DNA from: an uncultured delta proteobacterium
Lineage (GTDB): Bacteria; Desulfobacterota; Binatia; UBA9968
Reading direction: 5' to 3'
Assembly: GCA_963728565.1 (NCBI GenBank)
Contig: CAVSLC010000008.1
Span: 1-35,895 of the forward strand
Length of the DNA: 35,895 nucleotides
The notes below the pieces were generated by a model, which worked only from the letters and a program-made list of their open reading frames with translations, was not told the DNA's origin and did not search any database. Shown piece after piece: positions 1 to 35,895 of the stretch (its first letter is position 1; every line of letters begins with the position of its first letter). A program made the translations under genes and the position numbers.

Positions 1-1525
1 GTTCCGGCAAAAGCTGGGTGAAGGTGCGAATCGCCACCAACGGATTACGAATCTCATGAGCCAACCCGGCTGTGAGTAATCCCAAGGATGACAGCCGATC
101 GGCACGCCGAAGCGTATCCTGCGACTGCTTCAGATTTTGGTAAAGCCGCGCATTTTCGATGGCAACCGCCGCCTGATTAGCTAGGGTGGAGAGCAGTTTG
201 ATGTCATCGTTGGAGTACACTTCCATATTCTCTTTGTGTCCAAGATTAAGCATCCCGATAATACTTCCTTGGGAAATGATCGGAAGGCTGATCTCCGCGT
301 CAATTTTCCGCATTGTTGCAACGATCTCTGGAGTATTTTCCAGCGCAACGGACATTTCCACTTCTTCTCTTATGATACCCTGGGGGCTTCTACTAATTGC
401 TTTAACAAACGGATCATTGCGGGTGAGGTAATTGCCCGGAACTTTATCGGCGTCCACTCCTACTATTGCTTTAATGCGAAAAATGCCTTTAACGTCGTCG
501 ACTAAGTAGAGCGACGCATTCTTTACAGCGAAAGCTCTACTAATTGTTCTAACTAGGTTGTTTGACAAGTCCTCTAAATCAATGATGGATACCATGTCCT
601 TGCTGGAACGTAATAACGTATCCCGGTAATTTACCCTTTGAAAGAGAACTCTTTCTAATGCATCTTCGGTTAAGAAACGAACCTTTGGGAATAAAAAGCC
701 AACAGCGATGAACAACAAAAGCGTTATTAGCGAAAAGTTATAGTTCACAAGACCGAAAGCCAGCTTCTGTCCCCATATTACGATGGCATAACAAGGCAGT
801 AATAAACCAAGTAGAAGCAGCGCGTAAATAAGGCTTTTCTTTATTGCAACCTCGATATCCATCAGCCGATAGCGAGCCACCGCATAGGTAATTGGGAATG
901 TATAAAAATAAACCATCGGCGCGGCGAACGGCGGAATCGTCACGCTAATGAAAGGAAGAAACGAGGTGGATCCCAAAGCAAAGCCTATGGCACTTGAATA
1001 AAGAACATATTTGAATTGATTTTTCCGCAGGACTGCATCCGTCCGGAAATATGACGAGCCAAGCTTGACAATCGCCAATGCTGGTAGGATGACCCAAGAA
1101 GCAAAAAACACGACGTACATAGTAGATGGAGTCTCGTAAAATCGCCCATGCGGGTAGTATCTGACGCCGTCCACAAGGAAGCCACTGAACAGAAGCAAGA
1201 GCTGCACAATTTCAATAGCATAAGACTTTAGGAATATATTTAGATGCCCTTTGTCCTCATCCAAAAGTGAAAGAATAAAACGAAGATAGTTGGTTGGAAT
1301 AAAGATAGCGCCAAGGTAAATCACCTGAGCTGCAGCCGATGCAAAAACTTCTGATTCAGTAAGCTCCATTGTCAAGCGCCCTATATGCCAGACGCTTATC
1401 GCGACACAAAGATAGCACCATGTACGTCGTGTGGATGCTCGTGCTTCACCACGATAAAATACAAAGAGACCTGCTATTAACGAGCATACGGCTCCAACAG
1501 CGTAGTTAATTGTATACCAGGACAA
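1..1525 (-). CDS. Membrane sensor histidine kinase, HisKA_7TM-type N-terminus + GAF + HisKA; 3' end beyond the window
   Basis: Hand-translated, not in the ORF track. Frame is open from TTG at 1525 to the window edge (508 codons). Multi-TM N-terminus MSWYTINYAVGAVCSLIAGLFVF..., RKNQFKYVLYSSAIGF and YAVARYRLMDIEV segments typical of 7TM kinases, GAF exit LSTLANQAAVAIENARLY, H-box LGLLTAGLAHEIRNPLVAIRTF. TTG start lies 6 nt after the ketosynthase stop. Confidence 0.9.
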   Translation of the reverse strand, partial: MSWYTINYAVGAVCSLIAGLFVFYRGEARASTRRTWCYLCVAISVWHIGRLTMELTESEVFASAAAQVIYLGAIFIPTNYLRFILSLLDEDKGHLNIFLKSYAIEIVQLLLLFSGFLVDGVRYYPHGRFYETPSTMYVVFFASWVILPALAIVKLGSSYFRTDAVLRKNQFKYVLYSSAIGFALGSTSFLPFISVTIPPFAAPMVYFYTFPITYAVARYRLMDIEVAIKKSLIYALLLLGLLLPCYAIVIWGQKLAFGLVNYNFSLITLLLFIAVGFLFPKVRFLTEDALERVLFQRVNYRDTLLRSSKDMVSIIDLEDLSNNLVRTISRAFAVKNASLYLVDDVKGIFRIKAIVGVDADKVPGNYLTRNDPFVKAISRSPQGIIREEVEMSVALENTPEIVATMRKIDAEISLPIISQGSIIGMLNLGHKENMEVYSNDDIKLLSTLANQAAVAIENARLYQNLKQSQDTLRRADRLSSLGLLTAGLAHEIRNPLVAIRTFTQLLPE

Positions 1526-1531
1526 GGCTTT

Positions 1532-2791
1532 CTACTCTTGCGGCGTTCCAATTACACATGCAGCGTTGTAACCGCCAAATCCAGCGGAGAGGGAGAGCAC
1601 TCGGTTCAAAGATTGGGCACGACCTATGTTTGGAACAAAGTCTAGATCACACTCCGGATCCGGACTGACCAAATTTATTGTCGGGTGAACAAACTGCCGT
1701 TCTAGCATAAGAGCACACGCTACCATTTCGAGAGCACCACAAGCGCCTAGAGTGTGGCCCGTCATTGATTTAGTCGAACTCGCCGACAGCTCGTAAGCAT
1801 GATGCCCGAAGACTTTTTTTATCGCCAGTGTCTCAGCCTTGTCGTTAAGGATGGATGCGGTTCCGTGAGGATTGATATAATCGACCTGCTCTGGTTTCAA
1901 GCAAGCATCGGCCAATGCGTTCGAAATCGCTTTTGCACAATACTCGGCAGACGGTAAGGGGTGGTGAGTATGATAGCCATCGAAAGTCTCGCCATATCCC
2001 AGCACCTCGCCATAAATCGTCGCGCGCCGCGCTATAGCATGCTGGTATTCCTCCAAAATAAGAATTGCGGCCCCTTCGGCTAGCACAATGCCGGTCCTAT
2101 CTCTACTGAACGGGCGGCAAGCCTTCGTTGGATCACCATTTTGGGAAGCCAGTAGCCCTACAGCTGAGAACGAAGCCATGACCAGAGGCGTTATCGGAGC
2201 TTCAGAGGCTCCCGCAATCGCCAAGTTGAAGCGTCCCTCTCGGATCAACCTAAAGGCCTCGCCAATTGCGACAGTTCCCGAAGCACAAGCGGCGATAGTC
2301 GTTGATACAGAGCCGTGAACTCCGCAAAGTATTCCTATTTGTGAAGCAAGTGAGCTAGGTAAGACTAAGCTGCTGAAGAAAGGGTGAATCCGTTTCAAAC
2401 CCTTTTCCATGAACACTGAATGAACTTCCTCGGCTTGGCTCAATGCACCGATTACCGTCCCCATCCGAATACAGGTTCTCTCGGCGTCAGCTTCAGCGAA
2501 ACGGAGCGGTAGATTTGCATCGTCGAGCGCCAGCTTCGTAGCTGCGATACCCATCAATGCAAACCGGTCCAAACGACGTGTAAACTCTTTGGGGAAAAAA
2601 ATGTGCGGGTCGAAATCGATGATTTCCCCAGCTATGCGCACGGGAAATGTCTCAGCATTGAATGAAGTAATGGGCTTGATTCCCGATCGTCCATTCTTTA
2701 TTGTCTCCCAGAACGATTCCTTGCCAATGCCTGCAGACGAGAGAATTCCAAGACCAGTGATGACCACTCTTCTCCCGCCTTTGTCTCTCAT
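1532..2791 (-). CDS. fabF: Beta-ketoacyl-[ACP] synthase II (FabF-like ketosynthase), probably an accessory paralog
   Basis: RRVVITGLG start, catalytic Cys in IAACASG, His in INPHGT, His in KSMTGH, C-terminal GFGG. No acpP/fabG nearby, so the symbol denotes family only. Confidence 0.85.
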   Translation of the reverse strand: MRDKGGRRVVITGLGILSSAGIGKESFWETIKNGRSGIKPITSFNAETFPVRIAGEIIDFDPHIFFPKEFTRRLDRFALMGIAATKLALDDANLPLRFAEADAERTCIRMGTVIGALSQAEEVHSVFMEKGLKRIHPFFSSLVLPSSLASQIGILCGVHGSVSTTIAACASGTVAIGEAFRLIREGRFNLAIAGASEAPITPLVMASFSAVGLLASQNGDPTKACRPFSRDRTGIVLAEGAAILILEEYQHAIARRATIYGEVLGYGETFDGYHTHHPLPSAEYCAKAISNALADACLKPEQVDYINPHGTASILNDKAETLAIKKVFGHHAYELSASSTKSMTGHTLGACGALEMVACALMLERQFVHPTINLVSPDPECDLDFVPNIGRAQSLNRVLSLSAGFGGYNAACVIGTPQE

Positions 2792-2873
2792 GCGAACCTT
2801 CTATTTTTTTGCCTGAGTGCTTTGTAAGATTGAATCGACCGCGAATTCTGACGCACGCGAAAGGTCTAAGCAG

Positions 2874-3065
2874 CTAACCAGAATCTGAATAGGACAGATT
2901 AGAATTTTTGAGCAGCCATGCATCAATCATTTCTCTATTAAATCTCCATTGGTTGCCAACCTTAAAGGCTGGAATGTTCTTCTGAGTTACCAACCTATAA
3001 ACAGTGAACTTGTCCACCTTCAGATACTCGGCAACTTGGGCCGTGGTCAGCAAATTATCTTGCAT
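2874..3065 (-). CDS. Small excisionase/BldC-like helix-turn-helix DNA-binding protein (HTH_17)
   Basis: 63 aa, LLTTAQVAEYLKVDKFTVYRLV...IPAFKVGNQWRF..EMIDAWL matches the Xis-type HTH pattern. Confidence 0.88.
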   Translation of the reverse strand: MQDNLLTTAQVAEYLKVDKFTVYRLVTQKNIPAFKVGNQWRFNREMIDAWLLKNSNLSYSDSG

Positions 3066-3105
3066 CTTACGCGTCCTTATGGCACCCTTTGGCGTCTTTT
3101 GGCAT
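3061..3105. repeat. Imperfect direct-repeat array with about 10-bp period; candidate HTH binding site
   Basis: tgcatcttac/gcgtccttat/ggcacccttt/ggcgtctttt/ggcat; minus-strand consensus about RYGCCAWAAG. Confidence 0.6.
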
Positions 3106-3106
3106 G

Positions 3107-3135
3107 GATATATAAGACTCGTAAAACTTAGTCAA
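3107..3135 (-). promoter_or_regulatory. Putative sigma70 promoter of the HTH-ketosynthase-kinase unit
   Basis: Minus strand TTGACT-N17-TATATC. Confidence 0.45.
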
Positions 3136-3153
3136 CGCCAAACTGGAGATGAA

Positions 3154-4455
3154 ATGAGAAGAAGGCCATCCGGAACCTCCGTGTTTCTGTTGTTTCTTGC
3201 GTTTTCATCGTTAACTCGTGATGCGTTTTCGGGTGGCTACATGATCCCGCATCAAACAGCCCGGGGTCTCGGCCTCTCAAATGCGATGACTGCTGGAGTG
3301 AATGATCCGTCGGCGGTCTACTATAACCCCGCTGCTCTTGGTGAGGTCGACGGAAATAATTTGCTGCTGAGCGGCACTTACGTAAACGTACAAAGTTCGG
3401 TCGAAAATAGTGGACGACGCGCCCGTAACAAACACGACGACAACTTTCTCGCGACGCTATTTGCCAATTACCACCTTCCAAATACCGACTTTAGTTTTGG
3501 AGTAGGTGCGTATTCTCCTTTCGGCCTGGCAACAACCTACGAAAGTGATTTCACTCGGTTTGCCGCTGAACGAACCGAGCTGAAAACCATTTACATAACA
3601 CCCGCGGCGGCTTGGCACCCTTCCAAATATTTTTCCGTCGGAGCCGGTGCGAGCTTTGTCCATGCCTCTGGCCTATTTTCGAGAGGGCTCTGCCTTGATC
3701 CTATAACCAGTTGTACATCGCCCATCGGCCTGGAAGGTCGACTCCGTCTAACAGATACCGCGAACGCTTTCGCCTACAATATAGGAGCGCTGATCAAACC
3801 TATAGACAGTGTTAAAATTGGATTTAGCTACAGGTCTCGGGTGGATCTGCGTTTCGACGACGCAGACGTGAAATTACGTGGGTCCTTCTCTACAGCCACT
3901 ACGAAAGCAGACATTAGGCCGATTCCTCTCCCGCCGGTTATTAACACCGGCGTCTTCTGGCAAGTGAGGCCAAACTGGGGAGCCGAGTTAGTCTATGAAT
4001 ACACCCGATGGAGCGAGTTCAAGAACTTCAATGCAACGTTTTCACCAAGCCCGACCTTCTTGCCTTTGGGGTTCCCCATCTCGGGATTTAGTTTTCCTGA
4101 GGACTGGAAAAATACCAGTACCCTAAGATTCGGCAGCTACTATGTGCTGAACAAGAACTGGGAATTGCGCGGAGGGCTTGCGGTAGAAGAATCACCCATA
4201 CCAAATCATACACTGAATCCAGCTATCCCTGGTGCTGATTTGTTAACGTTGAATGCTGGTTTGGGCTATAAGTGGGAGAACATTTCGCTCGATGTCGGCT
4301 ATATGGCGGTGTTTTACAAAAATCGAAGAGTAACCAACAGTGAGTTAGAGGGGCTTCCGGCCACCAGTCCTTTGGGCTTTGCAGGCGCTCCGGGCAACGA
4401 CAAATATGAAACTTTCAATAACTTCGTCACAGTATCATTAGGGTATCGCTTTTAG
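3154..4455 (+). CDS. fadL: FadL/OmpP1/TodX-family outer-membrane transporter of long-chain fatty acids or hydrophobic compounds
   Basis: Start moved to ATG 3154 (GGAG at 3145-3148), signal-peptide-like N-terminus, hatch motif GLGLSNAMTAGVNDPSAVYYNPAAL, SPFGLAT, C-terminal aromatic SLGYRF. Confidence 0.85.
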   Translation: MRRRPSGTSVFLLFLAFSSLTRDAFSGGYMIPHQTARGLGLSNAMTAGVNDPSAVYYNPAALGEVDGNNLLLSGTYVNVQSSVENSGRRARNKHDDNFLATLFANYHLPNTDFSFGVGAYSPFGLATTYESDFTRFAAERTELKTIYITPAAAWHPSKYFSVGAGASFVHASGLFSRGLCLDPITSCTSPIGLEGRLRLTDTANAFAYNIGALIKPIDSVKIGFSYRSRVDLRFDDADVKLRGSFSTATTKADIRPIPLPPVINTGVFWQVRPNWGAELVYEYTRWSEFKNFNATFSPSPTFLPLGFPISGFSFPEDWKNTSTLRFGSYYVLNKNWELRGGLAVEESPIPNHTLNPAIPGADLLTLNAGLGYKWENISLDVGYMAVFYKNRRVTNSELEGLPATSPLGFAGAPGNDKYETFNNFVTVSLGYRF

Positions 4456-4516
4456 CGTCGCCCGCAGTTTAAGTGTCCGATAAATCCGCCAGGCATTCCG
4501 CAGACACCTTCGCAAC

Positions 4517-6250
4517 CTAGTTAGATCTTTTCGTCGCCTTCTGAAGGTTCGCCCAAGAATCCCGCAGGGTTACCGTCCGATTGAACACCGGCTTACGTTT
4601 CGTCGAATCTACCGAATCAACGCAAAAATAGCCTAGTCTTTCGAACTGATAGAGCTCTCCTATTTGCGCATTCGCAAGAAGCGGCTCTACTCGGCAGTCC
4701 GTCAGCACCTCCAGCGATTTTGGATTAACGTTGGTTAACCAGTCAACGCCGTCGGGGACGGCATCGGGGTCTTCCTTACTGAACAGATAATCATAGAGGC
4801 GGACCTCAGCTTCCTTAGCATGGTCGGCCGACACCCAGTGAATGGTGGCTTTTACTTTGCGGTTGCTCTGAGAAGAACCACTTTTGGTTTCTGGGTCGTA
4901 GGTACAACGCAGTTCGCGGATTTCGCCGGTCTCCGGGTCTTTGACAACGTCGGTGCATTTGATGATGTATGCGTAACGCAGCCGAACCTCACGCCCCGGC
5001 GATAACCGGAAAAATCCTTTGGGCGGTTCTTCGCGGAAATCATCTTGCTCGATGTAGACGACTTCAGAGAACGGAACAAGCCGCGTGCCGCTACTGACAT
5101 CTTCCGGGTTATTGACTGCCTCCAAGTGTTCGACCTGTCCAGCGGGATAATTTTCGATGACGACCTTGATGGGCCTTAACACCGCCATCACTCGCGCCGC
5201 GCGCTTGTTGAGGTCCTCACGCAGACAGTGTTCCAACATGGCGATATCGACCGTGCTGTTCCGCTTGGCCACGCCAATGCGCTCGCAAAAAGTTCGGATT
5301 GCTTCGGCCGTATAACCGCGACGCCGGAAACCCGCCAAGGTCGGCATTCGTGGATCATCCCAGCCGGAGACATGATTTTGTTGAACGAGTTGCAGAAGCT
5401 TTCTCTTGCTGAGTACGGTGTGGCTTAGATTGAGCCTCGCAAACTCAATTTGCTGCGGATGATGGATACCCAACTGACTGAGAAACCAGTCGTATAGAGG
5501 CCTGTGATCCTCGAACTCCAATGTACAGATCGAGTGAGTGATTCCTTCAATTGAATCTGACTGCCCATGGGCGAAATCATAAGTCGGATAGATGCACCAC
5601 CGATCCCCGGTCCGATGATGCGCCGCATGAAGAATACGGTACATCACCGGATCCCGCAGGTTTAAATTAGGCGATGCCATATCTATCTTAGCCCGCAGAG
5701 TGCGCGCGCCGTCCGGAAACTCACCCGCTTTCATGCGCTCAAACAGATCTAGATTCTGATCAATTGGACGATCCCGGAACGGGCTATTCCGGCCCGGTTC
5801 GGTAAGCGTGCCACGGTACTGGCGCATCTGATCACTGTTCAGATCGCAAACATAGGCCTTTCCGTCTTCGATAATTTGCACAGCAAACTGATACAGGCGA
5901 TCGAAATAATCTGAAGCGTAATACTCCCGATCACCCCAGTCGAAACCCAGCCAGCGAACATCTTCTCGAATGGATTCGACGTATTCGATATCTTCTTTGC
6001 TTGGATTGGTATCGTCCAAGCGAAGATTGCAGAGCCCGCCGAATTCTGCCGCAAGACCGAAGTTCAAACAGATAGATTTCGCATGGCCAATGTGAAGATA
6101 GCCGTTGGGCTCCGGTGGAAATCGCGTGTGAACGCGCCCCTGATGCTTGCCTGTTTCAACATCGTCAGCAACGATATTCCGGATAAAATTAGACGACGCC
6201 GCATCGGTAGATGCCACGGCGTCCTTCACATCTGATACTTCACTATTCAC
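4517..6250 (-). CDS. glnS: Glutamine--tRNA ligase
   Basis: [19 protein letters not shown] (HIGH), [23 protein letters not shown]; GTG start with GAGGAG RBS. Confidence 0.97.
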
Positions 6251-6345
6251 AACGTTCTCCTCGGTCGTCTATACTATCATGATCATCGCTGTTTTAAACG
6301 CGGTCGCCGTTGACCCTATTTTGGCTCCCTGTTAGGTTGACGGCG

Positions 6346-7770
6346 ATGATTCAAATCCGCACTCGCTTTGCGCCTAGCCCCACAGGCTATCTGCATATCG
6401 GCGGCGCCCGCACGGCTCTTTTTAATTACCTGTTCGCGGGTCATCACGGCGGCAAGTTCATTCTGCGCATCGAAGATACCGATCGCGAGCGATCAACACG
6501 CGAAGCAATCGAGGCTATTCTCGAAGCGATGAAATGGCTGAAGCTTGACTACGATGAAGGTCCCTTTTTTCAGACAGAGCGCTTTGCACTCTACAAGGAT
6601 AAGATTCAGCAGCTATTGGCCGCTGGCAAAGCCTATCCGTGCGTCTGCACACCTCAGGATCTCGATGCCAAACGCCAGCTCGCGCAAAAGGAAAAGCGCA
6701 AGTCGTCTTATGATGGGACTTGTCGCCCGCCCGAAGGCGTCATTCCTCGTTTGCCGGAAGGCAAGCCTTATACCATCCGATTCCGCTCGCTTCAGCTTGG
6801 AACCACGGTTGTCAATGATCTTGTTAAAGGCAATATCATTTTCGAGAATCGCGAGCTCGATGACTTGATCATCGCGCGATCTGACGGAACTCCAACGTAC
6901 AATTTTTGCGTGGTCGTGGACGATATCGAGATGAAGATCAGCCATATTATCCGCGGCGACGATCATCTGGCCAACACGCCACGACAGATTCAATTGTACC
7001 AGGCTATGGGACAGGCATTGCCGCAATTTGCCCATGTACCATTGATTCTTGGCACGGACAAAGCGCGCCTCAGCAAGCGCCATGGCGCAACTTCCGTAAC
7101 GGCTTATCGCGACATGGGTTATCTTCCAGAGGCGGTCGTCAACTACCTGGTTCGACTAGGATGGTCGCACGGCGACGAAGAAATTTTTTCCCGCGACGAA
7201 CTCATCGAGAAGTTCTCTCTGGACAGCATCGGTAAATCTGCCGGTATCTTTAATCCCGAGAAATTTCTTTGGTTGAATTCCCACTACATCAAGTCGCGCC
7301 CGCCGGGGGAGTTAGCTAGAGACATCATTCCGTTCATAGAGGCAAAGGGATACCCGGCGCCCAAAGATTTGGACTGGCTTGAGAAGATGACTGCAACACT
7401 CAAGGACCGAGCCAAGACTTTGGTCGAACTTGTCGAGCAAGCGCATTACTACCTGTCGGATGATATTTCGATCGATGAAAAAGCCGCAAAAAAGTTCTTG
7501 GTCCCTGAAATCAGAGAGCCGCTTAACAGGCTGGTTCAAAAGCTTAGTGATCTTACCAATTTTAGCGATGGCGCTGTTCAGCAGGCTTTTGCGGAAGTCC
7601 TGGAGCAAACCGGTCTGTCAATGGGGAAATTGGCCCAACCTGTACGTGTCGCACTGACCGGCTCAACCATCAGTCCAGGCATTCATGAGGTCATTGCGGT
7701 TCTCGGCAAAGAGCGAACGTTGAAACGATTAAACGCTGCGATGCAAAGCTTGGATTCCCCAACCCAATGA
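6346..7770 (+). CDS. gltX: Glutamate--tRNA ligase
   Basis: RFAPSPTGYLHIGGARTA, IIRGDDHLANT, LSKRHGA; start moved to ATG 6346. Confidence 0.97.
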   Translation: MIQIRTRFAPSPTGYLHIGGARTALFNYLFAGHHGGKFILRIEDTDRERSTREAIEAILEAMKWLKLDYDEGPFFQTERFALYKDKIQQLLAAGKAYPCVCTPQDLDAKRQLAQKEKRKSSYDGTCRPPEGVIPRLPEGKPYTIRFRSLQLGTTVVNDLVKGNIIFENRELDDLIIARSDGTPTYNFCVVVDDIEMKISHIIRGDDHLANTPRQIQLYQAMGQALPQFAHVPLILGTDKARLSKRHGATSVTAYRDMGYLPEAVVNYLVRLGWSHGDEEIFSRDELIEKFSLDSIGKSAGIFNPEKFLWLNSHYIKSRPPGELARDIIPFIEAKGYPAPKDLDWLEKMTATLKDRAKTLVELVEQAHYYLSDDISIDEKAAKKFLVPEIREPLNRLVQKLSDLTNFSDGAVQQAFAEVLEQTGLSMGKLAQPVRVALTGSTISPGIHEVIAVLGKERTLKRLNAAMQSLDSPTQ

Positions 7771-7784
7771 CGCTCTAATCTGCC

Positions 7785-7813
7785 TTGATTTCACCGCTTG
7801 ATTCTTTTAATTT
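7785..7813 (+). promoter_or_regulatory. Putative sigma70 promoter for the tRNA pair
   Basis: TTGATT-N17-TAATTT, 16 nt before tRNA-Gln. Confidence 0.45.
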
Positions 7814-7829
7814 GAAGCCTCTGAGAACT

Positions 7830-7905
7830 TGAGGAGTCGGCTAATTGGTAAGCCACCTGACTCTGGATCAGGCGATTGAAGGTTCGAGTCCTTCCTCCTC
7901 AGCCA
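7830..7905 (+). tRNA. tRNA-Gln (anticodon CTG)
   Basis: Acceptor TGAGGAG/CTCCTCA + G-CCA, anticodon arm CCTGA-CT-CTG-GA-TCAGG, T arm GAAGG-TTCGAGT-CCTTC. Confidence 0.96.
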
Positions 7906-7907
7906 AC

Positions 7908-7982
7908 GGTCCCATCGTCTAGCGGTTAGGACACCGGCCTCTCACGTCGGTAACACGGGTTCGATTCCCGTTGGGACCACCA
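7908..7982 (+). tRNA. tRNA-Glu (anticodon CTC)
   Basis: Acceptor GGTCCCA/TGGGACC + A-CCA, anticodon arm CCGGC-CT-CTC-AC-GTCGG, T arm ACGGG-TTCGATT-CCCGT. Confidence 0.96.
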
Positions 7983-8442
7983 CTTTCAAAGCGTAGCGGT
8001 TGATCCGAAATTGCGGCGAACCTTTGGGGTGCTCCTTAGGTTCGTGTTCGTCTCACAACTGTGGAGTTAACACCACATCTGGCTTCTTCCCAGTACCCAA
8101 TTAAAAGATGACCTGGGCCTTTGCCTTAACCACCTTCGATCCTCTGTTGTCCGCCAAAGCTGAAGACTCTCTCGACTGCCTATCCGCAAATCGAATTTAC
8201 ACAGAGATCCCTACCTCACCCTACTCTGAACCGTCCTTGACAAGATTTCGTTGAATGATCGATATTGCCAGAAAAGATGACGGGAGCTGTCCCACTCAGC
8301 AGGCAAGTCCATGCGGTAATATTTGCTAGGTCCAAAAAGCCGATTTTGAGACTCAGCTACCCGGAGGTCGACTATGAATGCAGCGACTGTCGCTTCGTAC
8401 GAAGGGATATAATTTTCTGCAAACGTTGACTCGGAGGTATCC

Positions 8443-9480
8443 ATGCCTACCAGTACGGAGTTTATTCCCTTAGCCGAATACGTACGACGTTTGAAGCCAC
8501 TTCTGCCTGCGGAAGCTTTCGATGCCTGTCCGAGCAAGTTGCTCGTTCCCTTCATTCATTTTCTCCTTCTTACCGGCGCTTATGCCGTTATCCGTTTGAA
8601 CGACCATTGGTTTGTGTGGCTTATGTGTTCTTTCCTGATAGGTCATTGTCTTGCGTGCATTGGCTTTTTCGCACACGAATTAAGCCATAATGCTATTTGT
8701 AAACGTCGCCGAATACGTTATGCATTGGAGATTGTTTGTTGGGGATTAAACCTGGTATCACCTACGATCTGGCGGCGCGTTCACAATCAGACTCATCATC
8801 TCTACAGTAATAACTTTGGAGATCCTGATCGGCAGTTCCTAACATCCGAGGCTTCCCAGGTAAGGCTATGGTATTCGCGAATCTTTTACCCCAATCGGAA
8901 ATCATCTAAGTGGAATTTTGTGGTTCGTTTCCACTTCGTTGCATATATAGTTCGCAACACAATCGCCGCCTACTATCCCGATCGAACTAAGCCGACCTTA
9001 GTTCCAGCAAAGCCTGATTACACGAGGGCGGACCGAATAATTATATCCCTAGAATTAATCACGATCCTTGTTCTTCAAGTCGCAATTTTCCAAGTCGTCA
9101 ATTTCAATTTTTCACGTTTCATTTTCGCATCCCTGATTCCAGTCCTGATAACATCCACTATTGTTATGTCGTATATCTTCACCAATCACTTTCTAAATCC
9201 TCTGAGCAAGACCACCGACGCTCTCGCGAACACCACGTCGGTAATAGTTCATCCAATTTTTGACCGGTTGCATCTCAATTTCTCATATCATACGGAGCAC
9301 CACATATTTCCGGCAATGAACTCAGACTTCTATCCGATATTGAGTAATCTCCTAAAGGACTTTTACGGCGATAGTTATCAGCGCATGCATTTTGCAGCTG
9401 CCTGGAATTGTTTATGGAAGAATCAGATCTACGCATCAGACGATAATCTCCCGATGAGAGTCGATGCGGCCTTTCGTTGA
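8443..9480 (+). CDS. Membrane fatty acid desaturase family protein
   Basis: Three His boxes HELSH, HNQTHH, HTEHH; hydrophobic segments; GGAGGT RBS and a TATAAT at 8408-8413. Confidence 0.9.
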   Translation: MPTSTEFIPLAEYVRRLKPLLPAEAFDACPSKLLVPFIHFLLLTGAYAVIRLNDHWFVWLMCSFLIGHCLACIGFFAHELSHNAICKRRRIRYALEIVCWGLNLVSPTIWRRVHNQTHHLYSNNFGDPDRQFLTSEASQVRLWYSRIFYPNRKSSKWNFVVRFHFVAYIVRNTIAAYYPDRTKPTLVPAKPDYTRADRIIISLELITILVLQVAIFQVVNFNFSRFIFASLIPVLITSTIVMSYIFTNHFLNPLSKTTDALANTTSVIVHPIFDRLHLNFSYHTEHHIFPAMNSDFYPILSNLLKDFYGDSYQRMHFAAAWNCLWKNQIYASDDNLPMRVDAAFR

Positions 9481-9892
9481 CGTTCAGAAGGCTCCGGACT
9501 TTTTGCTCTATAGGAAGATCCTTTTGTTCTGGTCGCAACCGGATTGGCGCTTCTTACAAAGTGATAACTTGTGGATTCGACAAATAACCTCCCTCGCAAT
9601 GGCTATCTTTTACTGTCGCAAGGACAAAATCGCTACGACGATGCCCTTTAGACCGGCGGTAGCGGACGCAATCATTATTCCCATCTTCCGTGAAGCCGAA
9701 GATATATAGCCGACGCCTGCCCTCGTAACAGAAACGATACGATTTCTTGATGATCTATCCACCGAGCCCGACCCGTGCCTCCAGCATAGCCAAGGACAAT
9801 CTCGAGTAAGAAGAGGACGCTATGCGCCAAAGCTTTTGATGCATGTAATCGCTAGCGCAGTTTCTACCGGCGTTCCTCGCGAGGATGAGCTC

Positions 9893-11971
9893 TCAACGCG
9901 TCCTTGCGGGCGTCAAAAAGCGCCTCGGCTTCTCCGGAACAGGCCGGACGTCAGATAATATGTTCTTGAGCTCGGCAAAGTCTAACGGCTTGACAAGATG
10001 ATAATCAAACCCCGCGTCGAGTGAGCGGCGTCGGTCTTCTTCCTGGCCATAACCTGTGACGGCGATCAGGAGAATGTTTTTGCCCCCGGGTTGCTCACGG
10101 ATGCGCCGGGCCGTTTCATGACCGTTCATTTCAGGCAAGCCGATATCCATGAGTATTACATCGGGGCGAAATGTGCGCGCGAGTTCTATTCCTTCAATAC
10201 CGTCGCATGCTGTGGCCAGATCATGCCCCATCAAGCCTAAGGCTATCGCGGTGCTCTGAGCACTGAGCCGATTATCATCCACCACCAGAATGCGGTACTT
10301 AGGCAGCGGCGACGTTTTCTGTCGATCAGCTTCTTCTGCTTGGGATTTCGACAGAGGATCCGTCTTGGCTTGCGGCAGTCGCACTATCAGCTCGCTCCCG
10401 CGCCCGGGCCCACCACTGCGCGCTTCAATCGTTCCACCGTGCATTTCTACCAGGCCTCTGACCAGCGATAGCCCGATGCCCAATCCACCTTGCGACCTGT
10501 CGGAGGCGGTTTCCACCTGCGCAAAGAGCTGAAAGATGCGTGGCAGGTGATCGGCGGAAATCCCAATTCCCCGATCCGTGACACACACAATAACCTCATC
10601 TCCCACCGGCTCACCGGATAACGTGATGTGTCCGCCCCGGTCGCTGTATTTGGCGGCGTTGTTCAGCAGATTTGAGAACACCTGGGCCAACCGGGTTGGA
10701 TCGGCATCCAACAGAATCGGCTTGGGTGGCAGGCGGACACTCAGATGATGACCCTGCTCGTCAATCAGCGGGCGAGTCGTCTCTACCGCGCTCTGAACCA
10801 CCGCCGCCAATTCGACCCGCTCCTTACGAAGCTTTAGCTTACCTGTGGTGATCCGGCTGACATCGAGCAGATCATCCACCAGGCGGACCAGCTGATTTAA
10901 GGCTTGATCCATAATCGAGCGCGCATTCTCGGCTATGGTCCGGTCATTGCCGGCTAGATTGAGGATTTGCAGCCCGTTCCGGATCGGCACCAGCGGGTTA
11001 CGAAGCTCGTGCGCCAAGATCGCCAGGAAATGATCCTTTTTTTGGTCTGCTTCCTTCAGAGCCTTTTCCGCCCGGCGCCGTTGCGTCACATCGTGAAAAA
11101 CCATGACCGCGCCGGAGATTGTACCCGTAGCATCTCTGATCGGAGCAGCACTGTCTTCGATGCTTCTTTCGGTACCGTCTCTGCCGATCAAAGCGGTGTG
11201 GTTGGCCAGCCCGACAACTCTTCCGTCCCGCAAAACTATATCCACCGGATTCTTCGCCGGCTTGCGAGTGTCTTCACTGATGATGCTGAAAACTTTATCC
11301 AGAGGCTGGCCCGATGCCTCGGCGGTTTTCCATCCGGTCATCATTTCGGCCACCGGATTTAGAAACGTGACTTTGCCTTCGGTATCCGTGGTGATCACGG
11401 CATCACCGATGCTGGAGAGCGTGACCTCAAACCACTCGCGCTGTTGCCGCAACTCTTGTTCGGCTCTTTTCCGTTCAGTGATATCGCGGAAGCTCCAGAC
11501 CCGGCCCACATCACGTTCCTCGATGAACTGGATCCTTGAGAATCGCTCAAAAAGTCTTCCATCGGCCAGCTCCAGAAGATCAAACGTCTCCGGCGGCGAG
11601 AATGCATAGATTTCCTGGATCCTGGTAAGGAATTTCTCGGGTTCTTTGAGTTGCCGGCTAGTAATCTCAAGCAGCTGACGGTGATCCTTGGTCTCCATGA
11701 GCTCGGCGCTCACGCGCCACATTGCGCTGTAGTTCTGGTTAAACTCTGTGACCGCGCCGGTTGCGTTGGTCACCAGAATTCCATCGGTTGTAGACTCCAA
11801 CGTGGCGCGCATCATTGCCAGAGATTGCACGAGTTCCGCGGTCTTCCGCTCCAGCGCTTCCTTGGCGTCGATCAGTTCGCGTTCCGCGCGTTGTCGCGCG
11901 CGGTGGATGCTTCTGGCGTTCTTTAGCGCAACTGAGCGCAGCAGCTTCTCTTCGTTATCCTCTACGGCCAT
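9893..11971 (-). CDS. Soluble hybrid sensor histidine kinase (coiled coil-PAS-PAS-HisKA-HATPase-REC)
   Basis: PAS exits WSFRDITERKRAE and VFHDVTQRRRAE, H-box LAHELRNPL, N-box NLLNNAAKY, GLGIGL, REC ILVVDDN...MDIGLP...KP. ATG at 11971 overlaps the upstream TGA (TGATG), GGAG RBS. Confidence 0.93.
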   Translation of the reverse strand: MAVEDNEEKLLRSVALKNARSIHRARQRAERELIDAKEALERKTAELVQSLAMMRATLESTTDGILVTNATGAVTEFNQNYSAMWRVSAELMETKDHRQLLEITSRQLKEPEKFLTRIQEIYAFSPPETFDLLELADGRLFERFSRIQFIEERDVGRVWSFRDITERKRAEQELRQQREWFEVTLSSIGDAVITTDTEGKVTFLNPVAEMMTGWKTAEASGQPLDKVFSIISEDTRKPAKNPVDIVLRDGRVVGLANHTALIGRDGTERSIEDSAAPIRDATGTISGAVMVFHDVTQRRRAEKALKEADQKKDHFLAILAHELRNPLVPIRNGLQILNLAGNDRTIAENARSIMDQALNQLVRLVDDLLDVSRITTGKLKLRKERVELAAVVQSAVETTRPLIDEQGHHLSVRLPPKPILLDADPTRLAQVFSNLLNNAAKYSDRGGHITLSGEPVGDEVIVCVTDRGIGISADHLPRIFQLFAQVETASDRSQGGLGIGLSLVRGLVEMHGGTIEARSGGPGRGSELIVRLPQAKTDPLSKSQAEEADRQKTSPLPKYRILVVDDNRLSAQSTAIALGLMGHDLATACDGIEGIELARTFRPDVILMDIGLPEMNGHETARRIREQPGGKNILLIAVTGYGQEEDRRRSLDAGFDYHLVKPLDFAELKNILSDVRPVPEKPRRFLTPARTR

Positions 11972-13032
11972 CAACGCTCCAGTATCTTCGACGCGAGTGC
12001 CGTGCCGAGCACCCGCGCTCGGATCTTCGCAAAGGCCGTGTCACGGCTGGTGGATGTGTCGTCACTAAAGGGGGAAAAACCACAGTCATCGGTGGTGCCC
12101 AGCTGCTCGATTGGAATATACTGCGCTGCTTCAAGGATCCGGTCGCAAACCTCTTCCGGAGTCTCGATGCGCGGATCTATGGTCCCAATCACGCCGATAA
12201 AAATGCGCTGATCCGGTTTCATGTAATCGCGAATGATCTTCAAAACATGGACGCGGTCCTTCTCGCCCGCTAAGGCGATGTAAAAATTTCCCGCCTGCAG
12301 CTCGAACAGGCTGGGCAGCAGCTCGGCGTAGTCAACGTCGGCGCTGTGAGTCGAGTCGCAGTCCGCGCCAGGGCAGGTATGCACGCCGATGCGCTTACGG
12401 TCCTCTGCGGAGAATCGCGCCAGTGCCAGATTATTTAGATCGATAAAGCTTTGCAGGAGGTTGCCCGAAGGATCGATCTTGATCGCCAGCCGCCCTTCGG
12501 TGAAGTCTATCTGCACCTTGTGCGCGCCCCTTTCCAGGCAGCGGCGAATCTCGCTCTCATGCTCGCGCAGCAGATCACTGATAAACTCCTCTCGCGAATA
12601 ACCGGGGATTCCCTGGTCCGGATACATAAGGCTCAAGGCGGAGCACGAAATGACCGCCTGCTTCACCGGCACTCTTGCGTAACGAGTGGCGACGTCGAGA
12701 TATTGGTCGGCATACCTCTTGTAACGAAAGGGTCCCGATGTGAGTCGGTGCATCCGGCGGGTATGGCCGGTGGCGAAAGGGATCTTGAAGCCATCGGGTG
12801 CGATATTGGCAAGCCCCTGAACGGAGTACGTCCAGAAATTGTGATATTTTCTCTGCTCACCGTCGCTGATTACCGGCGAGCCTGTGGCCTCGAAGCGTTC
12901 GATGGTATCCCGAATTGCCGCTTCATAAAGCGCATCCAACTCCGGGTCTTCGTCGTTGCCTGATGCCGACACCGCCTCAATCAGTCCAAGTGGCCTTGGA
13001 ATACTGCCAATTGGCTCGGTTGGAATCGTCAT
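11971..13032 (-). CDS. Cobalamin-independent methionine synthase II family protein (MetE C-terminal catalytic domain only)
   Basis: Start moved to ATG 13032 (GGGAG RBS). IPTEPIGSIPRP, ISDGEQ, VQIDFTE, Zn motif GVHTCPG and DDCGFS; 353 aa, no N-terminal folate-binding barrel. Confidence 0.85.
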   Translation of the reverse strand: MTIPTEPIGSIPRPLGLIEAVSASGNDEDPELDALYEAAIRDTIERFEATGSPVISDGEQRKYHNFWTYSVQGLANIAPDGFKIPFATGHTRRMHRLTSGPFRYKRYADQYLDVATRYARVPVKQAVISCSALSLMYPDQGIPGYSREEFISDLLREHESEIRRCLERGAHKVQIDFTEGRLAIKIDPSGNLLQSFIDLNNLALARFSAEDRKRIGVHTCPGADCDSTHSADVDYAELLPSLFELQAGNFYIALAGEKDRVHVLKIIRDYMKPDQRIFIGVIGTIDPRIETPEEVCDRILEAAQYIPIEQLGTTDDCGFSPFSDDTSTSRDTAFAKIRARVLGTALASKILER

Positions 13033-13339
13033 GAATGTTACTCCCGTTTCGGTGTCGTCGATCGTGTCTGATATCAGACTAAGGGTTGCCGACGCGATCG
13101 GCATCATATCAACCGGCTTGACGCAATCAACTCTCAAATATCCGCTGACCAAAATGCCGCCACCGGAAACAAGTTACTTGGACTAAGATAAGGTGAGGCA
13201 AGTGCCGGTTTGGTTGTTCAGCATGACCAGAATACATTACGAGTTTACCAGGTACATTAAGGTCGCCGCCGAGGGTATAAAACTCTTAGCCTAACCTTTT
13301 TTGAATCCTTGTTCAGCCGGCGACCAGGACGAGCTCGTC

Positions 13340-17034
<3,695 letters not shown>

Positions 17035-17038
<4 letters not shown>

Positions 17039-18012
17039 TTCTTCGCCTTCCTTGGGGCTGATATCTTCTTTAAGCTTACGCGGGCGACGAAAATTTCGAC
17101 CGGCTGATTACCGTTACGAACCATCTTTTCACCGGCATACGAACCGGTGAGCTCATAATCGACCGCTTCCGCAGCACGAAACAAATCTTCAATGGTTTTG
17201 TGATCAAAGCCAAGCCACCGATGCGCCATCTCCCGGCGCATCCATTCTTGCTTATGTTGCACCAAATCGACCAGCACAATGGATCCACCTGGCCGCACGA
17301 TCCGGCAAAGCTCCGCAGTGGCTTTCTGTGGATCCGCCAGAAAGTGCAGCACCATGACGCAGAAGGCCGCATCCACGCTATGGGTCGGCATCGGCAGCCT
17401 CAACGCATCGCCAAGACGCAGGTCGACGTTCGCTAGTTTTTTTTCCTTGGCCAGTTCACCGGCGCGGCGTAACATCTCCTGCGAGAGATCGACACCGATG
17501 ACTTTTCTCGCAAATCGCGCCAGTTCAAACGTGAGACTGCCGGTGCCGCAGCCGACATCGGCCAACACCAGGTTTCGCGGCAGCAGCTTTTCAATGGCCA
17601 GGGAGGCGACCCGATCATCGAAATAGCTTTTACGAATTCTCTCCCAATCGCCGGCCACAGTTTCGAAATAATCGCGCGAGCGGTTCAACTTCCGGCGGCG
17701 GCAGTTTTCAAGCCGAGCGCGATCGCCTTTGGCTTCCGGCAGATCTTTAATCCGCTCGCGCAATGATTTGAACAGTTCCTGGGCCGGCGCCGGCATATCG
17801 CGGCGCGCTGAGAAATAAACGTTGGTGCCTTCCTTACGGTCCTGGATGAAACCCGCCTCGCGCAGAATCGCCAGATTGCGCGATACGGACGACTGCACTG
17901 AGCCGACGATTTCTTGCACTTCCCCGACGGTCAACTCTTCTTGAGAAACCGCGGCGAGAACGCGCAAGCGCAACGGATCACCCAATGCTTTGATAGTGCG
18001 GACAATATCCAT
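17035..18012 (-). CDS. ArsR-family HTH fused to a class I SAM-methyltransferase-like domain (SahR/SamR-type regulator of methionine/SAM cycle)
   Basis: Start moved to ATG 18012. [12 protein letters not shown]...[15 protein letters not shown] (ArsR), [21 protein letters not shown]; stop overlaps the metH start (ATGA). Confidence 0.88.
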
Positions 18013-18025
18013 ACCGGCAGCTCGG

Positions 18026-18047
18026 CTATATATCGCAATATATAGAT
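18026..18047. promoter_or_regulatory. Palindromic operator upstream of the ArsR-MTase/metH operon
   Basis: CTATATAT-cgca-ATATATAG (18026-18045), overlapping an ATC-N10-GAT (18032-18047), 13 nt before the ATG. Confidence 0.6.
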
Positions 18048-18153
18048 TATTAGATATTTGCGCAAGACGATGGGAATTCTTCAGCCCGCGCAATGCAGAG
18101 CCGATCCACCGCATAGGCGCTCGGTCGGGATTTGGAGAGCGTCAAAATATGGC

Positions 18154-18735
18154 TTATCGAATCTTCTGAGTAAAAATACCGGCGCGAAATGCCGCCGCTC
18201 CGCTGTCGGTGTACTTGCCTTCGCGATAGCAGAGAACTCGGAAGCTACGGAAGTGATCCAACAGTTCGTTGTGATTCAACAAGTAGGCGGGATTTTTCGG
18301 ATGGCCGATCGTCTGTTGATCGATCAGGTAGGTTTCGAAAATGACGTGACCCTGGGGCTTGAGCGCTCTCTGGATCTGAGGAAACAATGAGCGCTGCAGA
18401 TAGTTGAAATTCACAATCAGGTCGTAGGCGGCACTGGGGAATTCAATTTGCTCCAGGTCCGCCTGGTGCCATGTTATCTCAAGCGACTTTTCCTCTGCGC
18501 GCCGACGCCCCTCTTCAAGAGCGATTGTTGAAATGTCGATCCCAACCACCCTAAAGCCCATTTCCGCCAGGAAAATTGCATTACGACCTTTTCCCGCCGC
18601 GACATCCAGAGCTAGTCCGCGGGAGATGTGCCAGGCATCACTCTCGAGAATCTGCCGTAGATAACTCGTCGGCTGATCGGCGCCAACCGATGACGAATGT
18701 TGACGGTCCCATATTGTTTGATCATCAGAAGCCAT
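18154..18735 (-). CDS. Class I SAM-dependent methyltransferase (TehB-like)
   Basis: ALDVAAGKGRNAIFLAEMGFRVVGIDIS, YDLIVNFNYLQRSL, LKPQG; start moved to ATG 18735. Confidence 0.85.
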   Translation of the reverse strand: MASDDQTIWDRQHSSSVGADQPTSYLRQILESDAWHISRGLALDVAAGKGRNAIFLAEMGFRVVGIDISTIALEEGRRRAEEKSLEITWHQADLEQIEFPSAAYDLIVNFNYLQRSLFPQIQRALKPQGHVIFETYLIDQQTIGHPKNPAYLLNHNELLDHFRSFRVLCYREGKYTDSGAAAFRAGIFTQKIR

Positions 18736-18751
18736 AAATAGATTTGAAGCT

Positions 18752-18876
18752 GTCCAGTGGTTCCAAACGTCCCAATGTTTCAAAGGGTCAAGTACCCAAG
18801 GCCAGGAAGCGGATCATTTTTGCTCCTGGTATCCCGGCGACTGGAAACGTCTCGATCCCTGGAACGACTGGAACAG
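18752..18876. repeat. Intergenic element made of two oppositely oriented 9-bp-period degenerate tandem arrays around a central hairpin
   Basis: gtccagtgg/ttccaaacg/tcccaatgt/ttcaaaggg ... ccagga-N16-tcctgg ... ctggaaacg/tctcgatcc/ctggaacga/ctggaacag. Confidence 0.5.
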
Positions 18877-18886
18877 TTTTTCATTA

Positions 18887-19654
18887 TCAATACACTGCGC
18901 GCGCGAGAGTAAGCACAAAAACCGCCCGCGCCCCGCCCTGTTTCAACACACGGCTGCACTCGTTCACCGTGGCGCCTGAAGTATACACGTCATCGACCAG
19001 GAGCAAGCATTTACCCTTCACTGCGGTTTTTCTCGACAGGGCAAACGCGCCGCGCATGTTTTTGCGTCGGTCTTCTTCCGGCAATTGCGTTTGCGGCGGC
19101 GTGTCCAGCTTGCGGAGGAGCGTAAAGCAATCTAGCGGAAGATTGTAGGCGCGACCAATCTGGCGCGCCAGCAACACGGATTGATTGAAGCCGCGCCAGC
19201 GCAGTCGCCTGGGATGCAACGGCACCGGGATAATCGTTTCCGCCTTACATGTTACAAGGAATTCTTTACAGCCGCGCGCCATCAGCCGTCCCAAAGGCTT
19301 GCCCAGAGCGACCTTGCGGCCATACTTGAATTTTTGAATCACTTGCCGGAGCGGATGCTCTGTCGCTTCTTCTCGTGGATAGCAGGCCCAGGAATGGGCC
19401 CGGGCATACTGTGGATTGCGCGCAAGGCAAACTCCGCAGACATGATCATCTCCGCTCGAATCTGGAAATGGCCGGCCACAAATCGTACAGAACGGATGCG
19501 CAACAAGCTGAATTTGCGGCCAACAGGTGGAACAGAAGTATTCGCGGTCACGCCCCTGGATCGACCCGCTGCACGCGCGGCAGCGCGGCGGATAAAGCCA
19601 ATCCACCAGCGACTCCAAGCGCTCGGCAAAAGATGGATGGCATTGAGGTTTCAT
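18887..19654 (-). CDS. comF: ComF family protein (double Zn ribbon + phosphoribosyltransferase fold)
   Basis: CxxC pairs, IPVPLHPRRLRWRGFNQS, LLVDDVYTSGATV. Confidence 0.92.
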   Translation of the reverse strand: MKPQCHPSFAERLESLVDWLYPPRCRACSGSIQGRDREYFCSTCWPQIQLVAHPFCTICGRPFPDSSGDDHVCGVCLARNPQYARAHSWACYPREEATEHPLRQVIQKFKYGRKVALGKPLGRLMARGCKEFLVTCKAETIIPVPLHPRRLRWRGFNQSVLLARQIGRAYNLPLDCFTLLRKLDTPPQTQLPEEDRRKNMRGAFALSRKTAVKGKCLLLVDDVYTSGATVNECSRVLKQGGARAVFVLTLARAVY

Positions 19655-19725
19655 GACCCGCCAATCTTACAAAACGATCTCGCGTTCAGGCAAGACCGTC
19701 GTGAAAGCAGCGGTTAAAATCCCTG

Positions 19726-21270
19726 TTAAGTATCAATGATCAGCGAATGACCGGTCATTTCTAAAGGTTGGGGCAATTCAAGAAGCTGCAACACTGTAGG
19801 CGCTACGTCGATCGCCGTTCCTTCCTTGAGACGGCTTCGCTTGCGTTCCTCATCGACCAGGATAACCGGCACCCGGTTGATCGTGTGGGCGGTGTGCGGC
19901 ATTCCCGTGTCGTAATCGATTAGCTGCTCGATGTTGCCGTGATCTGCGGTGATAACGACTCTCCCCTTCTGGCTCAGCGCCGCATCTACTACTTTACCGA
20001 GGCACTCGTCGATGACCTCGCAGGCTTTTACCGAAGCCTCGAAATTACCGGTGTGTCCGACCATATCGGCATTGGCGAAATTAGCAATCACTAGATTGAT
20101 ATGTTCCTCGGAAAACTTCTTCACCAGAGCATCAGTAACCTGACGGGCACTCATCTCTGGTTTAAACTCATACGTCGGGACATCTTTCGGCGAGGGAATC
20201 AGAATGCGTTGTTCCCCGGGGAATTCTTTTTCTTCGCCGCCATTGAAGAAGTACGTGACGTGGGCGTATTTCTCTGTTTCGGCGATCCGTAACTGCTTGA
20301 GCCCATGCTGGCTGGCAACCTCGCCGAGAATCTTTCGCAATTCCCGGGGTGGATAGGCTACCGGCACCCTGAACGTCTCGTCGTACTGGGTCATGGTTGT
20401 GTACGTAGCGAGTTCCAGACGGCGCGTGCGGGGGAATTCCTTGAAATCAGCATTGATCAGCACCCGGGTGAGCTCACGTGCGCGATCGGCGCGGAAATTG
20501 AAGAAGATGACCCCGTCGCCGTCCCTGATCAGTCCTTCGGGAGCCGCGTTCCGGATCACCGTGGGTAGAACGAACTCATCGGTCACGCCCTCTTTGTAGC
20601 TGTCACGAATAGCTTCCAGCGGTGAATCGGCGAGCTTGCCGGCCCCTTCGGTAAGACAGAGATAAGCCTTTTCTACCCGGTCCCAACGTTTATCCCGGTC
20701 CATCGCGTAATAACGGCCAATGAGGGTGGCGATCTTTACATCCGGCCATGCTTTCACCTTCTCATTCAGATGAAGAATGAACTGCTCGGCGCTGTTGGGC
20801 GGTGTGTCGCGTCCGTCAAGAAACAGATGCAGATACACGGGTGCGACCTTTTCGCGTTGGGCCATCTCGATTAACGCTTCCATATGGCGTTGGTGGCTGT
20901 GAACGCCGCCGTCGCCGAGAAGCCCCATCAGGTGGAGCCGGCCACCTCCGGCTTTGGTCGTTCTCAAGGCATTCAAAATAATCGGATTCCTGCCGAAATT
21001 GCCTTCGTCGATATCCTTGTGAATTAGCGTAAGGTCCTGATAAACGATCCGGCCCGCGCCGAGAATCATGTGACCCACTTCGGAATTGCCCATCTGGCCG
21101 TCGGGCAGCCCCACGTCTAAGCCGGACATTGACAAGCTCGAGGTTGGATAGATGCGTAACAACGAGTCCATGTTGGGCATCGACGCAGCGGCGATTGCGT
21201 TTCCTTCTTTTCTTGGATTGAGGCCAAAGCCGTCGAGCACGACGAGAATAACGGGCTGATTGGTCGCCAC
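19726..21270 (-). CDS. gpmI: 2,3-bisphosphoglycerate-independent phosphoglycerate mutase
   Basis: LDGFG, GQMGNSEVGH, GRYYAMDRD, AETEKYAHVTYFFNGG, DMVGHTG, TADHGN. Confidence 0.97.
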   Translation of the reverse strand: MATNQPVILVVLDGFGLNPRKEGNAIAAASMPNMDSLLRIYPTSSLSMSGLDVGLPDGQMGNSEVGHMILGAGRIVYQDLTLIHKDIDEGNFGRNPIILNALRTTKAGGGRLHLMGLLGDGGVHSHQRHMEALIEMAQREKVAPVYLHLFLDGRDTPPNSAEQFILHLNEKVKAWPDVKIATLIGRYYAMDRDKRWDRVEKAYLCLTEGAGKLADSPLEAIRDSYKEGVTDEFVLPTVIRNAAPEGLIRDGDGVIFFNFRADRARELTRVLINADFKEFPRTRRLELATYTTMTQYDETFRVPVAYPPRELRKILGEVASQHGLKQLRIAETEKYAHVTYFFNGGEEKEFPGEQRILIPSPKDVPTYEFKPEMSARQVTDALVKKFSEEHINLVIANFANADMVGHTGNFEASVKACEVIDECLGKVVDAALSQKGRVVITADHGNIEQLIDYDTGMPHTAHTINRVPVILVDEERKRSRLKEGTAIDVAPTVLQLLELPQPLEMTGHSLIIDT

Positions 21271-21342
21271 GATTGTTTCCTTTCATCTAACCTGCTACTG
21301 CTCGCGATCGCGACTTCCAGGCAGGGGGCGAGCTTGGAAGAG

Positions 21343-21756
21343 TTATGGATGCTGCTCGGCAGCGATTTGAAATTGCTGAACCAGAGTTGAGTACGGCTCG
21401 GGCAACGGAACCTTCGGCGCGTCGGCCCAGAGTCCGTCCAGGTCATAGAACTCGCGCACCGGCTGATAGAAAACATGAACGATCACGTCGGCGAAATCCA
21501 TTAACACCCAATGGCCTCGGCTTGTACCCTCGATCGAAATGACGCCAATCTCGGCTTCACGCGCGGCCTCTTGAATTCCCTGGGCAATGCTTTGGACCTG
21601 CCTGTCGGATCGGCCTGAACAAATAATGAAATAATCTGCGATCGAAGTGAAGTCTCGGACCTCCAACAGGACAAGTTGCGATGCCTTCTTATCCAATGCC
21701 GCGCCAACCAGCGTCAGAGCTCTTTCAATGGCGCTTTTCTCGGCCGGTTTGTTCAT
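21343..21756 (-). CDS. rsfS: Ribosome silencing factor (Iojap)
   Basis: DKKA, IADYFIICSGRSDRQV, WVLMDFADVIVHVF, REFYDLDGLW; follows nadD. Confidence 0.95.
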   Translation of the reverse strand: MNKPAEKSAIERALTLVGAALDKKASQLVLLEVRDFTSIADYFIICSGRSDRQVQSIAQGIQEAAREAEIGVISIEGTSRGHWVLMDFADVIVHVFYQPVREFYDLDGLWADAPKVPLPEPYSTLVQQFQIAAEQHP

Positions 21757-22406
21757 TTTTTTCTTTGGTAGAGCCCGTGATTTTTGATGTAAGCCTCGAC
21801 GCTGGAAGGCACCAGATAGCGGATCGATTTGCGGCGCCGTACCCGATCCCGAATATCCGATGCTGAAACGGCAAAGTCAGTGAGTTTTAAAAAATGCAGC
21901 GACGTACCACACCTATGAGTGTAGATCTTCCTCTTGAAATCATAACAAAACAGCCTGCGCACGGCAATGGAAGTTCCCCGTAGCGGACTGGCATAACCGT
22001 TGCCGGGTCGCGACGTTACAATGAAATTACAGAGAGGAAAAATCTGCGCGAAATTCTTCCAGGTGCCGATCTCGGCAAATGCATCCAGACCGATAATAAA
22101 ATAGAGCGAGGCACCCTTGCATTGATTTTCCGCGAAATGACGAATCGTGTCGATCGAGTACGAAACGCCCGGTCTTGCAATCTCGACGGTCGAAACCGTG
22201 AAGCGGGGATTTTTGGCCACGCCCAAACGGACCATCTCGAGCCGATCACGCGCTGGAGTCCGGGTTTGCCCTCTCTTGTGCGGTGGAATCGAAGCAGGAA
22301 TAAAATAGACGCGGTCGAGATCGAAGGCTTCTCTGACCTCCTCCGCGCTGCGCAGATGGCCCCAATGGATCGGATCGAAGGTGCCGCCGAAGAGGCCGAT
22401 CCTCAT
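21753..22406 (-). CDS. nadD: Nicotinate-nucleotide adenylyltransferase
   Basis: IGLFGGTFDPIHWGHL, PPHK, SYSIDT, FIIGLDAF, VSASDIR. Confidence 0.96.
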   Translation of the reverse strand: MRIGLFGGTFDPIHWGHLRSAEEVREAFDLDRVYFIPASIPPHKRGQTRTPARDRLEMVRLGVAKNPRFTVSTVEIARPGVSYSIDTIRHFAENQCKGASLYFIIGLDAFAEIGTWKNFAQIFPLCNFIVTSRPGNGYASPLRGTSIAVRRLFCYDFKRKIYTHRCGTSLHFLKLTDFAVSASDIRDRVRRRKSIRYLVPSSVEAYIKNHGLYQRKK

Positions 22407-22545
22407 GGAATTTTGCTATCGCCTTTCCCGGAACCGACCGACGAAAGGCTCTCTACAAACCGCGGAAGGATTTGGCAACCAAAGGCGTATCGGTGAGCGG
22501 CTTCCAGGATTCCATTTGGCGCCGAATTAGGCAAGTGGGTGATTT

Positions 22546-23826
22546 TCATTCGCGAATCTGCCCGTCGCCGAATACAATGAACTTGGTTGTTGTCAGTTCC
22601 TCTAAACCCATCGGACCGAACGCATGAATCTTGCTCGTACTGATGCCAATCTCAGCACCGAGTCCAAGCTCTCCGCCATCATTGAAACGCGTCGAAGCAT
22701 TGACCATCACGGCCGAAGAGTTGACCCGCTCGATAAACTCTTTAGATCTTCGATAATCCGTCGTAATAATGGATTCGGTGTGTTCCGAGCCGTACTGTTC
22801 GATATGAGCAATCGCCTGGTCGATGTCTTTGACCACTCGGACCGCAAGAATTAGATCGAGGTACTCAGTCGTCCAATCCTCCTCGTTAGCCTTTTTGATG
22901 CCGGGAACCAGCGCACAGGTTCTGTCACAGCCGCGAATCTCTACCCCCGCGTCCCGGTATTTGGCGATAAGAGGCGGCAGAAACTCTGACGCGATTGCTT
23001 CGTGCACCAGTAGGGTCTCCATGGCGTTACAAACTGACGGCCTTTGAATCTTGGCGTTCAGGCAAATCCGTTCGGCCATTTCGATCTCGGCATCGACATC
23101 AACATAGACGTGACAAACGCCTTTGTAATGTTTGATGACCGGCACCTTGGAGTTGGCCACAACCGCGCGAATCAGCTCCTCGCCACCACGCGGGATAATC
23201 AGATCGATGTAAGATTCCAATTGCAAAATCTCGTGAACCAACGCACGATCTGTCGATTGGACAATCTGGATCGCATGTTGCGGCACCGTCGTTTCGGCGC
23301 ATGCGGCTTGCAGCACCTTGCCAATTGCCTGGTTTGAATGGTGCGCCTCGCTGCCACCTCTCAGGATTACCGCGTTGCCAGACTTCAAACACAGCGCCGC
23401 TGCGTCGGCGGTTACGTTGGGGCGGGCCTCGTAGATGATCCCGATGACGCCCAAAGGAATGCGCATCTTTCCGACTTGCAAGCCGTTGGGGCGACGCGAC
23501 ATCTTAACTATTTCGCGCACCGGATCCGGCAACGCCGCAATTTCGCGCAAACCTTTGGCCATCGATTGTACGCGGCTCGAAGTCAGCGCAATTCGATCCA
23601 GAACCGCGCCGGAGATCCCTGCTTTCTTTGCAGCATTTAGATCATTCTGATTCTCATCAATTAAAAATGCGCTTTGAGCCTCGAGCCGGTCGGCCATGAG
23701 TTGCAGGGCCTGATTTTTATCCTCGGAAGAAAGCAGCGCGAGGCGGCGCGCCGCAGCCTTGGCTTGCTTGCCCAGCTGAATCGCTTGTTCGGTGAATGGT
23801 GCGTTCGCCAATTTGTCTAGGTTCAC
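22546..23826 (-). CDS. proA: Glutamate-5-semialdehyde dehydrogenase
   Basis: GVIGIIYEARPNVT, RPSVCNAMETLL, NASTRFNDG, GAEIGIST. Confidence 0.97.
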   Translation of the reverse strand: MNLDKLANAPFTEQAIQLGKQAKAAARRLALLSSEDKNQALQLMADRLEAQSAFLIDENQNDLNAAKKAGISGAVLDRIALTSSRVQSMAKGLREIAALPDPVREIVKMSRRPNGLQVGKMRIPLGVIGIIYEARPNVTADAAALCLKSGNAVILRGGSEAHHSNQAIGKVLQAACAETTVPQHAIQIVQSTDRALVHEILQLESYIDLIIPRGGEELIRAVVANSKVPVIKHYKGVCHVYVDVDAEIEMAERICLNAKIQRPSVCNAMETLLVHEAIASEFLPPLIAKYRDAGVEIRGCDRTCALVPGIKKANEEDWTTEYLDLILAVRVVKDIDQAIAHIEQYGSEHTESIITTDYRRSKEFIERVNSSAVMVNASTRFNDGGELGLGAEIGISTSKIHAFGPMGLEELTTTKFIVFGDGQIRE

Positions 23827-24959
23827 AGCAACACCAAATCGTCGCGGTGGATAATCTCGTCGAATGGCTTGTAGCCAAGAGCTTGTTCAATCCTGCTTGT
23901 ATGCAATCCTTTGATTTGATTCAACTCCAGCGCGCTGTAGTTGATCAAACCGCGGGCAAACTCCCGCCCATCCACATCCAAGCAGCGTACGCACTCACCG
24001 ACCCCAAAAGAGCCGCGCACCTCTCTAACTCCGGAAGGCAGCAGACTGGTTTTCTTTCGCACCAGAGCTTCGTGAGCTCCAGAATCCACGACCACCTCAC
24101 CTGCGGGCTTTAGGTTGAAAGCGATCCAGTGTTTGCGATTGGTCAACCGGTTGCTATCCGGAAGTATTAGGGTTCCGACTTCCTCATTGCGATCGAACAC
24201 GCGCGGAATCGTACCCGCCATCAGCCCGCTGGTTATCACCGTGGGGATGCCGGCCGCAGCTGCTTCTTCGGCGGCGGCGATTTTGGTCGCCATGCCGCCG
24301 GTACCAAAGGCACTTCGGCTAGAGCCGATCACTTTTAATCTAGTTTCTTTGATGTCTTGAATCAGCGGAACGATAACCGCATTAGGGTCTAGCCGCGGAT
24401 CGCGGTCGTAGACGCCGGCGACATCGCTTAAAATCAGCAACAGATCGGCTTCCAGCAGAGTCGCCACCAGCGCCGAGAGATGGTCATTGTCGCCAAACTT
24501 CATTTCCTCGATGGCAACGGTATCGTTTTCATTGACGATCGAGATGATTGACGATGCGAGCAACATCTGAAACGTATGTTTGGCGTTAAGATAACGTTGG
24601 CGGTTGGCGAGATCTTCGTGGGTGAGCAGAACCTGGGCGACGTTCTTGCTGAACTTGGCAAAGGCGCGCTCGTATAGCGCCATCAATCTGATCTGGCCGA
24701 CAGCGGCAAGCGCCTGTTTCTCGGGAATGCTCTGCGGCCGCTCTCTACGACCGAGTCGAGTCATGCCGGCTGCCACCGCGCCGGAACTGACCACGACGAT
24801 TTCTTTGCCTTGATCGTGCAGCGCCGCGAGCTCAAATACCAGGGCCTCAAGCCGGCCTTCCTCTATGCCGGTTGAGGAAGAAAGGATCTGGCTGCCGATC
24901 TTGATCACAACCCGGCGCGCCCGGCGCAAAATTGATTTCTTATGATCCCGCTGCGTCAC
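23823..24959 (-). CDS. proB: Glutamate 5-kinase with PUA domain
   Basis: VVIKIGS, VSSGAV, NENDTV, FGDND, GTGGMATK. Start moved to GTG 24959 (20-nt overlap with obg); exact start uncertain. Confidence 0.95.
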   Translation of the reverse strand: MTQRDHKKSILRRARRVVIKIGSQILSSSTGIEEGRLEALVFELAALHDQGKEIVVVSSGAVAAGMTRLGRRERPQSIPEKQALAAVGQIRLMALYERAFAKFSKNVAQVLLTHEDLANRQRYLNAKHTFQMLLASSIISIVNENDTVAIEEMKFGDNDHLSALVATLLEADLLLILSDVAGVYDRDPRLDPNAVIVPLIQDIKETRLKVIGSSRSAFGTGGMATKIAAAEEAAAAGIPTVITSGLMAGTIPRVFDRNEEVGTLILPDSNRLTNRKHWIAFNLKPAGEVVVDSGAHEALVRKKTSLLPSGVREVRGSFGVGECVRCLDVDGREFARGLINYSALELNQIKGLHTSRIEQALGYKPFDEIIHRDDLVLL

Positions 24960-25983
24960 CGGCTTCTTCTTCCTTAACGCGTTTGGCTCGCTCCAGCTGC
25001 ATGCCAACCTTTTGCACCAGCGTCCGAACCCCCTCACCAGTCACCGCGGAGATCAAGTGCAGTGGCCGATAAGAGTCCGGCAAGTTTTTCTCGAGAGCCA
25101 TTGCGTTCTCCCGTGCCTCGGGAATATCTATCTTGTTTGCAACGACGATTTGCGGCTTTGTGCCCAACTCCTCATCGAAAAGCGCCAATTCCCGATTGAT
25201 GGTGGACCAGTCGGCCAGCGAATCCTTCGGATCGATCCTCGAAGCATCGAGCAGATGAATGAGCACACTCGTGCGTGTTACATGCCTCAAAAATTTGTCT
25301 CCCAAGCCATGTCCCTGATGCGCGCCTTCAATCAACCCTGGAATATCGGCCACTACGAAGCTTTTTCCCTCGTCGTAGCTGACTACTCCAAGATTAGGGA
25401 CCAGGGTCGTAAACGGGTAGTCCGCAATTTTCGGCCGCACTGCGGAAATAACCGAGATCAAAGTCGACTTACCGGCGTTGGGGACGCCGATAATTGCAAC
25501 GTCGGCCAAGAGACGCAATTCAATTTCCAACTCGCGATCTTCACCAGGTTCACCCGGCTGAGCAAACCTCGGGCTACGGTTGGTCGATGAAACGAAGTGC
25601 GCATTGCCTTTGCCGCCTCGCCCGCCGGCGGCGAGCACAACACGGTCGCCGGCCTTATCCAGGTCGCCGATGGTCTCGCCGGTCCTGGCATCGCGAACGA
25701 TTGTTCCCACCGGAACTCTAACAATGAAGTCCTCGCCGCGACGCCCATGACAATCGCTTCCCATCCCGTGCTGGCCGCGACCGGCCTTGCACTCTTTGTG
25801 ATAGCGGAGATCCAGCAAGGTTGTGAGCTGTGGATCCGCAACCGCGATAACATCGCCACCGGCTCCGCCATTGCCACCGTCGGGTCCGCCGCGGCTGATG
25901 AACTTCTCGCGATGAAAGCTGACGCAACCGCGTCCACCATCGCCGCCAATGACCCGTATCTTTGTCTCATCGATGAATTTCAT
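24940..25983 (-). CDS. obgE: GTPase Obg/CgtA
   Basis: MKFIDE, GGPDGGNGG, GVPNAGKST, YPFTT, DIPG, NKID. Confidence 0.97.
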   Translation of the reverse strand: MKFIDETKIRVIGGDGGRGCVSFHREKFISRGGPDGGNGGAGGDVIAVADPQLTTLLDLRYHKECKAGRGQHGMGSDCHGRRGEDFIVRVPVGTIVRDARTGETIGDLDKAGDRVVLAAGGRGGKGNAHFVSSTNRSPRFAQPGEPGEDRELEIELRLLADVAIIGVPNAGKSTLISVISAVRPKIADYPFTTLVPNLGVVSYDEGKSFVVADIPGLIEGAHQGHGLGDKFLRHVTRTSVLIHLLDASRIDPKDSLADWSTINRELALFDEELGTKPQIVVANKIDIPEARENAMALEKNLPDSYRPLHLISAVTGEGVRTLVQKVGMQLERAKRVKEEEAGDAAGS

Positions 25984-26120
25984 GACCTGAATATATACGT
26001 GAACTGCAAGCGCCGACCAGGCGCGGCATAGAGGATCGAATAGGTAGATTACTGGATCACGTATGTTTTTCGAATACTTTACCCATTCTCAAGGCGCTGC
26101 GCCACGCTGATTGTATCGGC

Positions 26121-26146
26121 AAAAAAAAAGCCCCTTTCGGGGCTTT
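26121..26146 (-). terminator. Rho-independent terminator after rpmA
   Basis: Minus strand AAAGCCCC-GAAA-GGGGC followed by T9. Confidence 0.85.
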
Positions 26147-26167
26147 AGAGTCAAGGCACGCAAATGC

Positions 26168-26425
26168 CTACTGAACAGGCAGCACGTTTACACGCTTGCG
26201 CGACCGATCCAGCCGGTCGAAATTCACCACGCCGTCGATTAATGCAAAGAGAGTGAAGTCACGACCCATGCCCACGTTTCGGCCGGGGTGAATACGCGTC
26301 CCGAGTTGGCGGATGATAATATTACCTGCACGCACAGTTTCACCGCCAAATACTTTTACGCCGCGCCGCTGTCCCTTACTGTCGCGCCCGTTACGGGAGC
26401 TCCCTCCAGCTTTTTTGTGTGCCAT
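26168..26425 (-). CDS. rpmA: 50S ribosomal protein L27
   Basis: [16 protein letters not shown]...RQLGT...GRDFTLFA. Confidence 0.98.
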
Positions 26426-26440
26426 ATCCGTTCCTATTTT

Positions 26441-26755
26441 CTAACCATCAATTCCGGTGATCTTGAGAGTAGTCTGATGTTGCCGATGACCTCGTTGACG
26501 ACTATAGCTCTTGCGTCTTTTCTTCTTAAACACCAGCACCTTCTTCGCTTTGGCCTGGCTGACAATTTCGCCGGTTACAGAGGCGTTCTCCACCAATGGC
26601 GAGCCGATTTTCGCTTCGCCATTGCCGCCGATGAACAAAACCTCAGCCAGGGTTATCTTTTCCCCGACCTCGCCGGTAAGCTTCTCGATCTTTACGAGAT
26701 CCCCTTCAGAGACCCGGTACTGCTTCCCGCCCGTTTTAATTACTGCATATTTCAT
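26441..26755 (-). CDS. rplU: 50S ribosomal protein L21
   Basis: [16 protein letters not shown]...GHRQ. Confidence 0.98.
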
Positions 26756-26773
26756 GGTTTTTCCCGAATCGTT

Positions 26774-26802
26774 TTTCTAACGGAGATTCCGGTCAAAGTC
26801 AA
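26774..26802 (-). promoter_or_regulatory. Putative sigma70 promoter of rplU-rpmA
   Basis: Minus strand TTGACT-N17-TAGAAA. Confidence 0.4.
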
Positions 26803-26871
26803 CAATATCGGGCCACGAAGACACTTCCTAGCTCCTTGAGACAACGAGTGCCAAAATATTTTAAGACGTAG

Positions 26872-26931
26872 TTGACAAAGGCTCGACAATTGATATACAT
26901 CGCAATACGATAATATCGTGGTACGATATTA
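26872..26931 (+). promoter_or_regulatory. Promoter with tandem palindromic operators upstream of the MarR gene
   Basis: TTGACA at 26872-26877, TATACA at 26894-26899; ATCG-caata-CGAT (26899-26911) and perfect TAATATCGT-ggt-ACGATATTA (26911-26931). Confidence 0.65.
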
Positions 26932-26949
26932 TTTGATGATGGTGACCCG

Positions 26950-27429
26950 GTGCCCGACTTCAAAGCAATGGCGGAACTACGTTACCAAATACGTAAGTTC
27001 CTAAGGTTTAGCGAAAATGCCGCGCGGCAAGCGGGCATAGAGCCGCAGCAACACCAGTTGCTCTTGGCTATTAGGGGATTACCCGACGGTACAAGTCCGA
27101 CAATCGGAGTGCTAGCCGAAAGAATGCAGCTGCAGCACCATAGCACGGTCGAGCTCGTCGACCGGCTGGTAGACCGAAACTTCTTGTGTCGATTGCGCTC
27201 GACCAACGACCGGCGCCAGGTGTTGGTCAAGCTAACCCATGATGGAGAAGAGTTTCTGGAGAAGCTTTCGCTGCATCACTTGGAAGAACTTCAGTCAGCC
27301 GGACCAACCTTCGTGAAGGTCCTCAACAGCCTGATCGGCGCCAGCCACACTGACAAACCCGACTCCGCTTCTGAAGTAGTCAAGGAAACCGTGACCCATA
27401 AACCACGAAAGGATAGAAACCATGGCTGA
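26950..27429 (+). CDS. MarR-family transcriptional regulator
   Basis: AELRYQIRKFLRFSE..., PQQHQLLLAI, HHSTVELVDRL, DRRQVLVKLT..G wing. Confidence 0.9.
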   Translation: MPDFKAMAELRYQIRKFLRFSENAARQAGIEPQQHQLLLAIRGLPDGTSPTIGVLAERMQLQHHSTVELVDRLVDRNFLCRLRSTNDRRQVLVKLTHDGEEFLEKLSLHHLEELQSAGPTFVKVLNSLIGASHTDKPDSASEVVKETVTHKPRKDRNHG

Positions 27430-28270
27430 TCAATCGGCTGAAGAACTATTACTTGACGTAAGGGTTGCCGAAGCGTCGAAACTCTACAAGTTCTATTTAA
27501 ATAACGAGCAAAAAATCCTTGGCACGGCAGGTGTGGTGACCTTCTTAGTGGCCTGGGAACTCGTTGGAAATGTTTTTCAATTGATCAATCCCATGTTCAT
27601 GAGCGCGCCTTCGCTGATCTTCAAGGCTGCTATCGACATGTTTTCCTCTGGCGAGATATACAACGATCTCTATGTCAGCGGTATCGAGCTCTTCTGGGGA
27701 TATCTTCTCTCGGCTCTGGTCGCCGTCCCATTTGGTATCATGGTCGGCTGGTATAAGAGGGCGAGCTACATCTTCGACCCTTTCATCAACGCCATGAACG
27801 CGACGCCCCGCGTGGCGCTCTTGCCTCTGGTGATTATCTGGTTAGGCATCGGCATACTTTCGAAGGTCGGCATCATCTTTCTCGGCGCCGTTTTCCCGAT
27901 CTTGATAAACACCCGCGATGGAGTCAAAACCACGCCGTATAACCTTCTCACCGCGGCGCGGAGCTTTGGCGCATCGGAGTGGCTGCTCTTTAAAACCGTG
28001 GTGCTGCCTTCGACAATCCCTTTTATACTTACCGGCATGCGACTTGGGCTGGGTCGGGCCATCGTCGGGGTCATGGTCGGGGAGCTTTACGCGGCTACCG
28101 CAGGCATTGGTTTCATGATTACCGTAGCCGGCGCTACTTTCCAGACCGATAAGGTCTTTGTCGGTGTTCTAATCTTCGCTTTGACCGGTATGATCGGTAT
28201 GGAGGTACTTACCCGGATTGAGCGGCGCTTCGACAAGTGGCGCCCCAAAGTGGGTGCGCAGGAGATCTAG
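27422..28270 (+). CDS. ABC transporter permease, NitT/TauT/SsuC family
   Basis: PRVALLPLVIIWLGIG, EAA-like loop AARSFGAS, GELYAATAGIG; 8-nt overlap with the MarR gene. Confidence 0.92.
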   Translation: MADQSAEELLLDVRVAEASKLYKFYLNNEQKILGTAGVVTFLVAWELVGNVFQLINPMFMSAPSLIFKAAIDMFSSGEIYNDLYVSGIELFWGYLLSALVAVPFGIMVGWYKRASYIFDPFINAMNATPRVALLPLVIIWLGIGILSKVGIIFLGAVFPILINTRDGVKTTPYNLLTAARSFGASEWLLFKTVVLPSTIPFILTGMRLGLGRAIVGVMVGELYAATAGIGFMITVAGATFQTDKVFVGVLIFALTGMIGMEVLTRIERRFDKWRPKVGAQEI

Positions 28271-28303
28271 ATCGAACCTCTAGGTAGCTTGTTCGCGCAC
28301 TTT

Positions 28304-28335
28304 AAAGGGCCCCTCTGACGAGGGGCCCTTTTTTT
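28304..28335 (+). terminator. Rho-independent terminator
   Basis: AAAGGGCCCCTC-TGAC-GAGGGGCCC followed by T7. Confidence 0.9.
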
Positions 28336-28428
28336 ACATTCTTTTACTCCGGTCCGCCAGCCTCTTGATGCCCCTCCTGCCGTTTGCCATTGTGAAATCT
28401 GGATTTCTGACTCACGAAAGGACCTCAA

Positions 28429-29025
28429 ATGCGCATTCATACACCAGGCTGGTACTTTCTTCGCCCGTATATGGTCGTTCTAATACTCACCGCGAGCGGG
28501 TGCGGTTATAACACTCTCCAGAGCCTGGATGAGGAAGTGAAAGGCGCCTGGGGAGAAGTTCAGAATCAGTACCAGCGTCGTGCCGATCTCGTTCCTAACT
28601 TGGTCGCGACGGTTAAAGGAGCGGCGAAGTTTGAACAGGAAACCCTGACACAGGTGATCGAAGCCCGCAGTAACGCAACGGCAACCAAGATCGATCCCGA
28701 ATCGCTCAACAATCCTGAAGCATTTAAAAAGTTTGAGCAGGCGCAAAGCCAGCTCTCCAGCGCTTTATCCCGTTTGCTGGTGGTGGTGGAACGATATCCG
28801 GAGCTGAAGGCGAATCAAAATTTCCAAAACTTGCAAGCACAGCTGGAAGGCACCGAAAACCGGATTGCAGTAGCTCGCAAGCGCTATGTCGAACGAGTGG
28901 CTCAGTACAACACTACTGTGCGCTCATTTCCAACTAATCTCACGGCAAAGTTTTTGGGGTTAGCAGTTCGGCCATCGTTCAGCGCCGATGAAGCCGCGCA
29001 GAAGCCGCCACAGGTAAAATTCTAG
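28429..29025 (+). CDS. lemA: LemA family protein (lipobox-like ASGC)
   Basis: GCGYN, QYQRRADLVPNLV, VERYPELKAN, LEGTENRIAVAR. Confidence 0.95.
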   Translation: MRIHTPGWYFLRPYMVVLILTASGCGYNTLQSLDEEVKGAWGEVQNQYQRRADLVPNLVATVKGAAKFEQETLTQVIEARSNATATKIDPESLNNPEAFKKFEQAQSQLSSALSRLLVVVERYPELKANQNFQNLQAQLEGTENRIAVARKRYVERVAQYNTTVRSFPTNLTAKFLGLAVRPSFSADEAAQKPPQVKF

Positions 29026-29046
29026 GCCGTTAGGGCGATCAATACC

Positions 29047-29864
29047 TTGCGCGATTCTCGTCACGCCCGGCTTGCGCTGCGCCGTCATTTATCGGTGCAG
29101 CATGGTCTTGCTTTTTGCCTCTTCCTGCTTTGCCTGCTGTCGGGTCCGGCTTATCCTCTGGATGTGCCGCCGCTGCGCGGGCGCGTGAACGATTACGCCA
29201 AAGTTATTACACCGGATCAAACTCGCAAGTTGGAGGATCAACTTGCGCAATTTGACCGGGACACGGGTCACCAGGTGGCGATTTTAACAGTGCCCTCGTT
29301 AGAGGGTGACTCGCTCGAGGACTTCAGTATCCGCGTTGCCGAGAGTTGGAAAATCGGCAAGAAAGGCTTCGACAACGGTGTCATTCTGATAGTCGTGCCG
29401 AAGGATCGGCGTTTGCGCCTCGAGGTCGGATACGGCCTGGAAGGCATTTTGCCCGATGCCGTAGCGAACCAAATCATCAGTCAGTACATCATTCCACGTT
29501 TCCGCGCTGGTGATTTCTCGAGCGGCATCGTCGCAGGTATCGACGCTGTGTTGAGAGTGATCAAGAGGGAACCGCTTCCGGAAACCGCCCGCCAGAAACC
29601 CGCCACCCGTCGGGATCAGGGTTCGGTTCACTCACTGGCCTGGTACTGCTCTTGGGGCTTTTAGCCGTCATGTCGATCTCCTCTAATTCAAACCGCCGAA
29701 GAAAAGGCATATGGGCGACCCGCGGCAGGCACTCTCCGCCGATTTTCTGGGGTGGTGGTGGTTTCGGTGGGGGTGGATTCGGCGGCGGAGGAGGTTTTGG
29801 TGGCGGCGGTTTCAGTGGCGGCGGCGGCGGCTTTGGCGGTGGCGGAGCTTCCGGTAGCTGGTGA
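29047..29864 (+). pseudogene. TPM-domain (YgcG-like) membrane protein split by one frameshift; pseudogene or sequencing error
   Basis: TPM motifs GRVNDYA, WKIGKKGFDNGV, RLEVGYGLEG in 29047-29664. The TM helix GLVLLLGLLAV and the Gly-rich tail ending GGGASGSW are in another frame; one missing base at about 29590-29630 restores the gene. Confidence 0.8.
29749..29860 (+). repeat. Low-complexity GGN repeats encoding the GGGF-rich tail of the TPM protein
   Basis: Translates as GGGGFGGGGFGGGGGFGGGGFSGGGGGFGGGGASGSW. Confidence 0.8.
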
Positions 29865-29867
29865 CGG

Positions 29868-30494
29868 ATGCGCCCAGAGAAATTTCTTACTGAAGCGGAG
29901 CAAGAACGTATTCACCAGGCGGTGATCGCGGCGGAGTCCAAGACTTCCGGCGAGATTGTGCCGATGATTGTGACGTCCAGCGCGCGTTACACCGAAATCG
30001 AACTATCTGGCGTAGTCACCGGGCTTTTTCTTGGGATGCTTTTAGGCTGGCTCTGGCATGATCCATGGGGATCCAATGGTCTCAATTTGTGGCCGGTAGT
30101 CGGCGCCACTGTCGGCTTTTTGATCGCCCGCATTCCTGCAGTCAAGCGCCGGCTAGCCTCGAGGAGTCGCGTCGAGGAAGCTGTAAACGATCGTTGTATG
30201 GCTGCATTCACCGAGCATGGCCTCCATTACACACGCGACCATACCGGCATTTTCATCCTGGTGTCGTTATTGGAGCATCGGGTCGAAGTTCTGGCCGACC
30301 GCGGAATCAACGAAAAAGTTCCGCCCGGGACTTGGAATGAGATCGTCGAGCTTCTCACCGCGGGTTTGAAGTCACGACACGCCGGCGACGCTTTCTGCAA
30401 AGCAGTGGAGCGGTGCGGCGACATCCTAGCAACTCACTTTCCGCGCCAGGCGGACGACCGCGACGAACTTCCCAATAAACTGGTTAGAGATTGA
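29868..30494 (+). CDS. TPM-domain membrane protein (lemA operon partner)
   Basis: AESKTSGEIV, TRDHTGIFILVS..EHRVEVLADRGI, DELPN. Confidence 0.9.
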   Translation: MRPEKFLTEAEQERIHQAVIAAESKTSGEIVPMIVTSSARYTEIELSGVVTGLFLGMLLGWLWHDPWGSNGLNLWPVVGATVGFLIARIPAVKRRLASRSRVEEAVNDRCMAAFTEHGLHYTRDHTGIFILVSLLEHRVEVLADRGINEKVPPGTWNEIVELLTAGLKSRHAGDAFCKAVERCGDILATHFPRQADDRDELPNKLVRD

Positions 30495-30499
30495 GGATC

Positions 30500-32542
30500 T
30501 TACTTGCGGACCAAGCGCACGTCCACCGCGGCTACGCCGTGACCCTGGGCCCGCACCATCAAAGGATTAATTTCTAGATCCGTTAGATGATTGCGATGCG
30601 CGGCAAAAATATCCGACAAGCCGACCATCGCTTTAACCAGCGCGTCAGCATCCCGCGGGCCTTGCCCGCGAACACCCTGGAGCACTTTGAAGCCGCGAAG
30701 CTCTTGCAACATCCGGCGTGCTTCTCCTTCATCGACCGGCAGCAGGCGAATCGCGACATCTTTCAGCACTTCGACGAGAATGCCGCCGAGCCCGACCATC
30801 AAAAACGGACCGTATTGCGGATCCGTCGCGCTCCCAGCAGCACCTCCGTGCCCTGCAGCATTTCCTGAATGAGCAGATGGCCTTTGCCTAGCGTTTTGGA
30901 TAGAAGCTTCTGTCCCTCAGCGACCACTTCCTCGGCAGTCTTCAGACCCAATACCACCGCACCGGATTCGGTCTTATGGACGATCTCCGCCGCGACCAAC
31001 TTCAACGCCACCGGAAAGCCAATCTCTTTTGACTTCAATCCCGCTTCGGCCGCCGTCCCTACGAGAAACTGCTTCGGCAAGCCGATGCCGCAGCTCTGCA
31101 ACAGGGCATTGAATTTGTCGCCCTCCAGGTCTTCGGGTTTGCCGTTGGCGTCCGGCAGAGTCGGCACACCGAGCCGTTTGCGTTCGCCGTATAAACCCAA
31201 GCCCGCGAGCGCTCGCAGTGTCGGCTTGATCGCTTGCAGAAATGGTATCCCAGCTTGCTCCTGAAAAGTTCGGCTCTCGTCGGTACAACTGTAGGTCGAG
31301 CGCGCAAAAGCGAGGATCGGTTTATCAGTCGCGGCGGCAAGATTTTTGAACAAGGTCGCTTCCCTTTTTCTGGAAAGCGCGGCAACTCGCCGTGAATCGC
31401 AAGTAAATCGACACCGTCATCCTCGGCATGCAGCTTCACGATATTGATGAAGCCCTGCTCATCGCCAAAACCGGCAACGCCGCATTCCACGGATTTCGAC
31501 CGCCAGCTCCGGCGGGATCAGCGGGCGCACCGCCTCTTTGGTCTTTCACTCAGTTGGCTAAATTGGTGTTCAGTTCTTCGGCGTGATCGCAGATCAGGCC
31601 TTTCATCCCCCCAAGTTGACAACGATCGCGGCGCAACTGCCGCTCGGATAACGGCCGGCCATGAAGGCTAAGGTCATTTCCGTAAGATCTTCCAAAGTCC
31701 GGCACCGTATCAGGGCAAGCGGTTGCACACCGCGTCAAATACTTCATCAGCTCCAGCCAAAGCTCCCGTATGCGAAATCGCTTGCCGTTTGCCCATTTCC
31801 GAGCGCCCAAGCTTGACCAGAAAATCGGCTTGTTCTTGTTGAGAGCCTCACGCGCAACAGCCATGAATTCATTAAGGCGGCGGATTCCCTCCGCCATCAG
31901 CAGGATAACATCGGTCACCGGGTCGTCCACCATAAACGAAAATAATCCACAAGGTCGAGGCTGATTTCATTACCGCGAGAAACCGCGTAGCTAAAACCAA
32001 TGCCGCGCTCGGTCGCGCCCTTAATCCAATTCCCCAATGAATCGCCACTCTGAAAAATCAGAACCACAGGACCTTTCTTTAGCAATGGCGTCGAAGTAGG
32101 AAACGTCCGAGGCCTTCGCATAGAGAGTACCAGCCCATGCAATTTGGCCCGCAAATGACAAAACCGGTGCGCTCACACAAATCCTTCATCGCCTGGGCGC
32201 GTTCCTTACCCATAGGATCGTCGCCTTCGCCAAATCCTGCAGTAAGACCGTGGCTGATTTGGTGCCGAGTTTCGTCGCCTCTTCCAAAGTGCCCAACACG
32301 GCTCGGGTCGGAATCAAAATCAGCAGTTCCTCGGGGACGTCGGGCAGCGCAGCGAGATTCGGATAACAAGGATAGTTTTCAATCTCCTGATAATTAGGAT
32401 TGATCAAAGAGATTTTCCCCTTGTAGGCTTTCTTTAGATTGCGCAAAATTTCCATCGGCCAACGCCCTTTTGGTGATGCCCCGACAATGGCTACTGATTT
32501 GGCAGAGAACATTTTTGACCGGTCTGCGCTGGAATAAGTCAT
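30500..32542 (-). pseudogene. Acetate/acyl--CoA ligase (ADP-forming) family, fused alpha-beta type, fragmented by about 10 frameshifts
   Basis: Collinear fragments across frames: [28 protein letters not shown] (catalytic His), GFPVALK, HKTESG, DPQYGP, GLGGILVEVLKD, DLEINPL. Confidence 0.85.
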
Positions 32543-32669
32543 ACAAATTCCTTGTTAGGTTAAATTAGATTTTCCTATCTCATGTTCTAAACGTTGCTGC
32601 AACACAGGTGAAATGATGGCGCTGTGTCAACCGCGCATCAGCGGAAGGAAAGCACTGCGATCTGGACGC

Positions 32670-33241
32670 CTAGTTGGTAAAAGCCTGGTTTTTCAAAAAC
32701 GCGTCGGCATCATTCGCGCTAAAAAAAACTAGTCGAACTTCATCGATCGAAGCATTAGATCCGAGAAATTTTTCAATCGTCTCGGATGACACTTTGGCTG
32801 CTTCACTGAGCGGATAACCATAGATACCGGTGGACACCACGGGGAAGGCGATTGTCTTGAGTCCGTGCTCTACGGCTAGGCGGAGACAATTTCGGTAACA
32901 TGACGCCAGCAATTCTGCCTTGTCACCGCCTCCTCTTCCGTAAACCGGACCTACCGTATGAATGACATGCTTGGCAGGCATTCTGCCGGCCGTGGTAATG
33001 ACAGCCTCTCCGGTGGGCAGCCCTTCGGAAATTGTTTCTTTCGGATTTCTTTACATTGTTTCAGGATCTCTGGACCGCCCGCTCGGTGAATTGCGCCATC
33101 GACGCCGCCGCCACCCATCAAAGTGCCATTGGCGGCATTGACGATCGCGTTTACCTGTTCTTTGGTGATGTCGCCGATCTTCACCGCAACTGGAGCGTTG
33201 AGAAAAGTTTGCAAAATCTCCATCAATTTTGATCCGGCCAT
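32670..33241 (-). pseudogene. Macrodomain O-acetyl-ADP-ribose deacetylase (YmdB-like), one frameshift
   Basis: [27 protein letters not shown], then VIHTVGP and STGIYGYP in the next frame. Adding one G to the G3 run at 33021-33023 restores [14 protein letters not shown]. Confidence 0.82.
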
Positions 33242-33334
33242 CGACGAGCAGCTAAACGAAACTTTTCCCGGTGCGAGAATCGCGAAAAAAGCGCTTTACG
33301 CAGCCGGCGAGTTGTCCATCAGCGGAGCGAATAA

Positions 33335-35023
33335 TCAATCCCGTGGCGGCGGGGTGTTGCGCAATACTTGTCCGGGATAGGCGCCTGTGGCCGCGCCGTT
33401 CTCGATCACCACTTCTCCATTGACCACCGTGTGATGCACTCCGGTTGCGCGTTGGATCATTCGCCTCTCGTTGCCTGGTAGATCTTGGACGTACTCAGGG
33501 GCGACTGTGTTGACGGTCTTGGGGTCGAACACCGCGATGTCGGCTGCGAGTCCCGATCTCAACAGACCCCGGTCGCGCAAACCGAATATCGACGCCACAT
33601 GAAAGGTCAGCTTCGAGACCGCTTCCTCCAAGCTCATAATCCCGTTGTCGCGCACCCAGCGACCCAAAAAGGTCGTGCAGTAGCCGAACCTGGCATCATA
33701 GCCCATGTGCGCGCCGGCGTCGGATTGACCGACGATGACAAACGGATTTTTGAGGATCTCACAGACCGCTTTGGGATCTCCTTGCGTGGTCACGTGCGAG
33801 AAACGGGTTTCGAGATTCTCTTCCAATGCGAGATCCAGGAACACATCCATGGGGTCTTTTCCCTTGCTCCGCGCAATCTCCTCGAGAGTTCGGCCCTGCA
33901 GAGTCTTATTCTTCGGCAGTTTCGCTTCATCGACATAGATGACGTCCCAACGCTTGGGGAAAACCGATGGCTCCGGCGAATTTACCTCGGCGCGCATTTT
34001 TTGCCGCGCTTCGGGGTCGGCAAAAATCTTCTGCCTCTGCTCCACCGGCATAAACATCGCGGCGCGCCAAGTAGGAAACTCATCGAAGCATTGCGCATCG
34101 AGCAGGGTATAGCGGTTCTCGAACGGTTTGGCCTGAGTCATCGCAAAGATCGGCAATCCCTCGTCACGGAAAACTCTGGCAGTGGATTCAAGCATGCCTT
34201 TCCAATGATCGGGCCGCGTCCAACTATGGCTGATGCTCTGCCACAACACCGGCCGGCCGGTGGCGCGCGCCAGCTCGGATGCATAGGCAATTCGTCCACG
34301 CGCGTCCACACCGCCCCCGCTCAACTGAATCACGCCGGTATTCATATCCCCAAGAACTTCGAGCAAGGCCAAGAGCTCTTGATTGGAGGCTACCCGGCTA
34401 GCTACAGGCTTGCCGTCTTCCCGCATGTGGCGGGGGTTCTGATTGGTTGAAAAGCCGACGGCGCCCGCGATCATGCCGTTGCGCACCAACTGCTGCATCT
34501 GGGCGATTTCTTCCGGTCTCGCTTCACGCTCAACCGCGTCTTCTCCCATCACGTAGTGACGCACAGCGATGTGGCCGATCAGCGCCGCGACATTGATACC
34601 CAGACGGGTGCCAAGCACATCCAGGTATTCGCCGGTGGATACCCACTTCCAGTCGATTCCCTCTTCGAGAACTCTGCGGCTAATAGCTTCGACCCGAACA
34701 AAACTTTTGATCACCGCCTCGCGGCCCTCCGGCTTGCATGGCGCCAGGCTCAGACCGCAATTTCCCACCACCGACGAGGTCACGCCATGAAAACACGACG
34801 AAGTGCCTAAAGGATCCCAGAGCAACTGCGCGTCGAGATGCGTATGCGGATCGATGAATCCAGGCGTCACCGCCAGGCCTTCGACATTCAAGGTACGTTT
34901 GGCCGTCCCATTGAGACGGCCGATTGCGGCGATCTTTCCTCCCGCCACCGCGACATCGCCGGTGAAGCTGGGCATGCCGGAACCGTCATAAATTCTTCCA
35001 CCCTTGAGCAAAAGATCGAACAT
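33335..35023 (-). CDS. Amidohydrolase, N-acyl-D-amino-acid deacylase family
   Basis: PGFIDPHTHLDAQLLWDP, GVT..VVGNCG, SDAGAH, DRGLL..GLAADIAVFD; AAGGAG RBS. Confidence 0.92.
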   Translation of the reverse strand: MFDLLLKGGRIYDGSGMPSFTGDVAVAGGKIAAIGRLNGTAKRTLNVEGLAVTPGFIDPHTHLDAQLLWDPLGTSSCFHGVTSSVVGNCGLSLAPCKPEGREAVIKSFVRVEAISRRVLEEGIDWKWVSTGEYLDVLGTRLGINVAALIGHIAVRHYVMGEDAVEREARPEEIAQMQQLVRNGMIAGAVGFSTNQNPRHMREDGKPVASRVASNQELLALLEVLGDMNTGVIQLSGGGVDARGRIAYASELARATGRPVLWQSISHSWTRPDHWKGMLESTARVFRDEGLPIFAMTQAKPFENRYTLLDAQCFDEFPTWRAAMFMPVEQRQKIFADPEARQKMRAEVNSPEPSVFPKRWDVIYVDEAKLPKNKTLQGRTLEEIARSKGKDPMDVFLDLALEENLETRFSHVTTQGDPKAVCEILKNPFVIVGQSDAGAHMGYDARFGYCTTFLGRWVRDNGIMSLEEAVSKLTFHVASIFGLRDRGLLRSGLAADIAVFDPKTVNTVAPEYVQDLPGNERRMIQRATGVHHTVVNGEVVIENGAATGAYPGQVLRNTPPPRD

Positions 35024-35106
35024 GCTGTCTCCTTGAATGGATCGTTAGCGACTAAATAGGTGATCGATTTAGCTCAAAACTTGGTTTATCGATCTCAGTA
35101 TCGATG

Positions 35107-35846
35107 CTATGCCTCAGGCAAAAGTCCGTTTTCTTTCAATACCGGCATTAATTCATCATGGCTGTGAATCAGAATCTTCGGTCTAGCAGCCATCAAGGTC
35201 TCTTCATCGTTGTAGGAGTATCCATTGGAGAGCGCAATCGTGACGACTTCGAGATGATTGCCCGCGACTTTACACCCACCCACATTGTTCCCCGCGCGAA
35301 TATAGGATGCAGTTCCAGTGAGTAAGACAAGTCTTAAGCTCGGCAGCTTGTGCTCTCTGAACAGATAGTACAGCCCCTGTTCTTTCGCATAGTAGGTCTC
35401 GTCGCGATCAACGATTTCAGCGAAGTATTTGCCAATGCCGAAAGTCTCCATCGCGTGATGTTGATATCTTCGTCCACCCGTGGTCAATAGCACATTGCGC
35501 AGCCCGGCGCCCTGAGTGCTTTTCAGCGATTCCTCGATTCCAGGAACGAAATTCGGAGGTTTGGTGTCGAAGCTGTGTTTCCGGGCGATCTCCAGCGCCT
35601 GGGTGCGTATCTCCAGGCGTTTTTTTCATTGAAGATTATGTTGGCGTCCGCTTTGTACTCATCGGCGAAAACCAAAGGGATCAAAAATAAATCGAAAGGG
35701 CCGTCGGCAATCTTACGCAGCCTTTCAAACGGCAGCGGATGAAGTCCATACTTGGGCAGAATCTCCGTGGTGATTGTGAGAACCCTTTGAATGTCGGTCT
35801 CCACCGTATCGGACATTGTCCTAACCAAAAATGTCACGGTTCCCAT
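35107..35846 (-). CDS. HAD-fold-like protein lacking catalytic aspartates; split by one frameshift in an A7 run
   Basis: GGAGG RBS and ATG at 35846. An A8 instead of A7 at 35620-35626 joins the frames, giving VPGIEESLK...GLRNVLLTTG...GIGKYFAEIV..AKEQG...AARPKILIHSHDEL, resembling Gph-type HAD hydrolases. Confidence 0.6.
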
Positions 35847-35895
35847 GGGATGCCTCCAGACAAGCGATACTATTCGAAGCCAAATGAGCTGGCAA

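Follow-up and report, generated by a model that had tools for sequence, protein, structure and literature searches.

Gene pair and its products

The window (the whole stretch of DNA analysed here, 35,895 nucleotides) carries on its minus strand a gene for a short protein related to cobalamin-independent methionine synthase (MetE), termed MetE-like below, and directly downstream of it a gene for a soluble hybrid histidine kinase. The genes and their main features are as follows.

11971..13032, minus strand: MetE-like gene, 353 amino acids (aa), comprising only the catalytic (beta-alpha)8 domain of cobalamin-independent methionine synthase
12082..12381, minus strand: stretch with the presumed zinc ligands His218 and Cys220 (HTC), Glu257 (ALAGE) and Cys317 (DDCGF), all four invariant in 81 sequences
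11969..11973, minus strand: TGATG junction, TGA stop of the MetE-like gene and ATG of the kinase with one shared base
9893..11971, minus strand: soluble hybrid histidine kinase, 692 aa from the ATG, domains by Pfam
11456..11800, minus strand: PAS_7 (residues 58-172), 39.5 bits in Pfam
11087..11428, minus strand: PAS (residues 182-295), 75.4 bits in Pfam
10367..11038, minus strand: kinase core, HisKA (312-377) and HATPase_c (424-535), 46.3 and 94.7 bits in Pfam
9956..10291, minus strand: C-terminal receiver (residues 561-672), Pfam Response_reg, 80.9 bits

The MetE-like open reading frame (ORF) runs from an ATG at 13032 to the stop codon at 11973-11971. The longest possible frame reaches a TTG at 13152, and the ATG was preferred because all relatives begin at the position of MTIPTEP. 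Pfam detects Meth_synt_2 (PF01717) at residues 146-320 (32.2 bits, cut-off 21) and gives no match to the N-terminal MetE domain. Scores against the NCBIfam methionine-synthase equivalogs are far under their cut-offs, the best being 55.1 bits vs 406 (PRK04326), followed by 53.6 vs 313, 49.0 vs 576 and 44.7 vs 392. The AlphaFold2 model of the protein (mean pLDDT 88.4, pTM 0.89) was matched by Foldseek to 3rpd (TM 0.76), to MetE of T. maritima (1t7l/3bq6; 0.72) and to 1ypx (0.71), with uroporphyrinogen decarboxylase-type UROD at only ~0.5. A search of the ESM Atlas returned Meth_synt_2 clusters only.

The protein is strongly conserved: 80 orthologues, drawn from 10 named phyla, share 77-85% identity with it, and 85% of the columns in the alignment of all 81 sequences are identical on average. 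H218, C220, E257 and C317 are presumably the zinc ligands, and we likewise take the roles of the homocysteine motifs from work on MetE. In an alignment with 1ypx and 3rpd, the HxC and CG motifs fall on their counterparts. Residues G9-S10-P12-R13 (IGSIPRP), D57-G58-E59 (DGE) and Q174-D176 (QIDFTE) are invariant in the 81 sequences, and the two signature strings singled out in the first-pass annotation, one of them HTCPG.D.DSTHSADVDY, are invariant or nearly so.

The kinase exceeds the cut-offs for HisKA, HATPase_c and Response_reg, and is thus a hybrid histidine kinase. No membrane segment was found in it (maximum Kyte-Doolittle mean over 19 residues, 1.04). Its core resembles the NCBIfam model 'near_NosP_CTERM' at 146 bits, under the cut-off of 400. 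The minus-strand sequence across the junction is cgtTGATGgcc. ORF, Pfam and hydropathy analyses therefore bear out the initial description of the locus from its letters, namely a protein with the C-terminal domain of MetE only, whose stop codon overlaps the start of a soluble PAS-PAS-HisKA-HATPase-REC kinase. Among 79 related loci the stop and start overlap by 1 nt in 41 and by 4 nt in 23, a recurrence which indicates that the overlap is no chance feature.

Conservation of the pair

The first-pass annotation had proposed that the two products act together, an idea that would have fallen had the pairing proved not to be conserved. The pairing is kept: in all 80 genome loci, from 10 named phyla, exactly one match to an N-terminal kinase motif (described below) starts no more than 60 nt past the MetE-like stop codon, and an independent metagenome set shows the pairing in 51 of 53 loci. 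Histidine kinases account for 76 of the 79 downstream ORFs (71 HisKA, two HWE and three HisKA_3); two of the other three are cut by contig ends and one (L038) is without a kinase core. One further locus (L104) encodes a coupled-type MetE-like protein with no adjoining kinase. Carriers are mostly soil bacteria and belong to at least ten phyla; one of them, Singulisphaera sp. Ch08 (locus L072), is available in culture.

Most partner kinases contain further PAS or GAF domains. Three minimal partners (L071, P0218 and P0283; 303-312 aa) consist of the motif and the kinase core, with neither PAS nor GAF. In-frame fusions of the two proteins are rare: 28 longer matches include one clean full-length fusion (P0121), and most of the others are frameshifted read-through; in-frame junctions are also present in P0148 and P0210. 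More distant relatives of the MetE-like protein (38-63% identity) are encoded singly, with no kinase partner, in T. lovleyi, Streptomyces and four sampled genomes.

One soil RNA library yielded two short contigs, of 238 nt within the kinase and 150 nt within the MetE-like gene, for which DNA carry-over is possible.

A putative docking motif at the kinase N-terminus

The conserved kinase motif corresponds to the following feature.

11873..11959, minus strand: putative docking motif, kinase residues 5-33, about 30 aa, consensus DEExLLRSVALQNAxSILLARQRAE

No Pfam model covers this segment of the kinase. The motif is specific to the pair. In the window's own genome its sole match is the window kinase, and in five other genomes (6.4-10.8 Mb) there is one match each, always adjoining the MetE-like gene; a scan of 401 genomes from the phylum to which the window belongs located the complete motif nowhere but in the window's genome. 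The 80 loci (870,590 bases) contain no copy elsewhere. A search of 1.84 billion representative proteins gave 676 matches. Among the best 150 of these the motif begins within the first 16 residues in 134, and in the remaining 16 it comes after the C-terminus of a MetE-like protein. The motif persists while the rest of the kinase changes among three kinase families.

Codons at the conserved residues vary synonymously, which points to selection on the protein. An explanation of the motif at the level of RNA was ruled out on the same ground, synonymous codons varying freely.

Genomic context and regulation

An intact metH lies upstream of the pair (17038..13340; 1675.6 bits against TIGR02082, exceeding the cut-off) and is separated from the MetE-like ATG by 307 nt. 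The first-pass annotation had taken this gene to mean that methionine synthesis was already covered. A linkage to metH was rejected, as the adjacency is not conserved across the 80 loci: clustering of 554 flanking proteins found two-component proteins in 20 loci and every other cluster in at most four, so the neighbourhood of metH is incidental. No corrinoid-protein or DUF1852 (MesX) gene recurs as a neighbour in the 80 loci. Synteny does not document an insertion of the pair, the nearest genomes being too distant (metH 59-60% identical; a same-family genome without a match).

MetH was found in all five carrier genomes searched (four exceeding the cut-off), and full-length MetE is absent from four of them, which depend on MetH. 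Neither a riboswitch nor another Rfam RNA was detected upstream of the MetE-like gene in the window or in eight loci. The presence of MetH in every carrier searched, together with the lack of an upstream riboswitch, suggests that the MetE-like gene is not a plain methionine gene. Scans for promoters and terminators performed no better than on shuffled sequence. The sole Rfam matches in the window are two tRNAs at 7830-7979.

These data bear on the view that the operon is one of convenience, in which the MetE-like protein is an enzyme (a cobalamin-independent methionine synthase or another thiol alkyltransferase) and the kinase controls it or is merely co-expressed, with no contact between the two. 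The invariance of all residues of catalytic type, the kinase-free existence of the 38-63% identical relatives and the usefulness of a backup synthase to the four carriers without full-length MetE would all fit such an arrangement. It accounts poorly, however, for the N-terminal motif, which is confined to these kinases, is conserved as protein sequence, has a single copy per genome and is kept across three kinase families, or for the lack of a methionine-type riboswitch; two further points against it, a hydrophobic patch specific to the coupled clade and the score of the modelled complex against its controls, are given in the next section. We regard it as unlikely.

Predicted complex

Structure prediction of the pair had been suggested at the outset, and the resulting model passed its controls. 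The complex of the MetE-like protein and the kinase scored 0.67, a value that expresses model confidence and could reflect contacts within full-length MetE that the model had learned, vs 0.00 for the best of three controls. The score mark used is attained by 58 of 80 solved complexes and two of 110 mismatched pairs; our own alignments were used, and this calibration holds roughly. At least 98% of contacts were common to the runs and the partner pLDDT was at least 80. The site predicted on the MetE-like protein is the following.

12418..12789, minus strand: predicted kinase-docking groove within MetE-like residues 82-205 (hairpin tip 82-84, residues 134-139, helices 147-155, 183-187 and 191-205)

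On the kinase side the predicted interface comprises residues 7-8, 10-19, 21-26 and 29, the nearly invariant residues of the motif. The groove is predicted to be hydrophobic and to lie on the barrel exterior at a distance from the zinc site; the modelled interface does not reach ligands 218, 220, 257 and 317. At four positions (F82, L155, L192 and L202) the coupled clade has hydrophobic residues, and relatives without a kinase have others; in those relatives that were outside the model's alignment, L202 becomes Q, E, K or R and F82 becomes I, A, L, M or V. Clade-specific residues as a whole are weakly enriched at the interface (5/24 vs 34/353, P = 0.068).

The most striking clade-specific stretch is the loop at residues 62-69 (KYHNFWTY). 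A small residue at position 67 accompanies loss or divergence of the motif, the canonical motif being absent in four of five proteins with A or G and in none of 47 with a bulky residue. As a docking site the loop was rejected, since the complex model puts it outside the interface.

Two explanations accept the contact and assign it another purpose. In the first, the MetE-like protein acts constitutively, as a scaffold or as a regulator that inhibits or activates the kinase much as KipI or Sda do; it binds the helix and senses nothing, and its enzyme site is a relic or has some unrelated task. A groove predicted on the barrel exterior, away from the zinc, is what such a protein might show, and the PAS or GAF domains that most of the kinases possess could do the sensing. 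Against this, the absence of any variation in the zinc and substrate motifs among 81 sequences speaks for a site that is in use, and the minimal kinases are devoid of any other sensory domain; we consider this explanation improbable. In the second, the kinase N-terminus is the substrate, and the MetE-like enzyme modifies the motif covalently, for example by alkylation, in a way comparable to the methylation of chemotaxis receptors. Close docking on an enzyme whose catalytic residues are all intact would then make sense. In the MetE family, however, the acceptor has to be a thiolate bound to zinc, and the first 40 alignment columns of 78 motif sequences hold no cysteine at all; moreover, the predicted interface stays clear of the zinc ligands, which makes covalent modification of the motif very improbable.

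A candidate co-sensor and its proposed mechanism

The reading we prefer, with a probability of roughly two in three, is that the MetE-like protein serves as a dedicated co-sensor in the cytoplasm and docks, as the model predicts, on the N-terminal helix of the kinase, and that the two genes jointly form a self-contained and horizontally mobile signalling module. The complex of an enzyme turned sensor, first surmised from the translational coupling, is in keeping with the dedicated and conserved pair, the motif and the rare fusions; the complex itself is a prediction.

Mechanistically, an acidic cap and, after it, an amphipathic helix, which together make up the first ~30 kinase residues, would bind in the exterior groove of the MetE-like protein, which may thus serve as a detachable input domain of the kinase. 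Homocysteine, or else a related thiol or alkyl donor, would be the ligand of its intact zinc site and amino-acid-thiol site; the first-pass annotation had named homocysteine, another thiol, zinc or an electrophile as candidate signals. The strands with the substrate-binding residues (the SPSAL loop and QIDFTE) lead straight into the docking helices, and a change at these strands might alter the hold on the N-terminal helices of the kinase and shift the register of their coiled coil. As the coiled coil would lead to the PAS domains or directly to the phospho-acceptor helix, such a shift could switch autophosphorylation. Translational coupling leads us to expect a 2:2 stoichiometry, with one co-sensor per kinase chain.

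An input role is suggested by the minimal partners (L071, P0218 and P0283), which have nothing but the motif and the kinase core. The same kinases disfavour the other possibility raised early on, that the MetE-like enzyme makes the ligand of the PAS domains, as some partners have no PAS or GAF domain whatsoever.

Several observations count against the co-sensor. Among them are the weak enrichment of clade-specific residues at the modelled interface, the position of loop 62-69 outside it, locus L104 with no adjoining kinase, the L038 partner with no kinase core and the rarity of clean fusions. Identity of ~80% across phyla and the retention of all catalytic residues would also fit a working enzyme, and the protein may be an enzyme first. 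Furthermore, the additional PAS and GAF domains of most kinases mean that it need not be the sole input.

More tentatively, the MetE-like protein might be a catalytic receptor which binds, and perhaps turns over, homocysteine, another thiol or a methyl donor at its zinc site. By way of a portable docking helix of 30 residues it would inform the kinase, or in a Pseudoalteromonas branch maybe a diguanylate cyclase, about sulfur and one-carbon metabolism; we hold this to be possible but less likely than not.

Relation to known systems

H-NOX and NosP proteins control their kinases by direct contact. PMC10746521 and PMC13654575 describe the H-NOX/HnoK and NosP/NahK types as a stand-alone cytoplasmic ligand-binding protein beside a kinase. 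The sensor proposed here differs in being a zinc enzyme with a (beta-alpha)8 fold, not a haem protein, and its kinases share a dedicated N-terminal motif, presumably for docking. In Ralstonia eutropha an enzyme homologue, the regulatory hydrogenase HoxBC, is the cytoplasmic sensor of the soluble PAS kinase HoxJ, according to the review PMC6978683. There the sensor is a NiFe hydrogenase and the system is one of hydrogen oxidisers, whereas the present pair combines a Zn MetE domain with kinases of three families in at least ten phyla. Trigger enzymes and transporter co-sensors such as DctA/DcuB-DcuS and BceAB-BceS, in which a metabolic protein also supplies a two-component kinase with its signal, are treated in the same review; those co-sensors pair membrane transporters with membrane kinases, in contrast to the fully soluble and translationally coupled pair in the window. 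The theme of a stand-alone sensor and a kinase (H-NOX, NosP and HoxBC) is already known, and the MetE-like pair appears to be a new variation on it.

The core methionine synthases (MesA-MesD, core-MetE and the 'methionine synthase II' YxjG/1ypx) resemble the MetE-like protein in being a single MetE domain of ~350 aa with the zinc motifs HxC...E...C and the homocysteine motif IGSxPR. Their partners differ: a kinase takes the place of a corrinoid-protein or DUF1852 (MesX) gene, neither of which recurs here. Price et al. 2021 (PMC7857596) nowhere uses the word 'kinase' in its text (0 occurrences), and a literature search confined to the articles themselves found no description of the MetE-like/kinase pair or of the motif strings.

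To our knowledge, a signal has been assigned to only a minority of soluble PAS kinases. One widespread group of them now has a candidate input protein, a putative docking motif and a predicted interface. If the co-sensor reading is true, an enzyme fold known only for thiol alkylation joins the bacterial sensor modules. The catalytic receptor, if it exists, would moreover give sulfur and one-carbon metabolism its first dedicated two-component input, and groove and helix would represent a new, transferable plug-and-socket pair that evolution grafted onto three kinase families. The system may show how bacteria with B12-dependent MetH monitor homocysteine or methyl supply, and the helix-groove pair could provide a compact handle for kinase rewiring.

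The co-sensor reading would also correct annotation. MetE-like clusters in the database number more than 8,000; relatives are named 'cobalamin-independent methionine synthase II family protein' by NCBI, and thousands of entries label the protein 5-methyltetrahydropteroyltriglutamate--homocysteine methyltransferase.

The gene pair

The pair consists of two ORFs joined at a TGATG, in which one base is common to the stop and the start:

13032..11971, minus strand, MetE-like ORF, ATG to stop (353 aa)
11971..9893, minus strand, kinase ORF, ATG to stop (692 aa)

By sequence, the first product belongs to the MetE catalytic-domain superfamily. Its sole family match was Meth_synt_2, the catalytic domain of cobalamin-independent methionine synthase (32.2 bits, cut-off 21); in contrast to methionine synthases, it scored far under the cut-offs of all curated NCBIfam methionine-synthase models (best 55 bits vs 406) and comes without their partner genes. 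The kinase comprises PAS_7, PAS, HisKA, HATPase_c and receiver domains and is devoid of membrane segments. An intact metH lies 307 nt upstream of the MetE-like gene, in otherwise housekeeping surroundings (fabF, glnS, gltX, desaturase, gpmI, nadD, proAB and obg). The first-pass annotation had described the ORFs, their overlap, the domains, the lack of a membrane segment and the intact metH correctly.

The gene at 17035-18114 (minus strand) encodes a SAM-dependent methyltransferase domain joined to an ArsR-type HTH. Its stop and the start of metH overlap by 4 nt, suggesting that it codes for a regulator-enzyme fusion transcribed together with metH. Two adjacent tRNA genes are located downstream of gltX (7830-7979; Rfam 64 and 65 bits). 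Elsewhere, the same genome carries five more MetE-domain-only paralogues (L002-L006), 375-445 aa long and sharing 24-31% identity with the window protein.

Conservation of the pairing

Relatives of the MetE-like protein fall into more than 8,000 database clusters, the best 120 being 81-100% identical to it. A scan of one genome per species returned 552 relatives, the best 80 of which were kept (loci L007-L086; 77-85% identity). They represent ten named phyla: Acidobacteriota (40), Pseudomonadota (19), Planctomycetota (8), Verrucomicrobiota (5), Gemmatimonadota (2) and five phyla with one locus each, with one further record lacking a phylum name. All 79 loci with room downstream of the MetE-like gene have a same-strand ORF there, and the two genes are translationally coupled, with overlaps of 1 nt in 41 loci and 4 nt in 23. 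Conserved downstream kinases, which the first-pass annotation had named as the pattern to look for, are indeed the rule: 76 of the 79 ORFs are kinases, 71 matching the HisKA/HATPase core of the window kinase and five belonging by Pfam to other families (HWE_HK in L017 and L042, HisKA_3 in L067, L071 and L084). Two of the 79 are cut by a contig end, and the L038 partner (7062-8591) is a complete, motif-bearing PAS-PAS-GAF protein of 509 aa without a kinase core, the only such case. Lengths of the downstream ORFs range from 255 to 1,661 aa, and 60 of them have a receiver domain.

Among 554 flanking proteins, no cluster other than two-component proteins recurred in more than four loci; the adjacency of metH is therefore incidental. 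Further two-component proteins flank 20 of the 80 loci, so the module tends toward signalling neighbourhoods. More PAS histidine kinases, without the motif, adjoin the pair in L007 (2-3052), L025 (7300-10083) and L061 (9229-11793).

Another 79 loci (52-81% identity to the window protein) came from a metagenome scan that started from a divergent member; the count was made on the 53 of them in which the 3' end is complete and the sequence extends at least 110 nt beyond it. The N-terminal kinase motif follows the stop directly at 20 bits or more in 47 of them and in a weak version in two more, while L092 and L101 encode a clearly related but divergent helix, then PAS; the pairing thus totals 51/53. 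No kinase follows the MetE-like gene in L104 and L145. In L104 (4001-5940), a coupled-type gene (74% identical, F82 and L202 kept) precedes a hydrophobic membrane-type ORF; its kinase may be encoded elsewhere or lost.

The N-terminal motif of the kinases

The common part of the partners is not their domain architecture but their first ~35 residues, with the consensus MxxxxDEExLLRSVALQNAxSILLARQRAExEL. Positions conserved in at least 90% are E7, L11, R12, S13, V14, A15, N18, A19, I22, A25, R26, R28, A29, E30 and L33; past the motif, the sequences part ways, continuing with PAS_7, PAS or GAF domains or leading directly into the phospho-acceptor helix. The conserved residues are encoded by freely varying synonymous codons, hence selection acts on the protein.

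The motif is specific to the pair. Its 31-column profile, run against six-frame translations of the 80 loci (870,590 bases), gave one match per locus, always no more than 60 nt past the stop of the MetE-like gene. In the window's own assembly (4.5 Mb) the window kinase is the single match better than E = 0.7, and each of five other carrier genomes (6.4-10.8 Mb) has one, directly 3' of the MetE-like gene. Among 401 genomes of the window's phylum, the full motif is confined to the window's genome; seven others match its generic coiled-coil half only (positions 19-59 at most). In L012 (7065-7306) and L017 (7065-7330) the motif occupies a short frame after the MetE-like stop, with the kinase body in another frame 240-264 nt later; this split reflects either a frameshift or an error in long-read assembly.

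A profile of the motif, run on a set of 1.84 billion representative proteins, gave 676 matches at E <= 0.001 and 250 at E <= 1e-10. Among the top 150, 134 have the motif start at residue 16 or earlier; in the other 16 it is preceded, in frame or frameshifted, by a MetE-like C-terminus. The two proteins are seldom fused: of 28 longer proteins, P0121 joins them cleanly in frame (enzyme, linker of ~10-12 residues, motif, HisKA_3, HATPase) and P0148 and P0210 have in-frame junctions, most others being frameshifted read-through. Of 27 representatives of at least 300 aa with an N-terminal motif, 19 contain a kinase core (HisKA, HisKA_3 or HWE) and the remaining eight, probably truncated, PAS or GAF domains only; no other output domain was found among the 27. 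Some kinases have no other sensor domain: P0218 and P0283 (311-312 aa), and likewise the L071 partner, consist of motif, HisKA and HATPase only.

The MetE-like protein and its presumed active site

The AlphaFold2 model is a confident barrel (pLDDT 88.4, pTM 0.89), nearest to the single-domain synthase 3rpd (TM 0.76), T. maritima MetE (0.72) and 1ypx (0.71); uroporphyrinogen decarboxylases reach about 0.5. Mean column identity of 81 sequences is 85%, with H218 and C220 (HTC), E257, C317 (DDCGF), IGSIPRP, DGE 57-59 and QIDFTE 174-179 invariant. We take these, from alignments to 1ypx and 3rpd and from the established biochemistry of MetE, to be counterparts of the MetE zinc ligands and homocysteine-binding residues; given their invariance, the zinc/homocysteine site looks functional.

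From gene content, the protein seems dispensable for methionine synthesis in carrier genomes. MetH was identified in all five searched (four above cut-off, one split) and full-length MetE in one; no riboswitch was found upstream of the MetE-like gene in the window or in eight loci. Loop 62-69 (KYHNFWTY, window 12826-12849), right after DGE, is invariant in the coupled clade, i.e., MetE-like proteins followed by a motif-bearing kinase, and replaced in relatives that lack a kinase; where residue 67 is small, the motif tends to be lost or divergent. The loop is absent from the predicted kinase interface and, lying next to the DGE motif, may set ligand specificity.

Predicted complex and proposed mode of signalling

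The MetE-like alignment was modelled against the first 60 kinase residues (77-row alignment). The median score was 0.67 (runs 0.67, 0.53 and 0.72) and the best of three controls 0.00; the pass mark is reached by 58/80 solved complexes and 2/110 mismatched pairs, a calibration only approximate here, as our own alignments were used. The runs have at least 98% of contacts in common, with partner pLDDT of at least 80. The physical complex proposed in the first-pass annotation thus gains a predicted interface above controls, on a rough calibration. On the kinase side, the predicted interface (residues 7-8, 10-19, 21-26 and 29) is the conserved motif core; the enzyme's share of it is a groove on the barrel exterior (82-84, 134-135, 137-139, 147-148, 150-152, 155, 183, 186-187, 191-192, 195, 198-199, 202 and 205).

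Within the coupled clade F82 is conserved at 99-100%, L155 at 99%, L192 at 100% and L202 at 96%; members with a variant motif retain L or M at this last position. Kinase-less relatives from outside the model's alignment have I, A, L, A or M at position 82. At 202, three plasmid relatives carry Q, E or K, L145 carries R and L143 carries Q. A hydrophobic patch that is exposed and restricted to proteins followed by a kinase fits a docking surface; clade-specific positions are weakly enriched at the predicted interface (5/24 vs 34/353, P = 0.068).

In the mechanism we propose, the motif helix would be bound in this groove. Groove helices 147-155, 183-187 and 191-205 directly follow strands whose ends bear the SPSAL and QIDFTE substrate motifs, so the bound helix could register occupancy of, or chemistry at, the zinc site. 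Since the motif face buried in the model (L11, V14, A15, N18, I22, A25 and A29) is the one a parallel coiled coil would use, binding should alter the pairing of N-terminal helices in the kinase dimer and, with it, the coiled coil into the phospho-acceptor helix. The simplest guess for the ligand is homocysteine or another amino-acid thiol.

H-NOX or NosP with their kinases (PMC10746521, PMC13654575) and the regulatory hydrogenase HoxBC with HoxJ (PMC6978683) follow a logic like the one proposed here. Unlike them, the MetE-like pair has a different sensor fold and a dedicated, predicted N-terminal docking helix, and is spread over many phyla and three kinase families. The literature search, subscription journals and supplements being outside its reach, found no description of the pairing, and the motif strings do not occur in searchable papers; in the main text of Price et al. 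2021 (PMC7857596), on core methionine synthases, 'kinase' appears 0 times.

Relatives without a kinase

Relatives at 38-63% identity are mostly stand-alone, L145 included. A 2-oxoacid oxidoreductase gene follows the relative on Trichlorobacter lovleyi plasmid pGLOV01, and a carboxymuconolactone decarboxylase family gene that on a Streptomyces globisporus plasmid. The family occurs in 6 of 400 sampled genomes of one class (a count including the unpublished genome G444, used for this purpose only), four of them with a stand-alone relative. It therefore seems that signalling proteins have recruited the MetE-like fold, at least in the kinase clade.

In Pseudoalteromonas megaplasmid records (L089, 5001-7083; L177, 1986-4086), a 50.6%-identical MetE-like gene is followed ~20-30 nt later by a PAS-GGDEF diguanylate cyclase, which gave no match to the kinase motif and has its own acidic, helical N-terminus; this is possibly a second, independent recruitment.

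Evolution and occurrence

The MetE-like tree clusters by phylum, yet shows 20 label changes against a minimum of nine. The sister of the window protein comes from a Syntrophobacteraceae genome (SH-aLRT 90); its partner kinase has the architecture of the window's and is 71% identical to it over 675 residues. Because kinase types track the enzyme tree (HisKA_3 clade, L067, L071 and L084; HWE clade, L017 and L042), the phylogeny indicates that the pair is inherited and transferred as a unit, the kinase body being remodelled behind the motif. The window's organism is present in soil metagenomes of several studies, and both genes are represented by short contigs in one soil RNA library, which hints only weakly at their expression.
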